Assembly: GCA_964423235.1 (NCBI GenBank)
Contig: CAYREJ010000001.1
Location: 1-35,266 of the forward strand
Length of the DNA: 35,266 bases
Direction of reading: 5' to 3'
Origin: an uncultured Acidobacteriota bacterium
Lineage (GTDB): Bacteria > Acidobacteriota > HRBIN11 > MFGW01
The number at the start of each line of letters is the position of its first letter. Position 1 is the first letter of the stretch. Under the pieces are notes generated by a model, which saw only the letters and a program-made list of their open reading frames with translations, had not been told where the DNA came from and searched no databases. Positions 1-35,266 of the stretch are shown piece by piece. A program made the translations under genes and the position numbers.

Positions 1-29
1 TCATATACTTCAATTGGTATAACCGCCAT
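1..29 (-). CDS. 5' end of an unidentified gene running off the left edge (MAVIPIEVY...)
   Basis: ATG at 29-27 with GGAG (rc of 36-39) 6 nt upstream. Only 9 codons are visible, so no product call. Confidence 0.35.
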
Positions 30-130
30 CTTTTTCTCCTAACCAATTATTAATTTTATTATACAAATTATTTTTTGTCAAAAAACTAAGAACCATTATT
101 CGTCATTTTTCAAATTTTTAAATTAGTTGC

Positions 131-186
131 CCTCTTGCTGCTGTGTCTTCCTTAATACTTTTATGATAGCTTTGTGCCTCTGCGTT
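131..186. repeat. Degenerate copy of the CTYTGTG heptad repeat family
   Basis: cctcttgctgctgtgtcttcc ... gctttgtgcctctgcgtt, downstream of ruvB. It resembles the ctctgcgccctctgttgtctg arm at the right window edge. Confidence 0.4.
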
Positions 187-234
187 AAAAAAATTAAAAC
201 AAGATATATGGCAATGGATAATAAAAAGGATTAT

Positions 235-1263
235 TTAGTCAAATAAAGGCATTTGTTGAAATTTTGAATATTTAAGACCGAAGTATTTATAAGCCAATTG
301 AGTAGCTACTCTACCTCTTGGAGTTCTATTTATAAATCCGGATTGTATCAAGAAGGGCTCATATACATCTTCAATTGTTTCTTTTTCTTCAGAAATTGAA
401 GCAGCGATGGCATTAACGCCTACTGGACCTCCATCAAATTTTTCAATTATCGTTAGCAATAATTTTCTATCAATTTCATCAAAACCATAAGAATCGACAT
501 CAAATAATTCTAAAGCGTTCATTGCAACTTCTTTAGTAATGATTCCATCAGCTTCTATTTCTGCATAATCTCTTATTCTTCGGAGCAATCGGTTAGCAAT
601 TCGCGGAGTACCTCTGGAGCGTTTAGCAATTTCTGAGGCTCCATCTTCATCTATTGAGACATTTAATATTTTTGATGATCTTAAAATAATCTCTTTTAAT
701 TGTTCCGGGTCATAGAAATCTAATCTATGAGTTATTCCGAATCTTGCACGAAGTGCTGCCGTAAGAGCACCAATACGTGTAGTTGCCCCTATAAGTGTAA
801 ATTTTGGTAAATCTATTTTTATACTTTTTGCAGATGGACCTTGTCCGATCAATATATCTAACTTATAATCTTCCATTGCTGGATATAGTATTTCCTCAAC
901 TGAAGCAGGAAGACGATGAATCTCATCAATAAAAAGAACATCATAAGGTTGGAGATTAGTCAATAGGGCTGCTATATCTCCTGCTCTTTCTATTACCGGA
1001 CCTGAAGTCGGTTTTATGTTAACTTCTAATTCATGAGCTATTACATATGCTAAAGTAGTCTTTCCTAATCCGGGTGGACCATAAAGTAATACATGATCAA
1101 GAGCCTCTCTCCTTTTCTTTGCAGCTTTTATAAAAATCTCCATCCTCTTTTTTACTTTCTCTTGTCCTATGTATTCTTTTAACGATAAAGGTCTTAAGGA
1201 AGCTTCAATAATTTCATCTTCTTTAATCTTTATAGGAGTTATTATCCTATCTGCTTTTTTCAT
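235..1263 (-). CDS. ruvB: Holliday junction branch migration helicase RuvB
   Basis: 342 aa. Walker [10 protein letters not shown], Walker B FIDEIHRL, RuvB-type C-terminal winged helix. Lies in a ruvC-ruvA-ruvB order. Confidence 0.95.
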
Positions 1264-1270
1264 AAATATT

Positions 1271-1861
1271 TTAAGCCCTCGTTAAAATTTTTAAACATTC
1301 TTTTAATAAATATGATATATCAGAATTATCATTCCTTTTCAAAACTGTATTTACTACTTCTTCTGATTCCTTTGTACCATATCCTAAATTTATTAAGGCG
1401 CTTATCAAATCTTTTTTCAACTCTTCATTAACGGTTAGCGTTTGAGGAACATTAGAATCTTTACTTCGTATTTTATCTTTAATTTCTAATAAAATTCTTT
1501 GTGCTGTTTTGTTCCCTATCCCTGGAATTTTACAAAGTTTCTTAACATCTTGTTTTTCTATCACTTGATATAATTCTTCAATGGAAAGACCGGAAAGAAG
1601 TGCAAGTGCAGTTTTAGGACCTACTCCGGAAATAGAAATTATTTTTTCAAAGATTTGTTTTTCATTTTCATCAGAGAAACCATAAAGGCTTATTTGATCC
1701 TCTCTTATTTTAGTATGAATATAAATTTCTGCTTCCTTGTTATCACTCAATTTGTAATAAGTACTTAAAGGAATGTTCACTAAATATCCAATTCCTCCCG
1801 CTTCTATTAATACATAATTAGGTTTTTTAATTAATAATTTTCCTCTTATATAGCCGATCAT
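1271..1861 (-). CDS. ruvA: Holliday junction DNA-binding protein RuvA
   Basis: 196 aa. N-terminal [11 protein letters not shown] domain, two HhH motifs ([23 protein letters not shown]). 7 nt upstream of ruvB. Confidence 0.93.
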
Positions 1862-1874
1862 TTTTACTACCTAG

Positions 1875-2366
1875 TTAAGATCTCAAATATTTTCTTCTAA
1901 AATCAAAAGAATGAATAAGACATATTGCGGCAGCCAAAGCATCCGTGCAATCATAAGATAATTTTTCTCCTTCAAGGTGCAATAATTTTCTAACCATAAA
2001 ATTAACTTGTTCTTTTGTTGATTGTCCATATCCGACAACTGCCTTCTTAATTTCTAAAGGAGAAAATTCAAATATTTTGCAATCAATATTTTGCAAAGCT
2101 AATATTACAGCTCCTTTTATCTGACCCAAAAAAAAGGTTGTTTTAACATTTTTATGGTAAAAAGAATCCTCAATTGAAGCAAATTCAGGTTTTTCGCTCT
2201 TCAGAATCTCAGAAATCTGATCATACAATATTTTTATTTTTTTAAATCTGTCATAATTTTTAGGAATCCTTATTATTCCTTTATCAATAATTTCAGGTTC
2301 TTCAGCTATTTTAATTATTCCATAACCCAAGGAGACGCTGCCGGGGTCAATACCAATTATTTTCAT
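1875..2366 (-). CDS. ruvC: Crossover junction endodeoxyribonuclease RuvC
   Basis: 163 aa. IIGIDPGS catalytic start, GYGQSTKEQV, DALAAAICL motifs. Confidence 0.92.
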   Translation of the reverse strand: MKIIGIDPGSVSLGYGIIKIAEEPEIIDKGIIRIPKNYDRFKKIKILYDQISEILKSEKPEFASIEDSFYHKNVKTTFFLGQIKGAVILALQNIDCKIFEFSPLEIKKAVVGYGQSTKEQVNFMVRKLLHLEGEKLSYDCTDALAAAICLIHSFDFRRKYLRS

Positions 2367-2409
2367 TTAATCTTATCTTAAAATAATTTTTATTAAAGGA
2401 CACATTATA

Positions 2410-3159
2410 TTATCCAGCTAATCTACTCATTTCTTCATCCGGAATATCTAAATTAGTCCATACTTTTTGAACATCATCATGATCATCTAAAGCTTCAACT
2501 AAATTAATAACTTTTTGTGCTTGCTGAGCGTTAAGTTGAATATAAGATTGAGGCAACATCGCTAATTCAGAAGAATGAATAGGAACATTACTTTCTTTAA
2601 GAACATTTAAAATTTTTTCAAAAGATGAGGGAGAACAATATATTTCCCAATATTTATCTTCAGCAGTTATATCGTCAACTCCTAAATCTATCACTAAATT
2701 GAACAACTTTTCCTCATCAATGCTTTCTTTAGGAATTTGAATAAATCCTTTCTTGCTAAACATCCAAGCTACTTCTCCAGCTTTAGCTAAAGTTCCACCA
2801 TGCCGAGAAAATATATGCCTCATTTCTCCCACCGTTCTATTTTTATTATCAGTAAGAGCTTCTACTAAGATCGCAATCCCTCCCGCTGCATAACCTTCAT
2901 ATATAGCTTCTTCTAAATTTGATTCAGCAACCTGCCCAGTTCCTTTTTGTATAGCTCTCTTTATTGTATCCGAAGGCATATTGTTAGCTCTGGCATTCTG
3001 AACAGCCATTCTTAATCTCGGATTTGCTTCAGGGTCTCCGCCACCTTGCTTTGCTGCTACCATTATCTCTTTTATTAATTTTGTATATATTTTCCCTCTT
3101 TTCGCATCCTGTTGAGCTTTTCTATGCTTTATATTAGCCCATTTAGAATGTCCTGACAT
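2410..3159 (-). CDS. yebC: YebC/PmpR family DNA-binding transcriptional regulator
   Basis: 249 aa. Hallmark N-terminus MSGHSKWANIKHRK. AAGAGG SD upstream. Classic yebC-ruvCAB linkage. Confidence 0.93.
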   Translation of the reverse strand: MSGHSKWANIKHRKAQQDAKRGKIYTKLIKEIMVAAKQGGGDPEANPRLRMAVQNARANNMPSDTIKRAIQKGTGQVAESNLEEAIYEGYAAGGIAILVEALTDNKNRTVGEMRHIFSRHGGTLAKAGEVAWMFSKKGFIQIPKESIDEEKLFNLVIDLGVDDITAEDKYWEIYCSPSSFEKILNVLKESNVPIHSSELAMLPQSYIQLNAQQAQKVINLVEALDDHDDVQKVWTNLDIPDEEMSRLAG

Positions 3160-3222
3160 ATTTACCTCTTATTTAAAATTATTTCATTATAAATCATACA
3201 ATTTTTTTTTATAAAAGTAAAG

Positions 3223-3405
3223 GAGTTTATAGAGTTTATAGAGTTGAGAGTTTGTAGAGTTCCACAATTATTACCATCAAGACTTTGCACTCTACCTTAT
3301 TGAAGAAATAAAAGTAAAGAGCTGGTAGAGTTTGTATATTCACTAATTACACTATTATACTTCCTCTGATGATAATAGCTAATAAATAGAGGAACTCTCA
3401 ACTCC
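3223..3405. repeat. Palindromic MITE-like unit 1 (183 bp)
   Basis: Left arm 3223-3263 (gagtttatagagtttatagagttgagagtttgtagagttcc) is inverted relative to right arm 3389-3405 (gaggaactctcaactcc). The first ~70 nt of the interior align with unit 2. Confidence 0.75.
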
Positions 3406-3420
3406 TTAAACTTAAATTTA

Positions 3421-3617
3421 GTTTATAGAGTTGAGAGTTTATAGAGTTCCACAATTATAACCATCAAGACTTTGGATTCTACCTAATGAAGGAAATAAAG
3501 GTAATAATCGAATAAAGTTAAGATTTCCAAAATTATATATGCTCTCACGGTTATAAGGTAATAGATTGAGGAACTCTCAACTCTACAAACTCTATAAACT
3601 CTATACCCAACTCTATA
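3421..3617. repeat. Palindromic MITE-like unit 2 (197 bp)
   Basis: Left arm 3421-3450 (gtttatagagttgagagtttatagagttcc). Right arm 3568-3617 holds five AACTCT words. Its end overlaps the stop codon of the gene at 3613. Confidence 0.75.
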
Positions 3618-4191
3618 AATTCGAAATCGACAAATTACTTAATTCATCTACAAGATGCTTCTTTTTCTCTTCATCTTTCAAAGAATCAAGATTAATAAGA
3701 ACATTTTCTTTAGCACATTTGAAAGCTGCTTTCGCCATATGAATGGCACATTTCCAATCGCTTAAGGCTCCTTGTATCCCCTTTCCTTCTAATTCTTTAG
3801 AAATTTCTATTAATTTGACAGCATACTTTGCATTTTCTAAAGGAATTAATGCAGCTTCATATAATGCTTCTTGAATTTTTATTCTCCTGGTTTCTTTTTC
3901 TTGCTCTGTATCTTTTGGTAATTTATAAGCTGCCATTACCTTGTTAAAAGCTTTTGCGTCTTCATCAATATATGAAGAAACTTTTTTTAATATCTCCTTT
4001 GTTTCTGCAATTATTTTTTGAAATAATTCTTGCTCCTCTTCATTAGCACTCTTTAAACTTATCTTACAAAACATTTGTAAAAGAGCAGCTGACAATGAAT
4101 TTGCTAAACCAGCTACACTTCCACCCCCAGGAGTAGGAAGATCGCTGGCTAAAAGATTCAAAAACTCTTCTAATTTCATTTCTAAGAGCAT
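3613..4191 (-). CDS. Cyclodeaminase/cyclohydrolase family protein (FtcD C-terminal-like, formimidoyl-THF cyclodeaminase)
   Basis: 192 aa, all-helical. LPTPGGGSVAGLANSLSAALLQM matches the FTCD_C signature. 3 nt downstream of hutI. Confidence 0.8.
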   Translation of the reverse strand: MLLEMKLEEFLNLLASDLPTPGGGSVAGLANSLSAALLQMFCKISLKSANEEEQELFQKIIAETKEILKKVSSYIDEDAKAFNKVMAAYKLPKDTEQEKETRRIKIQEALYEAALIPLENAKYAVKLIEISKELEGKGIQGALSDWKCAIHMAKAAFKCAKENVLINLDSLKDEEKKKHLVDELSNLSISNL

Positions 4192-4194
4192 TCT

Positions 4195-5463
4195 CTACCC
4201 CCTAAATGTTTTAATTTCTTTTCCTTTTTTAATTACCTTCCAAGGTTTACATAAGGCAAATTGATAAGCCAAATAAGAATAATCCGGTACATCAAAAATT
4301 AAAATGTCAGCTTGTTTACCCACTTCTATGCTACCTAATTTATTTATTAATCCAATAGAATACGCAGAATTGATTGTAGCTGCATTTATCGCTTCTTCTA
4401 TGCACATACCATAATAATAACAAGCTAAGCCAATAATTATAATCATAGATGGACAAAAAGCTGTTCCCGGATTAAAATCTGTTCCTAAGGCTAAAATGAC
4501 TCCTTTTTCTTTCATCTTTTTAACTGGTGGTGCTTGAGACTTCAAGAAAAAAGATGTCGCCGGAAGAAGCACCGCTGCTACCTTTTCTTCCGCTAACCTA
4601 CTTATTCCTTCCTCAGAAATGTAAAGTAAATGCTCTGCTGATACAGCTTCTAATTCAGCCGCTAACTCCGCACCTCCTGTATATGCTAATTCATCCGCAT
4701 GCATTTTTAGCTTAAACCCATATTCCTTAGCTTTTTTTAATATCCTCTTGCTTTCCTCTATTGAAAAATATCCTTCATCACAAAATACATCACAGAACTC
4801 AGCTAAATTCTCTCTCTTTATATAAGGCAGCATCTTTTCTATTATCAATTCAATATAACCTTCTCTATTATTCTTATATTCTGCCGGAATAGCATGAGCC
4901 CCTAAAAATGTTATTGCTATATCAAGCACCCCCGTTTCCTTTAATCGCTTCACTACTCTAAGAATTTTTATTTCATTTTGAAAATCCAATCCATATCCAC
5001 TTTTTATTTCAATAGTTGTAGTGCCATTTTCAATCATTATGTTTAACCACCTCTCAGCATAATTAACTAAAAAATCTTCCGAAGCTTCTCTCGTCAAGTT
5101 AACTGTCGCCATTATTCCACTTCCCTTTTTCCCAAGCTCTTGATAACTAAATCCAGACATCCTTCTTTTCCAGTCTAATAATCTATCACCAGCAAAAATT
5201 AAATGAGTATGAGCATCTACAAACCCCGGCATAACAGTTTTATTTTCCCCATCTATTATTACAGCATCTTTCCTCACGGCAATATTATTAAATGCATTTT
5301 TACCTACATATAATATTTTGCCATCCCCGCAAGCTAAATCAATTCCCTCTATTAAGCCTATATCATTTAAGCTTTCCTTAATCTTCACGCCACCTCTACA
5401 AGTTATTAGCTGCCTTATATTCTTTATTATTAAATCAGCTTCAACTAACATTTCATCTCTCAT
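4195..5463 (-). CDS. hutI: Imidazolonepropionase
   Basis: Amidohydrolase motifs VDAHTHLIFAG, GAHAIP, KMHADE, GTDFNPG. The track start at 5475 is a TTG. ATG at 5463 or 5451 is more likely, so the start is uncertain. Confidence 0.9.
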   Translation of the reverse strand: MRDEMLVEADLIIKNIRQLITCRGGVKIKESLNDIGLIEGIDLACGDGKILYVGKNAFNNIAVRKDAVIIDGENKTVMPGFVDAHTHLIFAGDRLLDWKRRMSGFSYQELGKKGSGIMATVNLTREASEDFLVNYAERWLNIMIENGTTTIEIKSGYGLDFQNEIKILRVVKRLKETGVLDIAITFLGAHAIPAEYKNNREGYIELIIEKMLPYIKRENLAEFCDVFCDEGYFSIEESKRILKKAKEYGFKLKMHADELAYTGGAELAAELEAVSAEHLLYISEEGISRLAEEKVAAVLLPATSFFLKSQAPPVKKMKEKGVILALGTDFNPGTAFCPSMIIIIGLACYYYGMCIEEAINAATINSAYSIGLINKLGSIEVGKQADILIFDVPDYSYLAYQFALCKPWKVIKKGKEIKTFRG

Positions 5464-5680
5464 CTGATATTTCAATCCTTTTTATTCTGCTATGCAGTCC
5501 TTGAATTATTCTTATGCCTTGCTTCCTTACCTTGAAATACTTCGCTAATATTGATACACATTGTTCATTGGCTTTCCCCTTCTCAGGAGCTTCTGTTAAT
5601 TTTATCTTATAATTACATTCATCTACCTTTACTATCTCAACCTTGGAACTCTTCGGAATTATTTTTACATTTATTATCAC
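5453..5680 (-). CDS. DUF167 (YggU) family protein
   Basis: 75 aa. IKVIPKSSK...LTEAPEKGKANE...RIEI pattern typical of DUF167. GTG start with AAGGGA SD. Confidence 0.75.
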   Translation of the reverse strand: MIINVKIIPKSSKVEIVKVDECNYKIKLTEAPEKGKANEQCVSILAKYFKVRKQGIRIIQGLHSRIKRIEISDER

Positions 5681-5705
5681 TTTCCCTTCAATATAAAAAA
5701 ACAGC

Positions 5706-6188
5706 TTATTTAAAGAAAGTCAGTTTGGCTTCCTTTTCTTCCTCTTCTTTTTGTATAGAGATTAATTGCCTCAACGCCTCAATTTGTGCCAGTATTGATT
5801 CTTGCATATGCTTTTTTCTCATCCTTAATTGAAGTATATCAGCTTGAAGCTTTTGAATTTGCTTTTGTGCAGTTTCATAAACTTTTATGGCTTTTAGCTC
5901 AGCTTCCTTGATTAATAATTTTGATTCTTTTTCTGCATTCTCTCTTAATTGATCACTGGCTCTTTGAGCGGAAACTAAAGTATTTTTTAAGACCTCTTCT
6001 CTTTCCCTATATTCTTCTAATAAATTATTGAGCCTTTCAATTTCCTTTTTCTGTATAGTATTCTCTCTTAATAACTGCTCCATTTGTTCAGCAATAGCAC
6101 TAAGGAAATTTTGAACTTCCTCACGATCATATCCTTTAAAACGCAAAGTGAATTTTTGTCTATTTATGTCAATTGGAGATAGTTTCAT
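5706..6188 (-). CDS. divIVA: DivIVA domain cell-division/polarity protein
   Basis: MKLSPIDINRQKFTLRFKGYDREEVQNFL N-terminal DivIVA motif followed by coiled coil. ATG at 6188 has GGAGG 5 nt upstream; the track start at 6200 is a TTG. Confidence 0.85.
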   Translation of the reverse strand: MKLSPIDINRQKFTLRFKGYDREEVQNFLSAIAEQMEQLLRENTIQKKEIERLNNLLEEYREREEVLKNTLVSAQRASDQLRENAEKESKLLIKEAELKAIKVYETAQKQIQKLQADILQLRMRKKHMQESILAQIEALRQLISIQKEEEEKEAKLTFFK

Positions 6189-6216
6189 AATTGCCTCCAA
6201 TATAATTAAAAATTAT

Positions 6217-6295
6217 AATGCTTTTTATTGTCTTATATTTCCACTATTTTTTCAATATATAATTGTATAATAATCCATCAAAGACAAAAAGCATT
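6217..6295. other. Long-loop inverted repeat between the AP/TPR gene and divIVA
   Basis: aatgctttttattgtctt (6217-6234) pairs with aagacaaaaagcatt (6281-6295). The loop is ~46 nt, too large for a classic terminator. Confidence 0.4.
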
Positions 6296-6342
6296 AAACA
6301 ATCAAAAAAGACAACAGTGAAATTTAGTTATCCGATAGTAAT

Positions 6343-8472
6343 TTAAAACCACTCTGAGGCTTGAGGAGAAATCCCTTTTGATTTTAGCATCTGTATATTA
6401 TCTTTAATTTTATTTTGAAGCCAAGGATTTCCTGCTGGTCTTTTGGAAGCTTCATTCCAACAATATAAACTTTCAGAAAGTTTTCCTTTCCAAGCAAACC
6501 ACTCAGCAGCAAGAACCCAAATCTCAGCATATTCCTTATCTTCAGTCTTTAAATTCCTCAAAAACGCTTCGCACTCATTTATATAAGGAGAATCAATTTT
6601 GCATAATACATTTGCTTTCTCAATTAATAATCTCTGATTCATTACAATTAATTCTTCAGCACTATTTATTGCATTGTAAGCTTCTTGCCAATTTCCTTTA
6701 TCCCTGCTTATAATTGATGTATAAACTAATAAATCACCATCTTCCACATTATTTTCTCTTGCCTCTTTCAAAAGCTGTTCAGCTTTTTTCAAATCTTTTT
6801 GATGAATTGCTAATTGAAATAAGTCCAGATATGCATCTGCATATCTTGGATTTTTCTGCAATGCAATTCGCAACAATTGCTCCCCTTCTTGAATTCTACC
6901 ACGCCTTATATAAAATTCTCCTAAATTAAAATATGGATAATCCATATCCGGAAGTAATTCTTTTATCTTTATTAGATTAGCTTCAGCTTTCTGATATTCT
7001 CCAAAAGATTCATAAAAATTAGCTAAATTCTTTAAAAGCAAAGTATTATAAGGATCAACCAAAATTAACTCTGATAATCTTTCATAAGCTATTTGCCATT
7101 TATGATTTTTTATTAATTCTTCTCCATCTAATAAGGCTTTATAGATATACACCCTATCTCTTGCATCCGGTAGTGAAAAAGCATCTTTAGGCATATTTGA
7201 GCTTACTGAATCAGCATATCCCAAACTTCTTAGTTTTTCTAATTTTTCTAAATCTTGCGCTGTAGGCTTCGGAATAGACATTATTACCCCTTTAAATTTA
7301 TTCAATTCTTTGCTCAATTTTGGAAAAATCCTTTCTTTTTTAACATCCAATTTCTTTTGCATTCTTTCGTCTTTTTGTATATCAAATAACTCATCTTTGG
7401 AACCTCTGATCAAAAGATATGGATAATGTAAGATAGCGATTTGAGGACTCCATCTGAAACTATAATATGGCATAAAAGTAGAGATAAATAATTCATCCAA
7501 GGAAATTCTTGAAGGCAGCAAGGGTTTGCCTTGCATATGCAATTTATCAGACCATAGGTTCAATATTTTTAATATAGTAGGAGCTACATCAATAATAGAG
7601 ACAGGTTCTGATATTGTTATTTTTTGCTTATCCGGTGATAAAATGATAAAAGGAACTCTTATTGTAGAAGTTGTAATAAGGATTCCATGACGCATCTCGT
7701 TAAAATCACCTAAATCTTCTCCATGGTCTCCAACGATAAAGGCATAATCAGAATCGAAGTCCCATTGATGATTATTTTCTAATTCTGTAAACAATCTTTT
7801 AATTTGATCATCAACAAAAGCTAATTCTCCATCATAAGGATTTTTAAATTTATAAAGGTATTTATCAGGAGGAACATAAGGGTCGTGAGGATCATAAAAA
7901 TGAATCCATACAAACCAAGGCTTCTTCCATTGTCTAATGCCTTTTTCAACGCTATCCATAACTTGCGAAGCTGCTCTTTCTCTAAAATCAAAAAACTCCC
8001 TTTTGCCAACTCTAACACTATCTTCATATAAATCAAACCCTGCATCTAATCCATATATCCTATCAAGAACAGCTGAGCTAATATAAGCATAAGTGAAATA
8101 ACCTGCATTTTTCAATCTTTTAGAGATTGTAATTTTATCTTTGCTTAGCTTATAAAGACCATTATTCAAAATTTTATGCTCATTAGACATTAAACCAGTC
8201 AAAATAGAAGCATGAGCTGGAAGCGTCAATGGAGATGAGCTGTAGGCTTTCTTATAAATAATTCCTTTTTCTGTAGCTAACTGGCAAAGATAAGGCATTG
8301 TATTTATGCTGTATCCATAACAGGGAAGATGATCAGCTCTTGTTGTATCTAAAGTGATCAATAAAATATTAGGTAATTTCCTATTCTTGCCTGAAGAAGC
8401 TTCTATAAATTTATCTCCAATAATAGAAAATAAAATTAAAAATAATATAATCGCTTTTCTTCTTATCAACAT
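6343..8472 (-). CDS. Alkaline-phosphatase-superfamily (sulfatase-like) hydrolase/transferase fused to C-terminal TPR repeats, with signal/anchor
   Basis: 709 aa. N-terminal hydrophobic segment, LITLDTTRADHL metal site, TLPAHASILTG in place of the sulfatase CxPxR box, GDHGE. The last ~270 aa are TPR-like. Confidence 0.8.
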   Translation of the reverse strand: MLIRRKAIILFLILFSIIGDKFIEASSGKNRKLPNILLITLDTTRADHLPCYGYSINTMPYLCQLATEKGIIYKKAYSSSPLTLPAHASILTGLMSNEHKILNNGLYKLSKDKITISKRLKNAGYFTYAYISSAVLDRIYGLDAGFDLYEDSVRVGKREFFDFRERAASQVMDSVEKGIRQWKKPWFVWIHFYDPHDPYVPPDKYLYKFKNPYDGELAFVDDQIKRLFTELENNHQWDFDSDYAFIVGDHGEDLGDFNEMRHGILITTSTIRVPFIILSPDKQKITISEPVSIIDVAPTILKILNLWSDKLHMQGKPLLPSRISLDELFISTFMPYYSFRWSPQIAILHYPYLLIRGSKDELFDIQKDERMQKKLDVKKERIFPKLSKELNKFKGVIMSIPKPTAQDLEKLEKLRSLGYADSVSSNMPKDAFSLPDARDRVYIYKALLDGEELIKNHKWQIAYERLSELILVDPYNTLLLKNLANFYESFGEYQKAEANLIKIKELLPDMDYPYFNLGEFYIRRGRIQEGEQLLRIALQKNPRYADAYLDLFQLAIHQKDLKKAEQLLKEARENNVEDGDLLVYTSIISRDKGNWQEAYNAINSAEELIVMNQRLLIEKANVLCKIDSPYINECEAFLRNLKTEDKEYAEIWVLAAEWFAWKGKLSESLYCWNEASKRPAGNPWLQNKIKDNIQMLKSKGISPQASEWF

Positions 8473-8476
8473 TTTT

Positions 8477-10621
8477 TTACCTTCTCTTTGTATCTCCTAT
8501 ATTTAGAATTCTATCTTTTAGCATTGTATATCTTTTTTCCGAAGAAGTATTATCAATAGCGTATTTCAAAGCTTCTTCTTCTCCTATAATGATTAGCATT
8601 TTTTTTGCTCTTGATATGGCTGTATAGAGCCAATTCCTATATAGCATTAAACGGTGTTCTTTGAATAATAATATAATCACTAAATCAAATTCACTGCCTT
8701 CTGCTTTATGAGCCGAAATTGCATAAGCTAATGTAATTTCCTCCAATTCATAGCTCTCATACTTTATTACATTATCATAATAATTCACGAAAATTTTTTT
8801 ATTATCTTCATCAATGGATTTAATATAGCCAATTTCGCCATTAAATATATTTTTCTCGTAATTATTTTTAACTTGCATTACCTTATCACCTTCTCTGAAT
8901 TTTCCAAGCGATTTTTTATTATCATTCATAGGATTAAGTGCTTCTTGAAGAACTTGATTTAAATTATCTATCCCAGAAATTCCTTTATACATAGGAGAAA
9001 TAATTTGAATGTCTCTTATAGAATCATTTTTAAATAATTTAGGAATCTTCTCTTTAATTATTTTTATAAGTAAATTAATGGAGCGGTTCCTATCTTTACA
9101 AGGGATAAAATAAAAATCGCCATTATTGCCTTTTTTGGTAATCATATATGGCATAGAGCCATTGTTAACATGGTGAGCTCCTTGAATTATGAGAGAATTT
9201 TCTGCTTGTCTATAAATCTTTTTTAAAAAGCAGCAGGGAATTTTATTACTTTCAATTAGATCTTTAAGAACTTCACCCGGTCCAACGCTGGGTAATTGAT
9301 CTTTATCTCCAATAAGGATCAACTGTGCCGAAGGATGCATTGCTTGCAAAATAGCATGAAATAATTGAATATCTATCATACTTGCTTCATCAATAATTAT
9401 AGAATGAGCTTTCAATATATTTTGAGCATTACGTAAGAATCTATTATGTTCAGGACTATATTCTAATAATCTATGTATGGTTTTTGCAGGGTGCAGCGTT
9501 AATTCTTCTAATCTTTTTGCAGCTCTTCCAGTAGGAGCTGCTAAAAGATACTTAACATTCAAGCGATCATAAATTTCAAGTAAGCATTTTAAAATTGTTG
9601 TCTTGCCAGTACCTGGACCTCCTGTAATAATAAAAATTCTATTTTTTAGCGCTTCCTTTATTGCTTTAATTTGATCTTCATTTAATTCTATTTTATTTTT
9701 TTCTTGAGCAAATTTTATTAATTCATCAATGGAATTTATATTTTTTAAGAATCCTCCTAATCTTTTATTTAACTCAGAAGCAATTTCTTCTTCTGCATAC
9801 CATAAGGAAGGAAAATAAATAGCTTCTTTTTCCTGAATTAATTTTTTTAAATAGCATAATTCTTCTAAACTATCTTTGCAAAGTTCTTTGCTAACATCTA
9901 ATAAAGCAGCAGTATTGCTTATTAAAATTTCTTTAGGCAAGAATACATTCCCATCCTCTTGAGATTCCGATAGAATGTAATTCAATCCGGCTTTAATTCT
10001 TTCAGGATGATCTTTCTGAAAACCTAAATGCGATGCAATTTTATCAGCAGTAAGAAATCCTATTCCCCAGACTTCTTCTGCTAACCGATAAGGATTATTT
10101 TTAATGATATTAATTGATTCTGAACCATATTTTTTATGAACCCTGACTGCTAAACTAAAAGGTAGTTCATATTTAGAGAAGAAGAGAGATAATTCTTTTA
10201 ATGATTGTTGCTCAGACAGAGCTTTTCGGATTAAAGCAGCTCTTTTTTCTCCTATGCCTGGAACTTCTAATAAAATATTTTCGTTCTCTTGAATTTTTTT
10301 AATCGCATCCTCACCCAAGTAATCGACGATAAGAGATGCTAATTTCTTCCGAATACCCGGAATGAAACCGGAAGATAAAAAATTTATCATACTTTTTCTG
10401 TCATCAGGTAATTCAAGAGAATATTCAGTAATCCTAAATTGTTCTCCATATTCGGGGTGCTTATACCATTCCCCTCTGATTCTCAATCTGTCTCCTGATC
10501 TAATACTGGAAAATGTTCCTGATATTACAAAAACCCTCTTTTCAACTTCTTCTTGAACTTCAGCAACTGAAAAACCATTTCCTTCATTTCGAAATATTAC
10601 ACTTCTTACAGCTACAAGCAT
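8477..10621 (-). CDS. recD2: SF1B ATP-dependent DNA helicase, RecD2 (RecD/TraA) family
   Basis: 714 aa. Walker A GGPGTGKTT, IIIDEASMI, LIGDKDQLPSVGPG, C-terminal AISAHKAEGSEF. N-terminal OB plus HhH segments as in RecD2/YrrC. Confidence 0.9.
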   Translation of the reverse strand: MLVAVRSVIFRNEGNGFSVAEVQEEVEKRVFVISGTFSSIRSGDRLRIRGEWYKHPEYGEQFRITEYSLELPDDRKSMINFLSSGFIPGIRKKLASLIVDYLGEDAIKKIQENENILLEVPGIGEKRAALIRKALSEQQSLKELSLFFSKYELPFSLAVRVHKKYGSESINIIKNNPYRLAEEVWGIGFLTADKIASHLGFQKDHPERIKAGLNYILSESQEDGNVFLPKEILISNTAALLDVSKELCKDSLEELCYLKKLIQEKEAIYFPSLWYAEEEIASELNKRLGGFLKNINSIDELIKFAQEKNKIELNEDQIKAIKEALKNRIFIITGGPGTGKTTILKCLLEIYDRLNVKYLLAAPTGRAAKRLEELTLHPAKTIHRLLEYSPEHNRFLRNAQNILKAHSIIIDEASMIDIQLFHAILQAMHPSAQLILIGDKDQLPSVGPGEVLKDLIESNKIPCCFLKKIYRQAENSLIIQGAHHVNNGSMPYMITKKGNNGDFYFIPCKDRNRSINLLIKIIKEKIPKLFKNDSIRDIQIISPMYKGISGIDNLNQVLQEALNPMNDNKKSLGKFREGDKVMQVKNNYEKNIFNGEIGYIKSIDEDNKKIFVNYYDNVIKYESYELEEITLAYAISAHKAEGSEFDLVIILLFKEHRLMLYRNWLYTAISRAKKMLIIIGEEEALKYAIDNTSSEKRYTMLKDRILNIGDTKRR

Positions 10622-10624
10622 ATC

Positions 10625-12190
10625 TTATATATCATTATTTATTTTATCTTCTGGAAAAATGATTAATTCTTTAACTTCTTCTGATGTTAATATCCTTTTT
10701 TTCTTTAATTTCATATTCTCTAAATCTTCAATTACATAATAACTAAACTCAAAAAAGGAAACTATAAATTTCTTCTTGGAAGGTTCAAGATTCCTATCAA
10801 GAGTCTCTTTATATGCATCATAACAAATCTTAGATAGAAAATCTTTTCCGTTTTTATAATAGAAATAGCTGTTTACCAAAAGCTTGAATGCTAAAAATCT
10901 AAGTCTTTTCTCCGTCCAATATTCATTGAGAAATGCCCTAATTAATTCTCGCTTTTTTTCTTTTAATTGTTCTTTTGTAAATTTTATTGCAGCAAATTTA
11001 TCATTTAAATATAATAACCTATTTCGTAAAGATCTTATAAGATTTGGTTTCATACACCATGCTAAAAATAACTTATCATTAAAAAGATTATTATAATAGT
11101 ATTGATATAAAATTAAATTATCTTCTCCGTAAATATTTCTCAATGGATTTCTTCCGCGTTTATCGTATTTTACTAATAACGCGGGTAGGTATTTTTCTAA
11201 TTCTTCTGGTAATGCTATATTCTTTTTCTTATGACTTTTAATTACTAAGTTAATAAAATGCAAAACGAAAGATGGATCAATCTCAAAAATATTTATATGA
11301 TTCCCTGAAAACCTTCTTTCTATCTTCTTTATTAATATTTCTTGCTTCTCCTGCTTCACAGTATTTACAAAAGCTTCTTTTATTCTTAAATTATGTAATA
11401 AAATTAAAAAATATATATACTGTTCAGTATTCGGCAAATAATTCATAATGATTATAAATGTAAAATCATATGAAAGGCAGGGGGTCATCCACGCTTTGTA
11501 TATCTTAGCTATCTCAGCTTCATCTAAAAAATTTTGCCTCTTGTTTTTAACTTGATTTTCTATTACATATTTTATTTTCTTTAATTCTTTAATTTTTTCT
11601 TTAGGAATATCCTTCTTTAAAATATTTTCTATGATTTCAATAGTGTCAATAATAGAATGCTCTTTTAATAGCCTTAATAAAATTTCATCAAATCTATTTT
11701 CTTTTCCATAGTAAGAAAATAGCCATTCTGCTTGTTTTATATTACCATCTATATAATCTCGCACATATTTTTCTATTAAATCAATATGATTTTTGATAAT
11801 ATTGTTGAAGAAATCTTCAGAAAATTTTTCCTCTTCAAAACTCCTCAATATAGCCCAATGTTTTTTCCGGCTTTCTTCTATAGCAGCAAAGATTTCGCTC
11901 TTCATAAAATACTCATTTTGATTTATTTTGTTTATTATTATCTCTTTATATGGAAAATAAATGTTAGGGCATAATATGATTTCTCTGAAAAAAGAATTGC
12001 GAAGATTTTCATCAGCGCAGCTAAATGCATCAATAAGCTTCATAAAACTTTCTTTATCTAATTCTTTTGCCAAAGAAACTGACTTCGCTATTGCTTGCTC
12101 TTCTCCAACTTCTAAAATTAATGAAAGAAGTTTTTCCTTGTCTAATTCTTTCTCCTTAAGTAATTTTTTTATATTTTTCTCTTTTTTCAT
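10625..12190 (-). CDS. Hypothetical protein, 521 aa, Lys/Glu/Ile-rich, predicted all-helical, no recognisable motif
   Basis: Long uninterrupted ORF with ATG start, 3 nt upstream of recD2 and 17 nt downstream of the DUF2007 gene. I found no catalytic or nucleotide-binding motif by eye. Confidence 0.7.
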   Translation of the reverse strand: MKKEKNIKKLLKEKELDKEKLLSLILEVGEEQAIAKSVSLAKELDKESFMKLIDAFSCADENLRNSFFREIILCPNIYFPYKEIIINKINQNEYFMKSEIFAAIEESRKKHWAILRSFEEEKFSEDFFNNIIKNHIDLIEKYVRDYIDGNIKQAEWLFSYYGKENRFDEILLRLLKEHSIIDTIEIIENILKKDIPKEKIKELKKIKYVIENQVKNKRQNFLDEAEIAKIYKAWMTPCLSYDFTFIIIMNYLPNTEQYIYFLILLHNLRIKEAFVNTVKQEKQEILIKKIERRFSGNHINIFEIDPSFVLHFINLVIKSHKKKNIALPEELEKYLPALLVKYDKRGRNPLRNIYGEDNLILYQYYYNNLFNDKLFLAWCMKPNLIRSLRNRLLYLNDKFAAIKFTKEQLKEKKRELIRAFLNEYWTEKRLRFLAFKLLVNSYFYYKNGKDFLSKICYDAYKETLDRNLEPSKKKFIVSFFEFSYYVIEDLENMKLKKKRILTSEEVKELIIFPEDKINNDI

Positions 12191-12207
12191 TGATTCTGCT
12201 CCATATC

Positions 12208-12447
12208 TTATTTAATTATCCTTACGCCTTTTTTTAAATCTTTCAAGAGGTTCTTTGCGTCTTGTGCATATTTAGCGGGGACAGCAATTTGTATTTTCCC
12301 AAGCCCATTTATAGTAAAAGGCAAAATATCAGGGACTTCTCTAATAAGTCGGCAGGGAATCTCATAGCCATTTAAAAGATTCTTGATCAAAGAGGCTTCC
12401 CAGGGAGCCCAAGCTATGTATATAATTTCTTCAGCACCATTTTCCAT
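12208..12447 (-). CDS. DUF2007-like small protein (putative signal-transducing, PII-like fold)
   Basis: 79 aa. The pattern IYIAWAPWEASLIKNLLNGYEIPCRL...IQIAVPAKYAQDAKNLL resembles DUF2007. Confidence 0.6.
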   Translation of the reverse strand: MENGAEEIIYIAWAPWEASLIKNLLNGYEIPCRLIREVPDILPFTINGLGKIQIAVPAKYAQDAKNLLKDLKKGVRIIK

Positions 12448-12799
12448 ATCAAATTATATCATAAAAAGATGAATAAGAGAAAATTTGAACATTGAAAGAT
12501 TTCAATAATTTTCTTTTATCTCAATTATGCATAAATAAGTTGGGAAATTGGCTAAATGAATATTCATTTACTGAATTTGCAATGCAAGCAGGCAATAAAG
12601 CATTTTAGGTATCTTCGATAATATCAGAACTTGCAGGCAAGCCTATGGTATTTTCAGCAGCTGAGGTAAGAGCAAAAAGCAGGTGTAAGTCAAAGAAGAG
12701 CTATTATAGAGATGTTGAAGATATATGCAATAATTTAACAATAGGAGCTTTGCTGAAGGAAGTTAAACTACCACCGAGCCAAAGAATGATAATCATAAA

Positions 12800-12828
12800 T
12801 TGATTACATTTTATAAATAAAGTAAAAT
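12800..12828 (+). promoter_or_regulatory. Candidate sigma70 promoter, TTGATT-N17-TAAAAT, 6 nt from the ATG (leaderless geometry)
   Basis: TTGATT 12800-12805, TAAAAT 12823-12828, ATG at 12835, no SD. AT-rich context raises the false-positive risk. Confidence 0.35.
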
Positions 12829-12834
12829 AATAAA

Positions 12835-13341
12835 ATGAAAAGGATATTTATAGGATTGCTTATAATAACAATAAGTTATTCATCTCTAACTTTTGCTTTG
12901 GAGAAGGCACCAAGAATAAGCGACAGGGAGATTTTGGAGAGGTTAATCCGACTGGAGGAAGGACAAAAGAATCTCGAAAAGCGAATTGATGATATAAACA
13001 AACGAATAGATGCTCTGGAAGCATCTCTCAATAAGAGAATAGATGATACCAATAAGAGAATAGATGATACCAATAAGAGAATAGATGCTCTGGAAGCATC
13101 TCTCAATAAGAGAATAGATGATGTTCGTTCAGAAATAAACAGCAGATTTGACACTATGCAATGGATGCTCGGCTTATTTATTACTATAGCACTTGTAATC
13201 CTTGGATTTGTTTTAAGAATGCAGTGGCAAATGCACAAAAGACAAACTAAAATAGAAGCAGTCCTTGAGACCCAAAGGGACGAACTTGCCTTTATAAGGC
13301 GGCTTGTAGAAAAGCTCCTACCTCCTAAAGCTGCTCTATAG
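12835..13341 (+). CDS. Coiled-coil membrane protein with NKRIDD heptad repeats (signal peptide plus C-terminal TM helix)
   Basis: 168 aa. N-terminal hydrophobic MKRIFIGLLIITISYSSLTFA, repeated KRIDD(T/I)N / KRIDALEASLN modules, TM segment WMLGLFITIALVILGFVL. Confidence 0.75.
   Translation: MKRIFIGLLIITISYSSLTFALEKAPRISDREILERLIRLEEGQKNLEKRIDDINKRIDALEASLNKRIDDTNKRIDDTNKRIDALEASLNKRIDDVRSEINSRFDTMQWMLGLFITIALVILGFVLRMQWQMHKRQTKIEAVLETQRDELAFIRRLVEKLLPPKAAL
13004..13122 (+). repeat. In-frame tandem repeats inside the coiled-coil gene
   Basis: An identical 44-mer gaatagatgctctggaagcatctctcaataagagaatagatgat occurs at 13004-13047 and 13079-13122. The copies are separated by 21-nt units accaataagagaatagatgat. 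Confidence 0.85.
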
Positions 13342-13401
13342 AACCTCGCATTAATTAAGATGCTATATGAAATCCTCACTAAATTTTCATAAAGAAAATA
13401 A

Positions 13402-13452
13402 CCCTCAGACCTCTGTTTTTATGTTCATTCTTTCTCCTCTGTGTTTATCCTC
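13402..13452. repeat. Copy of the CTYTGTG heptad repeat family
   Basis: cctcagacctctgtttttatgttcattctttctcctctgtgtttatcctc, between the coiled-coil gene and the GT2 promoter. Confidence 0.5.
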
Positions 13453-13470
13453 TTAAAAAATTTAATTGTA

Positions 13471-13499
13471 TTGAAATTGGTTAAGCTATCCTTTATAAT
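13471..13499 (+). promoter_or_regulatory. Sigma70 promoter TTGAAA-N17-TATAAT for the GT2 gene
   Basis: TTGAAA 13471-13476, TATAAT 13494-13499, GGAG at 13503-13506, ATG at 13514. Confidence 0.55.
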
Positions 13500-13513
13500 T
13501 TAGGAGTTATTAA

Positions 13514-14254
13514 ATGAAGTTAGCTGATATTGGTGTTTATATTATAACATTCAATGAAGAAAAAAGTATTGAGAAGAGTTTAGAGAGCGTGAAGTGGGCT
13601 GAAGAAATAATAATAGTAGATTCAAAAAGCAGCGATAATACTCGGGAGATTGCTAAAAAATACACTGATAATATATATATAAAAGAATTTTATGGTTATG
13701 GTGAACAAAAGAATTATGCTTTGTCTTTAATAAGCAAGCCATGGGCTTTAAATATAGATGCTGATGAAGTTATTTCAGAGAAATTAATAAAAGAAATAGA
13801 AGATTTAGAAGATGTTTTGGTGAATGGTTTTTATATCCCAAGAAGAAATTATTATTTAGGAAAGCCGATAAGATTTTGTGGATGGTATCCGGATTATAAA
13901 TTAAGATTACATAGGAGAGGTAAAAGTAAATGGAGCAATTCCTTAGTTCATGAATCTTTGATGATTGAAGGGGAAGCCGGCTATCTATATAATGAAATTT
14001 TGCATTTTACTTATAATGATATTTATTCTCATATAGAGCGATTGTATAATTATGCAAAGCTTAGCTCATCAATGCTTAAAAAGAAAAAAAAGAAAATCTA
14101 TCCTTTCCAATTAATTTTAATTCCTTTTTTGGTTTTTTTAAAGAAATTCATAATTCAACTGGGATTTCTTGAAGGATATAGAGGAGTATTAATCAGCATG
14201 ATGGAAAGTTATTATTCATTTTTGAAGTATGCGATGGCAAGTTATGATGCTTGA
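13514..14254 (+). CDS. Family 2 glycosyltransferase (LPS-core WaaE/KdtX-like)
   Basis: 246 aa. IITFNEEKSIEKSL, IIIVDSKSSDNT, NIDADE (DxD region), C-terminal hydrophobic tail. Confidence 0.85.
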   Translation: MKLADIGVYIITFNEEKSIEKSLESVKWAEEIIIVDSKSSDNTREIAKKYTDNIYIKEFYGYGEQKNYALSLISKPWALNIDADEVISEKLIKEIEDLEDVLVNGFYIPRRNYYLGKPIRFCGWYPDYKLRLHRRGKSKWSNSLVHESLMIEGEAGYLYNEILHFTYNDIYSHIERLYNYAKLSSSMLKKKKKKIYPFQLILIPFLVFLKKFIIQLGFLEGYRGVLISMMESYYSFLKYAMASYDA

Positions 14255-14265
14255 TTTATTAAGCT

Positions 14266-14456
14266 ATTAGCGAGTTAACAAATTGGCGAATTAGCCACGC
14301 TTTTTTCATTTAGCTTATCGCATTTTTCTGTTAACTATTACCTATCATTCTTTTTGTGTTCTTTGTGCCTTCTTTGTGCACTTTGTGGTTAATTTCATCG
14401 CAATTGATTTATTATAATATTAACGACTTAGATTTTAGAACTCACTAACTCGTAAT
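14266..14456. repeat. 191-bp MITE-like element with ATTA(G)CGAGTTA terminal inverted repeats and a CTTTGTG heptad core
   Basis: Left attagcgagtta 14266-14277. Right taactcgtaat 14446-14456 (rc attacgagtta). Core 14348-14395 is ttctttttgtgttctttgtgccttctttgtgcactttgtggttaattt. Confidence 0.6.
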
Positions 14457-14523
14457 AAAATAATAAATCTTTTCGATATAAAAATTACCGTGGGCTTCTG
14501 AACTATTAGCAGGAACATCCAGG

Positions 14524-15045
14524 TTATTTTACTGCAATGCTGCCTGCTGCTTTAAATTTTGAATAATCTCCTAATTTCTTTGAGTATATAATCTTTGAAT
14601 CACCAGGAGCATAAAAATCTTCTATTATTGCTATCTGCTTATATCCTAAACTTTCATAAAACTTTCTTGTCTTTTGATATGATAATTTAGATGAAGTCTC
14701 TATAAGAATGAATTCACCTTTTGATTTTGCAATCTCGTTTTCCGCATAAATCAGCAGCTTGCTTCCTATCCCTTTCCCTTGTGCAGATTTTCTTACAGCA
14801 ATCCAATAGATCTCGTAAGTAGAATAGCTTAAAGGAGCTTTTCCAAAAGCTATGAATGCGTCCGGCATAAAGTAATTATTTTTATCAGCAGCAACATAAA
14901 TTCTGTAAGTTGAAGCTTTATTATTAAAATAATCATCTACTACTTCCATAGCTATATTTACTTCTTCTTGTGTAAAAGAATTAGTGGAGAAAAGGATTTC
15001 TTTAATATAAATTTTATCAGAAGGATTTGCTGTTCTTATAATCAT
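14524..15045 (-). CDS. GNAT family N-acetyltransferase
   Basis: Acetyl-CoA motif A VRKSAQGKGIGSKLL. Start chosen at the ATG at 15045 (GGTGA SD, 4 nt after the upstream stop). The track start at 15108 is a TTG overlapping the upstream gene. Confidence 0.85.
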   Translation of the reverse strand: MIIRTANPSDKIYIKEILFSTNSFTQEEVNIAMEVVDDYFNNKASTYRIYVAADKNNYFMPDAFIAFGKAPLSYSTYEIYWIAVRKSAQGKGIGSKLLIYAENEIAKSKGEFILIETSSKLSYQKTRKFYESLGYKQIAIIEDFYAPGDSKIIYSKKLGDYSKFKAAGSIAVK

Positions 15046-15049
15046 AAAA

Positions 15050-16084
15050 TCACCATCCATTATTGAGCATACGAAGATATGCTCTTTTTTTATTATGAGC
15101 TTTATCAATTAAAAATTTTATAAAATCATTATAATTTTTCCCAGAGGCTTTCCAGGACCTGGCAAAGCCAGCATGGGGAGATATATCAGGATTACAATTT
15201 ACTTCTATGATATAAGGGTTGTTTCTTTCATCAAGTCTTATATCCACTCTCGCATAATCTTGACATTTGCAAATCTTAAAAGCTTTTATAGCAATTTCTT
15301 TTATGTAGTCTTCAATTTTAATGTCTAGAACAGCAGGACAAATCGCAGGCGTTTGTTTCTCTTCCCAACTATCTTTAATCCATTTAGCTTTATATGATAC
15401 TATCTTAGGAGTATCTGCAGGAAAGTTTTCAAAGATTATTTCAGAAAGAGGTAAAACATTAATTTCTTCATCTTCAACAATTGCTACATTTATTTCTCTT
15501 CCATTAATATATTCTTCTATAATGGCTGGTTGATTGAATTTATCAATCACCCTTTTAATTTCTTTCAACAATTCTTTTGGATTATAAACAACTGATGTGC
15601 TTTCAACACCTACGCTTGCATCTTCATATTGCGGCTTAACTATTAATGGAAAAATTAAATCTTCAGGCAGATTAGCTCCATCACTATTTGTGAAATATCT
15701 TGGAACCGGAAGCCCATTCAACGATAAAACATTTTTTGTATAAGCTTTATCAGTAGTTAATAAAATTGCATAAGAATTTGAACCTGTATAAGGAATATTC
15801 AATAATTCCAAAACAGCTGGTATCTTGTATTGCTCCATATTCTTCCCATTAAAACTTTCACATAAATTTATTATGCAATGCCATTCCTTTTCTATAAGCA
15901 TTTTCATAATTTCAGATGTATTGGAAGAAAGAATCGGTAGTTCAATATAATCATAATTAAGAATTTTTAAACTCTCTTCCACAGCTTTAACTTCATCCAT
16001 AACTCCCATCGTTGCTTCGTAGTCAATGCTATTTTCTTTTACTTCTGGCTTATTATAAAGTATTCCTATTAGTACTTTTTTCAT
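15050..16084 (-). CDS. ATP-grasp ligase, D-Ala-D-Ala-ligase-like family (not a canonical Ddl)
   Basis: 344 aa. PLIVKPQYEDASVGV, EEYINGREINV, ARVDIRLDERNNPYIIEVNCNPDIS. Lacks the N-terminal GGxSxEHEVS motif of true Ddl. Confidence 0.85.
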   Translation of the reverse strand: MKKVLIGILYNKPEVKENSIDYEATMGVMDEVKAVEESLKILNYDYIELPILSSNTSEIMKMLIEKEWHCIINLCESFNGKNMEQYKIPAVLELLNIPYTGSNSYAILLTTDKAYTKNVLSLNGLPVPRYFTNSDGANLPEDLIFPLIVKPQYEDASVGVESTSVVYNPKELLKEIKRVIDKFNQPAIIEEYINGREINVAIVEDEEINVLPLSEIIFENFPADTPKIVSYKAKWIKDSWEEKQTPAICPAVLDIKIEDYIKEIAIKAFKICKCQDYARVDIRLDERNNPYIIEVNCNPDISPHAGFARSWKASGKNYNDFIKFLIDKAHNKKRAYLRMLNNGW

Positions 16085-16191
16085 AAATAACTTCTCGACT
16101 AAAGGTTCATAAATCTAGTGCATTTAGCATTTTAGGATTTCCTAATAAGAATTTCGCTCTATTTTTCATAGCAGTTACTTCTGCTGGATAT

Positions 16192-17190
16192 TTATAAAGG
16201 CTGGAGATTATATCTCCGACATGCTAATTCAATTATTTCTCTGATTAAACTTTCATAGCTGCGGCCAACCATAGAACCTATTATTGGTAAATCACTATGT
16301 GTAGGATGTAATCCTGGTAATGGATTTATTTCAAGAAAATATGGATTATCTTCTTCATCACACCTTATATCTACTCTGGCTGTATCTCTGCATTCTATCG
16401 CTTTGTAAACCCTTAAAGATAAATCAGCAATTCTTTTCCATAAATTATCATTTTTATCTGAAAAATGCCGATAAATAACTTTTCTTTCACATTCTTCTTT
16501 TGCTACATAAGTATAAATATTCCTTTGACTACTATCATTGATTATAACCTCCATTATTCCTAAAACATATGGATCTTCATTTCCTAATATAGCTACAGTA
16601 AATTCTCTACCTGCTAAATATTTTTCAACTAAAACCGGCTGCCTGTATAATTTCATAATCAGCTTAATTTGCTCAACCAGCTTGCTAAAATTGTCTACTA
16701 CTGAATTCTCAGTTATCCCTTTCGCAGTTCCTTCATAGAGAGGTTTTACAAATAAAGGGAAACTATCAGCTGGTATATTTTCTAATTCTTCTAATTTAGT
16801 AATTTTCCAGTAAGGAAGGAAAGAGATTCCATTAATCTCAGCTATTTTTTTGCATAAGTATTTATCCAAGGAAATAGCCATTGTTAAGGCATCTGAAAAA
16901 GTATATGGAATATTTAATAATTCACAAATAGATGGCACTTGAGATTCTCTCCATCTACCTTGTACACCTTCCGCTATATTAAAGATTAAATCCACATCTT
17001 CTAACAGCTGGTAATTATGAATTAGATTTAAGGGATTCCCGATATCTACTACATCATAACCTAAGCTTCTAATAGTATTAGTTAAATGGAGGATTGTACT
17101 TTCAGAATCCCACTCAGCGTCTGCATCAATAGGGTCTTCCGGTTGTCTGGGAAAGTATTTTCTTAAATTATATACCAATCCTATTTTCAT
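16192..17190 (-). CDS. ATP-grasp ligase, D-Ala-D-Ala-ligase-like family (paralogue of the downstream gene)
   Basis: 332 aa. PLFVKPLYEGTAKGI, EKYLAGREFTV, ARVDIRCDEEDNPYFLEINPLPGL. The same N-terminal LVYN...D.E.DS layout as its neighbour. Confidence 0.85.
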   Translation of the reverse strand: MKIGLVYNLRKYFPRQPEDPIDADAEWDSESTILHLTNTIRSLGYDVVDIGNPLNLIHNYQLLEDVDLIFNIAEGVQGRWRESQVPSICELLNIPYTFSDALTMAISLDKYLCKKIAEINGISFLPYWKITKLEELENIPADSFPLFVKPLYEGTAKGITENSVVDNFSKLVEQIKLIMKLYRQPVLVEKYLAGREFTVAILGNEDPYVLGIMEVIINDSSQRNIYTYVAKEECERKVIYRHFSDKNDNLWKRIADLSLRVYKAIECRDTARVDIRCDEEDNPYFLEINPLPGLHPTHSDLPIIGSMVGRSYESLIREIIELACRRYNLQPL

Positions 17191-17212
17191 GTTATTTTAA
17201 TTATAAAAGTAG

Positions 17213-18493
17213 CTATCTGACTTTTCTTAAATGAGTGCGAGTAAAATTCCTTCGCTGATATTTTTTGATCCCGATCGGCATTAAAGTAGGTAAGCTTCCA
17301 TTAGCAACTCCTGCGACTCCTTCTCTTAAAACAGGTTCAGTAGCAGCAAGGGGATTATCTTCAAATCTTGCAATAACTCCTTGATAATTTCTCAAAACAA
17401 CAGAATCCTCTGTCATTGATATCAAATAATTCGGCTGAATAGGAACTTTTCCTAATCCACCAGGAACATCTATGACATAAGTCGGAACTCCTAAACCTGA
17501 AATATGCCCTCTTAATCCTTCCATTATTTCTATTCCTTTCCTTATAGAGGTGCAAAAATGCAAAGTTCCTCTCACAGCATCGCAATGAAATAAATAATAA
17601 GGTCTAACTTTTATCTTAAGTAATCCTTGATTTAACTTTCTCTGAATCTCTACGCTATCATTAATTCCTTTTAGCAGAACTGCTTGATTATTAATGGGAC
17701 ATCCTGCTTTTAACAATTTGTCGCAAGCTTCAGCAGCTTCCGGAGTTATCTCATTTGGATGATTAAAATGAGTATTTATCCAAATTGGATTATACTTCTG
17801 AAGCATATCGGTCAGCTCAGTAGTTATTCGCTGGGGTAAAGTAACTGGAACCCTTGTTCCAATCCTTAAAATTTCTACATGAGGAATTGCTCTTAATTTC
17901 TGCAGAATATATTCCAGAGAAGGAGTTCCCAATGTAAGAGGGTCCCCACCTGAAATTATTACATCTTTTATTCTGGGATTTTTAGATATGTAATCAGCAG
18001 CTCTATCTATCAAAAAGCGAGGATAAACATTTTCCTTGCCCTCCCATTCTCTTTTTCTGGTGCAATGACGACAATACATAGGACAAATATTTGTAACGAC
18101 TAAAAGAACTCTATCAGGATATCTGTGAGTAAGTCCCGGAACGGGCATATCTCTTTCTTCACTAAGTGGGTCTTCAAGAGCATCTTGCATATAAGCTATT
18201 TCTTCAATTTGAGGTAACGCTTGCAATAATATAGGATCATTAGGATTATTGAAATCAATTAGAGAAAAATAGTAGGGAGTGATAGCCATATGGTATCTTG
18301 GAAGAATTAACTTGAGTTTTTCTTCATAATCAGGGGAGAGGTAAATGAACTTCTTTAAATCTTCAATACTTCTGATGCGATTACGCATCTGCCATTTCCA
18401 ATCTTTCCATTCCTGAATACTTACTCCTTGCCATAATTCAGGAATGGAACTTATAGGCAAAGGGTCTTCAAGTTGGGGTGAGGGATTTTCCAT
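17213..18493 (-). CDS. kamA: L-lysine 2,3-aminomutase (KamA family radical SAM/PLP enzyme)
   Basis: 426 aa. WKDWKWQMRNRI, MAITPYYFSLID, radical-SAM CPMYCRHCTRK, SGGDPL, NTHFNHPNEIT, VIDVPGGLGK. GGAGG SD. Confidence 0.92.
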   Translation of the reverse strand: MENPSPQLEDPLPISSIPELWQGVSIQEWKDWKWQMRNRIRSIEDLKKFIYLSPDYEEKLKLILPRYHMAITPYYFSLIDFNNPNDPILLQALPQIEEIAYMQDALEDPLSEERDMPVPGLTHRYPDRVLLVVTNICPMYCRHCTRKREWEGKENVYPRFLIDRAADYISKNPRIKDVIISGGDPLTLGTPSLEYILQKLRAIPHVEILRIGTRVPVTLPQRITTELTDMLQKYNPIWINTHFNHPNEITPEAAEACDKLLKAGCPINNQAVLLKGINDSVEIQRKLNQGLLKIKVRPYYLFHCDAVRGTLHFCTSIRKGIEIMEGLRGHISGLGVPTYVIDVPGGLGKVPIQPNYLISMTEDSVVLRNYQGVIARFEDNPLAATEPVLREGVAGVANGSLPTLMPIGIKKYQRRNFTRTHLRKVR

Positions 18494-18556
18494 TTTTTCT
18501 CCTCCAAACTATAAATAATTTTAAATAATATATCTTCATTATTTTATCAAAATGAA

Positions 18557-18584
18557 ATTATATTCCTTTAAAAAATATTGTCAA
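18557..18584 (-). promoter_or_regulatory. Consensus sigma70 promoter TTGACA-N16-TATAAT for the kamA operon
   Basis: rc of 18579-18584 is TTGACA and rc of 18557-18562 is TATAAT. A ~60-nt leader ends in GGAGG-N8-ATG. Confidence 0.6.
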
Positions 18585-18648
18585 GCAATTTTCATAAAAT
18601 TAAGAAAAAATATTTTATCATAAAATTGGGCTCTAAACCTTAATATTA

Positions 18649-18723
18649 CTTTGTTATCTTTGTGATATCTTTGTGTCCTCTATGGAAAAATAAATAATAA
18701 ACCACAAAGAAAACAAAGAAAAG
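18649..18723. repeat. Palindromic copy of the heptad repeat family in the kamA/rtcB divergent region
   Basis: ctttgttatctttgtgatatctttgtgtcctctatgg (18649-18685), a 15-nt A-rich loop, then accacaaagaaaacaaagaaaag (18701-18723). Confidence 0.6.
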
Positions 18724-18822
18724 CAGATAAAACTTTGTTTACCTTGCATTTGGTTAATTATGAACAGTTGCTTAAATTTGCAATTATTCAGTATTTTCCA
18801 AATCCTATCACCTATATTAAAT

Positions 18823-18851
18823 TTGCAAATTGCTTAACATAAGATTAAAAT
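18823..18851 (+). promoter_or_regulatory. Candidate sigma70 promoter TTGCAA-N17-TAAAAT for rtcB, with its -35 inside a 12-nt palindrome
   Basis: TTGCAA 18823-18828, TAAAAT 18846-18851. Palindrome aatttgcaaatt 18820-18831. The word taaatttgcaa also occurs at 18773-18783. Confidence 0.45.
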
Positions 18852-18888
18852 AAATGATAACAATTCTTTGAAAGAAGGAAAAAATAAT

Positions 18889-20331
18889 ATGGCAAGAGAA
18901 TTAAAAAAAATTAGCGATTGCATATGGGAAATAGAACCGGAAGCAAGGATGAATGTTCCGGTAAGAATATATGCAAATGAAAGAATTTTAGAAGATATAA
19001 AGCATGACGAGAGTATAGCACAAGCATGCAATGTAGCAACACTTCCGGGTATTCAAAAATATTCTTTAGCAATGCCTGATATACACTCTGGATATGGTTT
19101 TCCCATCGGAGGAGTTGCGGCATTTGATTATCAAGAAGGAATAATATCACCTGGTGGTGTCGGATACGATATTAATTGCGGTGTCAGAGTAGCTAAGACA
19201 TTATTAGAATTAAAGGATGTTAAAGATAAATTAAGGGAGATTGTAGATAGCATATTTAGGAATGTGCCAAGCGGATTAGGTTCTTCAGGAGCTATACCTA
19301 AGCTAAAAGAAAAAGATTTAAAAGAAGTAATGATAAAAGGTGCAAGGTGGTCAATAGAGCATGGATTTGGAGAGGAAAGCGATTTAGAATATTGTGAAGA
19401 GAGGGGTTGCATAGAAGGAGCTGATCCGGAAATAATCTCTTCAAGGGCAATTGAACGGGGTCAAGACCAAGTAGGAACAGTTGGTTCCGGCAATCATTTC
19501 GTTGAAATAGACTATGTTGATGAAATATACGATGAGAAAATAGCTAATGCTTTAGGTTTAAAAAAGAATTTAATAATAGTTCAACTTCATTCTGGTTCAA
19601 GAGGTTTTGGTTATCAGGTTTGCGATGATTTTATAAGAATAATGAGAAATGCTTCTTCAAAATACAATATTTATTTGGCTGATAGACAATTAGGATGTGC
19701 CCCAATTCAATCTAAAGAAGGGAAAGATTATTTTGCAGCTATGGCTTGCGCGGCTAATTATGCCTGGGCAAATCGTCAAACAATAATGTATTTAACAGGA
19801 GAAGCTATAAGAAAGGCACTTAATATGAGCAAAAAAGAATTAGGATTGCAATTAATTTACGATGTAGCACATAACATAGCAAAGATAGAAGAGCATATTA
19901 TTGATGGGAAAAAGAAGAAAGTCTGCGTTCATAGGAAAGGAGCGACACGCGCTTTCGCTGCAAACAATAAAGAATTACCATCTAAGTACATGAAGATTGG
20001 GCAGCCGGTGCTAATCCCCGGAGATATGGGAACTAATTCATATATTTTAATTGGAAACGAAACAGCAATGCAAGAAACTTTTGGAAGCACTTGTCATGGC
20101 GCTGGAAGATTAATGTCCAGAGCTGCTGCAAAAAAATCATCGCAAGGCAGAGATATAGTAAAGGAATTAGAGAAATCCGGTATAATAGTTCGTTCAGATA
20201 GCAAAGCTACTTTAATGGAAGAAATTCCTGAGGCTTATAAAGATGTGTCCATAGTGGTTGATGTTGTTCATAAAGCAGGATTAGCAAAGAAAGTAGCTCG
20301 TTTGCGCCCTATTGGTGTAGCAAAAGGATAA
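18889..20331 (+). CDS. rtcB: RNA-splicing ligase RtcB (3'-phosphate/5'-hydroxyl RNA ligase)
   Basis: Motifs GYDINCGVR, GSGNHFVE, HSGSRGFG, HRKGATRA, GSTCHGAGR. ATG at 18889 follows AAGGAA. The track start at 18868 is a TTG. Confidence 0.93.
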   Translation: MARELKKISDCIWEIEPEARMNVPVRIYANERILEDIKHDESIAQACNVATLPGIQKYSLAMPDIHSGYGFPIGGVAAFDYQEGIISPGGVGYDINCGVRVAKTLLELKDVKDKLREIVDSIFRNVPSGLGSSGAIPKLKEKDLKEVMIKGARWSIEHGFGEESDLEYCEERGCIEGADPEIISSRAIERGQDQVGTVGSGNHFVEIDYVDEIYDEKIANALGLKKNLIIVQLHSGSRGFGYQVCDDFIRIMRNASSKYNIYLADRQLGCAPIQSKEGKDYFAAMACAANYAWANRQTIMYLTGEAIRKALNMSKKELGLQLIYDVAHNIAKIEEHIIDGKKKKVCVHRKGATRAFAANNKELPSKYMKIGQPVLIPGDMGTNSYILIGNETAMQETFGSTCHGAGRLMSRAAAKKSSQGRDIVKELEKSGIIVRSDSKATLMEEIPEAYKDVSIVVDVVHKAGLAKKVARLRPIGVAKG

Positions 20332-20351
20332 TGTTTTAATTCTACTGCATT

Positions 20352-20612
20352 TCAAAGCTCTTCTGAAATGAGCTCTTCCTTACCCAATCGCTTAATTATA
20401 GTTGTAGGATGAAGTGCAGATAAAACAATATGACCACTATCCATAATTAAAATAGCGCGCGTTTGCCTTCCGGATGTTGCATCAATTAATTTCCCTTGCT
20501 TGCGAGCCTCTTCTCTTAATCTCTTTATAGGAAGCGATTTTGGAGCTACTATACTAATTATCCTTGATGCCATCACAACATTTCCAAATCCTATGTTTAT
20601 TATTCCTTTCAT
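20352..20612 (-). CDS. remA: RemA/DUF370 family regulator
   Basis: [32 protein letters not shown]...[25 protein letters not shown] is collinear with Bacillus RemA (YlzA). Start placed at the internal ATG preceded by GGGGGG; the longer track ORF adds 24 unlikely residues. Confidence 0.85.
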
Positions 20613-20831
20613 TTTACCCCCCAAACTTCTCGGAGAATCCTTCTCGGATTCCTCCTTTCCCTGGTCAAAATCTGATTTATTCATAAATTCTCCCCTTTAC
20701 TATATCTCTTATCTAATTTATCTTTTTTATTGTTTTTCATCTTTCTAATAATAGCATTCAATTTTTTTATTAATTCCAAAATCATATTATTACATTTACT
20801 GAATCATATATTTTTTTTAATAAAAAAAATT

Positions 20832-21713
20832 TTATTCTAAATTTTGAACTTGCTGTCTTAATTTTTCAATTTCGAATTTTAATTCCAATGTTAAATTAGA
20901 AATATCATTTAGTAATGATTTGCTAAGAATAGTCTGGACTTCTCTGCTTGCTTCTTGTAAAAGAAAATCCAATTCTTTCCCTACTTGCTCTTTTGTATTA
21001 AGAATATTTTCAATTCTTTTAAAATGAGTATCTAAGCGCGTAATTTCCTCAGTAAGATCTGATTTTATTAAATAGTAAAATATTTCTTCAGATAATCGCT
21101 GCGGTTGTATTTTGTCTTGCATTTTCATCTCTTGAACTTTCCTGTTAATATTCTCTTCTATGATTTTTTTATTTTTATCAATCAGGATCTTTAATTCTTT
21201 AATATTGATATTACATTTATTAACAATTGATAAGATTGATTCTAAAATTAAACTACCTTCTTGCAGACGGGCGTTTCTTAATTCTTCTAATAGCTTATCC
21301 CAATTCTCAAAAAAAACAGGCTCAATTAATTCTTTAATTTTATTTTCATCAATTATCAAATTGAATACACCAGGTAAATTCAAAAGATTTCCCAATTCAA
21401 TTTTATAATTTTCACTTTGAAAGAACCTAAAATTTTCCAAACTATTAATTATTTTATTTAATAGGTCTTTATTTATAAACGGAGATAAAAATTCTGTGCT
21501 TAAAAATTTAATCGAGGCTGTTCCTTCTATTTTGCCTCTAAAAAATAATTTTGAAATTCGTTTTCTGGCTTCTTGCTCCAAGAAAGTTAATTCTTTGCTA
21601 AAGAAAATATTGATATCCAAGAATCTATGATTTAGGCTTCTTAATTCCATTTTCAATATAAAATGAGGAGTAGAAATAAATTTCTTTGCATATCCGGTCA
21701 TGCTACTAATCAT
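20832..21713 (-). CDS. yicC: YicC family stress-induced protein / endoribonuclease
   Basis: 293 aa. N-terminal SMTGYA, C-terminal DUF1732-type EEITRLDTHF...GKELDFLLQEASREVQTILSKS. GGAGGG SD. Confidence 0.88.
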   Translation of the reverse strand: MISSMTGYAKKFISTPHFILKMELRSLNHRFLDINIFFSKELTFLEQEARKRISKLFFRGKIEGTASIKFLSTEFLSPFINKDLLNKIINSLENFRFFQSENYKIELGNLLNLPGVFNLIIDENKIKELIEPVFFENWDKLLEELRNARLQEGSLILESILSIVNKCNINIKELKILIDKNKKIIEENINRKVQEMKMQDKIQPQRLSEEIFYYLIKSDLTEEITRLDTHFKRIENILNTKEQVGKELDFLLQEASREVQTILSKSLLNDISNLTLELKFEIEKLRQQVQNLE

Positions 21714-21755
21714 TTTTGCCCTCCCTGCCTGAATTAATAAAAATTATTTATGAAT

Positions 21756-23474
21756 TTAATCAAGCATTTGAAGTTCATATAATCTTGAATATAGAGGTTC
21801 ATTTCTCAATAGGTATTCATGATTGCCAATAGCTTTTATTGTGCCCTCATCAAGAACAACGATAAAATCAATATTGCTCAAGCTCGCTAAATGATGAGTA
21901 ATTATAAAGGCAGTTCTATTCTTTAATAAATTTTCCAAAGCTTCTTGAATATAAGCAATTGATTCAGCATCCAGAGCAGCAGTAGCTTCATCTAAAATAA
22001 GGATTTCCGGATTTTTTAAAATTGCCCTAGCTATAGCGATTCTTTGTTTTTGCCCAGTTGAAAGAGATTGACCCCAATCTCCCAAAACAGTATCATAACC
22101 GTTCTGCAATTCCATTATAAAATCATGAGCATAAGCAGCTTTTGCAGCTCGGATTATCATATCTTCATCTACATCTTCTAATCCATAAGCAATATTGTTT
22201 TTAATAGTATCATTAAATAAAATCGTTTCTTGAGTAACAATCCCAATTTTATTTCTCAAATCTTTTAAAGAGATTTTTTGTATATCAATTCCATCAATTA
22301 ATATTTGCCCTTCCGTAGGGTCATACAGACGAGGTATTAAATTAACTAAAGTTGATTTTCCTACACCACTGGAACCAATAATAGCTACCTTTTGCCCAAC
22401 TTTAACTTCTAAATTTATATTTCTCAAGATATCATTGCTATTATATCTAAAAGAAACATTTCTAAATTCAATTTTTTCCCTTATTTTTCTTAAAGGCAAT
22501 GGATAAGGATCTTCATTAATCCTTATATCTTCATCTAAAATCTCAAAAACCCTTGAAGAAGCTGCTGAAGCTTCTTGAATAACATTGTTTACTCTACTTA
22601 ATTTTTTAATAGGAGCATACATGAAAAATAAAGCTGTTAAAAAAGAAGTAATTTTACCCGGAGTGCTATATCCGATCCTTATTTGATAATTAGCATAAAT
22701 CAATACTAAAATAGCTCCGATACCCCCTATAAATTCCATCAACGGTGTAGATAAAGAAACTATCCTGCTTGCATGTAAATTCGCTAATAAGACTTTATTT
22801 AAAATTTTTTTAAATTTTTTTAATTGAAAATTTTCCATACAAAAGGCTTTAATAATTCTTGTTGCATACACCATTTCGCCTAAAAGATGAGTTAATTCAG
22901 CGATATTTTCTTGCCCGGTTGAACTAACTTTTCTTAATTTTTCACCTAAACGAATTATAGGATAAATGACAAGCGGAAGCAATATAGATGAAGCAAATGC
23001 AAGCTTCCAGTCAAGCCAAAAAATATATATAAGTAATCCTAAAAGCGTCAATCCTTCTTTTAGCAAATCCCCAACGGTCTGAGAAACAGCAAGTTTTATT
23101 TTTTCAGTATCAGAAATAACTCTTGATTGCAAATGACCTGCTTTATAATTTTGAATATGAGAAATTGATTGATTTATTAAATGATTAAACATTACAAACC
23201 TTAAATCTCTTATAATTCTTAAGCCTATGCTTTCCATCATATAAGAAGAAAAATATGAAGAGACGCCTTTACCGAAATAAAAAAATAAAATCATTAAACA
23301 AACAGCAAATAAAGCTTTAGAATTTGAATTTATTAATACATCATCCATTAAGCTTTTAACTACCCAAGTTAATAGAGCAGTAAATACAGCTACCAATACC
23401 ATATTTACTAAAGCAAAAAAAAGCCTTGCTTTATAAGGATTAAGGAATTTTATTAATCTCCAAAAATCTTTCAT
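21756..23474 (-). CDS. ABC exporter, fused permease/ATPase (MsbA-like lipid/glycolipid flippase family)
   Basis: 572 aa. Six-TM N-terminal half, Walker A GSSGVGKST, signature LSTGQKQR, Walker B ILILDEAT. Substrate cannot be assigned by eye. Confidence 0.88.
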   Translation of the reverse strand: MKDFWRLIKFLNPYKARLFFALVNMVLVAVFTALLTWVVKSLMDDVLINSNSKALFAVCLMILFFYFGKGVSSYFSSYMMESIGLRIIRDLRFVMFNHLINQSISHIQNYKAGHLQSRVISDTEKIKLAVSQTVGDLLKEGLTLLGLLIYIFWLDWKLAFASSILLPLVIYPIIRLGEKLRKVSSTGQENIAELTHLLGEMVYATRIIKAFCMENFQLKKFKKILNKVLLANLHASRIVSLSTPLMEFIGGIGAILVLIYANYQIRIGYSTPGKITSFLTALFFMYAPIKKLSRVNNVIQEASAASSRVFEILDEDIRINEDPYPLPLRKIREKIEFRNVSFRYNSNDILRNINLEVKVGQKVAIIGSSGVGKSTLVNLIPRLYDPTEGQILIDGIDIQKISLKDLRNKIGIVTQETILFNDTIKNNIAYGLEDVDEDMIIRAAKAAYAHDFIMELQNGYDTVLGDWGQSLSTGQKQRIAIARAILKNPEILILDEATAALDAESIAYIQEALENLLKNRTAFIITHHLASLSNIDFIVVLDEGTIKAIGNHEYLLRNEPLYSRLYELQMLD

Positions 23475-23487
23475 TTTCTAATCGCTA

Positions 23488-23516
23488 ATTATATTTTAAG
23501 CATCTCTTAATGTCAA
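23488..23516 (-). promoter_or_regulatory. Consensus sigma70 promoter TTGACA-N17-TATAAT for the MsbA-like gene
   Basis: rc of 23511-23516 is TTGACA and rc of 23488-23493 is TATAAT. Only 13 nt lie between the -10 and the ATG at 23474, with no SD. The IS left end lies 10 nt upstream of the -35. Confidence 0.55.
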
Positions 23517-23525
23517 TTGCTAAAA

Positions 23526-23551
23526 AGGTAACTGGTCAGTTTTCTCCAAAA
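23526..23551. repeat. IS left terminal inverted repeat
   Basis: aggtaactggtcagttttctccaaaa. It abuts the transposase stop codon at 23552. Confidence 0.85.
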
Positions 23552-25006
23552 TTATTTATTTAGGATTATATTTTTAAGATCAGATATAGTAGATAAATTT
23601 TTCATTTTAAGAGTTTGAAATACACTCATATTAACTGCATGGATATAAGATCCTTTATTACTTCGAGAACCACCAGATATTTTTCTTGATACTACGATAG
23701 GACGTAATGTTCTTTCAGCAAGATTATTTGTTAAAGGAACATTTTCATAAAGCAATGCAGTTAATAAATTAACATTTTGCTTATCTATTCTTTTCTGAAT
23801 CCTTTTAGCATCTTTATATTTATAGCTATAATTTATAATATCATTAATTGCCTGAATAAATTGATTATAGTAATCAATTCTTTCCTCTTTATCAAAAGGT
23901 TTTTTGATAATCTCTGATAATTTTGAATACATATCTTTAAGCATTGCGTATAGCTTTATCACTTCATCTGAGGCAGATTCCCTTTCTGCTTCTTCTCTGC
24001 ATGCTCTTAGTAAATGAGCCCAGCAACTTTGATGCTTCATTTTAATATTTCTATAAGCATAATAGTCATCCCTGACAATTACAAAATCCTCTGGCGAACC
24101 CCTATAAAAATTATGAGGTATGGCTTTTCCTCTACTGTTTGTAATCATATAGTAAACTGCTTTAGGAATAGAAAAAGACCATACCCAACAATTATTGCCA
24201 TTTATCCTCCAGCTTGTTTCATCTGCACAACTATAAACCGATGATTTTATCTCTTCCTTTATCTTTTCATAATAAGAACCTAACCATTTGCTTGCTTTAT
24301 GTAATAAATTAACTACGCCAGCTTTACTTACTTTTAATCCAAAAAGTATTTTTATAGATTCAACAATCGAATCTAAAGATGATCTCATGCCATATCTTAA
24401 ATTCATTACATAAAGTAATGTATTTATGCCAAGCCTGCTTTTAGGTATTACTTCAGAAGGGATACCCACAACCTCCTTTTTGCATTTACTACACCACTGC
24501 CTCATTATCTTATATAATATAACTTTATATCGCAAATATTCAAATGAAGGAATGTCCTCCACTATATGCTCATAATATGAATTATTAAGACTAAGCAAAT
24601 TATCGCAAAATGGACAACGTCTAATAAATACTTCCTTGTACTCATCTATTTTTTCAGGCTTCTTACGCCCACTCCCTTTATGACCCTTCTTTGCCCCTAC
24701 CTTCTTGCTCTCAATAACTTCTTTAGGTACTTCCCCTTCCTTTGTCTCAGCCTTCTTACTCTTTTTGCTTCTTTTGAATATGATGCTATTGTACCTATCT
24801 ATCGTTGATCTAAGTTTTTCTATAGTCTCCTTTAATTCACTATTTTCCTTTTTTAATCTCCTTATTTCTTTATTTTGTTCCTTTACCCTCTTAATAAGGC
24901 TTTCTATCTTATTATTCTTTTTATTTAAACTATTCTTTAATGATTTAATATGAATTACTAACTTCCTTTTTTCTTCATCACTACTACGCCATTTTAAATT
25001 AATCAT
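23552..25006 (-). CDS. IS66 family DDE transposase (TnpC-type)
   Basis: 484 aa. N-terminal leucine-zipper coiled coil, zinc-finger CPFCDN...CSKCKK, ADETSWRINGNNCWVW, HQSCWAHLLR, TNNLAERTLRPIVVSRKISGGSRS. Confidence 0.88.
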   Translation of the reverse strand: MINLKWRSSDEEKRKLVIHIKSLKNSLNKKNNKIESLIKRVKEQNKEIRRLKKENSELKETIEKLRSTIDRYNSIIFKRSKKSKKAETKEGEVPKEVIESKKVGAKKGHKGSGRKKPEKIDEYKEVFIRRCPFCDNLLSLNNSYYEHIVEDIPSFEYLRYKVILYKIMRQWCSKCKKEVVGIPSEVIPKSRLGINTLLYVMNLRYGMRSSLDSIVESIKILFGLKVSKAGVVNLLHKASKWLGSYYEKIKEEIKSSVYSCADETSWRINGNNCWVWSFSIPKAVYYMITNSRGKAIPHNFYRGSPEDFVIVRDDYYAYRNIKMKHQSCWAHLLRACREEAERESASDEVIKLYAMLKDMYSKLSEIIKKPFDKEERIDYYNQFIQAINDIINYSYKYKDAKRIQKRIDKQNVNLLTALLYENVPLTNNLAERTLRPIVVSRKISGGSRSNKGSYIHAVNMSVFQTLKMKNLSTISDLKNIILNK

Positions 25007-25934
25007 TTAATAATCTCTCCCTTGCTTTCTTTATTAAAGGATATACATAAACATCCTTCTGTATCCCATGATAAAAATAATTCATCCCGCTCCTTCCTTT
25101 CCCCTTTGTCCTTCCTAAATATATCCAATTAGCTGCTTTATAACTTGTCCCAGAAAATCTATCTACTTCTACAAAAGTTTCTATTAGCATAGGCTCATAT
25201 CCATAATATGCACCCCAATCTTGTCTTATCCTTCTTGATATAGATGCCAATATCTTAGATGATAAATACTTTACCTTTACCCAAGGTAATATCAAATATC
25301 TACTATTATTTATTATTAAATGTAAATTCTTCTTCCTTCTTTCTGCATCCCATCCTATCCATTTATCCCTTATATTTAAATGCAATACAGCATCTGAAAA
25401 TCCTATGCATGCTACTAATTTATCATCCAAATAAATTAAATACTTTATGTAATGCCCTACTAATACCTTATATCCTTTGTAATGATAATTATAAATTAAA
25501 TAATCCCATAACCCTTCTTTATCTTTTCCTCTTGCTATCTCAAATCTTATTTCCTTGAATTGCCCTGCCTTGCCTGTAATCTCTTCCTTAACAATATCAA
25601 ATTTAATCTGATCCCTTAATGCTCCTCCTTTATTCTTCTGCCTCCTTTTTAATCTTATAGGAGGACAATATATTAATCCAGCTTTATGCATCCTTAATAA
25701 TACATCCCTACAGGCTCTGTCTTTTAATACACCATTTGCTTGCCTCCAATTTAAAAGCTTACATATCAGCTTGGATTGAAAAGTCCTACTGCTATCCCCA
25801 TAATCTTTTAAAACATTCTTTATAATCTCTATATCTTCTTGACTGAATTCCTTTCCTCTAAATATGTATTTTTTATTGCATTCATTGTTTTTATCATTCA
25901 TATATATAGTATAATGATTTTGCTTAGCGTGCAC
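24999..25934 (-). CDS. DUF4338-like (DruA-like) protein encoded as the first gene of the IS
   Basis: Segment HYKGYKVLVGHYIKYLIYLDDKLVACIGFSDAVLHLNIRDKWIGWDAERRKKNLHLIINNSRYLILPWV...LIETFVEVDRFSGTSYKAANWIYLGRTKGKGRSG matches my recollection of the DUF4338 consensus. GTG at 25934 or ATG at 25901. Its stop overlaps the tnp ATG (ATGATTAA). Confidence 0.7.
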   Translation of the reverse strand: MHAKQNHYTIYMNDKNNECNKKYIFRGKEFSQEDIEIIKNVLKDYGDSSRTFQSKLICKLLNWRQANGVLKDRACRDVLLRMHKAGLIYCPPIRLKRRQKNKGGALRDQIKFDIVKEEITGKAGQFKEIRFEIARGKDKEGLWDYLIYNYHYKGYKVLVGHYIKYLIYLDDKLVACIGFSDAVLHLNIRDKWIGWDAERRKKNLHLIINNSRYLILPWVKVKYLSSKILASISRRIRQDWGAYYGYEPMLIETFVEVDRFSGTSYKAANWIYLGRTKGKGRSGMNYFYHGIQKDVYVYPLIKKARERLLND

Positions 25935-26034
25935 AAGGGGTTTTTCATATATTTTAAAAAAAATTTTTGCTCTAAGATCTTTTTGCCTTGCTAAACTACT
26001 TCTTATTTGAATAAAAAACCTTTATTTACCTTAG

Positions 26035-26060
26035 TTTTGGAGAAAACTGACCAGTTACCT
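26035..26060. repeat. IS right terminal inverted repeat
   Basis: ttttggagaaaactgaccagttacct, the exact reverse complement of 23526-23551. Confidence 0.85.
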
Positions 26061-26070
26061 AAAATATCTA

Positions 26071-26100
26071 TTGACAATAATTTTTAGGTTATGATACTAT
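26071..26100 (+). promoter_or_regulatory. Candidate outward-facing promoter next to the IS right end (TTGACA-N18-TACTAT with a TGn extension)
   Basis: TTGACA 26071-26076, TG at 26092-26093, TACTAT 26095-26100. It faces the DUF559 remnant. Confidence 0.3.
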
Positions 26101-26105
26101 ATTTT

Positions 26106-26415
26106 ATGATTTTCGAAAAACTAAACTATTAAATTTTTCTTGGAGCGAAATTTAGAAGGCAAGTGCCTCTTGCTAAGTATGTGTTAGATTTTTATTATGC
26201 AAAAGCGAAACTAAATTTAGAGCTTGATGGAGGTCAATATTGCCTAAATACAGGACGATAAAATGATATAGAACTAGACCAGAACTTACGACAGTTTGGA
26301 ACAGAAGTTTTAAGATTTTCTGATAGAGAATTTTCAATTGATTTTTGATATGGTTCAGAAAAGATTGGAGGAAGAGACCTAATCTTGCCCTTCTCCTAAA
26401 AGGAGAAGGAAAGAT
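26106..26415 (+). pseudogene. Decayed DUF559 (Vsr-like endonuclease domain) gene
   Basis: Frame from 26139 reads LGAKFRRQVPLAKYVLDFYYAKAKLNLELDGGQY...(TAA 26259)...LRQFGTEVLRFSDREFSIDF(TGA 26346)...LILPFS(TAA)KEKE. DUF559 core motifs are present, but the N-terminus is truncated and there are at least 3 in-frame stops. Confidence 0.7.
26389..26409 (+). terminator. Perfect 9-bp stem / 3-nt loop hairpin at the end of the DUF559 remnant
   Basis: ccttctcct aaa aggagaagg. No strong T-tract follows, so terminator function is uncertain. Confidence 0.3.
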
Positions 26416-26677
26416 ATTTTAAAAGTAGTTTTGCATATGATATTTGATAGAATTAATAAATATAAAAGAGTTGCGTAATGATAAGATTAAGAAAAAAGGG
26501 ATTATCGGACAGCGTCATTGGGTTGGCGGTAGGGGAAATAATGAAGCGTTTGGGGATGGTTTTTCTGGAACGGCTAATTCGCGAAATTTCTTTGCGGCTA
26601 GGCTGTGCTTTACAGTTGCACCAAATAAAACCCCTTTCATTTGCTGGTGCTTATTTTATCGTCACAATAAAGGAGCT

Positions 26678-27454
26678 ATGCTAAAGTCTATAGAGCAGGT
26701 AACCCAGCATATTTCCGTAAAGGATCTTAGGGAGTACATCATTAAGCATGGTTGTTATAGTCCCGAAGAGAACCAGAGAATTTTTGAGAAATGGTTTGCA
26801 GGAGCGCCTAGATACCTGTTTAGAGCGATCCACAGAAAATATAAAATTGCAGACCAAGTCATTTGCGACATCGGCTGTTCCTACGGCATGAACTTGGTAT
26901 TTTGTAAGAAGGGGTCTTACGGTCTTGAAACAGATGATTATTGTGTTAAATTTGCTCATAGTTTAGGTCTGAGTGTCTACCAACGTGATGTTCTTGGAGA
27001 CGACCTATCGGACCTTCCAAAGGTAGATGTTATATGGTGTTCTGCGGTTTTAGAGCATGTGGAGTCGCCTCATATTCTCCTTAGAAAAATGCATGGTTTG
27101 CTGAAGGATGAGGGGTTAGTGGCGGTTTATGTTCCCACTATTCCAATCCTGCCCTCCTTGCGGAGGCTTCCCAGGATTGGTCGCTACTTTGGTGGTCATC
27201 TTGCAGCTGACCATATTAACTTCTTTGTACCTCAGACGCTTCGGTTGACCTGCGAACGCGCAGGATTCCGGACGGTGGAGCTATCGCCTTTTTATCCTAG
27301 CATACTGGGATTAATGAATCATATACCTGTACTGCAGCGGGTAGTAGATGGCATAGTTTATATAGGGAGAAAGGTGGCAGGATGGGATTATCCGGAGAAA
27401 GCATGGAGGATGGTGGCGAACAATAAATTAGGTTTTATAAAAAGGACACAGTAA
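26678..27454 (+). CDS. Class I SAM-dependent methyltransferase (GC-richer, probably horizontally acquired)
   Basis: Motif I ICDIGCSYGMN. VDVIWCSAVLEHVESPHILLRKMHGLLKDEGLVAVYVP. ATG at 26678 follows AAAGGAG. The upstream 78 codons of the track ORF start at a TTG and look non-protein-like. Confidence 0.8.
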   Translation: MLKSIEQVTQHISVKDLREYIIKHGCYSPEENQRIFEKWFAGAPRYLFRAIHRKYKIADQVICDIGCSYGMNLVFCKKGSYGLETDDYCVKFAHSLGLSVYQRDVLGDDLSDLPKVDVIWCSAVLEHVESPHILLRKMHGLLKDEGLVAVYVPTIPILPSLRRLPRIGRYFGGHLAADHINFFVPQTLRLTCERAGFRTVELSPFYPSILGLMNHIPVLQRVVDGIVYIGRKVAGWDYPEKAWRMVANNKLGFIKRTQ

Positions 27455-27500
27455 AGTGGTCGTACAGTTGCTTTAGCCTAAGCACAATGCGATTATGAGC

Positions 27501-27575
27501 CTCTGTGGTGAAATATAAATTCTCCTTTACTTGAATTAGTAAATTCACCACAGAGACTCAGAGAACAAAGAGAAA
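27501..27575. repeat. Heptad-repeat family copy with a 12-bp hairpin
   Basis: ctctgtggtgaa (27501-12) pairs with ttcaccacagag (27544-55). This is followed by actcagagaacaaagagaaaaagg. The stretch aaattcaccacagagactcagagaacaaagag is nearly the same as 35200-35230. Confidence 0.7.
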
Positions 27576-27648
27576 AAGGAATAGCTGTTTTAATGTATAA
27601 TAATAATTTCATTGTAAGGAATATATAGATACGGATGATATAAAGAGG

Positions 27649-29187
27649 ATGGAATTAGATAAAAAAGAAACTTACTCATATAAAATTTTCAAGAATACCC
27701 TTTGGAATTTTGCAGGCGGTATAATTATTTTAATAATTCAATTTTTAAGTGTTCCTTATATAGTAAATAAATTAGGAGAGGATGCATATGGAATATGGAG
27801 CTTAGTTTGGGTTTTATTAAGCTATTTAGGATTTCTTTCATTAGGATTAGGAGTAGCTTCAGTTAAATATATTTCAGAATATTTTGGTAAAGGAAATTTT
27901 GAAGAATGCAATAAGATATTTTGGACATCTTTATTAACCACTGGTTTGCAAGGACTATTTGCTGCAATTATTTTTATTGGTTTTGCACCTTTAATAGTTA
28001 AAAAATTTTTTAATATCAGAGCTGATTTAATTTCTGATTCAATAATAGTAGTGAAAATATGCGGTATAGCTTTACTGATAGATTTCCTTTTAGGGACTGT
28101 TCAATCTGTCCCATCAGCATTGCAGAGATTGGATATTGTTAATAAAGTAGGATTAGCAATAAATAGCATACAAATAATAGGCATTGTCTTTACATTGATG
28201 GTGGGGGGAAAGCTTCTTTCAATTGTAATATTTAGCCTTTTTATTCAGATGTTTGGTGTATTGATTTATTATATCATAAGCCAAAAGCTTTTGATTAAGA
28301 GAAAATATATTCAATGGGATAAGGAAACTTTTTGGCTTTTATTAAAATTTGGAGGTTTTGTATCTATAAGCGCCATAATTAGTCCCATTTTAACTAATGT
28401 AGAAAAATTATTGATTAGCAATTTATTATCGGTAGGATTTTTAACTTATTATATTGTGCCACATAATTTATTAACTCGTTTTTATTTGATAAGTGCGAGC
28501 CTAACAACAGCGTTATTTCCAGCGATGAGTGAAATGAGTGGGCAAGAGGATAAAAGCTATTTATTCAGCACAGTAATTCAAGGGATTAAAGTACTGAGTG
28601 CTACAATAGGATGGGCTTCAACATTACTTTTCGTATTTGCAAAGGATTTTTTAATTGTATGGATGGGAGATGCTTTTGCTCAACAGGCAACCCCAGTGCT
28701 TCAAATATTATCAATAGCTTTCTGGATAAATATAATTGCTCATATTCCTTTTATTTTTCTTAGGGCTTATGGCAAACCGGAAATACCTGCTATTTATCAT
28801 TTAATTGAATCAATTTTTTATATTCCCATTGCTTATTTTCTAATTAAATCAATGGGGATTTCTGGTGCTGCCGTAGCTTGGGGTATTAGAGTTCTTATTG
28901 ATACTATTTTGTTATATTATAGCACAATTAGAATATTAAAATCTTCTATTATTAAAATGATAAGTGCAATTTTTAATATTAATTTGATATCTGCTTTATT
29001 ATCAGGTTTGCTTATAGCTATTATGAAAGAATTTTTTAACATACCTTTAATATATTCATTGTGCTTGGCTATCATATTGTGCATTTTGGGAGCTTTTATT
29101 TTTTGGTTTCGCATATTAAGAGCAGGGGAGAAAAAATTAATATTAGATTTCTTATATAAGATCTTAGCTTTTGCGCTTAATAGGTAA
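27649..29187 (+). CDS. Polysaccharide/oligosaccharide flippase, MOP (Wzx-like) family
   Basis: 512 aa, about 12-14 predicted TM helices. The N-terminal region FKNTLWNFAGGIIILIIQFLSVPYIVNKLGEDAYGIW is typical of polysaccharide biosynthesis flippases. Confidence 0.82.
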   Translation: MELDKKETYSYKIFKNTLWNFAGGIIILIIQFLSVPYIVNKLGEDAYGIWSLVWVLLSYLGFLSLGLGVASVKYISEYFGKGNFEECNKIFWTSLLTTGLQGLFAAIIFIGFAPLIVKKFFNIRADLISDSIIVVKICGIALLIDFLLGTVQSVPSALQRLDIVNKVGLAINSIQIIGIVFTLMVGGKLLSIVIFSLFIQMFGVLIYYIISQKLLIKRKYIQWDKETFWLLLKFGGFVSISAIISPILTNVEKLLISNLLSVGFLTYYIVPHNLLTRFYLISASLTTALFPAMSEMSGQEDKSYLFSTVIQGIKVLSATIGWASTLLFVFAKDFLIVWMGDAFAQQATPVLQILSIAFWINIIAHIPFIFLRAYGKPEIPAIYHLIESIFYIPIAYFLIKSMGISGAAVAWGIRVLIDTILLYYSTIRILKSSIIKMISAIFNINLISALLSGLLIAIMKEFFNIPLIYSLCLAIILCILGAFIFWFRILRAGEKKLILDFLYKILAFALNR

Positions 29188-29198
29188 GATGAGAAAAT

Positions 29199-30218
29199 AT
29201 GATAAGAACTGAAGAAATAAATTTTTGCTTAGTATGTAATTCAAGGGGTTCATTATTATATGAAGGTCTCAGAGATAGGTTGTTCGGTGTTGAAGGAGTA
29301 TATAATTATTTTTTTTGTGATAGGTGCAAATTCGCTTGGTTAAATCCTCGTCCTATTAAAGAAGATATAGCTAAATGCTATAAAGAATATTATACTCATC
29401 AGCCTTCTATTATTAGCAAAGAAATAAATGCGAGAAAAAATAAGATTAAAGAAAAAATTAGAAAATTTATTTTATATTCTTATAGCAATATTCCTATTAG
29501 CGATACATTAAGCAGCAGCAAGCTAATTTTAGGGAAAATATTATCATTGTTCCCATCTTTGCTCAAAAGAGCAAGCCCTATTATTCCTAAGTGGTATAAT
29601 TGCGGAAAGCTTTTAGATATTGGATGCGGCAATGGTTATTTTCTTTATATTATGAAAAAATTGGGATGGAATGTATATGGTATTGAAATAGATGAAGAAG
29701 CTGCTAATTTTGCTAAAAGAAATTATGATTTACCTATATTTATTGGATCTTTAGAAGAAGCAAATTTCTCAGAAGGATTTTTTGATGTAATCACTATGAA
29801 CCATACTATAGAACATGTTTATAATCCTTTAACTTTATTAAGAAAAGCCTACAAAATATTAGTTCCCGGAGGATATATCTATTTAAGGACGCCTAATATA
29901 GAAAGTCTGGCACATAAATTATTTAAAAGGGATTGCTTTTTTTTAGATGCACCCCGTCATCTCTGGTTATGGAGTAAAAATTCTATTACAAAAATTTTAG
30001 AGAGGGAAAAATTCAATGTGATAAAATTTGAAACTTCAAATTTTTATGCTTCAGTTGTATATGATCAAAGCAAGTTGATTCAGAAACAAGGAAGAGCAGA
30101 GTTAAATAAGAAAATTAGCATTGCTGGAAAAATGTTCAGTAAATTTGAACATTTGTTAAAAATAATAAGAATAGATATTAGTGAAGATATTTATTTAATA
30201 GCAAGAAAAAGGAATTAA
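29199..30218 (+). CDS. Class I SAM-dependent methyltransferase with N-terminal zinc ribbon
   Basis: 339 aa. CLVCNS...CDRCKF. Motif I LLDIGCGNGYF. FDVITMNHTIEHVYNP. 11 nt after the flippase gene. Confidence 0.85.
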   Translation: MIRTEEINFCLVCNSRGSLLYEGLRDRLFGVEGVYNYFFCDRCKFAWLNPRPIKEDIAKCYKEYYTHQPSIISKEINARKNKIKEKIRKFILYSYSNIPISDTLSSSKLILGKILSLFPSLLKRASPIIPKWYNCGKLLDIGCGNGYFLYIMKKLGWNVYGIEIDEEAANFAKRNYDLPIFIGSLEEANFSEGFFDVITMNHTIEHVYNPLTLLRKAYKILVPGGYIYLRTPNIESLAHKLFKRDCFFLDAPRHLWLWSKNSITKILEREKFNVIKFETSNFYASVVYDQSKLIQKQGRAELNKKISIAGKMFSKFEHLLKIIRIDISEDIYLIARKRN

Positions 30219-30234
30219 GAATTCACTTCTATAA

Positions 30235-30271
30235 CTTTTCTTTGTGCGATTTGTGCCTGCTTTGTGGTTTC
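30235..30271. repeat. Half copy of the heptad repeat family
   Basis: cttttctttgtgcgatttgtgcctgctttgtggtttc, in the convergent gap between the methyltransferase and the ABC-2 permease. Confidence 0.6.
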
Positions 30272-30317
30272 TATATACAGCAATTAGAAAATTTACAAAA
30301 ATGATAAAAAATAAATT

Positions 30318-31442
30318 CTAAATTTTGCTTATTCTAATTTTCATCAATTTTATGAGAATCAAAATAATTAAGCCTATGATGGTTAAAGCTATATATTCGC
30401 TTGAAAGGTTTTTTATATTATCTCCTCGGAGGAAAATGGCTCTTATTATTTTAATGAAATAAGTAACCGGCAAAGCATAAGAGATAGGCTGTATCCATCT
30501 TGGCATATTCTCAATGGGGAAAACGAAGCCTGATAATAATATTGATGGTAAAAATATAAAAAATAATGACGCCATCATTGCTTGCTGTTGAGTTGATACA
30601 TTTATTGAAACAATAATAGCTAATCCAAAGGAAGATAATAAAAACAATATTATTGCTATGGCAAAATCAAAAAGAGAACCTCTTATAGGAACTTTAAACC
30701 ATTTGTTTGATACAATGGATACTAAAATAACATCAATAAAAGAAATAATGATAAAAGGAGATATTTTTCCTATCACAATTTGATAAAATTTTAATGGCGA
30801 CACTAATAATTGTTCTATTGTCCCAAGCTCCTTTTCTTTTACAAATGACATAGAAGAAACTACAATTGATACAATTGAAAGGAGCAGCGCAAAAATTGCT
30901 GGCACCATAAAATAAGAGCTTTTTAATTCCTGATTGTACCAAATTCGCAAATTGGGATTAATCAATGGCAATGATGAAGGAAACGCTTTCTTGCTATTTT
31001 TTATTGAAAAATTATTAATTATTTGATTACTATATCCTATTATAACATTGCTGGTAATTCCATCGGTTCCATCAGCTATTACGGCAATACTCACATCTTG
31101 ATTCTTCTTTAATCTTTTTTCAAAATTTTTAGGAATTATCAAAGCAGCTCTTGCAATATTTCCATTAATGTATTTATCTATTTCTCTTGGGTCTTGACAA
31201 TACCCAATTCTATGGAAATAACCTGAATTAATGAAAGAATCTATAAATTCTTTGCTAAGATTTGAATTATCGGAATCGCAAATAATTGTAGGAATTCTTT
31301 TAATATCAAAAGTTGCAGCGTAGCCTAATATTATAAGCTGAAGAATAGGCGCTATTATAAGAATGAGTAAAATTTTCTTATCTCTTTTTATTTGTGTTAA
31401 CTCTTTTTTTAAAAATATTAATAAATTTCTATAGGAATTCAT
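30318..31442 (-). CDS. ABC-2 type transporter permease (YbhS/YbhR-like)
   Basis: 374 aa. One N-terminal TM, a large loop, then a C-terminal 5-TM ABC-2 domain. ATGA overlap with the upstream permease gene. Confidence 0.85.
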   Translation of the reverse strand: MNSYRNLLIFLKKELTQIKRDKKILLILIIAPILQLIILGYAATFDIKRIPTIICDSDNSNLSKEFIDSFINSGYFHRIGYCQDPREIDKYINGNIARAALIIPKNFEKRLKKNQDVSIAVIADGTDGITSNVIIGYSNQIINNFSIKNSKKAFPSSLPLINPNLRIWYNQELKSSYFMVPAIFALLLSIVSIVVSSMSFVKEKELGTIEQLLVSPLKFYQIVIGKISPFIIISFIDVILVSIVSNKWFKVPIRGSLFDFAIAIILFLLSSFGLAIIVSINVSTQQQAMMASLFFIFLPSILLSGFVFPIENMPRWIQPISYALPVTYFIKIIRAIFLRGDNIKNLSSEYIALTIIGLIILILIKLMKIRISKI

Positions 31443-32572
31443 TTATAAGTAATTAAGCCTCCTTTGCTAATTTTAGCGATGCCAGCGGAGATAAAAACGA
31501 TGCAGAATATAAATAAGGCTAAATAATCTTTCCAAAGCAAAGAGAAGCTGGTTCCTTTAAGCATAATTGACCTGGTAATCTCAATAAAATATTTAGCAGG
31601 GATGACAGTAGTAATCCATTGTATTATTTTAGGCATGCTATTAATGGGGAAAATAAAATTAGAAAGGAGCATAGTAGGAAGAAGGGAAGTAAAAATTGAT
31701 ATAGTGAAAGCTATTTGCTGCGTGTTAGAGATAGCTGATATGAATAACCCTAATCCCAATGCCGCTAATAAAAATAAAATTATAGCAATTAGTAATAGAA
31801 ATAAGGAGCCTATAAAAGGGAGATGAAAAAATATTTCAGCTATTTTTATCATTAAAGAAGAAGCTAACAATGAAAGAAAGAAATATGGGATAATTTTGCC
31901 AACAACTATTTCTTTAGGAGAGAGAGGCGAAATAATTAGGTGCTCAATGGTTCCTACTTCTTTTTCCTTAACTAAGGATAAACTAGTAATTATTACAGCG
32001 ACCATCATAAGAACAAAAGCTATTAAGCCAGGTATTAGATATCGGGAGCTTTCTAAGAGTGGGTTATACCAAATACGAGCTCTCATATCTATTCTGCCGA
32101 TTTTAAAGGAATACTTTTGCAATATTTCTTTTTGAAATTTATTTTGGTAGTGATTAATAATTCCATTTAAATAATATAATGCTCCCTGAGATGATTGAGC
32201 ATTGGAACCATCCAAAATTATTAAAACATTTGCGATTTTATTTGCTTTTAATTTTTTAGAAAATTTGGGATATATGGCTAAAGCAGCAGTAGCTCTGCCA
32301 TTTTGAATATAATCATCTATTTCATTAAAATTTTCAATTACTTTTATTAATTTAAAATATTCTATTGAATCAAGAGACTTAATGAATTCTCTACTTAAAT
32401 TTGATTTATCTCCATCATATATTATTAATTTTAATTCTTTTAGATCAAGTGATATTGCATAACCATAAATAAAAAGGAGCAATGACGGAACAAAAATTAT
32501 TGAAAAAAAGGTAAGTTTATCCCTTTTTAATTCAAGAAATTCTTTAATTGTGAGAGAGATTAATTTTTTCAT
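31439..32572 (-). CDS. ABC-2 type transporter permease (paralogue)
   Basis: 377 aa with the same architecture. The start overlaps the upstream ATPase gene by 29 nt. Confidence 0.85.
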   Translation of the reverse strand: MKKLISLTIKEFLELKRDKLTFFSIIFVPSLLLFIYGYAISLDLKELKLIIYDGDKSNLSREFIKSLDSIEYFKLIKVIENFNEIDDYIQNGRATAALAIYPKFSKKLKANKIANVLIILDGSNAQSSQGALYYLNGIINHYQNKFQKEILQKYSFKIGRIDMRARIWYNPLLESSRYLIPGLIAFVLMMVAVIITSLSLVKEKEVGTIEHLIISPLSPKEIVVGKIIPYFFLSLLASSLMIKIAEIFFHLPFIGSLFLLLIAIILFLLAALGLGLFISAISNTQQIAFTISIFTSLLPTMLLSNFIFPINSMPKIIQWITTVIPAKYFIEITRSIMLKGTSFSLLWKDYLALFIFCIVFISAGIAKISKGGLITYK

Positions 32573-33500
32573 TATGCTTAAATTTTAAGTATATAAAAAT
32601 ATCCTCAAGGGAGGGTTGAATTTCTTCAATTTTAATGATAGGGACATTAAATTTTCTAATTATGTCTTTTAAATCAATTGATATATCAATTTTCTTTCTT
32701 TGGAAAGAGATTCTAAAATCTTGTCCCCAGCTGTAAATATCTAAAATATAAGGTAGATTTTTATAGGAAATAAGAGATCTCAGAGGGGCTTTTGTTTCAA
32801 TCTGAAAGATTCTAATATGTTCAGATATGTTTTTCTTAAGAACAGAGGGACTACCCTGTATGGCTATTTTGCCTTCATCCATTAAAATTATGTAATCGCA
32901 ATATTCTGCTTCCTGAAGGAAATGAGTGGTTATGATGATAGTAATCCCTAAATCTCTTGATAATTCCTGAACATAACTCCAAAATCTTACTCTCGTTAAA
33001 GGATCAGTCCCGCTGGTTGGCTCATCAAGAAAAATTATTTCAGGCTTATGAAGACTTGCAGAAGCTAATCCTAATCTTTGTTTAAAACCTAAAGGTAGTT
33101 TTCCAGCAAGCATATCTTTATAATTATTTAATTCCAATTTTTGGAAAACTTCTTTAATCCTTTCTTCAAGCAATTTATTAGGAAGTCCATAAATACCACC
33201 ATAGAATCTTAAATTTTCTAAAACCGTTAAATCAGGATACATAGAGAAAATTTGAGACATGTATCCAATACGCTTTTTAATTAATTCCGGATTTACAATA
33301 GGTGTTATTCCTAAAACTTTTAGTTCTCCCGATGTAGGAGCTAATAACCCGCACATCATTTTTATAGTTGTAGTTTTCCCTGCTCCATTTGCACCTAAAA
33401 AACCTATAATGTTGCCTTTTTCTATTTGAAAAGATATATTATCAACAGCTATAAAATTGTTAAACTTCTTCGTGAGATTGTTAGCATTTACTATATTCAT
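32544..33500 (-). CDS. ABC transporter ATP-binding protein
   Basis: Walker A GANGAGKTT, signature-like LGFKQRLGLA, Walker B IIFLDEPTSG. Confidence 0.9.
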   Translation of the reverse strand: MNIVNANNLTKKFNNFIAVDNISFQIEKGNIIGFLGANGAGKTTTIKMMCGLLAPTSGELKVLGITPIVNPELIKKRIGYMSQIFSMYPDLTVLENLRFYGGIYGLPNKLLEERIKEVFQKLELNNYKDMLAGKLPLGFKQRLGLASASLHKPEIIFLDEPTSGTDPLTRVRFWSYVQELSRDLGITIIITTHFLQEAEYCDYIILMDEGKIAIQGSPSVLKKNISEHIRIFQIETKAPLRSLISYKNLPYILDIYSWGQDFRISFQRKKIDISIDLKDIIRKFNVPIIKIEEIQPSLEDIFIYLKFKHNEKINLSHN

Positions 33501-33509
33501 AGTAAGCTA

Positions 33510-34496
33510 TTATGTTAATAAATTTCTGCTCCGCAACCTAAAATCAAGAAAATGATTAGAGTTTATGGAGCTTGAAGATGTTTGAGACTGCAGTAAAAGG
33601 CTATTGATAAATAGCATTTCCATATTCACTCTCTCACTAAAGATTTGTGCATCTGTCCCCCTAATTTTAGAAGCTATCATTTCCTCTGGCACTTCTTTAT
33701 CTACCAAAATCTGAAGCCTATTGCCAATCGGATTGATAAATTTTATTCCTTCTATTTCTTTCAAAGAATCTGCTATTGATGGATTTTCAGTAATAATGCT
33801 AAAAACTTTACAATTACTCTTTTCGAGTATCTCTGCATAAGACCCAAATTGAATTATTTTCCCTTCATTGAGAAAGATAATTTTTTTTGCTCTTTCGGCT
33901 TCATCCATATAAGCTGTGCTCATAAATACTGTTGTTCCTTCATCAATTTTTTCTTCTATGATTTTAAATAATTCGCGGCGAGAGATAGGATCAATTCCAG
34001 TTGTCGGTTCATCTAAAAATAAAATTTCCGGAGAATGAACAAGACAGCATATTATGCTAAGTTTCTGTTTCATCCCACCAGATAATTCTCTTGCTAATCT
34101 TTTTCTAAAGAAGGATAAATTAGCTATTTCCATTAATGAATCTATTCTTTTTTTGTAATCCTGAATAGAAAATAATCTGCAAAAATATTTTAGATTCTCT
34201 TCTACCGTCAAATTAGCATATAAAGAAAAATGCTGTGATAAATAGCCAATGCTGTTTTTAATTTTGTTGTGCTGCTCCGGGAGCTTATAATTCAATATTT
34301 TAATATTCCCTTTGTCAAAGTTAAGAAGACCACATAGAATCTTTATTAAAGTAGTTTTTCCTGCGCCATCCGGACCTACTACAGCAATAAAATCTCCTTT
34401 CTCTATAGTAAAAGAAATGTTATCTAAAGCGATAAGTTTTTTATTAGGGAGTGCGTAAATTTTTGTAAGATTTTCTACCGAAATAGTAGGATTCAT
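33510..34496 (-). CDS. ABC transporter ATP-binding protein
   Basis: Walker [10 protein letters not shown], signature [10 protein letters not shown], Walker [11 protein letters not shown]. Unusual Ser-rich C-terminal tail. Confidence 0.9.
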
Positions 34497-35137
34497 TCTA
34501 AACTATCTTTACGATGTCGTATATATTCTATTATGCCGGGCATAATTGAAATTATAATAATAGCAAGAATGACTAAAGTAAAGTTCCTTTTCACAATGGG
34601 AATATTGCCAAAATAATAACCACCTGATACAAAAAGGGAGACCCACATAATTCCTCCTATAACATTAAAAGTGATAAATCTTATGTAAGTCATTGAGCCG
34701 ATGCCGGCAACAAATGGAGCAAAAGTTCTTATGATTGGGACAAAGCGTGCTAATATTATGGTCTTTCCACCATATTTTTCATAAAATCTATGTGTCTTTT
34801 CCAAATGTTTTTTATTAAGAAATCGGACATTTTCTTTATGGAAAATTTTCGGTCCGACATAATAACCTGCCCAATAATTTACGGTATCTCCTGCAATAGC
34901 AGCTATTGATAAAAGAATTAAAAGAAGATTATGATTTAAAGCTCCGATTGCTGCGAAGGCTCCTGCAGCAAATAAAAGAGAATCTCCGGGCAATACTGGT
35001 GTAATTACTAAACCAGTTTCACAGAAAATTATTGTAAAAAGTATAGCATAAGTCCAAACTCCATAATCTTGAATTATGACGCTGAGATATTTGTCTAAAT
35101 GAATTATAAAATCTATAAATTGAAAAATTAAGTCCAT
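34493..35137 (-). CDS. DedA (SNARE-associated/VTT) family membrane protein
   Basis: 214 aa. [36 protein letters not shown]. Stop overlaps the ATPase start (ATGA). Confidence 0.88.
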
Positions 35138-35150
35138 AAATTAATTGAAT

Positions 35151-35178
35151 ATAGTATCATTTTTTTATTCTTTTTCAA
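35151..35178 (-). promoter_or_regulatory. Candidate promoter TTGAAA-N16-TACTAT (TGn-extended) for the dedA-ABC operon
   Basis: rc of 35173-35178 is TTGAAA and rc of 35151-35156 is TACTAT, preceded by TGA. 13 nt separate the -10 from the ATG at 35137, with no SD. Confidence 0.45.
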
Positions 35179-35199
35179 CTTGAATGATTGAATCAGCAT

Positions 35200-35266
35200 A
35201 AATTCACCAAGAGACACAGAGAACACAGAGATAAAATTGACTCTGCGCCCTCTGTTGTCTGTTTTT
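35200..35266. repeat. Heptad-repeat family copy (imperfect palindrome), truncated by the window edge
   Basis: aaattcaccaagagacacagagaacacagag (35200-35230), then the inverted arm ctctgcgccctctgttgtctg (35241-35261). Confidence 0.65.

What the first reader, a model, noticed from the sequence alone, without database searches (positions are those of the whole stretch)
14524..18584. kamA + two Ddl-like ATP-grasp ligases + GNAT in one operon: candidate undescribed beta-lysine ligation pathway
Seen in sequence:
- Four co-directional minus-strand genes: kamA 18493-17213, ATP-grasp 17190-16192, ATP-grasp 16084-15050, GNAT 15045-14524. The gaps are 22, 107 and 4 nt.
- They sit behind a perfect TTGACA-N16-TATAAT promoter.
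- KamA carries CPMYCRHC and, as far as I can recall the Clostridium enzyme, is collinear with it including the lysine-binding Asp context (VIDVPGGLGK). Beta-lysine is therefore the expected product.
- Both ligases have the Ddl-type ATP-grasp core (EINPLPGL / EVNCNPDIS) but lack the N-terminal GGxSxEHEVS motif of genuine D-Ala-D-Ala ligases. No mur/ddl cell-wall context is present.

Established knowledge: the known fates of beta-lysine are AblB acetylation to the osmolyte N-epsilon-acetyl-beta-lysine, EF-P lysylation (EpmA/EpmB), fermentation via KamDE, and NRPS antibiotics. None of these uses a pair of Ddl-like ligases. No kamDE, epmA or efp is nearby.

Inference: the ligases condense beta-lysine with one or two further amino acids or amines via acyl-phosphate chemistry, and the GNAT caps a free amine. 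The product would be a small N-acetylated beta-lysine peptide (compatible solute, signal or cell-envelope decoration).
Basis: partly seen in the sequence, partly recalled or inferred. Interest (0 to 1): 0.75.

Follow-up and report, generated by a model that had tools for sequence, protein, structure and literature searches.

The report
Conserved beta-lysine peptide-ligation operon
This is a real four-gene operon, found in at least 15 bacterial and archaeal phyla, that very probably makes beta-lysine and joins it to other building blocks to give a small acetylated peptide-like metabolite that nobody has yet identified.

Summary
Four co-directional minus-strand genes (KamA, ATP-grasp AG1, ATP-grasp AG2, GNAT) sit behind the only perfect sigma-70 consensus in the region.

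- **KamA:** 2.7e-144 to the solved Clostridium lysine 2,3-aminomutase. It keeps the Fe-S cysteines, the PLP lysine and both lysine-binding aspartates, as do all 65 cluster-linked homologues.
- **AG1 and AG2:** they have the Ddl fold and catalytic residues. They fail every Ddl model cutoff, lack the Ddl N-domain signature and differ at D-Ala-site positions. A true Ddl from a related genome passes the same test.
- **Synteny:** AG1 relatives occur in at least 594 species-representative genomes. Of 56 loci with adequate flanks, 48 have KamA, 43 AG2, 37 GNAT and 33 all four. Ignavibacteriae and Bathyarchaeia carry the set in shuffled order.
- **Fusions:** natural KamA-AG1, AG1-AG2, AG2-GNAT and deacetylase-GNAT fusions chain the components together.
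- **Accessory genes:** recurrent acetylpolyamine-amidohydrolase-type deacetylases and SET methyltransferases point to a free lysine-type amine on a small molecule.

The product and its role are unknown. Only a cyanobacterial KamA-SET-ligase variant was noted before, in silico, in 2018.

The parts
18557..18584 (-). Sigma-70-type promoter TTGACA-N16-TATAAT of the operon
   Evidence: It is the only 12/12 consensus match in 14000-19000. The sequence was read. It lies about 64 nt upstream of the KamA ATG, with GGAGG at 18505-18501.
17213..18493 (-). KamA: radical-SAM/PLP L-lysine 2,3-aminomutase (AblA/KamA type), predicted to make beta-lysine
   Evidence: Pfam Radical_SAM + LAM_C. TIGR03820 AblA scores 514.9 bits against a cutoff of 525.4, and TIGR00238 KamA family scores 358 against 199.2. 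PDB 2A5H matches at E 2.7e-144 with C125/C129/C132, R134, D293, D330 and K337 equivalents present. The Zn-site cysteines are absent.
16192..17190 (-). AG1: Ddl-fold ATP-grasp ligase, the partner most tightly linked to KamA; predicted first ligation step on beta-lysine
   Evidence: Pfam Dala_Dala_lig_C only. The best Ddl NCBIfam model scores 154.7 against a cutoff of 243. The AF2 model has pLDDT 94.6, and the top Foldseek hits are Ddl at TM 0.75-0.81 and 20-26% identity. Catalytic K/E/R/D/N residues are kept, but H63->E74, E68->R81, Y216->E232 and L282->D300. KamA is adjacent in 48/56 loci. A natural KamA-AG1 fusion exists, P0349.
15050..16084 (-). AG2: second Ddl-fold ATP-grasp ligase (30% identical to AG1); predicted second ligation step
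   Evidence: Pfam Dala_Dala_lig_C. The best Ddl model scores 149.9 against 243. Y216->W235 and S281/L282->A305/G306. It is 30% identical to AG1. It is present in 43/56 loci. It is fused to GNAT in 11/32 adjacent pairs and to AG1 in P0284.
14524..15045 (-). GNAT N-acetyltransferase (alternative start ATG 15060); predicted to acetylate a free amine of the beta-lysine-derived product
   Evidence: Pfam Acetyltransf_7/1/10. It passes no curated NCBIfam model and gives no AblB hit. PDB 2R7H matches at E 9e-25. 2R7H is 42-53% identical to cluster-embedded GNATs. It is present in 37/56 loci. The 178-aa gene call appears on an identical contig.

Best explanation
The operon encodes a short, ribosome-independent assembly line built on beta-lysine.

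**Proposed steps.**
1. KamA converts L-lysine to beta-lysine. The sequence shows an active-site-complete lysine 2,3-aminomutase; the activity is inferred.
2. AG1, a Ddl-fold ATP-grasp enzyme, takes beta-lysine directly. It forms an amide bond through an acyl-phosphate intermediate with a common cellular partner or a second beta-lysine (inferred).
3. AG2 adds one more unit to that product (inferred).
4. The GNAT acetylates a remaining primary amine, most likely the lysine-type epsilon-amine (inferred).

**Variants.**
- In this window no deacetylase is present, so the end product should be a small N-acetylated beta-lysine di- or tripeptide-like metabolite.
- In lineages that carry a deacetylase fused to the GNAT, the acetyl group is probably a transient protecting or detoxifying group, as in an ArgJ-like acetyl cycle or polyamine acetylation.

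**Physiological role.** It is not established. The most likely role is a cytoplasmic organic solute: a compatible solute or a polyamine-like cation. In a minority of lineages that carry ABC or MATE exporters, the product may be exported.
For: **KamA is a lysine aminomutase.**
- E 2.7e-144 to PDB 2A5H.
- CxxxCxxC, R134, D293, D330 and K337 equivalents are conserved in 65/65 cluster-linked KamAs, apart from one gap.
- The AblA model is the best hit.

**The ligases are functional ATP-grasp enzymes but not Ddl.**
- ATP/Mg/transition-state residues are invariant, while D-Ala-site positions are replaced.
- They reach about 150 bits against a cutoff of 243. A true Ddl beside murB/murC in L002 scores 311.7.

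**Functional coupling.**
- At least 594 species genomes hold AG1 relatives.
- In 56 well-flanked loci: KamA 48, AG2 43, GNAT 37, all four 33.
- The commonest order, KamA>AG1>AG2>GNAT, is the order seen here.
- The same four genes occur in a different order in Ignavibacteriae and Bathyarchaeia.

**Fusion proteins link the components.**
- KamA-AG1: P0349, 746 aa.
- AG1-AG2: P0284, plus roughly 39 two-domain proteins among the best 150 representatives.
- AG2-GNAT: 11 of 32 adjacent pairs.
- Deacetylase-GNAT: 12 of 14 adjacent pairs.

**Accessory enzymes act on lysine-type or aminoalkyl amines.**
- The deacetylase is the acetylpolyamine-amidohydrolase type: PDB 9gkz 4.8e-75, 6phr, 3men, 3q9b.
- A SET domain occurs in cyanobacteria and in two alphaproteobacterial loci.

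**Precedent.** N-acetylglutaminylglutamine amide is made by a GNAT + ATP-grasp enzyme (own knowledge: Sagot et al. 2010 PNAS).
Against: - No product has been observed, and no member of AG1 or AG2 is characterised. Partner substrates, regiochemistry and the acetylated position are not determined.
- KamA falls 10 bits short of the AblA equivalog cutoff and lacks the C-terminal Zn site. Its kinetics, or even its stereochemistry, could therefore differ.
- Eight of 56 well-flanked loci have AG1 without a nearby KamA, and Myxococcota have double ligases alone. Either beta-lysine supply is unlinked there, or AG1 relatives use other substrates.
- The KamA-AG1 fusion rests on one representative metagenomic protein whose contig I could not inspect.
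- No riboswitch or known regulatory RNA gives a physiological hint in the window or in 19 related loci.
- No salt-response data could be found.
Confidence: 0.7

Rival explanations
1. This is an AblA/AblB-type osmolyte pathway only. KamA plus the GNAT make N-epsilon-acetyl-beta-lysine, and the two ATP-grasp genes are unrelated passengers or regulators.
For: - The KamA best hit is the AblA model.
- A GNAT is in the same operon.
- N-acetyl-beta-lysine is the known bacterial and archaeal fate of beta-lysine in anaerobes (PMC3543383; PMC11201294).
Against: - The GNAT does not hit the AblB model and belongs to the 2R7H family.
- AG1, not the GNAT, is the most constant KamA partner: 48/56 against 37/56.
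- KamA-AG1, AG1-AG2 and AG2-GNAT fusions exist.
- KamA+AG1 clusters without any GNAT exist in cyanobacteria and Omnitrophota.
Confidence: 0.07
2. This is a cell-envelope pathway. The ligases build a beta-lysine-containing side chain or cross-bridge on peptidoglycan or another surface polymer, as was suggested for 'D-Ala-D-Ala ligase 3' in lichen Nostoc.
For: - The ligases have the Ddl fold.
- The Nostoc authors noted a nearby lytic transglycosylase and murF (PMC5987646).
- One alphaproteobacterial locus has a GNAT-M23 peptidase fusion after four ATP-grasp genes.
- A GT2 glycosyltransferase lies beside the operon here, on the opposite strand.
Against: - No mur, fem or glycosyltransferase gene recurs among 80 loci.
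- The window has no cell-wall genes beyond that single GT2.
- The set occurs in Bathyarchaeia, which are not expected to make murein (own knowledge).
- The accessory deacetylase is the small-molecule acetylpolyamine type.
Confidence: 0.08
3. This is a protein-modification system. Beta-lysine, or a beta-lysyl peptide, is ligated onto a protein (EF-P-like or RimK/TTL-like tagging), and GNAT, deacetylase and SET act on that protein's lysines.
For: - KamA paralogue EpmB feeds EF-P beta-lysylation (own knowledge).
- ATP-grasp enzymes such as RimK and TTL modify proteins (own knowledge).
- GNAT, HDAC-type and SET domains are classic protein-lysine modifiers.
Against: - KamA is far from EpmB: 247 bits against a cutoff of 369.
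- No efp, epmA or any other recurrent candidate target gene occurs in 80 loci.
- The ligases are closest to small-molecule Ddl enzymes.
- The deacetylase matches acetylpolyamine amidohydrolases about 40 orders of magnitude better than single-domain protein deacetylases.
Confidence: 0.05
4. This is a secreted specialised metabolite: a small beta-lysine peptide antibiotic, siderophore-like compound or signal, rather than an intracellular solute.
For: - ABC_membrane+ABC_tran exporters follow the cluster in 6 of 80 loci.
- A MATE pump is reported in Nostoc (PMC5987646).
- Beta-lysine dipeptide antibiotics exist (TAN-1057, negamycin; cited).
- An acetylation/deacetylation pair could be pro-drug self-protection.
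Against: - Exporters are absent from most loci, including this one. The nearest ABC exporter here lies 3 kb away beyond three unrelated genes.
- Distribution is very broad and vertical-looking, in at least 594 species with a minimal gene set. That is atypical for antibiotics.
- No resistance or regulatory genes are conserved.
Confidence: 0.1

Closest known systems
AblA/AblB (KamA/YodP) N-epsilon-acetyl-beta-lysine osmolyte pathway
   Same: It starts with an AblA-like lysine 2,3-aminomutase that keeps all lysine-binding residues. It includes a GNAT in the same operon, and it occurs mainly in anaerobes.
   Different: Two Ddl-fold ATP-grasp ligases are inserted between the aminomutase and the GNAT. 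The GNAT is not of the AblB family. KamA is slightly below the AblA cutoff and lacks the C-terminal part of the model.
LAM-SET-'D-Ala-D-Ala ligase 3' operon of lichen-associated Nostoc (Gagunashvili & Andresson 2018, PMC5987646, supplementary text S3)
   Same: The same KamA + AG1-type ligase core. Nostoc, Cylindrospermum and Dolichospermum loci were recovered with the AG1 profile at 41-42% identity. The authors likewise proposed transfer of a modified beta-lysine to an unknown acceptor.
   Different: The cyanobacterial version has a SET methyltransferase and no AG2 or GNAT. It was thought to be sporadic and horizontally acquired. Here the core is shown to be widespread, with a second ligase and an acetyltransferase. 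There are no experiments in either case.
N-acetylglutaminylglutamine amide (NAGGN) synthesis by Ngg/AsnO (own knowledge: Sagot et al. 2010)
   Same: An N-acetylated dipeptide solute is made without ribosomes by a GNAT domain joined to an ATP-grasp domain. AG2-GNAT fusions here give the same domain pairing.
   Different: In Ngg the GNAT is N-terminal and the ATP-grasp is not Ddl-like (from memory; not compared here). Ngg uses no aminomutase and no beta-amino acid. The pathway here has two separate ligases.
D-alanine--D-alanine ligase (Ddl/Van ligases)
   Same: The whole three-domain fold and the ATP/Mg catalytic residues.
   Different: 20-26% identity, no PF01820 signature, scores far below the curated cutoffs, altered substrate-site residues, no mur context, and a true Ddl encoded separately in a related genome.
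EpmB/EpmA EF-P beta-lysylation
   Same: A KamA-family aminomutase supplies beta-lysine to a dedicated ligase.
   Different: The ligase there is a lysyl-tRNA-synthetase paralogue and the target is a protein. The KamA here is not EpmB-type, and neither efp nor epmA is linked.
L-amino-acid ligases of small peptide natural products (BacD/YwfE, RizA/B, TabS; BL00235 PDB 3VOT)
   Same: Stand-alone ATP-grasp enzymes act in sequence to build di- to oligopeptides. BL00235 is a weak profile hit (1.2e-09).
   Different: Those enzymes form a different ATP-grasp subfamily and sit in narrow-range secondary-metabolite clusters. None is known to use beta-lysine (own knowledge).

Membership tests
Lysine 2,3-aminomutase (KamA/AblA) | Radical-SAM CxxxCxxC cluster motif | tested here: met
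   CPMYCRHC at residues 137-144. It is conserved in 65/65 cluster KamAs.
Lysine 2,3-aminomutase (KamA/AblA) | PLP-binding lysine (K337 of 2A5H) and the lysine-recognising residues R134, D293 and D330. In glutamate 2,3-aminomutase the two Asp are Lys/Asn (from memory: Ruzicka & Frey 2007). | tested here: met
   R146, D305, D342 and K349 align to them. They are conserved in 64-65 of 65 homologues.
Lysine 2,3-aminomutase (KamA/AblA) | Passes curated family models | tested here: inconclusive
   TIGR00238 KamA family scores 358 against 199.2 and passes. The TIGR03820 AblA equivalog scores 514.9 against 525.4 and just fails, matching model positions 3-360 of 417. Other cluster KamAs behave the same way.
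Lysine 2,3-aminomutase (KamA/AblA) | Structural zinc site (C268, C375, C377, C380 of the Clostridium enzyme; numbering from memory) | tested here: not met
   Ser stands at the C268 position, and the CxCxxC segment is deleted in the alignment.
Lysine 2,3-aminomutase (KamA/AblA) | Converts L-lysine to beta-lysine | not testable with these tools
   Needs an anaerobic enzyme assay.
D-alanine--D-alanine ligase (Ddl) | N-terminal Dala_Dala_lig_N (PF01820) signature with the GGxSxEhEVS motif | tested here: not met
   No PF01820 hit for AG1 or AG2. The N-termini read MKIGLVYNLRKYF... and MKKVLIGILYNKPE.... The true Ddl of L002/L003 carries PF01820.
D-alanine--D-alanine ligase (Ddl) | Passes curated Ddl models | tested here: not met
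   AG1 scores 154.7 and AG2 149.9 against a cutoff of 243 (NF002378). On TIGR01205 they score 138.5 and 143.8 against 245.65. Control: the true Ddl of L002 scores 311.7 and 254.
D-alanine--D-alanine ligase (Ddl) | ATP-grasp catalytic residues (DdlB K97, K144, E180, E187, K215, R255, D257, E270, N272) | tested here: met
   Invariant or nearly so in 81 AG1 and 46 AG2 sequences.
D-alanine--D-alanine ligase (Ddl) | D-Ala site residues (DdlB E15/H63/S150/Y216 and S281/L282; assignment from memory of the 2DLN literature) | tested here: not met
   AG1: H63->E, Y216->E, L282->D, E68->R. AG2: Y216->W, S281->A, L282->G, S150->A.
D-alanine--D-alanine ligase (Ddl) | Genomic association with mur/ftsQ cell-wall genes | tested here: not met
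   None in the window, and none recurrent in 80 loci.
AblB beta-lysine N-epsilon-acetyltransferase | Match to the AblB model (TIGR03827; accession from memory) | tested here: not met
   No such hit at E<=0.01. The best NCBIfam hit is RimI at 44.6 against 86.4. The closest solved relative is 2R7H.
EpmB/EpmA EF-P beta-lysylation system | EpmB-type aminomutase with linked efp or epmA | tested here: not met
   TIGR03821 scores 247.1 against 369.3. Neither efp nor epmA is in the window or recurrent in related loci.
KamA + AG1-type ligase cluster ('D-Ala-D-Ala ligase 3' operon of PMC5987646) | AG1-type Ddl-like ligase encoded next to a lysine 2,3-aminomutase | tested here: met
   The window has the two genes 22 nt apart. 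Nostoc loci L049 and L074 hold AG1 relatives (41-42% identity) beside KamA and SET.
NAGGN-type GNAT + ATP-grasp dipeptide-solute synthetases (Ngg) | Sequence relationship to Ngg; an N-acetylated dipeptide product | not tested
   No Ngg sequence was compared. Only the domain pairing (AG2-GNAT fusions) is analogous.

The most novel reading that the evidence does not exclude
The cluster makes a previously unknown class of beta-lysine-based oligo-amide metabolites, for example beta-lysyl-beta-lysine or beta-lysyl-X peptides. These would serve as a polyamine-like cation or a compatible solute in many anaerobic bacteria and some archaea. Their charge would be tuned by a dedicated acetylation/deacetylation (or methylation) cycle on the epsilon-amine. 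This would be a new widespread branch of lysine metabolism, with a new substrate class for Ddl-fold ligases.
Probability: 0.3. Interest if true: 0.8.

Novelty: new variant of a known kind. Interest (0 to 1): 0.64.

Why it matters
**Scale of the gap.** Beta-lysine is currently thought to have four fates: N-acetyl-beta-lysine, EF-P modification, fermentation, and NRPS antibiotics. This cluster would add a fifth. It is not a rarity.
- AG1 relatives occur in at least 594 species-representative genomes.
- They form about 700 clusters at 50% identity with E<=1e-30.
- They span Planctomycetota, Desulfobacterota, Nitrospirota, Omnitrophota, Acidobacteriota, Chloroflexota, Cyanobacteria, Alphaproteobacteria, Bacteroidota, Ignavibacteriae and Bathyarchaeia.
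- Public records currently annotate these ligases as 'D-alanine--D-alanine ligase'. That label is almost certainly wrong and could mislead cell-wall and vancomycin-resistance predictions.

**What identifying the product would do.**
- It would define new specificities for the Ddl fold.
- It would explain a solved orphan structure (2R7H).
- It might reveal a new osmolyte or polyamine surrogate relevant to anaerobic sediments and digesters.

**Testability.** The system has four small genes, and at least one cultured host is available (Prolixibacter denitrificans DSM 27267, L072).

Tried and rejected
- **Literature.** They combined aminomutase, beta-lysine, ATP-grasp, D-alanine ligase, acetyltransferase, SET and 2R7H.
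  - Only the Nostoc supplement was relevant (PMC5987646).
  - The Pelobacter and syntrophic-propionate-oxidiser (SPOB) papers concern AblA/AblB only.
  - The sigma-54 paper mentions the COG only.
  - Iyer et al. 2009 (Mol Biosyst, PMC3268129) surveyed ATP-grasp neighbourhoods and may list this association. It is not held and could not be checked.
- **Regulatory RNA.** The Rfam scan of the window and 19 related loci found tRNAs only.
- **Organism identity.**
  - Exact look-ups returned no names.
  - The NCBI record could not be retrieved.
  - The closest named relatives are Candidatus Fischerbacteria at 55-60% identity.
- **Conserved extra neighbours.** Clustering all ORFs of 83 loci gave nothing recurrent beyond the four genes plus deacetylase, SET, TetR, two-component/sigma-54 regulators, a CxxCxxCC domain and ABC exporters.
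- **Ideas rejected.**
  - Glutamate or arginine aminomutase: both Asp residues are kept, and the scores are 478/650 and 418/600.
  - Housekeeping Ddl.
  - EF-P modification.
- **Not possible.** Structure-based pocket analysis could not be done because model coordinates are not exposed.

Full report
**1. Observation.**

- KamA 17213-18493 (426 aa)
- ATP-grasp AG1 16192-17190 (332 aa)
- ATP-grasp AG2 15050-16084 (344 aa)
- GNAT 14524-15045 (173 aa)

The KamA-AG1 gap is 22 nt and the AG1-AG2 gap is 107 nt. The AG2-GNAT gap is 4 nt if the GNAT starts at ATG 15045. A gene call on an identical contig uses ATG 15060, giving 178 aa and an 11-nt overlap.

TTGACA-N16-TATAAT at 18584-18557 is the only 12/12 match in the 5 kb scanned. 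The overall count of promoter-like sites equals the shuffle expectation, so only this one is notable. A GGAGG precedes the KamA ATG. No terminator-like hairpin on the minus strand interrupts the four genes.

The rest of the window holds these genes:
- ruvABC and yebC
- an amidohydrolase and an FTCD-like gene
- divIVA
- a sulfatase-TPR protein
- recD2 and rtcB
- remA and yicC
- an MsbA-like ABC exporter
- an IS66 transposase and a DruA-domain ORF
- methyltransferases and a polysaccharide flippase
- an ABC-2 transporter

There is no mur, ddl, efp, epmA or kamDE gene.

**2. The aminomutase.**

- Pfam finds Radical_SAM and LAM_C.
- In NCBIfam the best model is AblA lysine 2,3-aminomutase: 514.9 bits against a cutoff of 525.4.
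  - It is well ahead of glutamate aminomutase (478/650), arginine aminomutase (418/600) and EpmB (247/369).
  - The general KamA-family model is passed at 358/199.
- Against the solved Clostridium subterminale enzyme (2A5H) the E-value is 2.7e-144.
  - The three cluster cysteines, R134, D293, D330 and the PLP lysine K337 all align to identical residues.
  - In an alignment of 65 KamA genes found next to AG1 homologues, these positions are invariant apart from one gapped sequence.
- The protein lacks the four zinc-site cysteines of the Clostridium enzyme, and the C-terminal third of the AblA model. That probably explains the near-miss on the cutoff.

I conclude that beta-lysine is the expected product. 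This is inference from active-site conservation.

**3. The two ligases.**

- Both hit only the C-terminal Ddl domain in Pfam.
- Both reach about 150 bits on Ddl models whose cutoffs are about 243.
- As a control, a genuine Ddl encoded next to murB/murC in a related Anaerohalosphaeraceae genome (L002) scores 311.7 and carries the PF01820 N-domain.
- The closest solved sequences are all Ddl/Van ligases.
- An AlphaFold model of AG1 (pLDDT 94.6) superposes on Ddl structures over its whole length, with TM 0.75-0.81 and 20-26% identity.
- Alignment of 81 AG1 and 46 AG2 sequences to E. coli DdlB shows every ATP/Mg/transition-state residue conserved. Positions that line the D-Ala sites are replaced:
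  - AG1: H63->E74, E68->R81, Y216->E232, L282->D300. The pocket is more acidic, consistent with a cationic substrate such as beta-lysine.
  - AG2: Y216->W235, S281/L282->A/G. The second site is roomier.
  - The DdlB sequence and the site assignments were taken from memory, so this mapping is a lead and not a proof.
- AG1 and AG2 are 30% identical to each other.

**4. The acetyltransferase.**

It is a generic GNAT by Pfam. It passes no curated NCBIfam model and gives no AblB hit.

Its one strong relative in the PDB is 2R7H, at E 9e-25. This is a structural-genomics entry named 'putative D-alanine N-acetyltransferase'. 2R7H is 42-53% identical to GNATs embedded in KamA-AG1-AG2-GNAT clusters of many genomes. 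A structure of this family therefore already exists, without a known function.

**5. Conservation.**

- A word-indexed search found more than 7,000 AG1 relatives.
- An exhaustive search found 705 clusters at 50% identity with E<=1e-30.
- A scan of one genome per species recovered at least 594 loci.

The best 80 loci span these groups:
- Planctomycetota
- Desulfobacterota/Thermodesulfobacteriota
- Nitrospirota
- Cloacimonadota
- Omnitrophota
- Acidobacteriota
- Dehalococcoidia
- Lentisphaerae
- Eisenbacteria
- Gemmatimonadota
- Myxococcota
- Alphaproteobacteria
- Cyanobacteria
- Bacteroidota, including the cultured Prolixibacter denitrificans DSM 27267

Among the 56 loci with at least 3.5 kb on both sides of AG1:

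| Feature | Loci (of 56) |
|---|---|
| KamA | 48 |
| AG2 | 43 |
| GNAT domain | 37 |
| All four | 33 |

The window's order, KamA>AG1>AG2>GNAT, is the commonest (26 loci). Another 12 loci have a deacetylase inserted before the GNAT.

The same four genes occur in other orders in Ignavibacteriae (AG1-AG2-GNAT-KamA) and in Bathyarchaeia (GNAT-KamA-AG1 with a divergent AG2). They also occur in Thermodesulfobacteriota and Anaerohalosphaeraceae. Co-location that survives rearrangement across two domains of life is strong evidence for one function.

**6. Fusion proteins.**

- AG2 and GNAT are one ORF in 11 of 32 adjacent pairs.
- The exhaustive search revealed roughly 39 two-ATP-grasp proteins among the best 150 representatives.
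  - One of them, P0284, is clearly AG1-type at the N-terminus and AG2-type at the C-terminus.
- A 746-aa protein, P0349, is a full-length KamA (45% identical to the window's) joined to an AG1-type ligase.
- A CxxCxxCC domain-AG1 fusion also exists. The same domain sits between KamA and AG1 in Pirellulales.

Together these fusions link KamA to AG1, AG1 to AG2 and AG2 to GNAT, in the same order as the genes in this window. The KamA-AG1 case rests on one metagenomic representative that I could not inspect at DNA level.

**7. Accessory genes.**

- **Deacetylase.** Nineteen of 80 loci encode a 580-760-aa protein with a degenerate GNAT-like N-domain and an HDAC-fold domain.
  - It is fused C-terminally to the pathway GNAT in 12 of 14 adjacent pairs.
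  - Its HDAC domain matches acetylpolyamine amidohydrolases at 1e-62 to 5e-75. Single-domain bacterial and eukaryotic protein deacetylases score about 1e-33; two-domain HDAC6 chains sum to 1e-60.
- **SET domain.** A SET domain lies between KamA and AG1 in Nostoc and Cylindrospermum, and after the GNAT in two alphaproteobacterial loci.
- **Exporters.** ABC exporters follow the cluster in 6 loci.
- **Occasional neighbours.** These include M24, C26 and M23 peptidases, an amidohydrolase, a FAD oxidase, TetR and two-component/sigma-54 regulators.

GNAT, acetylpolyamine deacetylase and SET all act on primary aminoalkyl (lysine-type) amines. The simplest reading is that the pathway product retains a free epsilon-amine, which is acetylated, deacetylated or methylated. 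It follows that AG1 and AG2 use the carboxylate and/or the beta-amine of beta-lysine.

A fused deacetylase-acetyltransferase suggests an acetyl cycle or a protecting group in those lineages. One purpose could be to prevent lactamisation of an activated beta-lysyl phosphate. This last point is my inference.

**8. Mechanism proposed.**

1. Lysine is converted to beta-lysine by KamA.
2. AG1 ligates beta-lysine through an acyl-phosphate to a common metabolite or to a second beta-lysine. No other dedicated building-block enzyme is conserved.
3. AG2 extends the product.
4. The GNAT acetylates the remaining amine.

In this window, which has no deacetylase, the end product should remain acetylated: a small, probably zwitterionic or mildly cationic peptide.

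What is shown and what is inferred:
- **Shown:** the gene content, active-site integrity, synteny and fusions.
- **Inferred:** every chemical step and the physiological role.

I put 0.7 on the general scheme. I put much less on any specific product.

**9. Rivals.**

- AblAB-only osmolyte synthesis is contradicted by the tighter KamA-AG1 linkage, by the fusions and by the non-AblB GNAT.
- A peptidoglycan role, as suggested for Nostoc in PMC5987646, lacks any recurrent cell-wall neighbour. It also fits poorly with the occurrence in Bathyarchaeia.
- Protein tagging lacks a conserved target, and the deacetylase is of the small-molecule type.
- A secreted metabolite is possible in the minority of loci with exporters.

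**10. Prior knowledge and novelty.**

Ten full-text searches found no description of a KamA + two ATP-grasp + GNAT cluster.

The only related report is the supplementary text of Gagunashvili & Andresson 2018. It describes a LAM-SET-'D-Ala-D-Ala ligase 3' operon specific to lichen Nostoc. The authors proposed transfer of methylated beta-lysine to an unknown acceptor and considered the operon sporadic.

The survey of ATP-grasp neighbourhoods by Iyer et al. 2009 could not be read. A prior in-silico mention there cannot be excluded.

I rate the finding as a new variant of a known kind: ATP-grasp/GNAT small-peptide metabolite pathways, and beta-lysine solute pathways. It has an uncharacterised product, very wide distribution and systematic mis-annotation as Ddl.

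**11. Negative results.**

- No Rfam family lies upstream of the operon or of 19 homologous clusters.
- The organism could not be named. The closest named homologues are from Candidatus Fischerbacteria, at 55-60% identity.

Noticed in passing
window 159-176, 14350-14378, 18658-18675, 30249-30266 (all minus strand): Tandem copies of CACAAAG spaced 11 nt apart occur in four intergenic regions, including both flanks of the operon. There are 5 matches with up to 2 mismatches, against 0.15 expected. Beyond the 2-3 repeats the flanks do not align. This could be a dispersed regulatory or REP-like element.
   Followed up: partly
window 23552-25934 (minus strand): An IS66-family transposase (484 aa) lies directly downstream of, and overlaps by 8 nt, a 311-aa ORF with a Druantia DruA domain (1.5e-43). 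This may be a mobile element carrying a defence-related domain, next to the MsbA-like exporter.
   Followed up: no
window 10625-12447 (minus strand): A 521-aa lysine- and glutamate-rich ORF and a 79-aa ORF upstream of recD2 have no Pfam match at all.
   Followed up: no
window 12835-13379: A 168-aa protein has a signal/TM segment and repeated 'NKRIDD(T/A)' coiled-coil units. A 167-aa ORF on the opposite strand is almost certainly its shadow.
   Followed up: no
window 17213-18493 (KamA residues about 268 and 380-395): The aminomutase lacks the zinc-binding cysteines and the C-terminal segment of the Clostridium enzyme. Other cluster-linked KamAs also match only positions 3-360 of the 417-position AblA model. 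This suggests a distinct KamA subgroup.
   Followed up: partly
PDB 2R7H versus GNATs of L020, L043, L067, L072 and others: The orphan structural-genomics entry 2R7H ('putative D-alanine N-acetyltransferase') belongs to this cluster's GNAT family (42-53% identity). Its name probably derives from the mis-annotated neighbouring 'Ddl' genes.
   Followed up: partly
L081:5431-13224: An alphaproteobacterial locus has KamA followed by four Ddl-like ATP-grasp genes and then a GNAT-Peptidase_M23 fusion. This suggests a longer peptide product in some lineages.
   Followed up: partly
L066:5858-8404, L069:1984-4317: Myxococcota (Kofleriaceae, Haliangiales) encode fused double ATP-grasp proteins of the AG1 family with no KamA within the fetched 11-15 kb.
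   Followed up: no
L017, L018, L071, L011 (Desulfobacterota): In these loci AG1 is separated from KamA-AG2 by a histidine kinase and a sigma-54 response regulator. A second kinase/regulator pair and tatC lie upstream. This hints at sigma-54 control of the pathway in that lineage.
   Followed up: no
L001:10843-13160: In a Thermodesulfobacteriota genome the four-gene cluster is followed by an Amidohydro_3 protein and a Peptidase_C26 (gamma-glutamyl-hydrolase-like) protein. These are possible turnover enzymes for the product.
   Followed up: no

Follow-up and report, generated by a model that had tools for sequence, protein, structure and literature searches.

An IS66-family insertion sequence with a translationally coupled DruA-like gene, and promoter-proximal MITEs sharing its termini

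Within the window, the whole 35,266 nt stretch of DNA analysed here, positions 23528-26058 are occupied by an intact two-gene insertion sequence of the IS66 family, 2,531 bp long and with its genes on the minus strand. Elements of this family have terminal inverted repeats of about 20-30 bp starting 5'-GTAA, and generate 8 bp target site duplications (TSDs). A search for inverted repeats identified arms at 23526-23554 and 26032-26060, 29 nt long and 97% complementary, in which the first 26 nt pair perfectly. These were rejected as the ends of the element, since homology with a related contig (L119, 87% nucleotide identity) stops precisely at 23527, and the outer AG/CT pair is therefore flanking sequence. 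The left terminal inverted repeat, on the side of the transposase gene, spans 23528-23554 and the right, on the side of the druA-like gene, 26032-26058; both of these 27 nt arms start GTAACTGGTCAG, giving GTAAC...GTTAC ends that satisfy the IS66-type 5'-GTAA criterion. The initial annotation had described an IS66-like element, a 2,535 bp unit bounded by perfect 26 bp inverted repeats of the GTAA type: the repeat pair and the matches to IS66 models support the nature of the element and of its ends, and the first 26 nt are indeed perfect, whereas the element proper is shorter, at 2,531 bp. Putative copies of an 8 bp target duplication are found at 23520-23527 (CTAAAAAG) and 26059-26066 (CTAAAATA), although these are imperfect, being identical at 6/8 positions. 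At the place of the insertion sequence, L119, a 93%-identical msbA contig, has a different repeat. When thirty relatives were searched with the DNA of the IS, no empty site came to light; the sole match, the diverged sequence G001, lacks the element termini.

Two ORFs, both on the minus strand, and no others occupy the unit: one of 311 aa when read from a GTG (24999-25934) and one of 484 aa (23552-25006). The latter encodes an IS66-family DDE transposase, composed of an N-terminal coiled coil, a Cys-rich zinc-finger region and a DDE domain (residues 191-452), which matches both Pfam DDE_Tnp_IS66 (PF03050; E 2.2e-38, 132.7 bits against a cut-off of 23.1) and NCBIfam transpos_IS66 (NF033517; 223.2 bits against a cut-off of 180). 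The stop codon of the druA-like gene and the start of the transposase gene overlap in the 8 nt sequence ATGATTAA (24999-25006, minus strand), indicative of translational coupling. The same overlapping arrangement, druA-like then IS66, was observed in L013, L014, L017, L102-L106 and L120-L126, with the overlap of stop and start recorded in L013, L014, L017, L104, L120 and L123.

In the canonical IS66 group, accessory genes tnpA and tnpB lie upstream of tnpC, while the ISBst12-type organisation of the ISfinder classification consists of a transposase without either. The element does not meet the canonical gene set, there being no tnpA or tnpB in the unit and no match to TnpB_IS66 (PF05717) in the whole of the 94%-complete genome. 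It is like ISBst12-type elements in its DDE transposase, GTAA-type inverted repeats, 8 bp target duplication and lack of tnpA and tnpB, but differs in adding a second, translationally coupled DruA/DUF4338 gene and, on the evidence given below, in inserting with sharp specificity at 11 nt upstream of -35 hexamers and in having given rise to a very large population of miniature elements (MITEs). Both the presence of an accessory gene in place of tnpA and tnpB and its coupling to the transposase had been proposed in the initial annotation, and both stand. Related elements elsewhere carry the two genes every time, and the transposase-only layout, which would have made the first gene a captured fragment, was not met; elsewhere in this genome, the same inverted repeats enclose MITEs without genes.

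The 311 aa ORF matches the Pfam DruA family (PF14236) through residues 109-281, which align with profile positions 30-222 of 297 (E 1.5e-43; 149.5 bits, cut-off 27), in agreement with its earlier assignment as a DUF4338 (DruA-like) protein. The reading frame is open from GTG 25934; however, judging from an alignment in which homologues begin at ATG 25901, this is probably the true start, corresponding to a 300 aa protein encoded by 24999-25901 on the minus strand. Six nt upstream of this ATG is an internal promoter-like site, TTGTGC-N17-TATACT (25908-25936, minus strand), recognised by consensus match only, and GTG 25934 falls inside its -35 hexamer.

The family to which this protein belongs is very large and widespread. 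PF14236 matches 10,989 clusters at 50% identity (E<=1e-3); a search of 90% clusters gave 1,181 matches, typically on IS-sized contigs, and 228 loci were found in species genomes from many phyla, archaea included. An alignment of 30 family members has 56 invariant columns, and conservation is higher than that of the partner transposases. Downstream of 51 DruA-like loci, the neighbouring genes included transposases of the IS66 (14), ISKra4 (12), IS5 (1) and IS110 (1) families, and when ten long matches were scanned for single-chain fusions, the domain was found joined to IS4 (five), IS66 (three) and IS630 (one) transposases. Some loci instead adjoin genes that are not transposases, encoding kinases, ORC/CDC6-like proteins or helicases. 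No paper was found on the pairing of a DUF4338/DruA-like protein with IS transposases.

Homologues are named 'Druantia anti-phage system protein DruA' by NCBI, and the PF14236 domain is indeed common to this protein and the DruA of type I Druantia. However, the protein is about 300 aa long, whereas the PADLOC DruA models have 400-675 positions and match it weakly over about 90 residues (33 bits for PDLC00002, confined to residues 160-246; E 0.006 for PDLC00001); no full-length match to these models was obtained. Again unlike type I DruA, it has none of the partner genes druB-druE nearby, the neighbours being the IS66 transposase, msbA and a methyltransferase, and it belongs to a family that is adjacent or fused to transposases, other than at the loci with different neighbours. 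The sole MZB/DUF1998 match in the genome is a 772 aa frame on a separate contig, C68.

In an AF2 model of the DruA-like protein (pLDDT 85), a small helical domain at the N terminus precedes a GNAT fold at the C terminus. The first and second ranked Foldseek matches were both phage Mu Mom (8bv8; E 8e-8 and 4e-6), with generic GNATs following from 1.5e-5. Mom is a GNAT-fold protein (PDB 8bv8) responsible for a Gly-tRNA-dependent modification of adenine in double-stranded DNA, the established role of which is to shield the DNA from restriction, and in which residues H58, Y59, R111, S124, D149, R151 and Y159 are functionally important (PMC13219725). The Pfam Mom family (PF25680) was matched by 27/30 family members at E<=1, the best at 2e-8, although the protein in the window itself had no such match at this threshold; the family profile did not match any PDB sequence at E<=1. 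In a weak hhalign alignment (E 0.09), Mom H58/Y59, S124 and Y159 correspond to the family-invariant H151/Y152, S226 and Y265, and D149 to a conserved acidic position, D/E256 (E256 in the window protein), whilst R111 and R151 lack clear counterparts. Mom is the best structural match for the C-terminal domain, several of its important residues align, if weakly, with invariant residues of the DruA-like family, and the carrier in both cases is a DDE transposon; however, the sequence similarity is marginal, the DruA-like protein has an extra N-terminal domain, and its gene is coupled to the transposase, whereas mom is a late phage gene. Modelled separately (pLDDT 86), the N-terminal domain had no significant fold match in the PDB (best E 0.8), neither to a DNA-binding fold nor otherwise, and no likeness to sigma region 4, so that describing it as 'DNA-binding' would be a guess.

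Only one intact copy of the element is present in the assembly, a 2.57 Mb, 31% GC genome from an uncultured, deep-branching organism, while its terminal ~24 nt recur hundreds of times as the ends of MITEs. Across the whole genome, 265 termini match the element ends with four mismatches or fewer, and 360 with five or fewer. These include 57 paired MITEs, mostly 200-330 bp long, and suffice as ends for at least 130 copies. The MITEs form several families that are internally unrelated but have the one ~24 nt terminus in common; next to the left inverted repeat of the IS, the subterminal sequence matches the 'TTATT' class of MITE ends out to about 47 nt. Perfect 8 bp TSDs flank 16/54 MITEs, and 27/54 have TSDs with two mismatches or fewer, against 0.55 expected. 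Short, non-coding and with the terminal repeats and TSD length of the IS, these repeats satisfy the criteria for cognate MITEs. They are like other bacterial MITEs moved in trans by a cognate IS in their termini, TSD length and 200-330 bp size, but are set apart from bacterial MITEs generally by a copy number unusually high for a 2.6 Mb genome, by promoter-specific placement and by the grouping of several unrelated families under one terminus. A scan of metagenomes for the terminus TGGTCAGTTTTCTCCAAAA returned 11 chance matches only, all without the GTAAC context. Neither the MITE family nor promoter-targeted insertion featured in the initial annotation.

The element itself lies between two promoters. 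On the left, the promoter of an msbA-like gene, TTGACA-N17-TATAAT (23488-23516, minus strand), matches the consensus at 12/12 positions, is conserved in L119 and has precisely 11 nt between its -35 hexamer and the end of the IS; on the right, TTGACA-N18-TACTAT (26071-26100, plus strand) has 12 nt between its -35 hexamer and the opposite end, and lies within a repeat of ~70 nt (26061-26131). Reading outward from the termini across the genome, a position-specific signal is evident, with TTG at +12-14 and TAnAAT at +35-40. TTGACA (at most one mismatch) is found at offset 11 from 55/257 termini, as against 0-6 at other offsets and a control rate of 0.5%, and a full promoter-like site at 67/257, against a control rate of 0.4%. 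A -10 box is present at 75% of TTG-ends, compared with 16% of TTGACA sequences genome-wide. All 80 promoter-type flanks are different in sequence, and 86% of them are followed within 30-200 nt by a co-directional ORF, versus 47% of other ends. The 11 nt between element end and the -35 hexamer of the sigma-70-type promoter correspond to the 8 bp duplication plus 3 nt, and the promoter may be on either side. That the -35 and -10 boxes might be parts of the element was ruled out, as they are outside the 8 bp duplications and the 80 flanks all differ. Selection against insertions within genes could inflate the co-occurrence of -10 boxes, so the data do not establish that a promoter bound by RNA polymerase, rather than the -35 sequence, is what is recognised.

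Another repeat family in this genome, which looks unrelated and contains AACTC/GAGTT words, is also enriched beside -35 boxes (65/349); agents other than the IS66 transposase may aid promoter-proximal placement.

The same geometry recurs in full-length relatives from other metagenomes. In each of L102, L120 (with L121), L122 and L123, a -35-like hexamer lies precisely 11 nt out, with a -10 at 17-18 nt, and the TSDs of these elements include a perfect one in L120 (TTCTCTTG) and one of 7/8 in L102. The transposases of these relatives are 47-51% identical to that of the window (the broken transposase of L102 being left out). By contrast, the geometry is absent from L013, L018, L031, L033, L103, L106, L125 and L126, non-targeting relatives in which the DruA-like proteins are 50-58% identical but the transposases only 24-30% identical.

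To our knowledge, IS66-family elements have been described as lacking marked target specificity, and no paper was found on promoter targeting by them. Fixed-distance insertion upstream of sigma-A/sigma-70 promoters is a behaviour of the TnGBS/ISLre2/ISKra4-group Mutator-like elements (Brochet 2009; Guerillot 2014, PMC3942029), with the ISKra4 group, for which a promoter on either side and near-perfect inverted repeats have been reported, representing one of only two bacterial lineages known to target promoters (Guerillot 2014, PMC3942029). The likeness, which extends to the use of either side, is one of behaviour only: the transposase here is an unrelated IS66 protein and not p-MULT (3/4), targeting by it cannot depend on the conserved motif that has been proposed for p-MULT, and the spacing is 11 nt (8 bp TSD plus 3) rather than the published 13-17 nt (PMC3942029). 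The ISKra4 model NF033572 has no match anywhere in this genome.

Taking these observations together, the best joint explanation is that the IS66 transposase of this clade both moves the MITEs and targets promoters, and that the DruA-like protein is an accessory enzyme rather than an anti-phage protein; we consider this somewhat more likely than not. Under this hypothesis, the transposase would mobilise the MITEs in trans and would itself carry the targeting determinant, which is placed there because the 11 nt geometry varies with the clade of the transposase rather than with the DruA-like protein; it might contact promoter-bound RNA polymerase or sigma factor, or else read the -35 region. Translational coupling would supply the DruA-like protein in fixed proportion to the transposase, allowing it to work in the transposition complex, possibly tethered by its N-terminal helical domain. 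Its activity, substrate and donor can only be inferred, the most likely being those of a Mom-type transferase that moves an acyl or aminoacyl group onto DNA or a protein of the complex. Since the MITEs transpose without a druA-like gene in cis, the protein must either act in trans or be dispensable.

The initial annotation had left open whether the DruA-like protein was a cofactor of transposition or a minimal mobile defence passenger. A role as a selfish or beneficial passenger without any part in transposition, providing either Mom-type anti-restriction or a stripped-down Druantia-like defence, would accord with the established protective function of Mom (PMC13219725), with membership of the DruA family of type I Druantia and the NCBI naming of homologues, with the mobility of MITEs that lack the gene, and with the loci adjoining kinase, ORC/CDC6-like and helicase genes. 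We nevertheless think it unlikely: the stop/start overlap with the transposase gene is kept in many elements, fusions join the domain to transposases of three families, it is associated with no fewer than four other IS families or contexts, and the protein is more conserved than the transposases, while the weak and partial PADLOC match and the absence of druB-E genes disfavour the defence option in particular. The association with IS66 and ISKra4 neighbours and the fusions to IS4, IS66 and IS630 favour the cofactor option, and the gene product is most likely an enzyme that assists transposition rather than an anti-phage protein.

The link between transposase and MITEs rests only on shared termini and TSD length, with no experiment behind it, and the single intact IS copy has a TSD of its own that matches at 6/8 positions. 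It could be that the MITEs were moved by another, unassembled transposase that happens to have these termini, with the IS in the window an inactive bystander. Indeed, 107/720 contig ends break inside these repeats, hence further elements may be missing from the assembly, and contig C326 has another IS66, broken, whose ends are related. This seems improbable given that both ORFs of the IS are intact, that its left subterminal 47 nt match the largest class of MITE ends, and that full-length relatives have the same target geometry; moreover, with GTAA ends, 8 bp TSDs and no ISKra4 in the genome, any such element would still be an IS66 relative.

A little more doubtful again is the proposal that the DruA-like protein, and not the transposase, is the promoter-targeting subunit, bringing the transpososome to promoters by recognising either RNA polymerase bound there or the -35 region. 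Its separate N-terminal helical domain might suit such a function, and the gene accompanies both the promoter-targeting IS66 clade and ISKra4-family transposases, the latter association being one that this proposal would explain, as the ISKra4 group is a known promoter-targeting lineage (Guerillot 2014, PMC3942029). However, the non-targeting relatives combine DruA-like proteins 50-58% identical to that of the window with divergent transposases, five DruA-ISKra4 loci (L060, L068, L075, L077 and L093) have no obvious promoters, and the N-terminal domain has no significant DNA-binding fold match. Nor does TnGBS need a DruA-like gene for targeting (PMC3942029); the part of the Guerillot 2014 supplement (PMC3942029) available to us indicates that the promoter-targeting ISAcce1 is only about 1.3 kb, a transposase alone, and in that part DUF4338 is not named for the promoter-targeting ISKra4 elements. 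Finally, it is most improbable that promoter proximity merely reflects the survival of random insertions in upstream intergenic DNA, for although in-gene insertions would be purged from a compact genome and the AACTC/GAGTT repeats are promoter-proximal too, selection could not produce a peak sharp to a single nucleotide, in register with the 8 bp TSD and at the same offset in four independent full-length elements from other samples.

Returning to targeting by the transposase with a DruA-like accessory enzyme, a broader extrapolation is possible, which we put forward as tentative and do not expect to hold in full: that DruA/DUF4338 proteins are a general, hitherto undescribed class of transposase partners, serving at least six unrelated IS families through Mom-type chemical marking of the DNA or of a transpososome component, that the DruA of Druantia has been domesticated from among them, and that this IS66 clade homes to sigma-70 promoters.

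What is new here is the MITE population, the 11 nt promoter geometry, its occurrence in four relatives and its link to the transposase clade. That a conserved protein with an enzyme fold is linked, by coupling or by fusion, to the transposases of IS66, ISKra4, IS4, IS630 and others suggests that transposition includes a step not yet studied, and the pipeline label 'Druantia anti-phage system protein DruA' is probably misleading for these IS genes. For the biochemistry of Druantia DruA itself, Mom-like acyl or aminoacyl transfer becomes a testable hypothesis, with H151, Y152, S226, E256 and Y265 as candidate catalytic residues. Promoter-targeted transposition, described earlier only for TnGBS/ISLre2/ISKra4-type Mutator-like elements, extends here to the unrelated IS66 family, with a different geometry that is sharp to a single nucleotide, and, if the broader extrapolation is true, would represent the first such system outside the Mutator-like transposases; with at least 80 natural insertion sites in one genome, its mechanism becomes tractable. 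The flanks of the MITEs also provide, at no cost, a promoter map of experimental grade for an uncultured and deep-branching organism with a 31% GC genome.

The element consists of two minus-strand ORFs that occupy the whole unit, the first encoding the DruA-like protein (24999-25934; 311 aa as an open frame) and the second the transposase (23552-25006; 484 aa); the overlap read as translational coupling in the initial annotation is present in their coordinates, being 8 nt long (ATGATTAA). The inverted repeats originally described are confirmed: their 29-nt arms (23526-23554 and 26032-26060) show 97% complementarity, without a mismatch in the first 26 nt. The 2,535-bp unit of 23526-26060 did not stand, however, because the alignment with L119, a contig from a close relative (93% aa identity in MsbA; 87% nt identity), stops at 23527. 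Hence the IS itself is 23528-26058 (GTAAC...GTTAC), the outer AG/CT belonging to the flanks. The 8-bp duplication of this copy is imperfect (CTAAAAAG versus CTAAAATA). The 311 aa previously given for the upstream ORF hold for the open frame, but the protein is probably 300 aa, a prediction based on homologues beginning at Met12 and on a promoter-like site, TTGTGC-N17-TATACT, 6 nt upstream of the ATG at 25901.

Profile searches bore out the proposed gene identities: the upstream ORF matches Pfam DruA (DUF4338; PF14236) with an E value of 1.5e-43, and the downstream ORF matches Pfam DDE_Tnp_IS66 (E 2.2e-38) and scores 223 bits against NCBIfam transpos_IS66, the cut-off of which is 180. A search of the genome detected no IS66 TnpB, in agreement with the absence of tnpB first reported, and no ISKra4-type transposase. 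The unit is an intact member of the IS66 family and carries a coupled gene of the DruA family.

The assembly (360 contigs, 2.57 Mb, 31% GC) has one copy of the IS. Its terminal sequence of around 24 nt (GTAACTGGTCAGTTTTCTCCAAAA) has 265 occurrences when four mismatches are allowed and 360 when five are. These occurrences are the ends of non-coding elements, 200-330 bp in length, which fall into several families that differ internally; 57 pairs of ends are fully assembled, and 107 of the 720 contig ends break inside such MITEs. An 8-bp target duplication is a hallmark of IS66 elements. The 8 bp flanking these MITEs agree fully in 16 of 54 pairs and differ at no more than two positions in 27, where mismatched pairs give an expectation of 0.55. 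The largest MITE end class also matches the left subterminal region of the IS over about 47 nt. On sequence evidence alone, it is likely that this cognate population is mobilised in trans by the IS transposase. Elsewhere in the genome, a 163-nt IS fragment (contig C102, 7964-8126; 97% identity), spans the 3' end of the druA-like gene and the 5' end of the transposase gene and is joined to a MITE end; it appears to be what is left of a second copy that was deleted. A diverged IS66 transposase gene (contig C326, 92-1076; 32% identity), contains one in-frame TAG and runs off the end of its contig; its right terminus (TTTTGGAAAAACTTTCCTATTAC) is related, and no druA-like gene is visible.

When the sequence is read outward from each terminus, with offsets counted from the element end, positions 12-14 are TTG and positions 35-40 TAnAAT. 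TTGACA, allowing one mismatch, lies at offset 11 in 55 of 257 termini, compared to 0-6 at every other offset and a rate of 0.5% at random genome positions; a full site (-35, 16-18 nt spacer, -10) is found at this offset in 67 termini, versus 0.4% of controls. Where TTG occupies this position (83 ends), a -10 box follows in 75%, against 16% of all genomic TTGACA hexamers. The 80 such flanks for which 300 nt were available are all different sequences, and 86% of them have a co-directional ORF within 30-200 nt (others having tRNA genes), as opposed to 47% of the remaining ends. Since the hexamer lies outside the duplication, the rule is an 8-bp duplication, 3 nt and then the -35 box, and as both end classes face promoters there is no rule of orientation. 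There is little doubt, in our judgement, that this promoter targeting is mechanistic. The data do not discriminate between the -35 sequence and promoter-bound RNA polymerase as the target, because the purging of intragenic insertions would also enrich for -10 boxes.

The IS itself conforms to this rule at both ends, being separated by 11 nt from the perfect TTGACA-N17-TATAAT promoter of msbA on one side, and by 12 nt from a TTGACA-N18-TACTAT promoter on the other. Its four closest relatives with usable flanks, all from other metagenomes (L102, L120, L122 and L123; L121 was counted with L120 owing to their common left flank), encode DruA-like proteins 62-66% identical to that studied here. In each of the four, a distance of exactly 11 nt separates an element end from a -35-like hexamer, and a -10 box follows at 17-18 nt; the target duplication is perfect in L120 and matches at 7 of 8 positions in L102. 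This geometry is absent from the more distant elements L018, L022, L031, L033, L103, L106, L125 and L126, whilst L013 and L014 have TTGACA and TTGAAT, respectively, at 10 nt. The transposases of the targeting relatives L120, L122 and L123 are 47-51% identical to that of the IS (the broken one of L102 was left out), whereas those of non-targeting relatives are only 24-30% identical, despite DruA-like identities of 50-58% (L103, L106, L013, L018 and L125). As the split follows the transposase, the determinant should lie in that protein, or in the pair, rather than in the DruA-like protein alone; on balance, we place it in the transposase clade. Judged from these sequences, the far better conservation of the DruA-like protein suggests either stronger constraint upon it or partner exchange between elements. 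L103 (JGI Ga0207193_1019554, 2416-7297) is an IS nest, in which two different DruA-IS66 elements stand in tandem beside an ISAzo13-type transposase.

Insertion at a fixed distance upstream of sigma-A promoters is known from the Mutator-like transposases of TnGBS, the ISLre2 family and the ISKra4 group. The spacing there is 13-17 bp, and elements whose inverted repeats are near-perfect have promoters on both sides; four ISKra4 elements carry extra genes of unknown function (PMC3942029). By contrast, the IS described here uses an unrelated IS66 transposase, and the spacing in its clade is 11 nt.

The right flank of the IS (26061-26131) is itself a repeat of around 70 nt, present in six or seven copies of 91-94% identity (others being at C344:65-135, C102:8217-8282, where it follows the 163-nt IS fragment, C98:344-414, C301:1915-1985, C354:3-55 and C64:11075-11106). 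It comprises TTGACA-N18-TAtTAT and then ATGATTTTGGAAAAACTAAACTATTAC, a segment that both resembles a degenerate IS or MITE terminus and begins a short frame (MILEKLNYY..., cut down to MIFEKLNY* in the copy beside the IS). Four of the copies have a MITE or IS end 11-25 nt upstream of the -35 box, and the one in C301, bordered by CAGGAT repeats, is within a methyltransferase-like gene. The repeat may be a mobile promoter cassette or else the conserved 5' end of a family of paralogous genes. A second family, of AACTC/GAGTT words (3223-3617 and genome-wide), is likewise enriched beside -35 boxes and may share the promoter-proximal habit: 65 of the 349 runs have TTGACA, with up to one mismatch, 3-12 nt past their last word, and in L119 (1400-1546) one of these repeats adjoins the same msbA promoter, with about 10 nt between it and the -35 box. 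Directly right of the IS (26140-27500), the translation suggests a short remnant resembling the C terminus of a DUF559-type endonuclease; beyond it is a class I methyltransferase gene (26444-27454) of markedly higher GC content. The IS looks to be located at the edge of acquired DNA.

The DruA-like protein has 1,181 matches among 90%-identity clusters (50-66% identity, about 290-300 aa), most of them lying on element-sized contigs (2.4-3.5 kb). When a profile was run against 1.84 billion cluster representatives, 10,989 matched at E≤1e-3, with 6,071 remaining at E≤1e-10, and contigs from one genome per species yielded 228 loci, distributed across KSB1, Ignavibacteria, Nitrospirota, Desulfobacterota, Planctomycetota, Bacteroidota, Chloroflexota, Firmicutes, Spirochaetota, Alpha- and Gammaproteobacteria and methanogenic archaea. 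The two-gene layout recurs in other genomes, as the initial annotation had anticipated: every closer relative opened has the druA-like gene followed by the IS66 transposase gene, most with an overlap of a few bases (L013, L014, L017, L104, L120 and L123), whilst L102 and L122 have a broken transposase gene or two genes that only adjoin. Some lineages have the reverse order (L085-L091, from a Paracoccaceae MAG), as do the IS66 fusions P0260 and P0275, with the transposase N-terminal and the DruA-like part C-terminal. Amongst 51 loci with a downstream gene scorable by NCBIfam, the neighbour is IS66 in 14, ISKra4 in 12, IS5 in one and IS110 in one. Long family members are fusions to transposases: of ten scanned, five join the DruA-like domain to an IS4, three to an IS66 and one to an IS630 transposase. 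We found no paper describing an association between DruA/DUF4338 and transposases.

An AlphaFold2 model of the DruA-like protein, built with the family alignment, was confident (pLDDT 85) and has a Mom-like fold, its best PDB match being Mom of phage Mu (8bv8, E 8e-8), with ordinary GNAT acetyltransferases ranking lower. DUF4338 has been termed a GNAT-like acetyltransferase domain in passing (PMC10853773); Mom is a GNAT that modifies adenine in double-stranded DNA using Gly-tRNA, for which H58, Y59, R111, S124, D149, R151 and Y159 are important (PMC13219725). The Pfam Mom family is matched at E≤1 by 27 of 30 family members (best 2e-8), though not by the protein encoded here. In a weak profile alignment (E 0.09; published numbering is that of the Mu record plus 10), Mom H58/Y59, S124, D149 and Y159 correspond to H151/Y152, S226, E256 and Y265; the histidine, serine and both tyrosines are invariant in the DruA-like family, an alignment of 30 sequences having 56 invariant columns, and position 256 is conserved as acidic. 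Mom is the closest match in fold, but the sequence alignment is weak, a limit on the evidence, as is the IS being a single, imperfectly duplicated copy. The N-terminal 80 residues form a confidently predicted small domain of a beta-hairpin and three helices, with no significant match among known structures (best E 0.8, to winged-helix or Myb-like folds). A Mom-like catalytic activity on DNA is no more than a tentative possibility, lacking experimental support.

PADLOC DruA models match the protein only weakly and partially. Druantia partner genes are absent, and a DUF1998/MZB protein occurs just once in the genome, as a 772-aa frame on a different contig. We lean towards the DruA-like protein being an accessory to transposition rather than a defence passenger, again without experimental evidence. 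The NCBI pipeline labels the IS-borne homologues P0025 and P0052 'Druantia anti-phage system protein DruA', a name that, given their context, is probably misleading. Such misnaming of IS-borne DruA-like proteins could inflate counts of defence genes.
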